Source: the human T2T-CHM13v2.0 reference genome, Homo sapiens. From it: DNA of 64,000 bases. The notes under the pieces were generated by a model. The model saw nothing but the letters and a program-made list of their open reading frames with translations, searched no databases and had not been told where the DNA came from. The stretch is from NCBI RefSeq assembly GCF_009914755.1, contig NC_060931.1. One strand, 5' to 3'. A program made the position numbers and the translations under genes. Shown in pieces: positions 1-64,000 of the stretch; positions within the stretch are counted from its first letter, which is position 1, and every line of letters begins with the position of its first letter.

Positions 1-156
1 CTACTCTATGTGGTAAGAGTAGGGATAGGTACCTTTTGAGCTGAGATGTGGAATATGAGGAGGGAGCCAGGAATGGAGGCTGCTAAAAAGGACCTCCCTT
101 CTCTTCTGCTTTCTCTTTCCCTTCTTGTTTCCTGTCATCATCTCTCTATTTCTAGA

Positions 157-318
157 TCAGTGCTTCTCAGACTTTAATGTATGTATGAATCACCTGGAGA
201 GCTTGTTAAAATGCAGATCAGATTCAGCAGGTCTGGGCTGGGACCCGAGATGCTGCATTTCTAATAAGTTCCCTGGTGATGCTGCTGCTGCTGCTCCTTG
301 GACCACCCTTTACACAGC
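157..318. mobile_element. MER5A-type hAT-Charlie DNA transposon
   Basis: CAGTGCTTCTCAGACTT...GAATCACCTGGAGAGCTTGTTAAAATGCAGA...TGCATTTCTAATAAGTTCCCTGGTGATGCTG matches the MER5 pattern; boundaries approximate. Confidence 0.75.
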
Positions 319-959
319 AAGAACCTGGAGGTGGGGTAGGTGCTGAGGCGAGATAATAGAACCAGAATCAGGGCAGTGGCGGGGCGATGAGGGCCACTAG
401 GTGGATTTGAGAGCTGTTTAGGAGGTAATGTCAAGGCCTGGGGAAGCTGGTGGTGCAGACCAACGGTGACAGAGGAAGAGGCTAGGGTGGCAGTCATGTG
501 TCTGGCATGGATAAGGGTTGCACAGGAGTGTCCTTGCTGGGCTGGGGAGAGGGGAGGAGAAGCAAGGCTGGGGGACCAGGAGATGGGCAGTGTGCCTTTG
601 GACCTGCTCAGTTTGAGGGTCCTCGGGCTAGGCCAGTAGAGGCAGCTGGATACTGTAGTGGTGGGGAGAGGACAGCAAGTAGGTCTGAAATACAGAGCTG
701 CTCTATAGATGAACTTCTAGAAGGAGTGAGTGATTCTTGGATGCTCCCAATGACATATCAATAGAGGCAGCACAGATGGCTCCGTCATGGTTCAGAAGAC
801 CTTTTCGAATCATTCAGGAGCCTAGGCCCTGAAGGATCTAGGACATCAGGGATCATCGGTCTACACTCAGACACCTTATCATACAGTCCTGCTTTACTAA
901 CAGTGTGAAGCCTGGGCTGGGGGTAGGTGGAAAGGAAGTACTTTGTGCTCTGTTCCCTT

Positions 960-1295
960 GGTACCCAGAATGGGTCTTGGATCAGCAACATCAGCATCCC
1001 TAGGGACATTTCAGAAATGCAAATTATTTGCCCCCCTCAGATCTGCAGATTCAGAATCTGCATTTTGACAGACTCCCAAGTAATTCGTGAGCTCAGTACA
1101 GTTTGAGAAGCACCAGCCCAGGCCAGCAGTTCTCAATCTTCCATACATTTGAATCACCAGGGGAGCTTTACAAGGTGCTGATGCCTGGGTGGCATCTCCA
1201 AGAATTTCTGATCTAATTGGTCTGGGGTAAGGCCAAGGATTCAGGACTTTTACAGCTGCCTAGGTAAGTCTAATGCATATCCAGGGTGAAAACCC
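960..1295. mobile_element. Two adjacent MER5-family fragments
   Basis: CAGCAACATCAGCATCCC...AGAAATGCAAATT...TTTGAGAAGCAC, then CAGCAGTTCTCAATCTT...GAATCACCAGGGGAGCTT. Confidence 0.6.
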
Positions 1296-1871
1296 CTGCC
1301 CTGGCACCACCCAACCTTTGACTGACTACAGCTGGCGATATTGAAGGTGAATGACATTGTAGAAGTAACTTTGCATCTTTGGGCCTCAAGTTGGAAACCT
1401 GCAACCCCTCTAACTACCCCCATCCCCATTCCCATGTGCCTGGTGGGAGCCTGGAGGAGGGCAGGCAATGTGGGAGGGTTCTGGGCAGTCCTAGAAAACT
1501 CAGCCGTAAAGAGCCAGCTGGTTCTTCACACAAGCAGCTGCAAGCCCCCCCACCAGGCCCCTACTGCCTGCCAGGCCAAGACAGGGAACTGCCAAGGTGA
1601 AGAATCTGAGAGGGCATCCTTAGTCCTTGCCCTGGGAAGTTCTAGCTGGCAGGGAAGACCTTCAAAGACCAAAGGGAAGAAAGCCCACCACGCCAGGGTA
1701 AGAGAAGGAGTGGGGATATTTTCTGGGTAGAGTGCCCAGGTAGGTCTTCCTCCCTCTCTCACCTGGAGAGAAAAGCTGGAGAAATTAGGTGCCAACTCTA
1801 GGATGTGCCCAGGAACCTCATTATTTCAGGGAAAATTCAGATTTTAAGATGCATTCCTTTCTATTATTCCT

Positions 1872-2030
1872 TGCTACTCAAAGCGTGGTCCCTGGACCAG
1901 CAATGTCAGCGTCACTTGGGAGCTTGTTGGGAATACAGAATCTCAGCCCTACTGGCTCAGATGTACCGGATCAGAATTCAAAGTTTAGCAAGATCTCCAG
2001 GTGATGCACAGGCACATTAGTTTGGAAAAC
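1872..2030. mobile_element. MER5A-family fragment
   Basis: GCTACTCAAAGCGTGGTCCCTGGACCAGCAATGTCAGCGTCACTTGGGAGCTTGTT...AGTTTGGAAAAC. Confidence 0.65.
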
Positions 2031-4085
2031 CTTGCCTCCTGGTCCCCAGCTGAAATACAGTGTCCAGGACCACGAGCCAGGTGGGTCCAAGCTTCTTAGC
2101 GGCCCTGCCTGTCGAAAGGGTTCCAGGTTCCTCCCGGTGGGCCGGCTCATGGTTCCTCTGCCTGGTTAGGCCTGGCAGAACCTCCATGAATCAAAAGGTG
2201 GCAGGAAATGGACCTTTCTCTCCCAAGGAGGATCCACACAGAATCTCCTTTCCAGCCTCCGCCTGCTGCTTCCTGCCCTGCACTGCCCTCTGGTGGCCAT
2301 GGAAGCCATTGCCACCTGGCATTGCCCCCGTCTCCAGCAGATCCAGGACCCAGGGATGAAAGTCTGTTGCTTATGGTGGATGGACGAAGACTCGTCATTG
2401 TCCTCTGATATAAGGCTCAGGGACCCCAAAAACATGATGGAGGCAGTTTGAAAAGCACTGAGCTTCAGCAGCAGGATGGCAAATGTGCCTGGGGTGCTGG
2501 CTCAACCCTTCTCCCCATCACAGCTCTTTCCTGTACCACTTGCTGGAGTCTGTTCAGAGGTGGGGCATGGGCTAGAGAGGAGGGGAGGAGTTCTGTGTTG
2601 CAAGGACTTGCAGGTAGGAGGTTGCTGGACTGGTTCCGGGAGCCCTCTTGGTGTGTACCGGCCCTGAGGCAGCAGCCAGGGTGTGCAGGGCCTCATGCAC
2701 TGTTGCTGGGCTGGGCCCTTATCCCCGCGGGGCATGGTGTAAAGCAGGATACAGCCTGGCCTGCACCGGCTTTGGAAGGTTTCTCTGGGGAGAACGGACT
2801 GGGGTTGGGGACACTGGGAGTTGAAAGACCTGTGAGGGGTCATGCCACATTTTGGAAAGTAGTTGGGGGCTTCATGTAGGCCTGGCCTGGTTGGAGAAAT
2901 GCTGATGCCCTTCCTACATCCCAGGGAAAATGAGGAAACCCAGTGCTAAGAGCTGGCTGGAACTGAGCTGGCTGTTTGAGTAAGAAGAGATGTACGACCT
3001 TGTGAAGGTCCTTCTAGGGACGTGGCCCCAGGCCTTCCCAGAGGTCAGAGGCCCCAGGTTCTCGACCATATGGATGGACAGCCTGAGTCCCGGCTCTGCC
3101 CTGCTGGTCAGCCTCAGCCGACCATTTCCTGAGGCTCCATCACCACCAGATCCGTCGTAACCTGGACAGAGCCCAGGCTCCAATGCTGCCCCTGCCACTG
3201 ACCACTTAGCACTCTGGGTGGGGCCAGTCCCCTCCCCTCCCAGACCTCGGCTTCCCCACCTGCAGGAACAGGAGCTTGGCCTAGAGGTCTTCTAGCTCTC
3301 ACAGGTGCCTTTCCACTTTAAGAACCTGAGATCCTGTTCCTCTGGTGGAAAAACCAGCCTCCCCAGGACCTGTCCCACACCCCAGCCAACAGGACATTTC
3401 ATGTCTGTTGCAGATGCTCTTGCTGCCTCTTCCCATTCCCTCAGCATGCTGGCTGAACTTCCCACAGCCAGCACCTGTGAGTCTTCACTCGAGGCTTCTC
3501 TCTTGGGCTGCACTGTCCAAATACAGGTGAGTTGGACATGCTGGGGAATTAACGCCCCTCAGGAGCAGCCCTCTGTCATGATGACAGGAGTCGGTGGGCA
3601 AGTGTTGCAGCTCCCGGGGTGGGATAACTCCGAGCCATGTGCTCTACGCTGGCCCCAGAGCCCCCAGCACAACGGCGTTCCAATTGCCCACAGCGGTAAG
3701 GGTTTGATGACACCCTGTTTGGCTGCCTGCTCTGCTTTCCTTCCCACGTCCTAATTGATGTTTCCTGGGATCTCCCTCCAAATCAACTATCAGCACTGAA
3801 ATCCTTGTCTTAGAGTCTGCTTCTATGGGAATCCAAACAAAGATAGTATCCAGCTAAGTCACTTTTTGTTCATGATCTTTGGTATGGGGTAGTGTAAGGG
3901 ACAGACCCCTAGGCGGGGTGCTGGGGGAACCCTTGCTTTTCACTTGTGACCTTGGGACCAGGTAACAGGAATGAAGAGGTAGGGCTGAGACCTGACCTGC
4001 TTTTAGGGGGAGCTGTGGGGCAAGACTGTAGATGCTCTGGTCATGACTTCCCCTCTCGGTCAGGCCCTCTTCTGCCAGGCTGGCC

Positions 4086-4476
4086 TCAGACACTGGGGCC
4101 CTTGCAGGCAGCCACAAAGCAGATGCCGTCGTTGATGGAGCATGTCTCAGAGCAGCTGATGGGGCACACCTCTGCACCTGGCAGCCAGCCTCCTGCATGG
4201 CCTTCTCCACCGTCTCCTTCTCTGGGTGGAGCCCAAAGAACTTCTTGGAGCCTACCATATAGTGGGAGTGCAGGGCAGCCATGGTGACCAGGTTCCCATC
4301 TGCCTTCAGCAGGCTGGCCAGCCTCTGCAGGGCTGCCCAGTACATGTCCACATCAGGACAGGCACTCTTCAGGGGACACCTGGATTGACCCCAGTGGATG
4401 CAGCTTGGTCATATCGCACTTCAGCAACCACGTGACCGTCCAGCAAAGCTGGTTCTCCTTCTCATGCCACCTGCTT
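4086..4476 (-). pseudogene. Exon 3 of an unprocessed INMT/TEMT-like methyltransferase pseudogene
   Basis: Minus strand: acceptor CCTCCTCCATAG|A (phase 2, as in INMT exon 3). It reads SRWHEKENQLCWTVTWLLKCDMTKLHPLGSIQVSP, then a deletion/frameshift, then ACPDVDMYWAALQRLASLLKADGNLVTMAALHSHYMVGSKKFFGLHPEKETVEKAMQEAGCQVQRC, then a frameshift, then PISCSETCSINDGICFVAACKGPSV-stop (TGA 4088-4086). Colinear with INMT exon 3 in this window. Confidence 0.93.
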
Positions 4477-4719
4477 CTATGGAGGAGGGTCACAGAGATG
4501 ACATAATGATTGTGATAGCAGCCCCTCAGCCCTCACCACCACCCTCTGGGCAAAGCCTGTGACTTATCCTGTTCAGCAACTCTTTGAGCGAGATTATTAT
4601 TTTCCTCATTATACAGATGAAGAAACTGAGGCATAGACTTGCTCACGTCTACACAGCTGTAGGTGACAGTGGATTCGATAACTCCCCTTCCCCTCCTCCT
4701 GCGCCTCTTTCTTTTAAAC

Positions 4720-5080
4720 AATTGAATAGTTTTTGGTATATTACATTATTAATTTCATTAAGTAGTAAACTATATTACAAAATTGGCCATTTTGATCAAA
4801 GTGTACGGTTCCGTGACATTAATTGCGCTCACACAGTTGTGCGCCCGTCACCAACTGTCTTTCCAACATTTTTGCATCATTCCATATGTAAACCCTGTAC
4901 TCATTAAACAGTAACTCCCCATTCCCCATTCTCCCTCCTGGCAGCCCCTGGTAACCTCCAATCTACTTTCTGTTTCTGGATTTGCCTATTCTAGACGTTT
5001 CATGTATGGGGAGCCTACAGTATTTGTCCTTCCCTGTTTGGTTCATTTCACTTAGCGTAACATCTTTAGGTTCAGCCATG
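4720..5080 (-). mobile_element. Old L1M 3' fragment
   Basis: CAGCCCCTGGTAACCTCCAATCTACTTTCTGTTTCTGGATTTGCCTATTCTAGACGTTTCATGTA...TTCACTTAGCGTAA is typical antisense L1MB/ME 3' sequence. Confidence 0.7.
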
Positions 5081-5089
5081 CCGGAACTC

Positions 5090-6010
5090 CCTGCTTCTTG
5101 AAACACACTCTTTACTTGGCTTCTTGAGGCACTTCACCCTCGTGGTTCTCCCTTTTTCTGTCTCCCTGAACACCCTCCTCCACTCCCTAGCCTTAGAACA
5201 CAGCATCTCCTCCCCATCCACACTTAGCCACTTGATGGCCTCAGCCGTCCACGGATGACTCCCAGGTCAGGCTCCAGCCCTGGAGTCTCTGGGAGGCCCA
5301 GACATGCACAACCAGGGGCTCCTCCGTGGGTATCTCCACTTCAGTGTCAGGCAGGTGACTCCAACACATTGCCCAGGCTGAGAAGTCAACATCTGCTGCC
5401 ATACCTGCTCCTTCCTTGTCATTTCCCTCCTAATACTGGCAACTCCATCCTTCTTGTGGCTGTGGCCAAAAACCTTGGAGTTGCCCTTGACTCTTCTCTC
5501 TCTCTTACATCCAAACCATCAGCAAATCCTGTTGGCTCCGCCTGCAGAGTGATTCCAAACTCCAGCCACCTCCAGCCCCTGCAGGCCTCCTGCTGTTGGC
5601 TCTTCCCTGGAGGATGCCAGCACCTGCTGCTGCTCTGCCCAATGCTGCCCTCGCCTCCCAAGGCCTAGCATGATGAACAGTTCTTTAAGAAATGTAGAGG
5701 CTATCATGCCATTCTCTTCTCCAGTGCCTGGGAGATCCACGGCACCATCCTCCCTCCTTACCGTGGCCCTCAAGGCCCCACAGGATGTGGTCTCCGCCTC
5801 CCTGACACCTAACTCTCCTCCTCACTCCACCCCTCGCACAGCACCCTTTTCACTGTCCTCGACACACGGGCGGCTCCCCGCCACCACTGGGCCTTTGCCC
5901 TTGCTGCTCGTGCTGCCTGACACTCCCTTTCCTCGGGTCTTTATGCCTTTTCTCCCTTCCTTCGCTGGGACACCACTTGGAGTGCTCCTCGGAGAGGCCC
6001 TTTCCCACCA
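5090..6010. mobile_element. L2 fragments
   Basis: GGCAACTCCATCCTTCTTGTGGCTGTGGCCAAAAACCTTGGAGTTGCCCTTGACTCTTCTCTCTCTCTTACATCC...CAGCAAATCCTGTTGGCTC is the L2 3' motif. Confidence 0.65.
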
Positions 6011-6797
6011 TCCCACCACCCACAGTGCCCCACCTCGCTCTGGCAACTCCTACAGTTTGCAGTGCACACCCTGCCCAACTGTGCATGGCGGCCCTAAATC
6101 ATCTGAGCTGTAGTTCTTGCTATTACTACTGACTGGCTGTTTGACCTTACCTGGGCTGGCCTCCTCTCTCCCTGCTCTCTTACCTGAGCCTCAGTCTCCC
6201 CTTGTGTGCACTGAAGGACTTGGTGATAGTCTCTACTGGCTCACCCCATTCTGATACCCGAGGGCAGGGATTTGTAAACTAAGCTATGTGGTTTGCCTTT
6301 GGATATCCATGAACTCTGTCAGTTTTGTGTAGAAAATTTGTGTGTGTTTGTGTGTGTGTGTGTATCAGAACTTTCATCAGATTTTCAGAGGGATTCAAGA
6401 GCCCAGAAAGGCTACAAAGCCTGGCTTTATGGACTGTCTGCAGGGGAGGCTGGCAGAGACAGAGAGACAGCCGGCAGTGTGTTCATTATGTCTGTTCTCT
6501 AATTTTCCCTCAGCATGAGCCTGTGAGCCCCAAGCTTCTCCCATTTTATAGGTGAAGAAACTGAGGCCCACTGGCAGAGACTCATGCCCAGCTTCTTGGC
6601 CTCCACGGCCCGTGCTCAGACCCCATTGAGCTGCCACCTGGCAGAGGCCCTCATGGGTTCATAGAGCTTGACTGGGCTGACTTTGCAGCATCTTTGGTGA
6701 GCAGTGGCCAGAGGATGGGGCCGCTTCCCTCCAACCCGCAGGTCTTGCTGTCAGCTGTAACCCTGTACTGCCCCCAAAGTGGAGACCAGCCATTCAC

Positions 6798-6953
6798 CTG
6801 AAGAGAAGCTTTGAAAGAGGGTTTCCAGGTTAGATTTCAGGATTTCATTTTTGGTCACAGTGCTGAGTTGAAGGCGTAGTAGGTCAGTAAGTAGTCCCGG
6901 GGGTGGAGCTCTTTCTCACAGTCTTTTCCTCCTGTATACAGGTTGCCCTCCAA
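6798..6953 (-). pseudogene. Exon 1 of an unprocessed INMT/TEMT-like methyltransferase pseudogene
   Basis: Minus strand: TTG at the expected ATG position, then EGNLYTGGKDCEKELHPRDYLLTYYAFNS, a 1-bp deletion near 6863, then TVTKNEILKSNLETLFQSFSS-G|GTGAAT. This is a phase-1 donor at the same position as INMT exon 1 (CCT G|GTGAGC). The PRDYLxTYYxF motif is shared with INMT. Confidence 0.93.
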
Positions 6954-7505
6954 CTGGCTGAGGACCCCTCGGTGCCTTCCCACTCTTCAGTCATGGTAGG
7001 TACACCCCTGCCCTTCCAGCCTTTCCCACCAGGAGTTTCACAGCCTCCTGGAACCAGCGCCTGCCTCTCAGGGAGGTGCTCAGATTCCTCACAGATGAAG
7101 CCAGAGACACAGTGTGAGCTTTTCTGGCTGGAGTTTATCTGCTTGATACATTACCAAAATCATAAGAACGCAACAGGATCACCAGGGCCAGGTCTCACGG
7201 GTTCCTGCTTCGACATGGTGTTTTGAGTGTAGGGGCTGCTGGAGGCAGGGAGGGAGAGACTTACACAGAGGGACACAGACACAGAATGAGAGAGACAGAC
7301 AGGCAAAGAGACAAACGGAGACAAAGACAGAGGCAAAGAGAGATCAAGGGTCTGCAATATTTCAAGGATGTTTCACTCTTGGAGTTTGGTGGGAAAACAA
7401 GAATCAGAGTGGAAAGGCCCCTTGGGGGAGGAAACAGGATCTAAAGATGGCTAAGATTTCACTGATGAAGGTCAGTGAGCTTGCTCTTGAAAACAGGCTT
7501 GTCCT

Positions 7506-7661
7506 GGCTGGGCATGGTGGCTCATGCCTGTAATCCCAGCACTTTTGGAGGCTGAGGTGGGAGAACTGCTTGAGCCCAGGAGTTTGAGACCAGGAGACCA
7601 GCCTGGGCAACACAGCAAGACCACACGTCTCTCTAAAAAAGAATAAATAAATAAATAAATA
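7506..7661 (+). mobile_element. Alu left monomer (FLAM-like) with (TAAA)n tail
   Basis: GGCTGGGCATGGTGGCTCATGCCTGTAATCCCAGCAC...CCAGCCTGGGCAACACAGCAAGACC followed by an A-rich tail. Confidence 0.8.
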
Positions 7662-7924
7662 AGCAGCTTGTCCTTAACTTGATTCACTATTCTCTGCTGC
7701 CTTTAATTCTGTTTACTTTATTTACTTGCTTAATTAATCTCTTTTTTTGACTAGTGCAGAAGTAAACTTAGCCAGGGTCCATATGTTTGGACAAACCATT
7801 TATAAAGTGTTGCCATTCATGAACAGAACATGTGATAAAATTGCAAAGAATTTACTACACACCACACACAAACCCACCCACCCACACGCGTGCATGTGCA
7901 CACATGCATGCCCACAGACACACA

Positions 7925-8135
7925 AATGAGTACAAGTAAAACTCAAGAAACCTGAATAAGATCAGTAGATTGTATCAATGTCAATATCCTGGTTGTGATA
8001 GTGTACTATTATTCTGATGTTATACTAGATGTTACCACTGGGGGAACCTGGGTAGGGGGTGCACTGGATCTCTCTGTATTATTTCTTACAGCTGCATACG
8101 AATCTACAATTATCTTGAAATAAAAAGTTTTATTA
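7925..8135 (+). mobile_element. L1MC-type 3' end
   Basis: GATTGTATCAATGTCAATATCCTGGTTGTGATA...GATCTCTCTGTATTATTTCTTACAGCTGCATACGAATCTACAATTATC...AAATAAAAAG. Confidence 0.7.
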
Positions 8136-8148
8136 AAAGAGTGTTGCC

Positions 8149-8494
<346 letters not shown>

Positions 8495-8968
8495 TCAGGC
8501 AGCAGACTGTCATGTCTTTTGCAAATGGGCAAGTCTGGGGCCTCAGCTGGTGATGAGCTGCCCCTCTGCAGATGCTGTAAGAGCAGATGAAGGGAGACAC
8601 CTTGGAAGGTCCCTAGCACTCACAGAGTACCTACTGTGTGCTGGGCATCACCTTGTCATCTTCACAACAATCTGCAAAGTACATGCTGATGCGCCCCCTT
8701 AGAGATGAGGAAGCTGAAGGTGACGTGCCTTACCCAGCAAAGGATGGAATTCAGATTCCAATTCAAGGCTCTATGCCCAAAGCCAAAATAAAGACGAACT
8801 CCAAGCCTCATCCTCACATTGCCCTCCTGTCTTCATATCTTCATAGAACTGCTTAAATGTTAGCATGCCTGGGAGTCACCTGGGGACTGGGTTATAATGC
8901 AGGCTCTAGTTCTGAGGTTCTGCATGTCTAATAAGCTCCAAGACACTACTGAGGCCACCACACTTTGA

Positions 8969-9302
<334 letters not shown>

Positions 9303-9574
9303 TTATTTTTTATTTCTTCAGGTTTTGAGTTCACAAGAAAACATTTCAACAGAGTGTAGATTTTAATCCATTTTTAAATCATAATTCTTATCATTTTATT
9401 GTGTTAAATGTAAATTTTCCTCTTTTCTAAAATTAACAGAGCTCATACTCTGTGGAATTTCAGTTCAGTGAGAAAAGTGTCAATTACATAATAAATGGTG
9501 ATGGCATAACTACCTATCTGATTGGAAGAAAATAAAATTAGATGTCTACCCAGTTTATTAAAAATGAATTTCAA

Positions 9575-9780
9575 GCCTGGGCAACATAGCGAGATCCTGC
9601 TTCTGCAAAAAAAATTAAAAATTAGCTGAATGGGATGGCGTGTGCCTACAGTCCCAGCTACTCAGAAGGCTGAGGTAGGAGGATTGCTTGTACCCAGGAG
9701 TTCAAGGCTGCAGTGAGCTATGATCCCACCACTGCACCCCAGCTTGGGAAACCAAGTAAGATCCTGTCTCAAAAAAAAAA
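9575..9780 (+). mobile_element. 5'-truncated AluJ-like element
   Basis: AGCCTGGGCAACATAGCGAG...CAGGAGTTCAAGGCTGCAGTGAGCTATGAT...polyA. Confidence 0.8.
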
Positions 9781-10959
9781 TTCATATTGAAATCCAATTA
9801 ACGTGAATTCTAGGTGGGTTAAAATGATTGGTGACATTGAGGGTCTTATATTTGTCCCAGCATTTCTCATGTCAGAATTGGCCTCTGCCGCTGCACTCTT
9901 GCATCTGAAAAGTCTTTGCAGGGCTGTGATCTCCTCACTGTGTGTACCTATCTGGATCGCTTTGTTCTCCTAGCCCTGGGCCAAACTCACTTCTCCATGT
10001 CACCAGGAAGGCTCAGGAATGTCAGTTTTGGGGGCTGTTCAAGTAAGGTTGACTTAATTGCTCTCCAGTGCTTGGCAGGTAAGAGACTTGCAGGTTTTCC
10101 TTGCTGTAAATAATGTTGTAATTAATACCCCTGTACATTTGCTTTTTCTGTATTTGGATTATTTTTCTGTATTTCTGCATTCTGTATTTTTCTGTATTTT
10201 GGATTCCCATACGTAGGATTCCTGGGTCAGAGTTCTAAAAACTTTTAGTATAAATAATTTAGGCAAATAATCACCAAATTTTTTTCCAAAAGGAAAATAG
10301 TGCTTTTTCTTTTTAATTTTTTAGGAAAAATTTTTAATTTTTCTCTAACAAAATATGAGATAATGTAATATAATGTAAAATAATAAATGTGGTTTTTTTT
10401 TTTCTCTTCAGGCTTTCTTCAATCTAGGTTTAGAAAATCCTCTCTTACCCAGAAGTTTGATAACAATTTGACCATGATAGCTTCTGTGGTTGATTTTTGG
10501 AAAGACATTTTAGCCTTTATTTTGGTGTTTTGTGTGAGACGAGGGTCTGAGTAGCTGCTTGCAACTCACCAGAGAAAACAATCTCATTTACACTGGCAAG
10601 TTCCCTCTTTGGACTCATTTCTTCACCCCACAGAGCCAGGCAGGAAGAGAAGTAGCAAGGTATCAGGGAGCGTGGAATGCTGAGATGGTAGTTTCCCTAA
10701 TCTTGAAAAGGAGCTTGATCCTTTTCTTATCTGTCTGACTTTTCAAGTGGTCTTAGTTTCTTGATAGGCAGTTTGAAATTTGCCCCTTTGCTTACTATTG
10801 CAACAGAAGTCCTCTTGAATGGAAATTTCCTTGCTCTATTTTAAAAAAATATCACTGTATAGAAAGGTGCCTAAGATGAGGTGCACATTCTTAAAAGGGC
10901 CTGAAGCTTAGCCCTGTCATGAACAAAGTGTTGTCACATTGATGAAGGCAAACCTAAGG

Positions 10960-11172
10960 ATAGTGGTTCTCAACCGGGGACAATTTTGCCTCCCAGGGGA
11001 CATTTGACAATGTCTGGGGACATTTTTGGTTGTTGTAACTTCGGAGTGTACTGGCATCTAGGGGGTAGATGCCAGAGATGCTGCTAAAAATCCTATGACA
11101 CAGTTCCGCACCCCCACCCAACAAGGAATTACCTGGCCTGAAGAGCAAATAGTACTGAGGTTGAGAAACTCA
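10960..11172. mobile_element. MER20 DNA transposon
   Basis: AGTGGTTCTCAACCGGGGACAATTTTGCCTCCCAGGGGACATTTGACAATGTCTGG...GAGGTTGAGAAAC. Confidence 0.85.
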
Positions 11173-11737
11173 TTCTTAGAATATATCCGTAAGAGGCTTC
11201 ACTTTGAGAAGATTGCCATAGTGCTGTTAGGACCCTTGGTTAGGCCAGAGTCACGAGGCATGTAGGGATGGAGAAGGCCTGAGTGGTGGAGAAGCAGGTG
11301 GAAGCCAGAGGGTAGAGACTCTGAATGCCAAAGGGGAGTTTGGATTCATTCCTCTGGCAGCAGGAGGCACTGGAGGCCTTGCGTTAGGAGGGGCATCCTC
11401 TATCCATCCAAGGACATCCAGTTGCAGCATGATGTGTAGTTCTGGGAAGGATGGTCTCTTCCCGCCCTGTACAGACCCCCTAGATGCTCACGTCCTGCTG
11501 CAGGGGCTCTGGGTAATCCCTGGATAGTACATGCATGTCCACGGTTCAACTCCTTAAGTGTTAATGCTGGGCGTCTTCCATGTGCCTCTCCATTCTGCTT
11601 TCCATCCTCTCCAGGCTACTGCAAGTGCCAGGAAGCTGACATGTGGACTGTAGTCACCACTCCCTTCCCTCTAAATTTGGCAGGATATTGGAGGAAGGTA
11701 GGAGAAGGAGGTCTGGGTATTTATTCTTTAGCTACTC

Positions 11738-12104
11738 TATTAGTCCGTTTTCATACTGCTAATAAGGACATAACCAAAACTGGGTAATTTATGCAGGAAA
11801 AAGGTTTCATGGACTCACTGTTCCACATGGCTGGGGAGACCTCACAATCATGGCTGAAGGCAAGGAGGAGCAAGTCATGTCTTACATGGATGTCAGCAGG
11901 CAAAAAGAGAGCTTGTGCAGGGAAAGTCCCCCTTATAAAATGATCAGATTTCAAGAGACTTATTCAGTATCATGAGAACAGCATGGGAAAGACCTGCCCC
12001 AATGGTTCAATTACTTCCCACCGGGTCCCTCCCACAACATGTGGGAATTGTGGGAGCTACAATTCAAGATAAGATTTGGGTGAAGACACAGCCAAATCAT
12101 ATCA
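11738..12104. mobile_element. THE1-type MaLR solo LTR
   Basis: TATTAGTCCGTTTTCATACTGCTAATAAGGACATA...ACAATTCAAGATAAGATTTGGGTGAAGACACAGCCAAATCATATCA. Confidence 0.85.
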
Positions 12105-12203
12105 GCTCTTTTGCTATTGGCTGCCGCAGGAGGCCCTCTCTGCACAGCTCTGTCTCAGTCTCACTGGGATGATGGCTCCTCCATGCTGCTAGCCCTCAGG
12201 TTC

Positions 12204-12598
12204 TGTGATGGTGCTTTCTATGAGTCAACTTGGCTAGGTCATGGTGCCCAAATAGGTGGTCAGTCATGATCCTGGCTGTTTGTGTAAGGGTGTTTTTGGA
12301 TGAAATTCACATTTAAACTTTGAGTAAAGAAGATCGCCCTCCATAATGTGGGCGGGACTCATCCAATCAGCTGATGGCCCAAGTAGAACAAAAGACTGGC
12401 CTTCCCCGAGCAAGAGGGAATTCTGGCAGCAGCTGGTCTTTGGACTTGGACTGCAACATTGGCTTTTCCTGGTCCCACCCTTCAGAGTTTGGACTTACTG
12501 GCCTCCACAATTATACAAGCCAATTACTTAAAATAGATCTGATTCTCTCAGTGTACACAAGCTGGGTTCTCTTTCTCTGAAGAACCCTGACTAATAGA
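12204..12598. mobile_element. MLT2-type ERVL LTR
   Basis: TGTGATGGT...TGAGTCAACTTGGCTAGG...CCCTCCATAATGTGGGCGGGACTCATCCAATCAG...GAAGAACCCTGACTAATA. Confidence 0.75.
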
Positions 12599-13681
12599 GG
12601 TACCATATGTCTTCCTTCCACCCTGCCCACAACTTAGTTAGCACCGTGCCTTTATTGCACACTCCTCCAATCATGTAATGCGAGCCCTGCAGTTTCCTGC
12701 CTGCTCTGTATGCCTTTTGCAGGCCAGCACGACAGCCGCAGGCCTCCCTGGAGGCTGCCCAGGCACCCGCCCCTTGGAAGCCAGGCCCTGACGACCGCTG
12801 GGTGTTCCTGCGTCTGTGGCATCCCCCATCTGTTGGGCCCTGTGGATTCAGAATTGTTTGTTTACTTAAAGCCAGAACAAGGCATTCCTGTCCTTCCCAC
12901 TTTCAGGGCAAGAGGCCTGAACCTCCAGTGTAGCGGATTCATTTCTGTCCGGTTTGTGGCCAAGTCAGAGCCATTTCCTAGTGCCAAAAACAGAGACTGA
13001 GCTTTTTTCTGTCTGTGGGAGATTCTACAACCCAGTCCCATTTCAAAGAGAAGACTGAGGCCAGGAGTGTCTTACCCGGAGTAGCCTGGTGAGTCAGTGG
13101 CCAGGAAGCCAGGACCCCTCTGACAGTTTATGCTTTATGACCGGGCGCCCTTGTTCTCATTCATGGAGATTGACGACAATTTCTGCTCTTCTCCCAGTGA
13201 CCTGCACAGTGATGCCAAGTCAGCCATTCTGCTCTGCCTCCTGGGGTCTGAACTGTGTTCTCCAGCAGGGATGGGGGATGCATGAAGCTGCACCCACTGC
13301 CTGGCCTAGAGAGAGCCACTGGGCCCCAGTGACCACCAGGCGACAAGATGGGGATCTCACTGTGCACTCAGGTCACAACACCTGTGACTTAGAGGAGTGA
13401 CTTTGGTCCTTACAGTCAGTGAAGTGGGCACGCAGGTGGGGAAACATAGGTCTGACACCTACTTGGAGGCCACACAGCAGCATGTGGCTGCCAGGGCTGA
13501 GAGTTGCACCCAGGGCTGGGCACCATCAATTGCCTTTGACGGACATGGGTTGGTCCCTAGAGGCAGCAGGGCCAGGGCGGCTGCAGCCCCAGCTGTCATA
13601 GCTCTGGGGTTGGGGAAACCTCAGGTGTGTCAGTGTGGCTGGGAGGTGGTGAGACATGCACTGCCTTCTGCATCCCCCTAG

Positions 13682-14137
<456 letters not shown>

Positions 14138-15281
14138 TGAGTCTGTCTCCCCATGGCTCAGGAGCTCTGTGCCAGCTGAAGAGCACAGCCCCGTGCAGTT
14201 CCCACACTGCTCTCCATTAGCCCCTAGGTCTTTGGGGTGGAGCAGAAAAGGCTCTCCAGGTCATCATCAAGTTCAGTCCTGACCTTGCACAGCCAGGCCT
14301 CTGGGGCCCCCAGAAGGCCAAGGGCAAACAGCAGGGTTGCAGTGGGACGGGATCGCCTGTGCCCGGAGTGTGCAGCCTAGATGTGTCTGTGATGAGGACC
14401 TGGAAAAGCCCTGCCCTGGGACAAGGATTGCTAGGTGGGGTCTCAACCCTGAGCAAGGGGCTCAGACCCCAAGGACCTCAACTGAGCCATCTGCACGATG
14501 GATGGTGACTTCTGCCTGTCTCCCGATGATCACTGCCCTCCCCATGGTGACCCCATGATTTGATTGTGTCTTCTAAACTCAAGCAGCCGTGTCCTCACTT
14601 TAGGCACTTGACTGGGGAACAGTAAGGGTGAGTCTCCTGGTGGTCTGTGGGATAAGAGGGGGTTAAAAGGCTGCTGAGCCTGGAGGAGCAGGCCGGTGTG
14701 GGAGGCAGAAATCAGAGAACAGCCGGACTGGGTGTGACCAAGCTTGGAAGGCCAAGTGATGGCCCCACGCCAGGGCTCCAGACAGAATGTTGGAAGTCAT
14801 GCTTCATTCCAGCTTCCAGGTGACCCTGGATTCACTCCTGGGGCCATCTTCCCAGATCATCTCCTTAGCCCCGGCTTCCTATTCCTGTATGCTTTCACCC
14901 CTCCCTCCTCCAAGGAACAAGAAACCCATCCAGGAAGGGCTGGACTTCCAGGGGAGGCTTCCAGCTCCCAGTCAGCCTGAAACTTAAAGGGCCACTGCCC
15001 CCAGCATGTCCTCTCTGAACTCTCCAGCCCGAATCTTCCCCAGAGCAGGGCTTGGGCCTCTGTTCTCTGTCCCAGAAATATTATACTCTTGGCTTATGTT
15101 CTTGACTGAAAGGTATTGGGCTAATTGTTTAACCTTTTACAGACTCAGTTTTCTAATCTGCAAAATGAAAATAGTGATAGCAGTCACTACACAGGGTAGT
15201 TTTGAGGTGTAAATGGAAATTAACACATATAAAATATTTGGCATGAGGCTTGGCTTACAGGGAGCTGCCAATCCGTGATAA

Positions 15282-15602
<321 letters not shown>

Positions 15603-15929
15603 TAGGGGTGCAGAGGTTGGGGAGGGGGTTCCCAGTCAACCTTCTTTCTCAGAAGTCTCCCTGGCCTCTTTGTTGTCTCTGACATTTTCAGGACAGTAGG
15701 ACCTTCAGGTATAGGACCAGATGTCCTGTGGTGGGGATAGAGTAGATGGAATCCCAAGTTTCAGGATTACAGCAGTTTTAGGGGCAAGACTCTGATCACA
15801 GGACTATGTTGAGGTGTGATATAGTCAAGTACGAACACTGAAAACCAGATGATTTTCATCTCTTCCTTCTTCTCTTCCTTCCTTACCCTCATCTATATAT
15901 CTACCTCTCTATCTTCTATGTATCTAACT

Positions 15930-16380
15930 ATCCGTGCATATCCATCCATCCGTCCACCCACCGGTTCATCCATTCATCCATCCATCCATCCATCCATCCA
16001 TATTCATGCATCCACCCACCCATCCATATCCATCCATCCATCCAGCCAGCCAACTAGCCGTTCACCTATCCATCCATCTATCCATCCGTCCATTCATCCA
16101 TCCATCAATATTCATCCATCCACCCACCCATCCATTCATCCATCCGTATCCATCCATCCATCCATCCATCCACCCATTCATATCCATCCATCCATCCACA
16201 TACATCCGCCCAGCCATCCATCTATCCATCCATCCACCCATCCATCCATATCCATCTATACATCCATCAATCCATCCACCCATCCATCCATATCCATCTA
16301 TCCATCCATCCATCCATCCATCCATCCATCCATCCATGTCCATCCACATTCATCCACCCACCCACCCATCCATCCATCTT
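15930..16380. repeat. Degenerate (TCCA)n simple repeat in INMT intron 2
   Basis: About 450 bp of CATC/CACC units; the source of the spurious IHPS-rich ORFs. Confidence 0.95.
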
Positions 16381-16883
16381 TCCTTCTTCCCTCTATTGTC
16401 TGTACCTGTGTGACTGACTATATAATGTATAATGACGTGAACTCACCACCCAACCTGAGTACTCGAATATAATAAAGACTTACCTGTGCTTCTCTGTGAC
16501 TCCTTGCCTCTGCCTTTCCCAACCTCGGGTAATCACTAATATGGATTTTATGCTTATCATTCCCTTTTTCAAAAAATTTTTTTCTTGCATACTTATGTAT
16601 ATCTAAACAATCTATAATTTAGTTTTAGTCGCCTTTGAGCTTTATAGCAGAGTAATTTGCTCTGTGTCATTTGCGATTTGCTTTTCATCACTCAAAATTA
16701 TATTTTTAAGATAGCTATATTCATACATTATCTGTAGTAAATTCATTAATTCATTCATCCATCCATCCAATAATGTTTGTTAACTGCCCTCTCTGTGCTT
16801 GGGGTGGCTTTGTCCATCCTGGGGATTAAGGGAAGGGGGCTCACATGGAATCAGAGAGAGAAAGTTTCCTATAATTGTTCTAG

Positions 16884-17510
<627 letters not shown>

Positions 17511-17803
17511 GCCAGGAGGGCCAGCCAGAGGTCTGGTCAGGCTGTGAGGCCTTGGCCATCTGTATGCTAGAGAGGGGTGAGGAATGGATGCTGTCTAACA
17601 GTCTCTGATTTCAACACTAACATTCCATCTTCTGAAATTCTGAGATTCTAACATCCTTGTTTTAGAATTCTAAGTTTCCAACATTCCTCATTCTAGGATC
17701 CTAGGAGTGGAATTTTCCATTTTCTAATATACTAAGCCTTACAGCTATCTTAGATGCGATCTGACTCCTGTGTGACTGTGGAGCACCCAGGGACGTGGTT
17801 TTA

Positions 17804-18370
<567 letters not shown>

Positions 18371-18374
18371 AGGG

Positions 18375-18564
18375 GGAATGTTCTATAACCAGCTCTGTAA
18401 AGGAAAAGCACTGATGTGTGGTAGTCACCAATTTCTGTGGTGTAAATACTCCCACCATGGTTGATTTCAAGCCACCAGTGGTTTAATAACCAGCTCATAA
18501 ATCTCCTAAATATTTTACAGTTGACTCTCATGAGCTGATTGGAGTCAGCTGGAACATACCACTG
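18375..18564. mobile_element. MER63-like hAT element, interrupted by the Alus (its other end near 17879)
   Basis: CAGTGGTATATTGG at 17879 and ...CTGGAACATACCACTG near 18564 form terminal inverted repeats; internal GTTGATTTCAAGCCACCA. Confidence 0.55.
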
Positions 18565-18579
18565 CCTCTAGACTAAGGC

Positions 18580-18758
18580 CAGCAGATTTAGCAAATACAG
18601 ACTGCCCCAGTTCATTGAATTTTAGATAAATGAAATAAATCTATAAGGTTAAGTATGTCCCCAGAACTGCATGGAACATGCTTAATCTAAACAATGATTT
18701 GTTGTTCACCTGAAATTCAAATTTAGCTGGGTGTCCTGTATTTCATCTGGCAACCCTA
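18580..18758. mobile_element. MER53 palindromic MITE
   Basis: CAGATTTAGCAAATACAG...CCCAGTT...GAATTTTAGATAAA / CACCTGAAATTCAAATTTAGCTGGGTGTCCTGTATTTCATCTGGCAACCCTA; imperfect inverted arms. Confidence 0.75.
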
Positions 18759-18771
18759 CTTCAGACCCAGG

Positions 18772-19352
18772 TGTAAGGTACATGGATGTGCTTTGGTCAA
18801 GGAATAGGCCAAGGCAGAGATCCATGCCTGCATGACTCAGTGGGTTTGGTGCACAGGCACACACCTCCACTTGTTATATAACCTGTTTGTGTAAGTTCAT
18901 ACTTGGTCTGAGCCACTGTTGTCTGTAAAAGGTAATTGTCCTGCTAATGCTGTACAGGGGCTCTTGGGGTTCGGCTCAGCTCAACATGGCTTGACATGGT
19001 GGGCACACTGGCGCCCAGTAAGAGAGAGAGAGAGCCAAAGCTGTCCGTTTTGCAGATGGACAGGAAGGAGCCAGGACACAGCTCAGCTTGCTCACGCCCA
19101 GAGAGAGAAAAAGTTAAGCTGCTGACCCTGAAGGCAAGGGAGAGCAGGCTGCACAGCTGTGTGTGGAAGCCACGGGCTCAAGCAGCCAAGGCAGGGCGGA
19201 CAGTGTGAGAGAGCTAGTGTAAGCTGTTGATGAGAGCTGTTGCTGAATAAAACCATATTCACCTGCCTATGGGCCCTGAGTGTTCTTTCTGTCCATCTAC
19301 CCACTCCCCTCAGACTTTAGCACGGGCTGGACCTGGACCCCAGGACCTGACA
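18772..19352 (+). mobile_element. LTR18-type (ERVL) solo LTR
   Basis: Starts TGTAAGGTACATGGATGTGCTTTGGTCAAGGAATAGG and ends CCTGACA; TSD-like CCAGG/CCAAG; internal AATAAA. Family name is from my recollection of the consensus. Confidence 0.75.
19246..19251 (+). terminator. Probable INMT polyadenylation signal (AATAAA, inside the LTR)
   Basis: AATAAA in the LTR. Its use gives a spliced mRNA of about 2.6 kb, in line with my recollection of INMT mRNA size. Confidence 0.65.
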
Positions 19353-19790
19353 CCAAGTGAGAAGAGGAGCAGCCCAGGGATCAAGGGTATTCCTCGTACA
19401 TAAGGTGCCTTTGTGCAAATTAGGAAGAGGTGCTCCTGCAGATGGACACATTGCAGAAAGGAGTGTTCAGGGCTGATTAATTGAGAAAAGCTGTTCCATC
19501 TCCCTGTGGAAGCGCTATGAGAACAAGGTGCCTCTTCTGGGCAGACCAATTAGAGAAAGATGTCCCTTCCTTAAGGCTGATTGGGTCACACTACTGAGCA
19601 CCTGTCAGCCTCCCTTTTTCCCTCAGCCCCAATCTGTGCCTTTGTGTGGGTACACCCTGGGCACAGCAACCTTGATAAGAGCCAGGAGACCTGGAATCTA
19701 CTCTCAGCCCTGCCACTAATTGTTTCACTTCTCTGGGCCTCGTATTCCTATCCATGAGATTTAATCTAATAATCTACAGGAACATCCTAA

Positions 19791-20200
<410 letters not shown>

Positions 20201-20272
20201 TGTGCTTTAAAAAGTAAAAGGTTTTGCACAAATTGACCCATTGATGTTATTCCCCCAGAGGGTCAGGGCTGA

Positions 20273-20613
<341 letters not shown>

Positions 20614-20970
20614 AAATCTCCATTTTTTTTGTAGTCAGGGACGATAGGTCCCAAGAGGGAAAGCGACTTGTCCAGAGACACACAGCAAGCTGGTGACAGA
20701 GCTGGAGTAAGAACTCAGGTGTTCTGACTCCTCGTTCACCCTGTGTACCCTCATTCCACCAGGTCTCCCCACCCGGCTTGGAAGGGCAGGGGGCCCTGCT
20801 TCCCTTTGGCTCTCTTTTAGCATAGACTCGTTTCTGTGATAACATCCCTGCCAGCAGTCCTTCCCTTCCGGGCTCATGCTTTACCCCAGAGAGCATGTGG
20901 ACCCCAGCTCTTCTCTCAGTACAGCCCTCTCCGGCCTTGTCTGGAAAGGCATTGAATATGGGTAGTTTTA

Positions 20971-21278
20971 TTTTTATTTTTATTTTTATTTTTTTGAGAC
21001 CTAGTTTCGCTCTTGTTGCCCAGACTGAAATACAATGGCATGTTCTTGGCTCATTACAACCTCCGCCTCCTGGGTACAAGTGATTCTCCTGCCTCAGCCT
21101 CCTGAGCAGCTGGAATTACAGGCGTCTACCACCATGCCTGGCTAATTTTTGTATTTTTAGTAGAGAAAGGGTTTCACCATGTTGGCCAGGCTGGTCTCGA
21201 ACTCCTGACGTCAGGTGATTTGCCCGCCTTGGCCTCCCAAAGTGCTGGGATTACAGGTGTGAACCACTGTGCCTTGCC
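20971..21278 (-). mobile_element. AluS-like element with 17-bp TSD
   Basis: GAATATGGGTAGTTTTA occurs on both sides. Confidence 0.9.
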
Positions 21279-21939
21279 GAATATGGGTAGTTTTAGACAT
21301 GCTCATGGCAGAATGATCAACAGGCGGAAGAAGTGGGAGGTCCAGCCGATGTGGATCCCTGAGAGCCCATGTCCACAAACAGGGGAAGAATAGTGGCTAA
21401 AATAGGTCTTGTAGGGAATTTTAAAGACAAGTGAATTGTCTGTTGAGGCAGCCAAAAAGGGGCTGGCTTCTGCCAGGTGGCAGCCAGGCAATGTCCAGGA
21501 GAGGAGATTGCCAAGGAAAGGAGGCTACAAATGCCCCCTCCTTGTGATGTCAGGACCTCCCTTAGCGAGCGATCTGGCCAAGACACAGGGAAAAGACACA
21601 GGATCCAGACCCGGGGCTCTGCTCCTTGGACGGCTCAGTGCAGAGAGTCAGCTGGCTGCCTGGAAGGAGAGAGTGGGCAAGGGTGTGAGGGAATCTTTGG
21701 GGGCTGTGGAAGCTGTTCTACCTTATGAAATGGGGCTGGGATGGACTGAGGGACTATGCTGTGCTCTGTCATTTGTCCATAAGTACTCTCTACATGCTCT
21801 AATAAAACATTTTGTTTTACTCTATCCAATGGGCAGAACCTGTGATATGCTGTCAAGACTATGGGGGAAGGACTCTTTAGGGAAGAAAACCCTATTGTGA
21901 CTAAAGGAAGGAACCTTCTGTTTGGGGCAGAGAGGCAGA

Positions 21940-22320
21940 CTTGTAAGTCATGACCATTGGTCCACAGAACTGTTTCATCATGCAACGGTGAAACTCTGTA
22001 CCCGTTAGACAGTAACTCCTGGTCTCCCTTCCCCTCGCCCCCAGCAACCGCCATTCTACTGTGTCTTTATGAATGTGACTACCCTAAGTACCTCATATAA
22101 GTGGAATCATACAGTATTTGTCCATTTGTGACTGGCTTATTTCACTTAGCATAATGTCTTCAGGTTCATCCGTGCTGCACTGTGTCAGAATTTCCTTCCT
22201 TTTCAAGGTTGAATAATATACCATCGTATGGATATGCCACATTTTGTTTATCCATTCATCCACTGATGGACACTTGGTGGTGTTTGTGTTTGGGCTATTG
22301 TGAATAATGCCGTTATGAGG
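21940..22320 (-). mobile_element. L1MB-like 3' fragment
   Basis: CCTCATATAAGTGGAATCATACAGTATTTGTCC...TTTATCCATTCATCCACTGATGGACACTTGG. Confidence 0.8.
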
Positions 22321-24332
22321 CCAGCCACAGGTAAAACTCACTGAATTCTCACAACAGCTCATGTGGACAGTATTATTTTGAAATTCCATTTTACAGGTGA
22401 GGAAACTGAGGCACAGACCTTCTCAAAGTAGCTATTAAGTAGAGAGCTGGGCTTATGAACCCAAGCACTGTCATTCCAGAGCCTGAGCTTAACCTGGACC
22501 CCACACTGTCATCTCACAGGGGTGCAGAAGAACATCTAACTAGGCTTGGGGGAAGTCCAGGAAGCCATGGAGGTGATCTGTGAGCTGAGAGTGAAGAGTG
22601 AATAGTTCACTGATGGCTGATGGAGAAAAGGGCTAGCCATTCCCAGCAGAGGGAACACCTGTGTGTTGCGGCTAATTACACAAAAACCCATCTCCACTCC
22701 TAAGTCATGGCCCCTGTGGTCCTGAAGTAACCTGAATTTGAAAACAGAAGACACAGGAGATTTATTATCTGTGTGGTACCCCCTACTTCCTACCTATCTA
22801 CCTCCACCACATCATAGGAATCAAGTAGCAAGGCCAAGCCAGACTTGGAGAGATGCCAGCAGAAGCATTTCATAGGCTCAAAAGGACGTACATTTCCCAA
22901 TCTCTTCCTGACCTATTTCTAACTCCCGTATCCTTATGCGGGTGGAGCTGGAGGTTGAAGGGTCTGTGGGGGAGGTGGGGAAGAGGAGGATGAAACCCCA
23001 ACAGCTCTTTTGCCCTCTGCCTGTAAGTTCAGCTTATCTTATCCTAATGCATTCTTGACTCCTTGCTGAGAAATGCTGCTTATCTTGCGACTCCATTCTA
23101 GTCTCAAAAACCCTGCATTTATTCTTTTTCCTAGAACTCTGAAAAAACCCAAGCTTGGGGAACATGGTTGTTTACCAGAGTCATTTTAACTGCTTATCTA
23201 GAAAGGAAAGGAACAAAAGTTGGCCATTCTGGTCATCTCAGCTTAGGCAGCACAGAGGTCATGGAGAAATTTTCGTAGGCAACTGCCTCTACTTACGGGA
23301 AAAGCTATAAAAACATACAGTTGTGTACAAGCACAGAAGTGAGACAGGCCCAGGCTCGTGTGGAGATCAAGGACTGCAGGACTTGAGTTCTGAGATCCTG
23401 CACATGTGGGCATGTTATATGTACAATAAGCGTGTGGGGTGTCATGAACTGAGATCCTAATAAAAAGAACCAGAGGTATAGAAACATGACACCTTGAAAC
23501 AAAAGAACGCCAGTGTTCCAGAGATTGCTAGTTGTTCTCCCGTGCCCACTATGCCCATTAACTTCTTCAGAGTAATAGATTTTTTGGCTGGGCTCCATTT
23601 AGCTGGGCAAGGCTGCCTTAAACAAGACTATATTTCCTAGTCCCCTTTGTAGCTTTGTGCGGTCAAGTGAGTGAGTTCTGACCGAAGGGATTTGAGCAGA
23701 AGTGTCGTACCAGCTTCTGGAAGCCTTCCTTAAGATGTCGTAAACCTAGACTCTGCTATTTACTCTTCATCCTTTACCCTGTCCTGTGATCTGGAATGTG
23801 GCTGCTGGCATCTTGGTTTAGGAGGTCAAGGCCACACATGGCGGAGAAACAAGACAGAGGGAAACTGGGAACCTAATAATGTGAAGCACTCATGAGCCCT
23901 GGGTTTTTATGTGAGAGACAAATAGACTTTCATCTTGTTTAAGTCACTGATATTATTGTTACCCTTATTATTATTATGGCAGAAATGCCAGAGAAGTGGT
24001 GTTGTGTCTCTTTCAGTGCATAAGGAGGTATGTAACATTGATAGTCCTCTGGCTGGGGATGATAACTTTGATCACTTGGTTAATGGGTTGGCCAACTTCT
24101 CCATCATAAAGTGAACATTTTCCCCTTTGTAATTAAGCAGTATCTTATGGAGAGATTCTTTGAGATGACATAAATATCCTGTATCCACTAGTTTTAGCAT
24201 CCATTGATGATTCTTGTCTGAATGAATTATTATCATTATCCTGGTTGCCAAATGATGATTGGCAAATTCCATCATCCTTTCTACATTTATGAGTTCACAT
24301 TCAAATGTAAGGAGAGGCTTTCCCTTCTCCTT

Positions 24333-24514
24333 TATATATCTATATATATATATATATCTATCTATATCTATCTATCTATCTATCTATATATCTATCTATC
24401 TATATATATATCTATATATCTATCTATATATATATCTATATATATCTATATATATCTATATATCTATCTATCTATATATATATCTATATATATATCTATC
24501 TATATATATATATA
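24333..24514. repeat. Compound (TA)n/(TCTA)n microsatellite within an old L1 fragment
   Basis: About 180 bp of TATATC/TATA units. Confidence 0.95.
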
Positions 24515-25726
24515 AACATGGACTCATGGGTTCTTATTTTATTCAGTTGGTTATAATCTGTGACTATCATAACTTACTCTGATATACAGATTTAGCCAGT
24601 AGGACCCCTTTTAAGCTGGGTGGTGGTTTGTTCTTCTGACATGATTCCCTTATTTTTTTGAGTACTTCCTTACTAAGTTACTCTTATTTTGAGTTTTTCT
24701 GTCACTCTGAATGGAAATGGGTACTAACCATTATAATCAGGCATAGGAGTAAAAGAAATGGATGAGGGCTCTGGGGCTGCCTCCTTCAGCTCTGGACCTA
24801 GAGGCCCAGCACTTGGCATGCCGGGGACAGGAAGGGGTTCACAAAGCAGCCACCCTTCAGCTAGAGTTGAGCTGGGAAGGCACTAGTTGCTGCTTGCTCC
24901 AAACAGCCTTGTTTTTGTGAAGGACTCAAGCCAGGAAACCTGGGATAGTCACAGAGAAGAAACCCTGTGACTATCCTCAAGGCCTGCCTTAAAGCTGAGG
25001 ATATATCATGGTCTCTGCATAGAGACTGAAGTAGAAGGGAAAAATCCCTATAACCATCAGCCCAAGTGCATGGAGTTCAAATATTCAGGTAACCAACCTA
25101 GAGGAAGGTGCTCCAATTGAACCATCAGAGCAAGGGAGCCAGGTTTGTAAAGAGCTGTAGACTAAGAAGTCAGAGAACCAGGGGAGAGGGAGAGCAAGAG
25201 GCAGAAGATTAAAAATTGTGAGCAGCAGGAGGCATCTCCAGGGCACATACAGAAAATCATATTTGTACAGCCTGAGATAAATGGAGAAGACTGTTCATGG
25301 TAGTAATGGCCTATGGTATCTGGCCAGATAGGCTCCATTTAGCTGTCCTGAGGCCTGAGGAGATTGTGACTCCAGCATCCCTATAATCAATTTGTGATAC
25401 ATCAGTACTGACAATCCCTGTGGGAATATCTGGTCTAGCAAACCCTGGAGAAAGAGACCACTGCCCCACAACTGATTGAGCTTTCACTCATTCTTAGAGA
25501 TTCATAGTATTTAGGTTGAAAAAAAAAGCTGCTTTAACAAAAGACTCCCTCATCCCCACTTCCAAAAATAGAGAAAAAATTAAAAAAAATAAAAACACTA
25601 AGCTCAAACCAGATGAAAGTGTATTTCTCTCACCTGTAACCATCTGAAGTCCGTGTCACCATGTGAATGCTCCATGCAGTCATTCAGGGAACCAGGTTCC
25701 TTCTCTCTTATTTCTGCCATCCCCCA

Positions 25727-25915
25727 GGATAGCACACTTAAACTCGAGTGAGCATCAGAAGTACCTGGAAGTCTTATAAACACAGATTGCTGGGCCCCAC
25801 CCTCAGAGTTTCTGATTCAGCACATCTGATGTAGGGACTGAGAATTTGCATTTCTAGTTTTCAAGTGGTGCTCATGCTGGTGTTTGGCGGGCAGCTACAC
25901 TTTTGAGAATCACTG
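25727..25915. mobile_element. MER5A
   Basis: AAACTCGAGTGAGCATCAGAAGTACCTGGA...CAGATTGCTGGGCCCCACCCTCAGAGTTTCTGATTCAG...TTTGAGAATCACTG. Confidence 0.75.
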
Positions 25916-26609
25916 TTCTTAGGTGTTGCTTTCGTCTTTAGGGTCACAGCACATACTCATTGTTGCAGCTGGTGCTCTGGCTTACAGGAGAGAAAAGAGG
26001 ATGAAAGAGATAGGGCCTGGTTTTAAGGTGCCGGCCCTCTTATTCTGCTGGTGACAAACTTAGTTCCATGGCTGCCTCTGACTTCAAGAAAGGCTGGGAA
26101 ATACCACGTGGCTTGGAAGTCTTTTGCCCAGCTCCAAACATATAACCATGCATGAAGGAAATAATGGATTCTGTTGGGCAACTAGCAGACTTCACACAGG
26201 ACTTCACCACTTTGGGAGCAGTTTCAATTCATTTACTCAGACTAGAATTTTTATGCCGAATCCTACTTTGGAGGAGACTATGTTATGATTTCCAAAGAAT
26301 GTCTGCACCATTTCAACAGGAATTTTTCACAGGGAGGCACTGACAGCTATGTCTGAAGGTTTGGGGTCTGTACTTGCTGGTGAAAACATTAGAATGTCAA
26401 GCAACTGCCAAAAGTCTCTGCTTGGCCCCAGAGAAGGCACATTTATCTGGACAGCATCCAAGGAGCTTTGATCAAGAATTTCCAGGGCCATTCCAGGGCA
26501 AGTGTGCAGCAAAGTAGGTTGGGTTTATATTATCCAGGGGTGTGTGTGTGTGTGTGTGTGTTGTGTGACCTAACTAGTTCTTTTTCTCTGGGGACAACCT
26601 TCTTCCTCC

Positions 26610-26937
26610 CTTGATTTATTTTAAGGAATTGGCTCACATGATTGTGGGGACTGGCAAGTCTGAAACCTGCAAGGCAGGCTGGCAGGTTGGAGACCCAGGG
26701 AAGAGTTGATATTGCAGCTTGAGTCCAAAGGCAGGCTGAAGACAGAACACTCTCTTCCTTGGGGAACCTTAGTCTTTTGCTTTTAAGGCAATCAACTTAT
26801 TGGATGAGGCCCACCCACACTATGAAGGATAAGCTGCTTTACTCAAAGTCTACACACAGCAACATCCAGGCTGGCATTTGACCAAAGAGCAGGGTATCAT
26901 GACCTAGCCAAGTTGACACATGAAATTAACTATCACA
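26610..26937. mobile_element. MLT2-type LTR fragment
   Basis: GATTTATTTTAAGGAATTGGCTCACATGATTGTGGGGACTGGCAAGTCTGAAA...CCTAGCCAAGTTGACACATGAAATTAACTATCACA. Confidence 0.75.
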
Positions 26938-27865
26938 TTGGTGGAGAATTATACATTCTTCTTGATTAAAATGGACATTTTCTCAAAACCCCATGGGATA
27001 CCTCTGCTATCTTCTTTTCTCTCCCCAGTCAGTCCCCGTGCACAGACCTGCACAAATGGCTGAGCCTCATCATTCCTGACAGCGAGGAGATCTTGGATGT
27101 GCCAGGCCTAGTGAAAGACCAACAATCTCACTGCAGGGGTGGCTGTCCCATCTCCTCCTACTGGAGCCTGGCTGGGGCCTGGGTTCCCCCTCCATCTCCA
27201 GTCTCATGTTGGCGACCATGTGGATACAGCCTGGGAGCAGAGATTGGGATGTGGTGGATAAGACAGAACTATGGGGGGAGTGTGCAAATAAACTGTCTCT
27301 TCATATTGCCAAGGACAGTGGCCTGGGCTGGACCCCCTGTCCTGATCTTTGGGGATGGTGGCCAGACAGCTGGGAAGGTCTGAGAGTCACATCATTAGAA
27401 GGAGTTTCACAATGTTCTTCCAACCCCCCTAGTCCAGACATGTTGCATTTGGTCAGATCCCTGTTCCCAGCCCCAAACCCTGACAGCCAGTCCCTGGGAG
27501 GACATGGTTATGGGGACAAGCATGTATGCTTTTATTCTCTGGAACCCCCTGATCCAAGCCCTCCAGACACTCAAGGAGCCCTTGGTTGGGGAGGGATTCA
27601 TTCGGTCAGTCACCTCCCTGGAGCATCCTGGAGGAGGCAATGCTTGATCCTCATAATCTTGCAAAACATCTGGCCCCCATGTAGCAGGCCTCACCTTCCT
27701 GCTCCAAGTCTCACAACACACCGGATGCATCCTGCTGCCAGAACCAAACGGGGCACCAGACAGAATTCAGGGAGTCCAGAAATTCCTGTGGGTAAACTCA
27801 CACAAATGCAGGAGCTTGTCGACTCAGAGATGCACAGAGCCACAGCTGTATGGTGATGGATATGA

Positions 27866-27868
<3 letters not shown>

Positions 27869-27903
<35 letters not shown>
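27869..27903. repeat. (CA)n microsatellite
   Basis: Pure CA run. Confidence 0.95.
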
Positions 27904-27905
<2 letters not shown>

Positions 27906-29214
27906 CTACCTTTCTTCTCTGTGTGACAGATGTGTTATGAGGCAAGGCCGTCTAAATTGTCCTTCCAGTGTAAAGTCCATTGAATTTTTCTCCCTCCCTT
28001 TCTTTTCTACCTCAGGGACATGGAGTTAATTAATAACACGACTCTTGTCAATTCACGACATCCTGCCATCACTGGTCCTTGAGAGGCCATCTTTTATTAA
28101 CTAATGAATCAATAGAAATAATATAAAAGATGCTGAAGAAACAAATACACTCATGACACCCAGAGCACGACGGATACTTATCATTACCTGCGTTGTTCTC
28201 ATCTGCCATGTCCTTGACCTTCCCATTCCCAGGTAACTGCTGACCTGAATCGTAGCTTCATTTTCTTGCTTTTAGTTTTATAAAGCTTTACCAAAGCTCC
28301 ATTTTCCTACCAGAAATTATGACTTCTTGGTTTAAGTTGTTTTTAAGCTTATACAAAGATTTTATGCTATCTGTCATCTTTTGGGAGTTAACCTTTGCAC
28401 TCGTATTCCCATTGTTAAGATTTCATGTGTAGTCCATTGCATTGTTGAGAATGTGAATGAAATGATTGCCCATCACTAATGAGGTGCATGCTCATCTTGG
28501 CTAAATCTGGCTTTAGGTCAATGAGTAACACAGAGAAATTATTACTTTCTGGGTACCGGGCAAGTGTGTTTTATAGTTCTTGCTTATTTAGCAGGCTTTG
28601 TGGGTTTGTCCGTATTTTATGAAACCTGGAAAAGCATTTTCTTTTCTTTTTAAGTGATTGTAGATATTTACAATGATTGGGTCCTTATTTTGATGGCATT
28701 GCTGTTTTTATCTCCAGCATGTTTTTTTAATAAGAAGACCTCAATTACCATTCATGTTCAGGCAGGACAGCAGGGCTCCCTTAGGTTTATGAGAATGTTC
28801 CAGCTCACGGGAACACGGTGTAGAGAAATGAGGATTCCTTGTGGAGGATTGGTGGGAAAGAATGGGACACATGATGTGATCTAGTCTTTCCCAGATGTCT
28901 GGTAGCACACCCTCTGCCCTTCCATGATGACCAGATTGCCCCTTTCACTTGCCACCTTAAGGCTGTGTTAAGGTTCTTTTATTCCCAGGAGCCAGCTATG
29001 TGCCTGGAAAAAGAATGCATTCCTGCACTTCTCTTGCTTAACCTTTCATTCCAATGTGAAAAAAGAGTTTCAGGGCCAGGAAAGTGACAGACACACACAC
29101 ACACACACATACACACACACACACACACACACATGCACTTAACCATGTCTAGCCTAAGTTTTACCTGGACCACTGATTGGTGCAGTTGTCCCCCAGCTAG
29201 TCTCCCTGCTTCCA

Positions 29215-29683
29215 TACAGTAAGTCCTAATTTAGCATCATCCATAGGTTTTTGGAAATTGCAGCTTTCAGCGAAATGACATATAACAAAACCAGTGTTAC
29301 CATAGGCTAATTGCTATAAACAAGAGTTGAGTTCCTGGCATATTTCTGGTCCCAAAAAGATCACCAATCTTTACCTGCTTATTCCAGTTCAGGATCATGA
29401 GTGATCAGGGCAAAAGGCCTGCCCTGGACAGGACAACATTCCATCACAGGAAGCACTCACACCCACACCCACATCCACAATCACTCACACTGGGACCATG
29501 TAGACACACACATTCACCCAACTTGCACATCTTTGGGATGATGGAGGAAACCCGTGCAGACATGGGGAGGACACGCAAACTCCACACAGACAGTAGCCCC
29601 AGCTGGGAACTGATTTTTTTTTCTTTTCAACGTCATAATGAAACAATGTTGAAGGAAGCAATGTTTTTTGAGGATCCATTGTA
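29215..29683. mobile_element. MER82-like Tigger DNA transposon
   Basis: TA-CAGTAAGTCCTAATTTAGCATCATCCATAGGTTTTTGGAAATTGCAGCTTT...TTTGAGGATCCATTG-TA. Confidence 0.7.
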
Positions 29684-30114
29684 CTTGCCCTTAATCTACA
29701 ATCTATTCTCAAAACAAAAGCCAAAGAGATCCTGTCAAAACCTAAGTCAGATCCTGTCTCTCCTCTGCCCAAAACTCTCCAAAGGATTCCCCATTCAGAG
29801 GAAAAGCCAAGCCCTTCTGATGGCCCTATACCACCAGGTCCCTGTTTCTGTCTCCTCTCTGCTCCCTCTGGCCTCAAAATTTCACAAGCACTCAGGTTGG
29901 TCGCCCTTGCAGGGCCTCTGCATTTGCGTTTCTTCTGCCTGCAGTGCTCTCCCTCCAAGTCTCTGCATAGCTCACATCCTCTCTTCCTTGCTGAAGTTCT
30001 ACCATCGAAGTGATCTTATCCAGTCAACTTTTAAAAATTATAATTTCTGCTTGCCTTAAAAAGTCATCCTATACTCCCTCCATGCTTTTTTCCCTCTTCA
30101 AATCTATGATTTTT

Positions 30115-30425
30115 GGGGGTCAGCTGCAGTGACTCACTCCTGCAATCTCAGCACTTTGGGAAGCTGCATATCTTCAAGCTATCCTCCAGACAGGAGGATA
30201 GCTTGAGGCCAGGAGTTTAAGACCAGCCTGGGCAACATAGTGAGACCCTATCTCTATAAATAAATAAACAAATAAACTAGGTAGGGTGGTGCATGCCAGT
30301 AGTCCTAGCTCCTTGGGAGGTTAGGCAGGAGGATCATTTGAGCTCAAAAATTTGAGCTTACAGTGAGCTATGATTGTGCCACTGAACCCCGTTTAGGTGA
30401 CAGAATGAGATGCTGCCTCTAAAAT
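30115..30425 (+). mobile_element. Degenerate AluJ-like element
   Basis: CTGCAATCTCAGCACTTTGGGAAG...GAGGCCAGGAGTTTAAGACCAGCCTGGGCAAC...CAGTGAGCTATGATTGTGCC. Confidence 0.8.
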
Positions 30426-30742
30426 ACATACACACATATATCTATGATACCCTTTAAATCATCTGCAGTGCTCTGTGTTTTGTATGCATTTATAAATTTT
30501 TTTTTCTGTCCATCTCCCCATTTGCATCTTTCCCCATTCTCTCTTCAAGAAGGCATATATTTTACAGTGTTAAATCTGCAGCACCCATACACCTGGCACG
30601 TGGTAAGGGCTCAACAAATATTTTTAAAGGAGTAAATGAATGGAGGAATGAATGATTTTTTCTCTTTTCACCTTCGTCTGCCTCCACGGGGGAAATCTCT
30701 CTTCTGACCTACTATATAACACCTACTATCTGTGATACACAA

Positions 30743-31075
30743 CAGCAGTCCTCAACATTTTTGGCACCAGGGACCAGTTTCGTGGAAGACAGTTTTTGCA
30801 TGGGAGGTGGGGGATGGTTTTGGGATGAAACCGTTCCACCTCAGATCATCAGGCATTAGAGTCTCATAAGGAGTGCGCAACCTAGGTCCCTCGCATGTGC
30901 AGTTCACAATAGGGTTTGTGATTCTATGAGAAGCTAATGCTGTGGCTGATTGGACAGGAGGTGGAGCTCAGGTGGTAATGTTCCTTTGCAGCTACTCACC
31001 TCCTGCTGTGTGACCTGGTTCCTAATAGGCCACAGACCCATACCGGTCCACAGCCCAGGGGGTTGGGGACCCCTG
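30743..31075. mobile_element. MER1B hAT-Charlie element with 8-bp TSD
   Basis: CAGCAGTCCTCAACATTTTTGGCACCAGGGACCAG...GGGGTTGGGGACCCCTG, flanked by ATACACAA at 30735-30742 and 31076-31083. Confidence 0.9.
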
Positions 31076-31599
31076 ATACACAATCTCTTATGGAGCATAA
31101 ATCTGTCTCATGTTATTCTTTCATTATTACACATCATCCATCAGTGTGTCTTCACAGCTGGAACATGAGGGCCCCTGGACCAAGCATCATACTGTCTCCT
31201 GCAACTCTGCCCTTCTCTCTCTACATATAAGAGCACATGGCTCTTTCTCACATAGCACAACATGTTCAAAAGAGGCTTCTCAAAGAACCATTGCACGTTG
31301 AGAGGGGAAATTGCCTGGAGATTATGGTGCAATCTGCCACATTAAAGCTACGTCCTATGGAGACTGTATAGGGTGAGATAGTTGCTTCCCAAGTGTGGTA
31401 CATGTGCCAGTGGTGGTTGTAAGGTGATTTAGGTGAATGCATACCTTTCTGGTTTTGTGTTTGTTTTAATGTGTATTAGAGATTTAATAAGCACATAAAA
31501 CCCAAGATCTTGTGGCTATTACTGCTTGGGAACACTTTCCTTTTAAAATAAATTGTAAAACATGTATGTGGATTTAAAGAAAATAATACATAAGTAACT

Positions 31600-32315
31600 G
31601 TATAGGGGTTAAGGGCTGAATTGTGTCTTTCAAAACTCCTGTGTTGGGCCGGGTGCGGTGGCTCACGCCTGTAATCCCAGCACTTTGGGAGGCCGAGGTG
31701 GGCGGACTGCCTGAGGTCAGGAGTTCAAGACCAGTCTGGCAACATGGTGAAACCCCGTCTCTACTAAAAGTACAAATATTAGCTGGGCACGGTGGTGGGC
31801 GCCTGAAATCCCAGCTACTCAGGAGGCTGAGGGAGGAGAATGGTTTGAATCCGGGAGGTGGTTGTTCACTTGGCAGTGAGCCGAGATTGCGCCACTGCAT
31901 TCCAGCCCGGGCACCTGAGCGGGACTCTGTCTCAAAAAAAAAAAAAAAAAAAGAAAAAAAAATTCCCGTGTTGAAGTCCTAATGCCTGGTATTCCAGAAT
32001 GTGACTGTGTTGGATAGGGTCTTTAAAGAGGTGATGAAGTGGAAATGCAGTCATTAGGGTGGACCCTATTCCAATACAACTGATGTCTTTATAAGAAGAG
32101 ATTAGGACACAGGCACACACGGACGGCTAGCCACGTGAAGACACTGGGAGAAGGTGGCCATCTATAATAGAGGCCAGGGAGAGAGGCCTCAGGAGAAACC
32201 ATCCAGCTGACACCTCGATCTTGGTCTGTAGCCCTCAGAACTGGGAGACAATAAATGTGTTGTTTAAGCCACATGGTCTGTGGTACTTTGTATGGCAGCC
32301 CAAGCAAAGGAATAC
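31600..32315. mobile_element. MLT1A-like MaLR LTR interrupted by a sense AluS (about 31647-31962)
   Basis: GGGCTGAATTGTGTC...[Alu; TSD-like AAAACTCCTGTGTTG/AAAATTCCCGTGTTG]...GTGGTACTTTGTATGGCAGCCCAAGCAAAGGAATACA. Confidence 0.8.
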
Positions 32316-33045
32316 AATAGGTAACATGCGGAAGTGGCAAAGATTGTGAAGGTGGAACCCAGGTGACTAAGTTCGGGGAAAATGTACTGGGCTTGGTTAG
32401 AAACCCAACTTTCCCAGTACCCAGCTGTGTGGGCCTCAGCAAAATCTTAGCCTTTCTGAATCTCAGTGTCCCGTTTTAAAGAATGGGGCCAACAGTAACT
32501 ACCTAGCCAGGAAGTTGTAAGGATTAAAAGTGCAACCGTGAGTTAAGAGCTTGGTGATCAATAAATGGCAGTCTCATTACGGGAAAGCAGGCACCAAGGG
32601 GGCGAGGAACATCTCCTTTAATTTCGGTGCCCAAGAAGCAGAATGCTGGGCTTCCTTGCCCCCACCGTCAAGGCCCGCCAAGGTCAGTAGCGTTGGTGGC
32701 CCCAGAGGGGGCCGTGGTGCTGAGGGTGGACCTGAGGGGGTCACTTCCCTGTGAGTTTAGTCCTCCAGAAACAAGGAGGCAGGTATTCTTCCCATTTTAT
32801 GTCTAGGAAAATGGAGCCTCGGAGCGGAGCGGTAATTTGTCCTAGGCCTCTCAGATGACCAGGGCCAGGGTCAGAGTGAGGCCCCGAGTCCGGAGCCGTG
32901 GACGGGGCCCTAGGCGACACCAGGGCGCCCTGACTGCGGCCTCCCACTCCGAGACGCGAGTTTGCGGGACGCTCCACCCCTTCCCTCCCGCCCCAGCCCG
33001 CCAGCCCCAGGGAAGGGGAGGAGTTCTTGCCGCGCCGACGCCGCC

Positions 33046-33059
33046 GTCGCCACGGCAAC
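33046..33059. promoter_or_regulatory. RFX X-box motif
   Basis: GTCGCCACGGCAAC is a 12/14 match to the palindrome GTTGCCATGGCAAC and ends 84 bp upstream of the MINDY4 ATG. Confidence 0.7.
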
Positions 33060-33142
33060 GCGGCCATACTGCGCCGGACAGACCCAGTTGCCTGGTGCTG
33101 CGGCCCGGCGTGGGCCTCGTGGGCAGAGCCAGAGCCAGAGCC

Positions 33143-33205
33143 ATGGACAGCCTCTTCGTGGAGGAGGTGGCCGCCTCCTTGGTCAGGGAGTTCCTCAGCA
33201 GAAAG
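33143..33205 (+). CDS. MINDY4: MINDY4 (FAM188B) exon 1
   Basis: GCCATGG Kozak; MDSLFVEEVAASLVREFLSRK; donor AAG|GTAACG; 63 nt. Confidence 0.95.
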
Positions 33206-36200
33206 GTAACGGCTCGCCCCCTCCAAAGCCCAGGAAGTGGCTCTAATTTGGGGGGATCATCGGGGTCTCCCCTGAAGGCTTTGCAGCTTCTGGGAGGGCG
33301 CCCGTTCCCTACCTACTGCCTGCTCCAGAGATGCCCCAGAAGAGCGCCGCTTTCCCGGGACAGGGGAAACTACATTTCCCACGAGGCGTTTCTGCCGTCG
33401 TCACCGGGCGCTTCCGCAAGGCACGGTTTGGACCCCGTCCGCTGCCCTCCTGGGGCATCCGCGCTCCGGGGCGGCGGCAGCTGGGGAGGGGGCCTGGGGG
33501 CCGCGCCAAGCAATCCTAGCGCGGGCGCACAGCGGGCAGGCCTGCGCCCTAGCCTGGCTGCCGGCCTCCGTGCGCTACCCACGCAAGTCAGGGTCCCACT
33601 CGGAAAGAACTTCTCCCAGAGGGAACCCCAAAAGCCCAGAAAAGTTCTTGACGGTCAAACCCTTAGTCATTTTAGTCAACAGTGGGAATTCCAGTGGTTG
33701 CTTTAATTTTTGTAAGTTTTCCTATTGTCTTGTCCCAGGAGAGTTTTTGCAGTGTTCACAAGCTTGGAAGGTCCTTAGCTGTCATCTGGCCTCAGGGTGG
33801 AGATGGGGACCTCGGTGGGGAAGGAGCTCGCCGGGGGGTCTTGGGCGTGGTAGTGGAGGGGGACATACATTAGCTCATTCAGCACATGGTGACTGAGGGC
33901 TGCACTCTGTGTGTTTTGTCTGTCCTTGCAGTGTCATACTGGGCTAGGGCGATGGGTACTTGTCTTGTATGAAAACACATACACGTAATTTTTTGAATGG
34001 AGGAAAGGGGAAGGACTTTGAAGTCAGACGGAGACAATTCAAATATTTGCTACTAGTTTGCAGTGTGAACCTCAGTACTTTACTCACTGTCTCAATTTCG
34101 TTATCTGTAAAACAGGAAAGTAAGACCTACTCTTTGCAGATTTATAATGAGGATTAATATTAACATATGGGCAGCTTCCAAGCATTGGATCTGACATATA
34201 GATACAATGTGCACGTAGGTGTTCAACTTTATACCTCCTCCCACCCTCACTGTTTCTGACACCAAACAGGTGTCTCTGAAGTGCACCTGTTTGGAAAGTG
34301 TCTTTGTGTGTTTTTTATGATTTATTTTTATTTGAAAAAATTTTAAATGCGTTTGGCTTTGTCGCATCTGCCCTGTCTTTATGGCTAATTGACCTGCCAT
34401 CACCTGTCCTGGCTGCATGTTGGATATCAATTGACACACCCTGGAAAGCTGACTGTTAACATCATTTCTTTTAAGTCTGGGTCACTGAAAAAAACTCTTA
34501 GAGAGGGCTTCCTCGTGTTCTTTCTTGAGTACAAATGAAATCCAGTGTCCTCACTGACATCCAAGCCTGCCCTGTAGCTTGACCCCAGCTTACCATCTCA
34601 ATTTCATTTCTAGCCTCTCCCACATCCCTCCCCACCACCCCCCACTTGACATGGCCGAGTTCCCCTGGTCTCCTCTCCCTCGCATGTTTTATCTGGGCAC
34701 ACTAAGGCCCTAAGAGTAGAAAGGAGTTGCCCACAGTTACTCAGAAGGTCACAGTGAGCTGGGACTGCAGCCCAGGTATACTGCTTTCTCATCGCCTTCT
34801 GCTCTAGGGCAGAGACCACGTGCTCCCCACAGGGTTTTGCACAGGCAGTCATTGCACCCAGCAGTCGTAACCAAGAGAGCTGCCACCTTGGTGCCAGGTA
34901 CCTAGAAGGTGCTGGTTTGTTGTCTCAGATCCTCGTAACAGTCCTGAAAGATAGGTATAAGTATTCCCTTTCACATAAGATTATTGTGAGACCAGGAGGC
35001 CAAGAAACTTGCCCAGGGTGAGCAGGTCAGACCATGTAATTCCCCTGCTCAAACCCCTCTACTGGCTTCCCATCATAATTAGACTTCAAGTCTCTCCATT
35101 ACTTGGCTCTGGCTACCCTCAGACCTCATCTTCCATGACTGCTTGCTCCGCCCTCTACCCTTCAACCACTTTGGCCTACTTGAACTCACCAAGTGTGGTC
35201 TTCCCTCGGGGGAGTCATGATAGTCTCCTGGAGATGGCAGGGTCTGCTGAGGTGACTCTTCTGCTGCCCCAGCTTCTTGAGTCTGTGGCTCCACTCCTGC
35301 AGTGACTGTGCCATCCTCCCTCTGCCACCCTGCCCCATGGTCATGAGCTGGGCTTGTTGTTACCAGTACTGCGCCCTTTCTGTAATCTCAATTCCAAGCT
35401 TCCCACCTGTCAAAATTTCTAGCTTGTTTCCCATCATAGCCCCACGTAAACTCTTCTCCAGCCTCACCACATCTATATTGCATTGTTCCTGCCAACTTTT
35501 CACAGTCCCTCGGGCCTACCATAACCCACCTACCTCTCACCCACCCATCCTTATAATTGCACCCTCCATAACAGGTGCAGCTCTTTTGCGCTTCTCTCCT
35601 TTCATCATTCTCTTCTGACAGTAAAATTCCACTCGTCCTGCTCTACACTTGCGCCCATAGAGCTGAATGAGATTGGAGAGAAACACACACCACTATGTTG
35701 ATGGTATCACTCTAAATCCATGGCCACTCACCCTTGTGGTGCCTTATGGGTGCCTGCCCACCTGGTTGCAACTCTCCAGACTGTTTACCCTCTGAGACCC
35801 TGGATGACCATTTCATACCTTCTCTCTCTTCAAACCCTGAAGCTCCTTCCCCATCTAATTTCACTGAGAAAACAGAAGTCTTGAGAGAAGTCCAGCAGGC
35901 TCCCACTACCACACTTACTCACCTTCCTGGGCTGCACCATTCACTCTGCTCTCTTTAGTGTTCTTGTGGATGAATTCTCCATACCCCTGGTTAGGCCCAC
36001 CCCTCCATGTGTGCATGCCCTCTCTTGTGTGCTCAGGGATGTCGCTGTCTCCTGCACCATGCATTTCCCTCCTCTACTAGGTTACTCCTATCAGCACATG
36101 TTGTGCTCCTGCAGAATCCCATCTTGACCCCCAAACCCTAGCTACTGGTTTATTATTTCCTCCCTTTCTATAGAAACCCCATAAAGGACCTGTGTCTACT

Positions 36201-36689
36201 TTCATTTTAATTCTTTTCTCTGCTTTCTCGAACCCATTTTAATCAGACTTTTGTCCCCATCATTCCATGGAAATAGCTCTTCTTAGGGCCATTATTAACC
36301 TGGAATTTTTAGTCCTCGCCCTTCTTGATCTAATGATTATGTTTGTCACAGTTGATTGTGTCCTTCTGCTTGTCTTCTAGGAGACTGTCCCTCTTAGCTT
36401 TCCTCCTACTCCTCTGGGTGCTCCCTTCAGGGTCTTCGCTGGTCCCCCTAGTTTCTCTGTCCTGTGCACTCTGGTGGGCTCAAGGACTTAGTTTATGGCT
36501 CTCTTCTCTTCTTCTTTCCGTTCACTCTCAAGACATCTCAGCCAGTCTTGTGGATTCCCATACCATCTATATGCTGACAATTCCCAAATGTCTATCTCTA
36601 GCTGAGACCTCTCCTTGAACTCTTGAATTCTTACAACTGCCTATTCTACATATCTACTGGGATGTCTAACAAGCATCTCAACATGTCTC

Positions 36690-37470
36690 TGATAGTGTTT
36701 CTGCTCACACTTCAGACACCAAATGTATGGGGATTTTTCCTCCATACAAACTAAATCTCCAACTCTCCAGACACCAATTGGGTGTCGTACAATTCAAATC
36801 AGTCCTGACACTACCAAGAGTTAGTGCAGACCCTGCAGGTTAAGTCACGCTCATGACTGCCCCCACTTCAGATGCTAGTCAGAAGTCCCAAGTTGCCACC
36901 TGAACTTCTGACCAACTAGCTATAAATTGAGGGTTCCCACAACCCCCTCCACAGTTTTAATAATGTGCTAGAATGGCTCACAGAACTCGGAGAAACACTT
37001 TACTTACATTTACCAGTTTACTATAAAGGACACAATTCAGGAACAGCCAGATGGAAGAGATGCATAGGGCAAGGTGTGGGTGGAGGGTCATGGAACTTCT
37101 GTGCCGTCTTCAGCATGCTGCCCTCCCAGCACCAACCTGGGAACTGCCTGAACCCCATCATTCAGGAGATTTTGTGTCAATTCTGCTATATAGGAATGTT
37201 TGATTAAATCATTGACCATTGGTGGTTAGCTCAATCTATAGCTTCTCTTCCCTCTCTGGGAGATTGGGAGGTAGGGCTGAAAGTTCCAGCCCTCTAATCA
37301 AGGTTTGCTCTTTCTGGTGACCAGCCCCCATCCTGAAGCTATCTAGGGGTCCCCATCCACTAGTCATCACATTAGCATACAGAAGACATTCTTATCACCT
37401 TGGAGATTCCAAGGATTTTAGAATCTATGTGCCAGGAACCTGGGACACAGAACAAATATATATTTATCAT
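36690..37470. mobile_element. MER21-like LTR inserted within a long L2 tract (about 35000-38250)
   Basis: TGATAGTGTTTCTGCTCACACTTCAGACACCAAATGTATGGGG...GACTGCCCCCACTTCAGATGC...ATATTTATCATAATGTC; the flanks are L2-like. Confidence 0.6.
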
Positions 37471-38617
37471 AATGTCCAAAACTCAATTTCTGATTTCCTG
37501 TTCCTCCTACAACTGTGCCCATTGGAATAAATGGCATCTCTGTCCTTCTAGTTGCCTGGGCCCAAAACTTTGGAATTATTCTTGGCTTGTTCCTTTCTTG
37601 TGCACCTCATATCCAGTCCATCAGCAAATCTGTTGGCTTTATCATCAGAGCACATACAGAATGTAGCCACTTCTTACCACTTCTGTTGCAAACACCTTGC
37701 TCCAAGCCACCCCTTTGTTTCATGTGATTTGTGAATTGTTCAATAGCCTCCTAAATGGTTTCTCCTTAATCTCCTGCCTCCTACAGTTTATTTTCAACCT
37801 AGCAGCCAAGTGATCTTTCAAAAATATGTCAGTTCAAAATAGTAGCCTTCCCATTTCATAAAAGCCCACAAGACCTTTCCTTATGAGTCTCTGGGTGACT
37901 TCTGACTTCCTTACCTCCTTTCCCCTGCCATGCAGCTCTAGATGCACTGGCCTTTTGCAACTGGCTCAGGGCCTTTGCACTTGCTGTTCCTTGCCTGGAA
38001 CACTTTTCTCCCAAGTGTCTGTGTGGCCTGCTCTTTTGATTCCCTCATCAATCAATGATGCCTTTCCTGACCACCTTTGATAAAGTAGCAGCGCATCCCC
38101 ACACCCACCCTAGCCCTCTCTGTCTCCTTATCCTACTTTGTATGTTTTTTCCCCATATCATACTATACTTGTTGTCTCTCCCCCTATAGAGTGCAAGCTC
38201 CCTGAGGACTGGGACTTTCATCTGTTCACTGCTCTGCCTCTAGCAACTGGACTTACGGACTAGTGGTCTGTTCCCTTCGTTTCACAGATAGGGAAACTGG
38301 GACAGGAGTGAGCATGTGGATGATGCTGAACAAATAGCTGGCCATCTAAAACAGTGGCCTTCATCCTTGTCTTCCCTCTCCCTGCTTTGTCTCCCTCGTA
38401 GTGCATATTAGCAGCTGCCACACTATACATTTATGGTCTGCTTTCCCAACAGAACATCAGCTCTTATTCCTTCTGTCTCTCCTGCATCTAGAACAGAGCC
38501 TGGCACATAGGAGGTGCATGACAGGTGTTTGTTGGGCGAATGAAGTTTGAATGGGCTGGATGGGACTGAGGACTGGCTGACTCCCAAGGGCACCCTTGTC
38601 CTCTACCCCAATGGTAT

Positions 38618-38824
38618 TTCTTTTCTTTTCTTTCCTTTTCTTCTTTCTTTCTTTTTCTTTTTCTTTTTTTTTTTTAGAGATAGGGTCTCACTCTTTCATC
38701 CAGGATGGAGTGCAGTGGTGTAATCATAGCTCACTGTGGCCTTGAAGTCATGAGCTCAAAGATTCCTCCTGCCTCGGCCTCTCAAAGTTCAGGGACTGCA
38801 GGCCTATGGCACCATGCCCAGGCC
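38618..38824 (-). mobile_element. Alu right monomer (AluJ/FRAM-like)
   Basis: (CTTTT)n tail, then AGAGATAGGGTCTCACTC...CACCATGCCCAGG. Confidence 0.8.
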
Positions 38825-40080
38825 CCCGGTGGTTTTCAAATGCTGGTGTGCATCACGCTCTAGAGCCAGGGTAGGGGTGGGGTTTGTTAAATGTACAGGG
38901 CTTGCTGATTTGAACTGTTGACAGACATAAAGAATTATCCATCAGAGAGAGCCTCGTTATAGCATGTTCCACATCACTTTGACTGGAGGGAAAGCCATGG
39001 TTAAGCCCAGATGAAATGCGGGTGGTTGGTTTTGAACCCCACCTCTCCTTCAAATGGACTCTTCCCGATGCACCTAATCCACCTTTTTTCTGACCCATAT
39101 ATCCATTTCTTTCCATTTCCCTTCCCTACGGCCTCCTCTTTCCTCTGTTTGTTTCAAGATTGTGTTCTTTTAGTTTCCCAAATTGACCTTCTTAGCTAAA
39201 TTCATGGTGGGCATGGGTTTTGTCATGTTTCCCCAGCAGCTAGAGCCTCTGTAAAATTCTGAACACAAAGGCTCTGGGAGAGGCTGAAGCCTGTGTAGCA
39301 CTGGGGGTCTGGAATCCATTAAGAACAAGGAACACCCCTAACACCAGGCTGAGCTGTTGGTGAGGCATGTTCTCAGCCTCCAGCCATTTGACAATCACCA
39401 TGGCCCAGTGAGGTGGGCAGAGAGCAACTGCTGTGGTTGTTTTTCAAATAGAGAAGCCAGGCACTTGCGAACAGGACCCTCACTTCGCCAACCCCAGATT
39501 TTCCATTGCTAGAGCATGTCTCAGCTGGGCCTTGAACCTTGGTCTTCTGGCAGTTCAGGGTGGGATGATGGAAAGTGGCTTTGCTCATGACTTAGCATTT
39601 ACCAAGAGCTTCTCATGGGCCTGGGTCCCAGAGTCATGGACTCACAGTTTGGGATGGTTACAGCCCCCACCTGTGATGTGATTCCATTGTGTTACATTGG
39701 GCAAGTCAACCCCATCTCCTGGTTTCCCCATCTGAGAGTGAAGGGAATGAATATTAGCCTTTTGTTTACATTTTTTCTTTTGTTTAATTTTAAAGCTTCA
39801 TATACTATGGTTCCAAATGTAGGGCCAAACCCAGGACTCCTGTGCGCGAGTCCTGAACTCACTCCTTATCTGCGAAATGGCCTGAAAACTTCAGCCTTCA
39901 CTTAGCCCATGGGGCTGTTGTAAGAATCAGAATAATATTAATTATTGCAAAGGTGATGTCAAGTGTAAAGGTTATATGAGAATTATCTTGGTGAACATCA
40001 GGAATCGTTTGCTTGTGCTTTATGAGAACAGCGGGTTTTGATTTAAGATGGTAAACAGCGATTCAGCTTTCTTCCCTCAG

Positions 40081-40200
40081 GGCTTAAAGAAGACATGTGT
40101 GACCATGGACCAGGAACGCCCACGCTCTGACCTCAGCATAAACAACAGAAATGATCTTCGAAAGGTTTTGCATCTTGAATTTCTCTATAAGGAGAACAAG
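40081..40200 (+). CDS. MINDY4: MINDY4 exon 2
   Basis: CTTCCCTCAG|GGC; [40 protein letters not shown]; AAG|GTATGT; 120 nt, phase 0/0. Confidence 0.95.
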
Positions 40201-43200
40201 GTATGTGCTTTCTAAGGTGTGGTGTGGAGTCTTGGAACTGAGTTTGGCACTGCCAAAGCACTCATGGGCCCTGCCAGTGACAGGAGAGGCTTGAGGTTCT
40301 CCTGGCCTGTCACACTTGCGGTCAGAGAGAAACGGACCCCCCAAATGTGGACAGATCCCCAGCGGGAGTGGGTTTTCCATCTCGGTCAGCTGGTGCCGCC
40401 CATTGGCGTGTTGTGTGTGTGTGGTTGTCGGGCTCATTTTGAACAGAGCCTGTGGCAGTGCTCAGCCTCCCGCAGTTATTCCCTGTGCTCCCTCCTCCCA
40501 ACATGAGGCTATTTTTAGTAAGACTGTACTTAAGAATATCGTATCCAGTTATACTAAAATTTTCCATGCCCTGCTTATGTAAGAGTTTCCTTCTTCAGTT
40601 CTGAGTAATACCTTAGTCTTGAGTCTCCTGTGACATATAATTTAGGTAGAGGAGGGAATTGGGTTCAGCTAACCCAGGTGCATTAGAGTTGGAAAAGCAA
40701 ATGGAACTGTGTTTTCTTGGGCGGGAAGGGGGCTTCTCTGATCCCCCAGACTTGATCTCCCCCAACCTGCTATTATAGGCTTTCATGGCACCCTCTAGTT
40801 TTCCTGTTTTTGTGTTTATCACATTGGCAATAGAATATTTATGTGATTTTAAAATTAGTATCTGCCCCCCGCCAATACCTTGGACACAGCAGAAGCCAGA
40901 AATGCAGTCTTTTTTGTTCACTATTTTATCCCCAAACATAAAGTGTTGTCCGATGGCATAGTGAAATATATTTGTGGAATAAATGAATGAATGACTATAC
41001 GAATGAATGAAACTACACTTTCTACTTAAATTTTTAATTTGTTATGAAGACAGAAAAAGAATGGGCTGTCCAGCAAATGTTGCTGTGTGGTTGGGCATAG
41101 TGTCAGAGTCAAAAAGAAAATGATATAGTTCAGCATTTATCACAATTTTTTAAAAAAGCAATAAAATGATATCTCATGTGGAAGTCCAATATGCAAAGCA
41201 AAGAAGGGAAAATGCCCTATTTGAAGTGGGGAAAAGGAGGTCTTGCTTTATCGTCTAGCCTCTCAGCGTCCAGCTTTAAACCACTGATCAATTCCCTTCT
41301 CTCAGGAGGGGGAGCTGTGAGCCAGAGAGAGTTGGCTATCCAAGGTCTCACAGTCGGTTACCAGGTAGGGATGAGGCTAGAACCAGGTGTTTTGATTCCC
41401 AATTCTATTGTAGGAGTGATGATCAAGCATATTTTAACTGTAATCCTTTTTTCAAATGAGACTTCAGCAGATTGGATTCGTATGGTGGTAGGACCAAGGC
41501 TATTTTTTAAGACACCCAGAAGATCCACTGAACCACTTGAAAACTACGCAAGTACATGTCATAGGCCAGGGAGGAACCTATGCCAGGCATCTCTCAATAA
41601 AGTAAAGGATGGAATTTCAGGCAAACATATAAACTAAAAACAACTGGCACCTACAGGAGCACTCAGGTTGCCAGAAATTCTCTTGCTCCCCTTTGAGGAG
41701 AAGTAGGCAATGGCAGCCCCGTGAAGTCTATCAGAGGCTCAGTGAAGACATCAAATAGAAGGCCTTTGTCCTCTGGGTCCTGGGGTGACATGCAGGCACC
41801 TCTGTCTCCTGTCCTGTAGCAAGTACTTTCTAAGTCCTGTGGAAAGACTGGTGACCCAGGCAGCAGATGCTCTGCAATCCTCCGTCTGCTGTATTCTAAG
41901 GCAGGAGAGTGGACTGTACACTTTAGGAGAATTTTGCGCAGAGAGTGAGACAACTACCCAGAAAATTCAGTTAACCATTCTGGTTACATTGGGCTTTTAA
42001 CGTAAATGTACCTTACCTAATTTCCCAAAAGTGTCTTTGACATTCAAGCTATTTTTATTCCCTCATTGTAATATAGTCTCCCTAAAGTAGTTGTTATCTT
42101 AAGATACTTAAGATATTTTCATGAGATACTGATAAGTGCCCTGATTTATACAGCAGTTATTAGCTGTTATACAATGAATCGGAGTGTATATTTTACAGGA
42201 AAATTACTCATTAATATCTACTACATAATAATTTTGACATTCATTCAGCACAAAGCTCGCCTGATTCCAGGAAAGCCCTGCAATTTAATGTTAATATTTC
42301 TAGTAACTTGTTCTAACCTCTTAGGTATAGGATAGATAAAAATGCCTATGTAAATTGAGATTTTGAAAAACAATATCTAGATTCATATAAAGGCTGTGTC
42401 TGTTGTGAGCCAAGTGATGTGAAAAAGCATAAGGGATAGTCAGGCAATTCAGGGGCTTAAGTCTCTCTTACTGAGAGAAAAAGCAAGAAGGCTACAATAA
42501 ATATAGGATCTTTCCCCTAACTCTCTTTATTGTAAGCTTCATTTAATCTTAGACAAAATAGTTTTTGTTTTTAATCTCTTACTGAAAAGAATAGTAAAAC
42601 TGTCCCGGGTTTTGTCTGATGAATCTGTTGAGTTTGGTTGTAGTCCATGGGCTGTGGGTCTTAGTCCTGGAGTCCTGCTGCATGGATGAGAGGAGTAGGA
42701 AGGGGGAGGACTTGGCATGCCCTGAGGGCCTGCTCTGCCAGACTCCTTGTCAGGTGCCTGGCTAGTCTGCAAAATCACAGAGTGCCCCATGTCCAGCCAC
42801 GGCTCGGCAAGACTGGGTGTCACTGGGCGAGTGGGTTGGGGACTGACACATGGCTGGGTCCCTGAGGCCAGCCTGCATATTGCTGCATGCATAGCTGTGT
42901 TTATCCAAATTACTTAGGGGAATTTAAATCCTTGCTGTTGTGGTGTAGTAAGTGTCAGTAAGGTGAGAGAATCTGTATTTTTAAAAAACATCCAAAGGGA
43001 ATATTTGATATAGGCAAGGATGGAAAATACTGGTATCGTTTAATTCCAAAACCTACTACTGAAGACTTTCATTTGCCTTTTGTTTTTAAGGTTGGGGTGT
43101 AAAGTGAGTCAGTCCTGACTGCCTCTCTGTGCTCTTCACATTGACCTGCTTCAGTTGTCTCTATCATCGCTGGTGTCAGTGTTAGATGCAGAGCTTACAA

Positions 43201-43625
43201 GCTAAAAAAATATTCAGGCTGCAAATACTTATGAATCTGTAGGGTTAGTGTTCCCTACAGACTCCGTTTTTTAAATGAAGGGATATATATTTTATAAAGT
43301 TATTCCTTGGAGCAAAAAATGAAGAGGAAATTTGCTTAGGCATGCCTCTATTCCTATCACATTTTATTCTAGTTGTTTATTGAATCACCTGCCTCATGCG
43401 TTGGATGCTAGTTCTTTTAGGGTAGAGATTTTGTTTTTGTCTCTGTGTCCGTACCCAACATAGTACCTGACATATATAATATGTGGCCAGTAAATGTTGG
43501 CTGAAAGCTTGTATGAATGAGTGAGAAGTTGATAAACTTAGTCAAAGAAGTGGAATAGTTGTCTTTTCCACTCTTCCCTGAAGCTGTATATAAATTAATG
43601 ATTTTTTTTTCTCTCCCAATGATAG

Positions 43626-43861
43626 GCAAAGGAAAATCCTCTAAAAACAAGCCTTGAACTCATCACCAGATACTTTCTGGATCACTTTGGAAATACGGCT
43701 AACAATTTCACTCAAGATACCCCAATCCCTGCACTCTCAGTTCCAAAGAAAAATAACAAAGTGCCATCAAGATGCTCAGAGACTACACTGGTAAATATAT
43801 ATGACCTTTCAGATGAAGATGCAGGATGGAGAACATCATTGTCAGAAACAAGCAAAGCCAG
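43626..43861 (+). CDS. MINDY4: MINDY4 exon 3
   Basis: Pyrimidine tract...GATAG|GCA; [22 protein letters not shown]...SLSETSKA; AG|GTATCT; 236 nt, phase 0/2. Confidence 0.93.
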
Positions 43862-43987
43862 GTATCTTTTCCCATTATTATGTTTATTAGTTTCCTATTG
43901 CTGCCATAACAAATTACTATGTACTTCATGGCTGTTTCAGTCAGTATTCTCCAGAGGAACAGAATCAATATAGTCTCTGTGTGTGTA

Positions 43988-44022
<35 letters not shown>

Positions 44023-44068
44023 ATGTATCTATATGCATATGTACCTGTATGTATACATAAAGAAGTTT

Positions 44069-44370
44069 GGCCAGGTGCAGTGGCTCACGCCTGTAATCCC
44101 AGCACTTTGGGAGGCCAAGACAGGAGGATCATTTGAGGCTGGGAGTTCGAGTTCAGCCTGGATAACATAGAGAGACCCTGTCTCTACAACAACAACAAAA
44201 AATTAGCTAGAGGTGGCAGTGTGCACATATAGTCCCAGCTACTTAGGAGGCTGAGGCTGGAAGATCACCTGAGCCCAGGAGTTCAAGGCTGCAGTGAGTT
44301 ATGATCACACCACTGCATGGTAGCTTGGGAGATGGAGTGAGACCCTGTCTCTTAAAAAAGAAAAAAAAAA
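44069..44370 (+). mobile_element. AluJ-like element
   Basis: GGCCAGGTGCAGTGGCTCACGCCTGTAATCCC...polyA; nested in MLT2/MLT1-type LTR sequence (about 43880-45300). Confidence 0.85.
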
Positions 44371-45100
44371 GTTTATTTTAAGGAGCTGGCTGATGGGACT
44401 GTAAGGGCTGGCAAGTCTGAAATCTGTAGGGCAGGCTGGAAATCTGGAAACTCAGACAGGATTTTTATGTTACAATCTTGAGCAAGAATTTATTTGAGAA
44501 ACATCAGATTTTGCTCTTAAGGCCTTCACCTGATAGGATGTGGCCCACCCACATCATTGGGATAATCTGCCTTACTTAAAGTCAACTGATTGTAAATGTT
44601 AATCACATTTACAAAATGCCTTCACAGCAACAGCTAGATTGATACTTGACTAAACAATTGGGTACCATAGCCTAGCCACATTTTTAATCCTCACAGTAGT
44701 TAAAGCAATACCAATTTATTCTCTTACAGTTCTGGAGGTCTGAAGTGTAAAATCAGTCTCACTAGACTAAAGGCAAGGTGTTAGCAGGCCTGGTTCTGTC
44801 TGGAGGTTCTGAGGGGAAAATCCATTTTCTTTTCTTTTTTAGCTTCTAGAGGCCACCTATGTGCCTTGACTCTTGGCCCCTTCTTCCATTTTAAAGGACA
44901 TCACTCTAGCCTCTGCTTGTGTTGTTACATCTCCTAACTTTACTACCTTTGATCCTCATGTCTCCTTCTAAGAAGGACCCCTGTGATTACATTGGGCCCA
45001 CCAGATAATCCCATTTTAAGACTCCGAATTTAATCACATCTGCAAAATCCTTTTCACTGTGTAGCTAGCCCACTTACATAGTTAACCAAAAATGGGTTAA

Positions 45101-45240
45101 CCCACTTATGCCTAGTGTTCCATTATTGGAACACTAAGCATGAGGGAGTTATTTATATCCTACTGCTCAAGGTCATTGCCAAGGTCTGATTTTTCACTCA
45201 TGCAAAAATTTAAAAAATTACAACCTCTGGCATAAATGAA
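45101..45240 (+). mobile_element. MER85 (piggyBac PGBD3-derived MITE)
   Basis: 140 bp between TTAA (45097-45100) and TTAA (45241-45244); CCCACTTATGCC...GGCATAAATGAA termini; internal palindrome GTTCCATTATTGGAAC at 45117-45132. Confidence 0.9.
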
Positions 45241-46389
45241 TTAATAGATTCTGGGGATCAGGATGTGAAAATCTTTGGGGGGGTCACTATTCAACTTCCC
45301 ACGCTTTGTGTTTTCAAAATCTCTGCTGTGAAGTGCTGTTATTTTCCTGTTGAGGCTGTGAGAATGGACTACTTTGTGATGAAGAGTAGTTACAATTCAC
45401 TGTTTATTTTAAATTCCATGATCGTAAGGTTCAAGCACTTGCTTTATTTGATTTTCGTAAAAACAGGGGTATGGTATTCTAAAAGGCAACAGAACACTGC
45501 AGAGATGGGAAAAATCTGGAAAATAAGCTCTTTTAAAAATCTTATAAAGAAAATGAATTGGCATTCTTGATTGAACCTCTATTATCTGGAAAACAATGAC
45601 ATTAAATTATGACCTTAAGACACTGCAGTCCCCAGTAGTGAGCTTAACTTCCTGGGAATGGGTGCTTTCTTCTGGTTCCATTGAAAAGCACTTCCTTTCC
45701 TGAGGGTCGCTGAAGCTCAGGGTATGGGTGTCGAGCTGCCAAAAGGTGGCACCATGACAAGCAATTAGCACAAGGATTCAGAGGTGGAGGTTCATAAGGG
45801 GCTATGAAGAAGCTCTTCCTCCGAGGCACTTACTACCTGGCTGGGAAGTGAAATACTTCTGGTACAATAAAAAGGCAACTAGGAAGTTGAAGCTCCTGAG
45901 TCCCACCCAGTTACCCAAGCCAAAAATTTGGGTGTTCTTGCCTCCGCCTCGTCCGTCATCTTCTGCATCTGTGAGTCCTGTGAGCTCTTCACCCAGAGTG
46001 ATAGTAGGCACTTTCCTTCTTTCCTCCTTTCTCTGCCCACCGGCGAGGGCCTCAGTTCACACTCCCATCCTCTTTTCCTGGTTAATTCCCACAGCCCCTC
46101 CCTGGTCTCCAGGGCTCTAGTGATCTTCCCCTCAAATCCGCCCTTGCCCTAAGATAGCGTGAGCTTTCCACGAAAAGAGTCTGGCCATGCCGCTATCCTG
46201 CCGAAGGGCTTCAGACGTTCCCTGCAGCTTTCATGGTAAACTCCTTAGAATACAAGCCCCGGCTGCTCCCCTGAGCACATTCTGCCTTAGAGGCCTGCGT
46301 GCTGGGGCTGGGCCTTCTGGGGACCTCTTGCTGCCTGGTTCTCTCAGACTCAGGTGCTGCCTTCTCTGGGAGCCCTTCAGAATTTCCCC

Positions 46390-46478
46390 AGGCTGGTTCC
46401 AGCCTCTTCTCTGCCTGACATGCCGCAATCACAAGGCTGGTTCCAGCCTCTTCCTCTGCCTGACATGCCACAATCACA
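46390..46478. repeat. Near-perfect 44/45-bp tandem duplication
   Basis: AGGCTGGTTCCAGCCTCTTC(C)TCTGCCTGACATGCC(G/A)CAATCACA occurs twice. Confidence 0.9.
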
Positions 46479-46917
46479 GCACACACGACTGCCCCTCCCA
46501 CATGTGACCCAGTGCCTGGTAAGCAGCTTGGCATAGGGTAGGGGGCAATACCCATTTATGGCAGAGCCCAGTGGTAGAAAATAGCTGAGCCTGTGTCACA
46601 GGAGTGCTGGCTTCTGGGTGATCAGAGGTAAGATTCCCCTTTGCCTAGGTCTCTCACTTTGTCTCGTGGGCTCTCTCTTGTTCTTTCTCACTCTGTGCTT
46701 ATTCTCACTGTCTCTTGCCTTCTTTTTTTTTTTTTTTAATTGATCCACACTTTATTCAATGGTGTGCCCAACACAGTCTCAGAGACAAAGAGCAGTCTGA
46801 AATTTCCAGATGCTTTGGTAGGTCAGAAGCACATGCCATCCACCCTCTTACACTCCGCTCAACTCCCCTCACCTTCTTTTGTTCTTTCTTGCTCTCTTAC
46901 TTCCTCTCTCTCTCTCT

Positions 46918-46952
<35 letters not shown>

Positions 46953-47397
46953 ATTGGCACACCTGACTTCAGCTTTAGCTGAACAGTGGGGAATGCCAAG
47001 TTTGCTATGGGTCTTCTCCACGCCTCTCAGTGGTGTGCGGCAAGGCTGGGCTTCGCATACCGCATGACTGTACTGAAAGGTTATAGTTTTCCTTAATCAT
47101 TCAGGTCTGGAAGACTAAGGATGCTCTTTAGTCTTAAGGACTTGAGGGGTCCTGTTATGGATCATCATCTCTGAATTTGTTTGCTTGTTTACTGGTCTTA
47201 TTTTATAGGGCAGACTTGCCTTGATACCAGAGTATTTTCTGTTCCTTGTCTTTCATGATAACGCACTGGCTGGTTAGAAGTCATCATAGATTTATTAATG
47301 GGCTTGCTTTGAATGCACATTGAATGTGGAATTTGCTATCTTTGTTACTGATTCCTTTTGGGGAGTCTGTTTTAATGGAAATATTCCTTTTTCACAG

Positions 47398-47641
47398 ACA
47401 TGACAATCTTGATGGAGATGTACTTGGTAATTTTGTATCATCTAAAAGGCCCCCGCACAAAAGTAAGCCCATGCAGACGGTCCCGGGTGAAACTCCTGTG
47501 TTGACTTCTGCATGGGAGAAGATAGACAAGCTTCACTCGGAGCCTTCCTTGGATGTGAAGAGGATGGGAGAGAATTCCAGGCCAAAGTCTGGTCTGATTG
47601 TGCGAGGCATGATGTCTGGGCCCATCGCCAGCTCCCCACAG
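47398..47641 (+). CDS. MINDY4: MINDY4 exon 4
   Basis: TTTTTCACAG|A; [19 protein letters not shown]...[12 protein letters not shown]; CAG|GTGGGG; 244 nt, phase 2/0. Confidence 0.93.
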
Positions 47642-47979
47642 GTGGGGCTGTTGCTCTTTCTGTTGTTATGGGACTGGAGGCTGAGAACTGGGCTGGGCTT
47701 AAGGCACGCCTGGGTTTATTTGGGGTACCCCACAGGGCAGTCCGAGAAGAGGGTCTGTGTGTGGGGTGGGAAGAACAGTGCCTCTGTTTTCTCCCTGGCT
47801 CTACTGTCAATGACACGTGGGGCCTTGAGCAGGCCTCCTTTCCTGCCCTTAGCTTACCCATTTTGTTTGTGAGGTGGATGCCATGGTTTTCTGTTCCTCT
47901 GCTGGGTAAGAATACCTACTCAGCTTTGTCTTTGCAGTTCAGGAGTGGAGAACCTATCCAGGTTCAGAGAGCATCTTTA

Positions 47980-48303
47980 GGCTGAGTGTGGTGGCTTACA
48001 CCTGTAATCCCAATGCTTTGGGAGGCCAAGGTGGAAGAATTGCTTGAGCCTAGGAATTTGAGACCAGCCTGGGCAACATAAGGAGACACTTGTCCCACCG
48101 CCCCATCTCTACAAAAAATCAAAAAGTTAGGCAGGTGGGGTGATGTGCATCTGTAGTCCTAGCTACTCAGGAGGCTGAGTGGGGAGGATTGCTTGAACCT
48201 GGGAGGTTGAGGCTACAGTGAGCTGTGATCATGTGACTGTACTCTGGCCTGGGCAAGACTGAGACCCTGTCTCAAAAAGAAAAAAAAAAAAAAAAAGGAA
48301 AAA
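47980..48303 (+). mobile_element. AluJ-like element
   Basis: GGCTGAGTGTGGTGGCTTACACCTGTAATCCC...polyA; AGCATCTTT on both sides. Confidence 0.85.
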
Positions 48304-49449
48304 ACAGCATCTTTTAAAATAAATCTAAAACACAATAGTCAAAAGGGGCTAAACCCCCCAAGCCTTATAGTTTCATTTATTCTGCTTTTATTTTTTTCTC
48401 TTTCAAAGAAAGATTATAAAAATTTCACATTATTGTTTTATAGTCTCTCTTACAGGGTGACCATGGTAGAATTCCATTAGGCAGAGAGACAAAACAAAAT
48501 GAGAGACAAATGTAAAAGAAGTTTGTAAAACAACAATCAGAAAAGCAAAACAAAAGCAAACACCAAACTCAAAGTGCCGTATCAGTCAAATCAGGGAGCC
48601 TGAGCCAATCAAAAACAGGGTGTCTGTGTCCACCTGCGCTCTCACTTACCTGCTGTATGTTTAGGTGTGGGTGCAGGTGCTGGCACTGTTCTCCCAATTC
48701 ATTTGGAATTAGGATGGAAAGAAGTGAGTCCTCTCCCTGCCCCTGGCTCTATCTTATGGGGTCTTTGGTCAAGGTTTTTATTTCTCTTGGCTGCAGTCTC
48801 TTCTATTAGACCAGCTGTCTAAGGCCCCTTAGGGCTCTGGGATTTCAGTGCTGTCAAGATCATGCAGTCTTGGGGTCCAGATCAAGGAAGAGCCTTCCCG
48901 CCACTGTGTAGTTCAGGCCACATCTTGATGTCATACCCCATTCTAGGCCTTCTTGTTGGAGAAGGACATTCATAAACTGAACCCTGTCCAGGGGAAAGGG
49001 GCTAGAATGGTGAACAGTTTGGAGGAAATTAAAAGATTTGGAGATGTTTAATCTTGTGGGAGGTTGGCAGAATGTAAGAGATTTCTTCGAATATGGAGGT
49101 TGGAATAGCCCATCTCCATGTGAGATAAACTCTATTTGCAATCTTGAGCTTAGTCTGTAAGCCTCCTGAGAGCAGGACACTGTTGTGTTTCTGTGTAGTG
49201 CATCATGTGTGCTTGCTGGCACCATTATTGGGTTGAGTGGTGTAGCCTTGCCTAGTAGCTCCAGACAGCACAGCTGGCACCAGTGGATGGAGGTTGGTAT
49301 GGGAGCCTTCCATTAGTCAGAGCCACCTCAGCAGTGGAAAAGGTTGTTTTGGAAGGGACTCGGCTAGTTATGTAAAAGGGAAGTTAGGTAACCCATCTGC
49401 TGGGGACACTGTGGAAGGAGCCCTGCCTGGGTGACAGTTTAGACCACAT

Positions 49450-50820
49450 CAGTGGTTCTTAGACTTTTAGCCTCAGGCTCTCTTTATACTCTTAAAATTA
49501 TTGTGGAGTGCAAAGAGCTTTTGTTTATGTGGGTGTGTCTATGCTATTTACTATATTTGAAATTAAAAGTGAGAAGTTAAAAATATTTACTTACAAAAAT
49601 CATTAAAAATAACAGTAGTAAACCTGTTGCATGTAACATGGTATATTTTAATGAAAAAATAACTATATTTTTCAAAACAAAAAATTAGTGACATGAGTAG
49701 CATTTTTTTGCAGATCTCTTTAACGTCTTGTTTAGTAGAAGACAATTCAAGCCTCATATTTGCTTTTGCATTCAGTGCGTTGCAATATGGTGTTTTGGTT
49801 GAAGTGTATGAAGAAAATCTAGCCTCACACAGATAAGCAGCTGGAAAAGGGAAAGTATTTTAATAGTCTTTTCAGAAAACTGAGATATTTTTCTTTGATA
49901 CTACACCAAAACTAGACAAGTTGTAGTTTCTTAATGTGAAATCTTAAACCATATCAGTGAACTTTTTGTACCTTATCAGTTTCGCTTGATATGTCTTGCA
50001 CTTTGAAGTTTTTACCCCTGAATGATTTAGTAACATAATATATTGGCCATTTGGAAAATATTGGTTAGTGAGTTATATAGATCTTCCAAATGTGGACACA
50101 TCTCATTAGACAAAAAGAAAATCACACCAAAAAATTTCATTCATTGATGTCACCCCCAGCTCATCCAAGAAGTTTTTAAGTATTGCAAAGCTCTCAAGCT
50201 CACGGTGGCAGATAGAAGTTTTCCAAAATTCTAATTTTTACCTGACAGCTTGTGTTTTATCACTGACAAAAATACACTATTTGTTTCCCTTGAGGTGACA
50301 GGCTCAACTGATTTTCAAGAAAATGCCTGCCAAATACCCACGCTTGAGTAACCATAGTTTGTCTGTCAGTGGTTCCATGAAAAAACCAGCAAGTTCACTC
50401 GCAGCCTAGATGGTCGTGCAGTGCCAGCTGCCATCCTCCACGGTCAGCGGAATGCCTGCCGTGTCCCTCCCACTGTGTCACTCAGGGTGTTGAAGAGGTG
50501 TGTGCTGGAGAGTCTAAGGGCATAAAATGAATAATTTTTGTGTCAGCATGGACATTCCTCGGTGAAGTCAGCACTTTATTCACCTATTTTCATTGTGAGT
50601 GTGTTGGTGGTAAAGAGGGCCTTGGGCACTAGTGGAGTTTGTTGCCATTGCCTTGATTCATGCCTGGGGCCAGCAGTTTTTCCCACTGTTGCTTTGTGCA
50701 CAAAGTCAACACAGTGGAAAAAGGCAAATTGTGTCATCTTACTACTATGAAAATAGTTTTGAATTCCCTAAAAGGATCTGGGGACTCTTAGGGGTTGGTG
50801 GACTACTCTGAGGACCGGTG
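49450..50820. mobile_element. Charlie1-type hAT DNA transposon (about 1.4 kb)
   Basis: CAGTGGTTCTTAGACTTTT...ACTCTTAAAATTATT...CAAAGAGCTTTTGTTTATGTGGG ... GGACTACTCTGAGGACCGGTG. Confidence 0.65.
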
Positions 50821-52097
50821 AACCAGAGAGGAGCGCCAGGGTCCTGTCTTAGCATGACGTCCTGATCATCAAGCGTGTCCAGTGGAGATGCCCTTTATAC
50901 CTGTGGTGTGAGGGAGATGGCTTGGACCTGCTTCACTGCCAAGGGCATTGCTGCAAACTTCTCCTTTTGGTAATTGTTTTGGGAGGTGGTATCTGAAACC
51001 CACAAAGGATGTTGAAGGATGGGTTGCTATAGAATTTCGCCAGATTCTCTAGAAGGGACATTGTGGCCTTTGAGTACCTTGGCCGTACTTATTGGTTGCT
51101 CAGGAGAAAAGCTCCAAAGATTGTTGGGTATTTCATCATATTTACTACATCACTTCTGTATTTAAGAATGACTTAAGAGGCTGGGCTCCCTGCAGCAGCT
51201 CCAGCTCCCTTCAGCCAGAAGTTTGAGTCTCCTCGGGAATGGTGACTAATGTCTTCCTCACTTTGTGGAGGGGATGTCCTGAGTGGCTTTGGGAGGAGGT
51301 TTATAGTGCTTAGTAATGTCTGCTTAGCCAGAACACTACAAAATTAAGGTTTCCTTATTCCAGTCCAGGCTTTACTATTTGGTCTTGGATTATTTCTGGA
51401 AATATTGAGAGGTTCAGAATTTTAAACCAAGGAAAAGCCTGGTAGGTCTGTTTTTGTCTCCCCACCCTCCCATTAATAACAACATGAGTTCCCATTTCCT
51501 CTACTCATCTTTGACGGTAAGGGAGGATATTTGGATATTTCAATTGACTCCTCTAGAATTCCTTCATTTCAAAAACTAAGCAAATCTTGAGTGCCTGTTA
51601 GGTATAGGCTGCTGAGCTGTGTGCTCTGTGAACACCAGAGGCGAATTAAGAATGACCTCTGCCATCAGGAGGGGGTTGAGACCATATGTAAGTGGGCACA
51701 GGGCAAATACGCATAGGAGTAGTGAGCGTTTGCTGACTGCTGCAATACGTCTGGCTCTGTGCTAGTGCCTTGCACAGGTCTCATTTCATCCTCCCTACAG
51801 TCTTGTTGGGGAGAAGTACTACAGGTGCCTCATCCCTCATCCAAAACCTTTGGGCTGGATGTCTTTTGGAATTTATAATTTTTTTTTTAATTTTGGAAAG
51901 GAAGTACAGTGCATGAGCCACATACCACATACTGCCTTTACTAGGGTTTGTGGTAGCACCCATAAGCAAAAAACATGACCATTTCAGCAACTCCATGTAT
52001 GAATATTCACACTTTAAAAAGACTGTAAGCAGCCTCACAGCAGTTAAGAATTTACCACAGGATTTTAAAAAACCTTTCATTTTCAGAGGTTTTGGGA

Positions 52098-52394
52098 TTT
52101 ATTTATTTATTTTTTTGAGATGGTTGTCTTGCTGGCCCAGGCTGGAGTACAGTAGTGTGATCTCGGCTCACTGCAATCTCTGCCTCCTGGGTTTAATTGG
52201 TTCTGCTTCCACCTCCCGAGTAGCTGAGATTACAGTCATGCACCACCAAGCCTGGCTATTTTTTTGTATTTTTAGTAGATATGGGGTTTCACCACATTGG
52301 CAAGGCTGGTCTCGAATTCCTGACCTAAAGTGATACACCCGCCTTGGCCTCCCAAAGTGCTAGGATTACAGGCATGAGCCACCATGCCCAGCCT
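52098..52394 (-). mobile_element. AluS-like element inside a Tigger-type MITE (about 51820-52430)
   Basis: (TTTA)n tail...GAGCCACCATGCCCAGCC; GGTTTTGGGATTTA on both sides. Confidence 0.85.
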
Positions 52395-52813
52395 GGTTTT
52401 GGGATTTAGAAATGACAGGTAGTGGATTGTGGACTGGTTATATTACAGGTGAGGAAATCAGGGACAGAGAAGTTAAGCAGCTTGCCACAGGTGACACAGT
52501 TGGTAGGTGGTGATGCAGACTGGAGCGACGGCTTCACCTGCTGCATGAACCTGCTCTCTGTAAGGGCTGCGAGAGAAAGGCCCAGGCCTGCTCTGAGGTT
52601 CCAGCAGGCGGGGTGTGCATCACTGAAAGCCCAGAGGTGGGAGCATTTGAGTAGCTCCTTAAATAATAGGCAAGATTTTAAGGGAAAGAGTCCGAGGTGG
52701 GAAAAGACATTCCTGGGAGAGACATCACATCATGGGCAAATGCTTGAAGTGGGATCTTTGTTTTCCAGCTCCCCTCAAAGGGTCCTCACTGCTTTTGTCC
52801 TTACTCCCTTTAG

Positions 52814-53223
52814 GATTCTTTTCACAGACACTATCTGAGACGGTCCTCACCGTCAAGCAGCTCCACCCAACCCCAAGAAGAGAGCCGGAAGGTCCCTGAG
52901 CTCTTTGTCTGCACCCAACAGGACATTCTGGCTTCGAGCAACAGCTCCCCCTCCAGGACCTCCCTGGGTCAGCTTAGTGAACTGACCGTAGAAAGGCAGA
53001 AAACCACTGCCAGCAGCCCTCCCCATCTGCCCAGCAAACGGCTGCCCCCATGGGACAGGGCCAGGCCGAGGGATCCCTCCGAGGACACCCCAGCAGTGGA
53101 CGGCAGCACAGACACGGACAGGATGCCCTTGAAGCTCTACTTGCCTGGTGGTAATTCCAGGATGACCCAGGAGAGGCTGGAAAGAGCGTTCAAACGGCAG
53201 GGCAGCCAGCCCGCACCTGTCAG
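52814..53223 (+). CDS. MINDY4: MINDY4 exon 5 (gene continues beyond the window)
   Basis: CCCTTTAG|GAT; [27 protein letters not shown]...[16 protein letters not shown]; AG|GTGAGT; 410 nt, open and in frame with exons 1-4 (cumulative 1073 nt). Confidence 0.93.
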
Positions 53224-53438
53224 GTGAGTGTGCTATGCAAAGGTGACGGCTTTTCAAAAAGAAGCTCCACCTCTCACATGTTGTCTAGTCCCTAATGGCT
53301 CCGAAGGGAACTTCTTAGTCTCCTTGGTCTCTCAGAACAAGCCTGCGAAGTAACCGGCAAGGTAGAGTTTGTTATGGTCAACCAGGAAGAAAACTCAGCC
53401 AGAGCTCACACACCTGGAAAGCTGAAGAATGCTCTAGA

Positions 53439-53643
53439 CAGGGGTGTCCAACCTTTTGGCTTCCCTGGGCCACATTGGAAGAACAATTGTCTTGTGCCAC
53501 GCATAAAATATACTAACAATAGTTGATGAGCTAAAAAAAAATTGCAAAAAAAACTCAATGTTTTAAGAAAGTTTATGAATTTGTGTTGGGCTGCATTCAA
53601 AGCCATCCTGGGCTGCATGTGGGCTGCGGGTTGGACAAGCTTG
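53439..53643. mobile_element. MER30 DNA transposon
   Basis: CAGGGGTGTCCAACCTTTTGGCTTCCCTGGGCCACATTGGAAGAA...GCGGGTTGGACAAGCTTG. Confidence 0.85.
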
Positions 53644-53829
53644 CTTTAGCAGATGGTCCCAAAACATACCTGCAGCAACATGGCCAGGCAGACGTGGCTA
53701 AGAGTTTCTTGTGGGAAGCCAGAGATACAGTGATGAATCAGCTCCCACAAGGCTCCCTTTGGGCATTATTTCTATTTTATTTTATTTTTCATCCTATCCT
53801 TACTTTTATTCTTTACAATAAGCCTTAAT

Positions 53830-55065
53830 GATTCCTACATTGATTGATTTCTGAATGTTAAACCAACCTTACATCCTAAGAATAAATCCCACTTGGCTAT
53901 GATATATTATCTTTTTATATATCATTGGATTTGACTTATTAATATTTCGTGTAGGGGTTTTGTGTGTAGGTTTATGAAGAAGATTGGCTGGCAGATTTCC
54001 TTTCTTGCAACAGCTTTGTCAGATGCTGATACCTAGGTTATGCTAGAAGTGGTCCCTCTTTTTCTATCCCCTTGAAGAGTGAGTGTAAGATTGATGTGAT
54101 TTCTTTCTTAAATATTTGGGAGAATTTACTGGAGAAATTTTCTGTGCATTAAGTTGAAAGGTGTTAAATTATGTGTTCAATTAAAAACTTTTTAATTCAA
54201 ATTTCAACTTTCTTCTTGTGTAAGTTTTGGCAAGTTGTATTTTTTCAAAGAGTTTGGCCACTTTATATGTGTGTTTTAAATTTATTGGTATAAAATTGTA
54301 TAATTATATTATCCTCTTATTATCACTTTGAAGTTTGTGAGATCTGTAGTTATGTCTTTGTTTCATTCCTGTGATTGGTAATTTATGTTCTTTCTCTCTT
54401 AACTAGTCTCACTGGGAATTTATCATTTGTGTAATATACTCAAAGAAAACTTTTGGCTTTATGTTTGTTTTCTATTTCATTGACCTCTGCTCTTATTTTT
54501 ATTATTTTCTTCATTCTATTCTCTCTGAGTTTAATTTGCTATTATTTTCTAGTTTACTGATTCTCAGCCTTCTTCTTTTGTAATATGTTTTAAAGCTGCA
54601 AATTTCTCTGTAAGTAATGTTTTGTCTGTATTCCGTAAGTTAATACGTTACATATTCGTATAACTTAGTTAATATATTTTCTAATTCCCATCGTGGTTTC
54701 TTTTTTTTTTTTAACCCATGGGTTATTTAGGCATGTACTACTAATTTCATACATTTAGGGTTTTTTTTGTTTATATTTATATATATATTATATATATTGT
54801 TTATTTAATTGTTTATATATGTATTATTCTTTATGATTGCAATCCTTTGATATTTGCTGAGATTTCCTTCTAGTATATAGTTAAAGCCTATCTCTGATAA
54901 ACAGCATGTATTTGGAACTTTAAATCCAGTCGATAATTTTTTATTCTAGTTGGAATAATTATGGCATTTATATTTTCTTTTTACTCGAATAACTTCCTTT
55001 AGTATTTTTTTTTAGCAGGTATGTTAAATTTTTTTTTCTAGTTTTTATTTGGAAATGTCTTTGGT
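53830..55065 (-). mobile_element. Old L1M fragments
   Basis: AT-rich; AACCAACCTTACATCCTAAGAATAAATCCCACTTGG...TTTTCTATTTCATTGACCTCTGCTCTTATTTTTATTATTT. Confidence 0.7.
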
Positions 55066-55068
55066 TTG

Positions 55069-55320
55069 CTTTTTTTTTTTTGGAGACAGGGTCTCATTCT
55101 GTCACCTAGGATGGAGCACAGTGGCGCAATCACAACTCACTGCAGCCTTGACCTTCCACGCTCAGGCAATCCTCCCACCTTAGCTTCCTAAGTACGTGGG
55201 ACCACAGATGCACTTATTTCCACACACCTGGCTAATATTTTGTATTTTTTGTAGAGACGGGGTTTTGTTATGTTGCCCAGGCTGGTTGTGAACTCCTGGG
55301 CTCAAGCCAGCCTCCCATCG
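55069..55320 (-). mobile_element. AluJ-like element
   Basis: polyT-GGAGACAGGGTCTCATTCTGTCACC...GAACTCCTGGGCTCAAG. Confidence 0.85.
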
Positions 55321-57244
55321 TGGGCCCAGGGCAGGTATTCTCATATAATACATGGTGGGGAGGGGCTGCCCGTGGAAGAGCAGCCCACTTCTAAGAGGAA
55401 AAAGGGTAAAGCTGAGCCTAAATGCCTTTTATTTTTTATGGAATTTATCAGTCATATAATTCACACTTCCTCCGTTAGGGTGGAGTGATTAAAGAGGGGA
55501 AGAATGGCCAGGTGGGCCAGACCAGCAGAGCCTTCTTCAAACTTCTAGAAAACACTGGGAGTTGAGAAAAAGCATCCTTCAACCCAGCAATTATTATCCC
55601 CATTTCACAGATGAGGAAACTGAGGCACAGAGAATCCAAGGAACCTGACAAGGTTCTGGGTGGGTGCAGATCCAAGGGCACACAGACTGGCAAATGGAAT
55701 ATGGGCTGGATTTCAGCTCTCTCTCACTGCCTCAGCGAGGCGTCTTTGTGTAGTGCACATACTACACAACTCTACACAGTGCTCTTGATTTGAAACCAGG
55801 GCCAAAGTAATCCCAATGGTAAATATATCTGCATCCCCTGCCCTTCCCAACTCCCCTCCATCAGTGCCCCCTTCCCCTTGTTTTTTGTTTAATTCAGTTT
55901 GGTAAACATGGGTCTCAGTCCTAGTGTGTACCAGGTCCTGTGAGTTCTTCAAGGGGAGACACACATGTGCACATATAATTCTTCTAAAGCGTGGGAAAGT
56001 GCAGTGAGATGGCATCAGAGCTGGCCATATGCACAGAGCCAGCTCCACCGCTCTGTCCTAAGGAAGCTGGAGGAGAGGGAGCTACTTGGGGCCCTTTTTG
56101 GGCCTCCAAACATCAGGTTCAGGAAAATCCATGGAAGTCACACCTAGGGGCACAGGTGGGGTTAGGGGGCAGGTGGAGGATGCAACCTGCTGAGATGTTA
56201 GGCGGTGTGAGTATCTGTGCAGTCAGGCCCTCCTAACTCTGACACTCCTCAGATCTGACTCCGGGAGCTGAAGGGACTATTTTCTGGTTTATTTTTTGTT
56301 TTTCTTCTGTGCCCTTTGATATCAAGAGATGCTTGGAAAATATGTCACCTGGACTCCCATTGTGGGGGTTGTGGCTGTTTGGGGCCACCTGTCACTTGTC
56401 GCTGGCTTGTCAGGGCTGCCCTTGTTGGGTTCCTCTCACCATCACTCAGAACCATGGGGACTCTGGCCCTGACTGGGCAGTCCTCTAACCCTCGTCTCTC
56501 TCTCCCTCTCGCTAGAGTGCTGTGTTGCGGGCGGGGGCCTTTCTCTACACATTTGTGGCTCTTGCTGTCACCCACACACCTGACCTGAGTAGACCCTCAG
56601 GAAACTTCAGATGTAGTACGGAGCATGGGAGAGGAAATTTTTACTTACAACCCCCCAGGGCTAGGTCTTCCAAGCCTCTTGGCTCCTCAGGGGCACTTTG
56701 TGAAGGTGGGTTCTTTGGAGGCACCTCACTTGTGTTGCTCACAGCCCTCCGTTGGGGTGTGCTGGCCTGTCATTTGTCTGAGGGCCCCTCAGAGTGAGTT
56801 TCTGGACCTGCAGATGGCCACATGGACACTCCTACAGTTGGCTTTCTGCAGATTAACTCAAAACACACCATGCTGGGCATCTAGCAATAGGTGTAGGCAT
56901 AGGCTGCACAAGTTCCAGCCACTTACTTGCTCAGTCAGCTTCAGAAACCTGGGTGTAACTGTGGTCATGAATTGAGAAGAGTTTTATCCTCCCTTAGGAA
57001 TTCAACCCACAGCAGTTGCCACAGCACTGACATCTAAGGGTCAGGGCTGGTGAGCAAATGTGTGCCCTGTCACATGGCTTCAACCATGGAGCCGTGGGAT
57101 CCAGGGGTACCAAGATATGAAGGCCTATGGTATAAATGAGGGTTCTGAGGCCCAGAGAGGGGCACAGACCTCTCCAGGGTCACACAGGCCATCAGGGTCA
57201 GGGACCAGATGACCTGACAGTATAGGCAAATAGAGGGGTGCATG

Positions 57245-57742
57245 TGTTTCCTGTTGCTGGTGTAGCATTACCATAAGCTTAGTGGCTTGAGGACAAACAC
57301 AGATTGATGGTTCTGGAGGTCAGAGGTCTGAAGGATGTCTCACTGGTCTGCAATCCAGGTGTCAGCAGGCTGCATTCCTTCTGGAGCCTCTAGGGGAGAA
57401 TCTGTTTCTTTGCCTTTTCCAGGTTTAAGAGGCCACCTGAATTCCTTGGCTCCCTTCCTTCACCTTTGAAGCCAGTGACGTTGGCTGAATCCTGCTCAGG
57501 CTGCCTTCTTTCTGCTTTTCCCCTTCCTGCTCCCTCTTCTGCTTTTGAGGACCTTTGTGATTACCTTGGACCCACCTGGTTGATCCAGAACACTCAGCAT
57601 ATCTCAAGGTCAGCTGATTAGCAACCTTGATTTCATCTGCAACCTTAATCCCCCCTTGCCATGTAACCGAACACATTCAGGGGGTCTGGGATTAGGATGT
57701 GGACATAGTTGAGGGAGGGGGTCATTTTTATGCCTGCCACAG
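57245..57742. mobile_element. MLT1-type MaLR LTR
   Basis: GGTTCTGGAGGTCAGAGGTCTGAA...CTCTAGGGGAGAATCTG...CTGGGATTAGGATGTGGACAT...TGCCTGCCACA. Confidence 0.75.
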
Positions 57743-58624
57743 AGGGCAGCTGTTTGTTGGAGCACTGTACTTTTTTTTTTTTTGTCTCACTATGGTTTTT
57801 AAAATATTCATCTACTCTCTCAATCTCCCTTCTGACCACTCTCAAAAGATTTTTTTGTGTTTTTCACATTTCCCCCTGTCTCACTGTCACATCTGTCTCT
57901 TTTTTATCTGGACCTTGTGTGGAAAAGGCAACAGGAAACCCACAGCCATGCCATCCCCAGAAGCAGCAGGCTTAGGTGAGGGGAGGATGTCTAGCTTTGG
58001 GGCCTGCTGTGGTGAGTCCATGGAGCTTAGGGTCATCATTAATTTCATGAAATGGATTTTGTCCTGGAGAAAGTGAGTATCTTCCCAGAATACAGCCTTG
58101 AAGTATGATATAGTCCATGCAATTGAAGTCTAATTTAGACTTTTAAAAAAGATTTTAAATTAAGCATTTTAAAAAGCAGGGTGGAATACATGCATCTTTA
58201 GGACTTGTTTACATTCTTAACTTCATAGACTGTCAGTGCTGGAAAGATCCTTAGAATCCAAACCCTTTATTTGGCAGGCGGGGAAAATAGAGCCCCAGAG
58301 AACAGAAAGGAAATGACTCACTTGAGCTTTTGCAGGTGTAGCAAAGTTTTTTTCATAAACTCTGTTTTCCCTTGTAGTTAATGTTTAAAGCTTTCTTTTT
58401 AAATAGGCATGCTCCTCCTGTATTCACTTAAAGCCTCCATCACAGATGTCACTAACCAACATATGATGTCTTGCTCTTCATGTTACAGATCCTTTGGTTT
58501 TGGGTAGACTTGATTTCAGACTCTGAATTCCTGGAGTCATACCCTCAAAAAAAAAAAAAAGACCCTGTCAATTCACAGACATACTCATTTATTCAGTTAA
58601 TTTATTCAACAACTATTTAGCAAG

Positions 58625-58830
58625 GACCAGCAGTATGTTAAAGATGGCTTGTACTGGCTTCGAATGCTGATTTTTAGTGCCCCTTCTTAACTTTGCATTC
58701 AGTGACATCACATTGGTAGCTTGGAATTGGTCATGTTTAGAATATTTATACCATGGAGATTGGCAAATGCAGCAAATCAAGGTCCCCATCCCTGGAGAGC
58801 CAGTTGTTAACATTTACCAGCACACCACCT
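58625..58830. mobile_element. MER63-like hAT element
   Basis: GGTAGCTTGGAATTGGTCATG...GAGAGCCAGTTGTTAACATTTACCAGCACACCAC. Confidence 0.6.
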
Positions 58831-59554
58831 GCGATGGCCTACTGTGTGCCAGACCCACCAGCCAGTCAGCTGTGAACAAAGCAGATTGAGTCCCTGCCCT
58901 CTTGGATCTTCCACTTCCAGTGAGACGAGGCAGCCCACAATAACACCAAAACAAGGAAATATATAACATATCTGAGGATTACAAGTGCTAAGGGGAAAAA
59001 TAAATCATGGAAGAGTGACAGGGAGCCCTGGGGACAGAGCTGCTATTTTATAAAGAGGTAGCCAGGAAAACCTACCAGAGAGGGTTACACTTGAGAGGAG
59101 GCCAGAAAGGAGACAGGGAACTTGCACTTTGATCTCTGGACGCAAATGCCGACAGCAGTTGTGCACAGGCCCTGCAGTGGGAGCATGTTACTGATTGAGG
59201 CTGGACTACATGAGGGAGAGAGGAAAAAAAGCAAGAAAGGAAGCAAGGGCTTGGTCATGTGGGGCCTGGAAGCTGCTGAATGCATTGGCTTTTACTTTGG
59301 ATACTCCCGCATCTAGGAGATATGGGAGCCTTTGGAGGTCGAGCAGAGACATGCTGTGATCTCACTTGTGTTTTAATAGGGTCCCTCTGGCTGCTGTGTT
59401 GAATAGATTCAAGTGTGGAAGGAGGAAGGCAAGTGTGGAGGCAGGGAGACCAGTTAGGCAACTGCAGTAGTAGAAGAGAGCTGGTGGTGGCTTGCATCAG
59501 GGAAATGGCAGTGAAGGTGGTGAGACATGGGCTAGAATATGGGTGTATACATAC

Positions 59555-59955
59555 ATACAGACATACATCAGCAGGGCTATGTTCTGAGAAGTGCATTTTC
59601 AGAAGCGCATCCACATCTGTGGGCCCCTGGAGGCACTGAAGGACCTGGGAGAGTTTGGGGTGCACCTGTCTCTCTCCTCGAGACTGCTGAAGTGGAAACA
59701 TCATAGAGTGTACTTACACTGACCTGGATGGTGCAGCCTACTACACACCTAGGCTAAATGGCTTAGCCTGTTGCTCCTAGTATACACACCTGGACAGCAT
59801 GTTGCCGTATTGAATGCTATAGGCCATTGTAACACAATGGGAAGTATTTGTTTATCTAAACACATCTAAATTTAGGAAAGGTACAGTAACAATATGATAC
59901 TATAATCTTATGGAACCACTGTGATATATGTGGTCTGATATTGACCGAAACCACA
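59555..59955. mobile_element. Tigger3-like fragment within L2
   Basis: GTTCTGAGAAGTGCAT...AACATCATAGAGTGTACTTACAC...GCCTACTACACACCTAGGCTA...GAACCACTGTGATATATGTGGTC. Confidence 0.65.
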
Positions 59956-60071
59956 TATCTCATTGGGATTCGTGTATGGATTGGATGTGCTGTGTTAGAG
60001 AAAGAAAGGAGGCAAGGATAACTGCAAAGATTTTGCTGAACAACTGTAAGAGGGGGGTTGCCGTTCCCTGA

Positions 60072-60446
<375 letters not shown>

Positions 60447-61231
60447 CTGCATCTTACTTTCTATCAGGCCAGTGGTGTTTCTTTGTGAACTGGCCTTCCT
60501 GTGGCCTTAGTTCAGGGTCCATGTGCTTGCAGTCCACACATGTGAGCAGTGAGCTGTCCTGTTACTTTTGTGCTGTGACATTTCTCCTCTGGCACTGGGG
60601 TTTTATTGAAGCTGTTTAAGAGGCTTCCACACCAGGACTATTACTAGAGCCCAAGTTAGTAGGGTTGCTCACAGCTACTGTCTAAGGACAGTAAAAGCAA
60701 GTCCCCATCTTGCCTTTATGTCATGCACTTCTTTGTCTTGTGCTTGCAGGTTGCAGTCTGCTGAGCAGACCTCCAGGCCTCTCTGGGCCTCTGTGCTCCT
60801 GTCTGTAAATGAAGGGGTAGGATGGGCTGCTCTGTAATGGCTCCCCAATTCTACCCTCTACACATGCCTAGACCAGACTTCTGACTTCTTTTGTAATCTC
60901 TGAATTACTTTGATTCAGTTGACCTCTCTAAGGCTCATCTTATGTAAATAATGAGCCTGTAAACCAGGGTCCTGTGACTTTGGAGTCCTTCCTAGACTAT
61001 AGGCTCCTCTGAGCACCTGTGGGTATATAGTAAATGGATTTAGGACACAGCAACCTGGAATCACTCCCAGCCCTGAGTATGAGCATCTGTCACTGGAGGC
61101 CTGTTCCAGGCTGTTCCTGGCTGCAGCATTTTGAGCTGAAGGCAGGCTGACTAGGGCAAGGTTAAATTCCACCATCCCTAACCCCTTTGCCTATTACTTG
61201 TTGAATGGTTTCTCAGGTTAGGTTCCTAAGA

Positions 61232-61410
61232 ACAATGGTTCTTAAACTGTGATCTCTGGACTGGCAGCATCTGCATCATCTGGGAACTTTTTAGAAACAG
61301 CTTGTCTGACCCACTGAGTCAGAAGTTTGGGGGTGGAGCCCAGGAATCTGGGTTTTAACAAGCTTTTTAGGTGATGTCATGCGTGTCAAGCTTTGGGAAG
61401 CAATGCCCTA
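61232..61410. mobile_element. MER5A
   Basis: CAATGGTTCTTAAACTGTG...CAGCATCTGCATCATCTGGGAAC...GGGGTGGAGCCCAGGAATCTGGGTTTTAACAAG. Confidence 0.7.
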
Positions 61411-64000
61411 GGGGCCAAGCCTGAGTCAGATTCCGGTACATGTAATTTGTTGGGGGCATGCTCTCAGGAGGAAGTGGGGTGAGGAAAGTGGAACTGGGCA
61501 GGGGAAGGAGCTCAGCAAAGGTGTGAGGGCTAAGGGCTCAGGCTGATCCCCTGGGGAGATGTGGAGCATGAATTGACTCAGAGTTAGTCCCATGTTTAAG
61601 GCAAGGGAGTGAGCTTTTTGTGCCCCTCTTAGTCATTGGCTGTGGGCTGCCCATCCTGGAGTGGGGCGGGCAGTGTGCAACCTCCTAGATGAGTTCGGCA
61701 AAGGACGATTCTCCAGAAAAGGATGCAGCTGTGAGCCCTTAGCAGCTGACATTGACAGCAGCTGGGAAGTATTTACCTGTCTGAGGCAGCTGGGTGGGAC
61801 ACCTGTGGCCTCCATGTCAGTTCTCATGGCTCCTTCTGCATTCACCCAACCCCTAGGTATTACAGTAAAGATAAACTGCAAAGCCTGTCCCTGGATATCA
61901 CCTTAGATGCATTGGATGCCCTGGTGAGATGGGCCAAGCAGGGATCTTTTACAGGTTAGGATACAGACTCCAGAAGGTGAGACTGAAACGAAACTGTTTC
62001 CAGGCTCAGACAGCCTTTCCCATCATGACATGTGCAGCCCTCTGCAAGAGCATCATATTACCCATTACTGGCTTTGTGGCTGGGTCACGTCCTTTTGTCT
62101 TAGTGAGTTCAGAGGTGTCATAGCCCAGGTAGGCACTGGGGATGCCAGTGCATGATATGGTTCCCTGCCTCCAGAAGCCCAGGGTGCACTGGGATGCCCT
62201 GTGTAATTGGGTGCTAAATTGTGGCCCTCACAAAGGAGTGGAAGTTCAGGGAGCAGTTAAGGGACGCTATTGAGGGGGCAGGAGGGCCCTGGGCTTGGAG
62301 AGGCAGTGTTTAATGCAAAAGACTTCCTGGTAAACCAGTAACATTGGAGAAGGAATGGCTGTACTTTTAATTCACAGATCCAGGGGAAGATTAACCTGCC
62401 TTGTTCTGCTGTGGGTCTCTGCAGCCTTGATACAGCCAAGGGCCCAAAGCCTCAGTGTTTCTGCCTTTGCATTGAAACACTCCTCTGACACTGGGGATGC
62501 CTGGCAGTTTTTCAGGTTTTGCAGAAGAATGGACAGTAGATGGCAGCAGATCTTCATCAATCCTCCCAACCCCAGCGATTTAGTCTCGTTGCCCTTGTTG
62601 CATAATTTAATTCAGGGGACATTCACCAGGCCCTACCAGACCTTTCTTAAGCAGTCCAGGGGGAGAGAGACAAGTGCATCCCAAACTCTCCCAGGTCCTC
62701 TAGAGCCTCTGGAGGCCCCCAGATCTGGAGTGAAAGCCACGGGCGCACAGATGCCTCTCTGTGTCCTGAGGGGGAATGAATTGTGCCAGCCGGGACTTGG
62801 AGGAGGCTTACAGAGGATGTGGCATTTGCGGTTCATTGACTGTTCCCTGCTTCTGAGCATCCCAGCTCTGAAAACATCTGCACCTCATGGGATGAGTAAT
62901 GGGGAGAATTTTCATTTTAATTTGTCTTTATGCATTATTTGGACTTCACATCAGACTATTAAGGTTCAAAATCTGACTCTTGAGACACACAATACCTATT
63001 TCCTTTCCAGCATGCCGGTCATCCTGTGTGGATAGTGGCCTGCTTGGGCTCTTGCACTGGTTCAGCCTCACCTTCTTAACCTGTTCTGGGGACCTCTCTT
63101 CTGTGGTGGATACAGCTGTCCTCCACACCTGCCATTGATGCCCGATGCTCAGCCACTTCTCCCCACTTCTCAGCCTGTTGATCACATTTTACCCTATACA
63201 TGTGCCCCCAGTCCACAGTGGAATGCCATTTCTCCTTCTGATTGCTGGCCTCCTGAAAGTAGGCACAGGAGATTAAACATGAGAAACAGCTCCAGTGCAT
63301 GTTACAGGCCACTCTGAGCCCTCCAAAAATGGGGTTGATGACCCCTAAACCTTGTGTGGTTATTATAACCCCAAGGTACCTTCAGTTCCATGGTTTCCAA
63401 GTCTCTGATCTGATGCGTCTGCAGAGGAAAGAGATTTCCCTTGACTCAGATTTCCTTTGAGATCCAGAAAGTGCGGCTAAAGAAGTGAGAGAGTGGCCAC
63501 ACATCCCCCTGGAAGGGAAGATGAGTGATCTTGTATTGTCCATCTGTGGACATCAGCATGGCAGCTCTGAGATCTCCCTTGGACCACACCTGGGCCCTTG
63601 CCAGCTCCATCCTAGGTTCTGAGTCCTGGGATACAGGCTGGGAAGATGTTCCATGCAGGAGAAGTAGCAGCTGTTAGATGGAAGGAAGTTGTTGGGCTCT
63701 GAGATAATATTTGGGAGATGAGTGTGAGAGAGCAGGAGTGGTATTATGGAGAATCTTTCCTGTATTCCTTTTTTTCTCACTCCAAGATGCTTTTGTGCTG
63801 CTCTGTTAGCTATGTTCCAGCAGTTCCTGGCTACCAGAATCCCATATAAAGGCCCACATAGAGGTTAGTAGGACCAGAACAAGGCTGAGTGAGGTGAAGC
63901 ATCTAGGATGCAAAATGTAAGGAGCTACTCACTCTCACAGTTGTTCAGCTGCAGGCTGGACACCTGCATTAACCTGAGAGGGAAGGTCTCTTAAAATTTT

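What the first reader, a model, noticed from the sequence alone, without database searches (positions are those of the whole stretch)
4086..6953. Hidden second INMT-family gene: an unprocessed pseudogene head-to-head with INMT
Seen in sequence: the minus strand carries an exon-1 homologue (6953-6798, phase-1 GTGAAT donor) and an exon-3 homologue (4476-4086, phase-2 acceptor, terminal TGA). Both intron positions match INMT. The ORF track shows only part of exon 3 and misses exon 1. Lesions: TTG in place of ATG; a 1-bp deletion near 6863 giving TGA at 6857-6855; a roughly 30-bp deletion removing the [10 protein letters not shown] strand near 4370; a frameshift near 4166. Several Arg positions are now TGG/TGC (LCW vs INMT LRA, TW vs KR, YW vs YR, ACK vs ARK), consistent with CpG decay after loss of constraint. 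Exon 1 shares only about 22 of 52 residues with INMT by hand count. Inference: this is an old inverted gene duplication, not a retrocopy or a recent copy.
Basis: seen in the sequence. Interest (0 to 1): 0.8.

Follow-up and report, generated by a model that had tools for sequence, protein, structure and literature searches.

The report
Dead TEMT-type twin of human INMT
Just upstream of human INMT lies the broken remnant of a second, older sister gene that is still intact in rabbits, camels and mouse-like rodents, which suggests that the rodent gene called Inmt is not the true counterpart of human INMT.

Summary
The minus strand at 4086-6953 carries exon-1 and exon-3 homologues of the NNMT/PNMT/TEMT family (profile E 2e-7 and 3e-29). 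They have a GT donor and an AG acceptor at INMT's two intron positions. The listed lesions are confirmed: TTG start, 1-nt loss, about 29-nt loss, second frameshift.

The relic is not a decayed copy of INMT. It is 66-70% identical to intact 263-aa "INMT-like" proteins of camel and pangolin, against 46% to human INMT. In a careful tree it sits with support 100/100 inside a second mammalian clade, "A". Clade A includes camel, pig, cattle, pangolin, tree shrew, rabbit, pika and murid and cricetid rodents. Forcing it into INMT's clade "B" is rejected (AU p 0.0033).

Rabbit, pika, gundi, Fukomys and shrew keep both genes. Listed primates have only B. Listed mouse-like rodents have only A.

So this is a unitary pseudogene of the TEMT-type paralogue. 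Rodent "Inmt" is probably its orthologue, not INMT's. That would explain why recombinant rat INMT does not methylate tryptamine. RefSeq does not annotate it, and ten literature searches found no mention of it.

The parts
6798..6953 (-). Exon-1 relic (156 nt). TTG stands at the Met1 position (6953-6951). One nucleotide is lost at about 6862, which gives an out-of-frame TGA at 6857-6855. The exon ends in phase 1.
   Evidence: It matches camel P0003 and pangolin P0004 at 33 of 50 aligned codons each, and human INMT at 23 of 50. The clade-A profile gives E 2.4e-7 and 1.8e-4.
6792..6797 (-). Splice donor GTGAAT after the exon-1 relic, at the same codon and phase as INMT intron 1.
4479..6791 (-). 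Remaining intron sequence. The exon-2 homologue (residues 53-120, including the glycine-rich SAM-binding loop) is absent. The stretch holds a (TG)n run at 6339-6363.
   Evidence: Neither tblastn nor profile searches hit residues 53-120. blastn with INMT exon 2 finds nothing. The (TG)n run is from TRF.
4477..4478 (-). Splice acceptor AG, preceded by a pyrimidine tract, at the same codon and phase as INMT intron 2.
4086..4476 (-). Exon-3 relic (391 nt against 430 in INMT). It has an about 29-nt deletion at about 4376 that removes a core strand, and a second frameshift at about 4158-4175. The stop TGA at 4088-4086 is in the family's place. Seven Arg positions now carry TGG, TGC, CAG or CAC.
   Evidence: It matches camel P0003 at 89 of 127 aligned codons, pangolin P0004 at 86 of 127 and human INMT at 58 of 126. 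The clade-A profile gives E 3.4e-29. PF01234 scores 54.7 bits.
13798..19267 (+). INMT, the surviving clade-B paralogue. It diverges head-to-head from the relic, 6.8 kb away.
   Evidence: Hub annotation. The CDS translated is identical to P0045.

Best explanation
The stretch is the dead human copy of a second INMT-family gene (a unitary, unprocessed pseudogene).

History, as I read it:
- An early mammalian duplication produced two neighbouring genes. It predates the placental radiation, and in two quick trees it predates the split from monotremes.
- Clade B is INMT proper. It includes human and rabbit INMT.
- Clade A is the form annotated 'INMT-like' in many mammals. It includes the only 'INMT' of murid and cricetid rodents, which I infer to be the mouse TEMT (thioether S-methyltransferase) type.
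- Lagomorphs, gundi, Fukomys and shrew still have both genes.

In the lineage leading to humans, clade A lost its start codon, its exon 2 (the SAM-binding loop) and its reading frame at three places. It then drifted, with CpG decay of its arginine codons, and cannot encode a methyltransferase.

Shown here: family membership, gene structure, lesions, clade placement, and the taxon distribution of annotated proteins.

Inferred: mouse and rat Inmt are orthologues of this relic rather than of human INMT. Mouse-like rodents would have lost clade B and primates clade A. This could be why rat INMT lacks tryptamine N-methylation.
For: 1. Homology and structure: as set out under the observation check.

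2. Closest relatives:
- The exon-3 piece is 74%, 70% and 68% identical to intact or nearly intact 'INMT-like' proteins of camel, pangolin and donkey.
- The frameshift-aware alignment gives 33 of 50 and 89 of 127 codons against camel. Against human INMT it gives 23 of 50 and 58 of 126.
- Against solved structures, the exon-3 piece scores NNMT 48 bits, INMT 38 and PNMT 19. It is therefore not a young INMT copy.

3. Trees:
- In the careful tree (68 rows, LG+C20+F+G4) the relic lies inside clade A (24 rows) with UFBoot/SH-aLRT 100/100.
- Holding it with clade B costs 38.6 lnL, p-AU 0.0033.
- With 91 unnamed outgroup representatives, A (23 rows, 99) and B (28 rows, 98) are sister clades (99). Platypus INMT is on the B side (quick trees).

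4. Distribution of annotated proteins:
- 35 of the 120 clusters listed are at least 66% identical to the camel protein. The 31 named ones are Laurasiatheria, Glires and Tupaia. None is a primate.
- 36 of the 120 clusters listed are at least 70% identical to human INMT. Their 8 named rodent genera are squirrel-like or hystricomorph. None is a murid, cricetid or spalacid.
- Rabbit, pika, gundi, Fukomys and Sorex have one protein in each clade. In each species both are linked to a contig of the same length.

5. Relaxed constraint: the relic differs at 12 of 55 columns that are invariant in 21 intact clade-A rows. Seven of 8 Arg columns show CpG-type changes.

6. Literature, read as passages only:
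[quoted passage not shown] Rat is 57% 'homologous' to either (PMC9822953).
- Mouse TEMT has 264 aa and is 58-59% identical to human or rabbit INMT (PMC12467775; PMC6634407).
- In my data clade-A rows are 51-57% identical to human INMT and the three clade-B rows compared are 79-87%.
- With mouse proteins as reference plus synteny, 'INMT' is a unitary pseudogene in naked mole-rat (PMC8851862). NCBI nevertheless annotates an intact clade-B INMT there (P0122).
Against: - No protein named Mus or Rattus appears in my lists. The rodent link rests on Meriones, Acomys, Myodes, Scotinomys and Microtus, and on identities quoted in papers.
- Synteny of the clade-A genes could not be checked. No mammalian genome other than this window was readable, so positional orthology between the relic and rodent Inmt is not shown.
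- Absence of primate clade-A proteins, and of myomorph clade-B proteins, is absence from annotation lists cut at 120 rows. It is not absence from genomes.
- The rows for the trees were chosen by hand (66 of the 122 proteins then in hand).
- The platypus placement and the A+B sisterhood come from quick trees only. Clade A has a long stem (0.2-0.3), which could distort them.
- The clade tested by AU was named after the first tree was seen.
- I could not check GENCODE, so the relic may already be annotated there.
Confidence: 0.85

Rival explanations
1. The relic is a decayed lineage-specific duplicate of INMT itself, a dead spare copy with no orthologues of its own. Its distance from INMT would reflect only neutral drift.
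For: It lies next to INMT and shares its exon structure. Its terminal branch is long, 0.28 against a median of 0.09.
Against: It is much closer to the camel and pangolin 'INMT-like' proteins than to INMT: 89 of 127 codons against 58 of 126. It nests in clade A at 100/100. Grouping it with clade B is rejected at p-AU 0.0033. Drift alone would not make it converge on another clade.
Confidence: 0.03
2. Clades A and B are one orthologous gene. The rodent and artiodactyl forms simply evolved fast, so rodent Inmt is a true but divergent orthologue of human INMT. The relic would then be an extra copy of unclear origin.
For: Gene nomenclature and the papers read treat mouse TEMT/Inmt and human INMT as one gene (PMC10844679, PMC12467775).
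Against: Five species carry one protein of each clade: rabbit, pika, gundi, Fukomys and Sorex. Each clade roughly recovers mammalian orders on its own. The human genome itself holds a member of each, INMT and the relic.
Confidence: 0.05
3. The locus is still functional in some form. It could make a truncated protein or a regulatory RNA, for example one acting on the neighbouring INMT promoter.
For: Splice signals survive at both kept boundaries. A predicted lncRNA runs antisense across it (hub annotation). No in-frame stop remains once the frames are corrected.
Against: The start codon is lost, exon 2 with the cofactor loop is absent, there are three frame breaks, and 12 of 55 invariant residues are changed. 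No expression data were available to me.
Confidence: 0.05
4. The similarity is chance, or a processed retrocopy.
For: None beyond the short length of the exon-1 match.
Against: Profile E-values go down to 3e-29 within 13 kb of sequence. Two blocks are collinear, 2.3 kb apart, and bounded by GT and AG at the family's intron positions and phases.
Confidence: 0.01

Closest known systems
Human INMT (indolethylamine N-methyltransferase; PDB 2A14), the neighbouring gene in this window
   Same: Same Pfam family (PF01234), the same two intron positions and phases, the same stop position, and an adjacent locus.
   Different: Only 46% identical over the surviving codons (23 of 50 and 58 of 126). It belongs to a different clade. 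INMT is intact and the relic is dead.
'INMT-like' / clade-A proteins of camel (P0003), pangolin (P0004), rabbit isoform X1 (P0009), Tupaia (P0014) and gerbil (P0026). I infer, partly from recall, that mouse TEMT (thioether S-methyltransferase, gene symbol Inmt) is of this type.
   Same: The relic nests among them at 100/100. It matches the clade's majority residue at 121 of 178 comparable columns. The N-terminal and C-terminal motifs and the lengths fit.
   Different: Those proteins are intact, at 261-264 aa. The human copy lacks its start codon, its exon 2 and its reading frame. The identity of mouse TEMT with this clade was not tested on a named mouse sequence.
NNMT (nicotinamide N-methyltransferase; PDB 2IIP, 7EGU)
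   Same: It is the best solved-structure match of the exon-3 piece (8.9e-12), which reflects the family's shared core.
   Different: NNMT and its sauropsid and amphibian relatives form a separate group in every tree. No exon-1 match to NNMT appears.
Classical human unitary pseudogenes (for example GULOP; recalled, not tested here)
   Same: A gene that is intact in other mammals is disabled in place in humans, with introns kept.
   Different: Here a close paralogue survives next door under a shared name, and this has hidden the loss.

Membership tests
NNMT/PNMT/TEMT methyltransferase family (Pfam PF01234) | Significant match to the family profile | tested here: met
   PF01234 scores 54.7 bits (cut-off 25) on window:4175-4375:-, at profile positions 168-234. 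The exon-1 piece scores 15.9 bits, below the cut-off. My own profiles give 3.7e-25 and 3.4e-29.
NNMT/PNMT/TEMT methyltransferase family (Pfam PF01234) | Three coding exons, with a phase-1 intron after codon 51 and a phase-2 intron after codon 120, as in the window's INMT | tested here: met
   The donor at 6797-6792 and the acceptor at 4478-4477 fall at the aligned codons and phases. Only the outer sides of the two introns can be tested, because exon 2 is missing.
NNMT/PNMT/TEMT methyltransferase family (Pfam PF01234) | Glycine-rich SAM-binding loop (encoded by exon 2) and an open reading frame, that is, a working enzyme | tested here: not met
   There is no hit to residues 53-120. The start is TTG and the frame breaks three times. 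It is a member by descent, not a functional member.
Clade A ('INMT-like', TEMT-type) as against clade B (INMT proper) | Falls inside the clade in a supported tree, and the alternative placement is rejected | tested here: met
   Support is 100/100 for the 24-row clade. AU gives p 0.0033 against clade B. The placement is the same in the 80-row and 170-row quick trees (99 in both).
Clade A ('INMT-like', TEMT-type) as against clade B (INMT proper) | Positional orthology (the same place between CRHR2 and MINDY4) with clade-A genes of other mammals, mouse Inmt included | not testable with these tools
   No other mammalian genome could be read. The only hint is that the A and B proteins of rabbit, pika, gundi, Fukomys and Sorex are linked to contigs of equal length.
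Unprocessed pseudogene | Introns retained at the parental positions, with disabling lesions | tested here: met
   The two blocks are 2.3 kb apart with GT...AG. The lesions are listed.
Unitary pseudogene | Intact orthologues in other species and no working copy of the same orthology group in this genome | tested here: inconclusive
   Intact orthologues: yes. No human or primate clade-A protein appears among the 5 hits or the 35 clade-A clusters. The two 98%-identical hits, P0001 and P0002, read through the same frameshift. The rest of the human genome was not searchable.

The most novel reading that the evidence does not exclude
Human INMT and the rodent gene called Inmt (mouse TEMT) are out-paralogues, kept by reciprocal loss after an ancient mammalian duplication. 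Primates kept clade B and killed clade A, which is this relic. Mouse-like rodents, and also cetartiodactyls, kept clade A and lost clade B.

If so:
- Rat and mouse Inmt knock-outs and recombinant rat 'INMT' say nothing direct about human INMT or about endogenous DMT synthesis.
- The lack of tryptamine methylation by rat INMT is a property of the TEMT-type paralogue.
- The two amine N-methyltransferases long seen in rabbit tissues may be the products of the two genes.
Probability: 0.78. Interest if true: 0.75.

Novelty: new member of a known kind. Interest (0 to 1): 0.66.

Why it matters
INMT is studied as the presumed enzyme of endogenous DMT synthesis and of selenium and sulfur methylation, and much of that work uses rats and mice.

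The papers I read treat mouse TEMT/Inmt and human INMT as one gene, and state that INMT has only two paralogues in the human genome. One paper is puzzled that rat INMT (57% identical) does not methylate tryptamine.

A dead clade-A gene beside human INMT, together with species that keep both genes, offers a simple explanation: the two 'INMTs' are different genes. That would change which animal models are valid. Rabbit, pika or guinea pig carry clade B; rat and mouse do not, as far as the annotated proteins show.

It also gives a directly testable prediction about the substrate range of the two clades, and it adds an unannotated unitary pseudogene to the human gene-loss list.

Tried and rejected
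- Exon 2. I looked for it with tblastn using INMT and three clade-A proteins, with family and clade-A profiles under --max over six frames of 1-13000, and with blastn using INMT exon 2 plus 60 nt on each side. Nothing was found. The best DNA hits were 29-47 nt at E 0.03, outside the relic.
- Hit at 56664-56729 (+). This weak protein hit (E 0.002-0.05) is 22 residues with 11 identities. I judged it chance.
- Nucleotide similarity between the INMT gene and 1-13000 is confined to Alu-like repeats at 7503-9780.
- Ten literature searches found no paper describing a human INMT/TEMT-type pseudogene, or saying that rodent Inmt and human INMT are paralogues. The terms were: INMT+pseudogene; thioether S-methyltransferase+INMT+ortholog; INMT+TEMT; INMT+paralog; rat INMT+tryptamine+rabbit; INMT+gene duplication+rodents; INMT-like; Inmt+unitary pseudogene; INMT+phylogenetic+dimethyltryptamine+orthologs; thioether S-methyltransferase+pseudogene. 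Subscription journals and supplements were not covered.
- A bioRxiv paper cited in a review (2024.04.19.589047, outline and abstract only) was irrelevant.
- I did not date the inactivation. No primate or other mammalian DNA was available for dN/dS or for mapping shared lesions.
- I made no structure prediction or complex job. Neither would bear on a dead gene.
Full report
**1. What is there**

On the minus strand two blocks match the NNMT/PNMT/TEMT family.
- The window's own INMT protein was spliced from the annotated coding parts. By tblastn it hits 4481-4130 (E 2e-12) and 6938-6843 (E 6e-4). No other place in the 64 kb scores better than E 3, apart from INMT itself.
- Pfam PF01234 scores 54.7 bits (cut-off 25) on the main exon-3 piece.
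- A profile of clade-A proteins, run with all filters off over the six frames of 1-13000, finds three exon-3 pieces (3.4e-29, 8.6e-12, 1.9e-6) and two exon-1 pieces (2.4e-7, 1.8e-4). The only other row is a chance-level match at 103-216 (E 3.8).

**2. Gene structure**

INMT's coding exons end in phase 1 after codon 51 and in phase 2 after codon 120.
- The relic's first block runs 6953-6798. It stops one base into the aligned codon 52 and is followed by GTGAAT.
- The second block starts at 4476 with the last base of the aligned codon 121. It is preceded by a pyrimidine run and AG, and it ends at TGA 4088-4086, the family's stop position.

This is therefore an unprocessed copy, not a retrocopy.

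**3. Lesions**

These come from a frameshift-aware alignment.
- TTG aligns with Met1.
- One nucleotide is lost at about 6862, which brings TGA into frame at 6857-6855.
- Nine codons plus two bases (about 29 nt) are lost at about 4376, removing a core strand.
- A second frame break lies between 4158 and 4175.

The exon lengths agree with this account: 391 nt against 430, and 156 nt against 154. With the frames corrected, no in-frame stop remains.

It encodes residues 53-120, including the glycine-rich cofactor loop. No tblastn, profile or blastn search finds it between the two blocks, or anywhere in 1-13000.

**4. Which family member**

Against solved structures, the exon-3 piece scores better on NNMT (48 bits) than on INMT (38) or PNMT (19). 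The exon-1 piece finds only INMT. This already argues against a young INMT copy.

A search of the large protein set with the exon-3 piece returned five proteins.
- Two unnamed ORF calls are 98% identical and read through the same frameshift, so they were called on this same broken sequence.
- The other three are 'INMT-like' proteins of camel (74% identical, 263 aa), pangolin (70%, 263 aa) and donkey (68%, low quality).

Over all surviving codons the counts are as follows.

| Comparator | Exon 1 | Exon 3 |
|---|---|---|
| Camel P0003 | 33 of 50 | 89 of 127 |
| Pangolin P0004 | 33 of 50 | 86 of 127 |
| Human INMT | 23 of 50 | 58 of 126 |

**5. Two mammalian clades**

Searching with the camel protein and with human INMT shows two tiers (120 rows listed in each, of 624 and 517 hits).
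- With the camel protein, 35 of the 120 listed clusters are at least 66% identical to it. The 31 named ones come from camel, hippo, whales, pig, cattle, deer, sheep, pangolin, mole, shrew, donkey, tree shrew, rabbit, pika, gundi, Fukomys, and murid and cricetid rodents (Meriones, Acomys, Myodes, Scotinomys, Microtus). None is a primate, afrotherian or xenarthran.
- With human INMT, 36 of the 120 listed clusters are at least 70% identical to it. They come from primates, Afrotheria, Xenarthra, squirrels, hystricomorph rodents, lagomorphs, horse, rhino, hedgehog, shrews and platypus. None is a murid, cricetid or cetartiodactyl.
- Rabbit, pika, gundi, Fukomys and Sorex appear in both tiers.

I chose 66 of the 122 proteins then in hand. 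I dropped fused proteins over 300 aa, most low-quality whale rows and redundant NNMT rows. I added the window's INMT and the relic, with X at each break and exon 2 as missing data.

The trees gave these results.
- The careful tree has three groups: clade A, clade B, and NNMT with its sauropsid and amphibian relatives.
- The relic lies inside clade A (24 rows) at 100/100, and inside its non-myomorph part (16 rows) at 99/93.
- Holding the relic with clade B costs 38.6 log-likelihood units, p-AU 0.0033.
- I added 12 more named rows.
- I then added 91 of 147 unnamed representatives (those of 245-295 aa) and dropped the donkey row.
- In those quick trees A and B are sisters (99), and platypus INMT sits at the base of B (98).

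These trees place the duplication before the placental radiation. On the two quick trees alone, it also predates the monotreme split.

**6. Signs of decay**

- The relic matches the clade-A majority residue at 121 of 178 comparable columns.
- It has changed 12 of the 55 columns that are invariant in 21 intact clade-A proteins.
- In 8 columns Arg is the majority residue. The relic keeps Arg only where its codon is AGG. The other seven are TGC, TGG, TGG, TGG, CAG, CAC and TGC, the products expected from CpG transitions of CGN codons.

**7. Reading**

The relic is the human copy of clade A, disabled in place beside its surviving paralogue. That makes it a unitary pseudogene, as far as the protein lists can show.

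The wider inference is reciprocal loss: primates kept B only, and mouse-like rodents and cetartiodactyls kept A only. Papers fit this (passages only were read).
[quoted passage not shown] Rat is 57% 'homologous' to either, against 89% between rabbit and human (PMC9822953).
- Mouse TEMT has 264 aa and is 58-59% identical to human or rabbit INMT (PMC12467775; PMC6634407).
- In my matrix clade-A rows are 51-57% identical to human INMT. The clade-B rows compared (rabbit, gundi) are 79-87%.
- With mouse proteins as reference and a synteny filter, 'INMT' was listed as lost in both naked and blind mole-rat (PMC8851862). An intact clade-B INMT is nevertheless annotated in naked mole-rat (P0122). The blind mole-rat row in clade A (P0091) looks degraded.
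- PMC10844679 states that INMT has two paralogues in the human genome, and discusses the rat result without considering paralogy.

**8. Limits**

- No sequence named mouse or rat was in my lists.
- No other mammalian genome could be read, so positional orthology, the timing of the human loss, and the true absence of the missing paralogues are untested.
- GENCODE could not be consulted. RefSeq, as given by the hub, has no gene here on the minus strand.
- Supplements were not read.

**9. Verdict**

It can be sharpened: the relic is an unannotated (in RefSeq) unitary pseudogene of the TEMT-type paralogue. Its main interest is that it exposes probable hidden paralogy between human INMT and rodent Inmt.

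Noticed in passing
window 3414-3526 and 6942-7557 (+): The predicted lncRNA LOC105375220 (hub annotation) runs antisense to the relic. Its last exon starts 12 nt inside the relic's exon 1, and the rest of the relic lies in its last intron.
   Followed up: no
window 7503-9780 and 17895-18373: Alu-like repeats between the relic and INMT match the INMT 3' UTR region. The best pair is 8154-8451 against 18069-18365, at 94% over 298 nt.
   Followed up: no
window 6339-6363: A (TG)n microsatellite of 12.5 copies lies inside the relic's remaining intron.
   Followed up: no
window 56664-56729 (+): A 22-residue stretch in a MINDY4 intron resembles family residues 182-203, with 11 identities and E 0.002-0.05. 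I judged it chance.
   Followed up: partly
protein lists: No carnivore or bat protein of either INMT clade appears in the two 120-row lists, although their NNMT does. Both paralogues may be lost or unannotated in those orders.
   Followed up: no
P0005 (donkey), P0091 (blind mole-rat), P0012/P0015/P0017/P0019 (whales): Several clade-A entries are flagged low quality or look degraded, which suggests independent decay of clade A in other lineages. Horse and rhino have clade B.
   Followed up: partly
P0018 (461 aa), P0028 (383 aa), P0061 (417 aa), P0135 (401 aa): Lizard, caecilian and frog entries are much longer than the family's 263 aa. They may be tandem genes fused by annotation. I left them out of the trees.
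   Followed up: no
P0001, P0002 (unnamed source): These are two ORF calls, 98% identical to the relic's frame-shifted exon-3 reading. They were made on this same broken sequence and are not evidence of an intact gene.
   Followed up: partly
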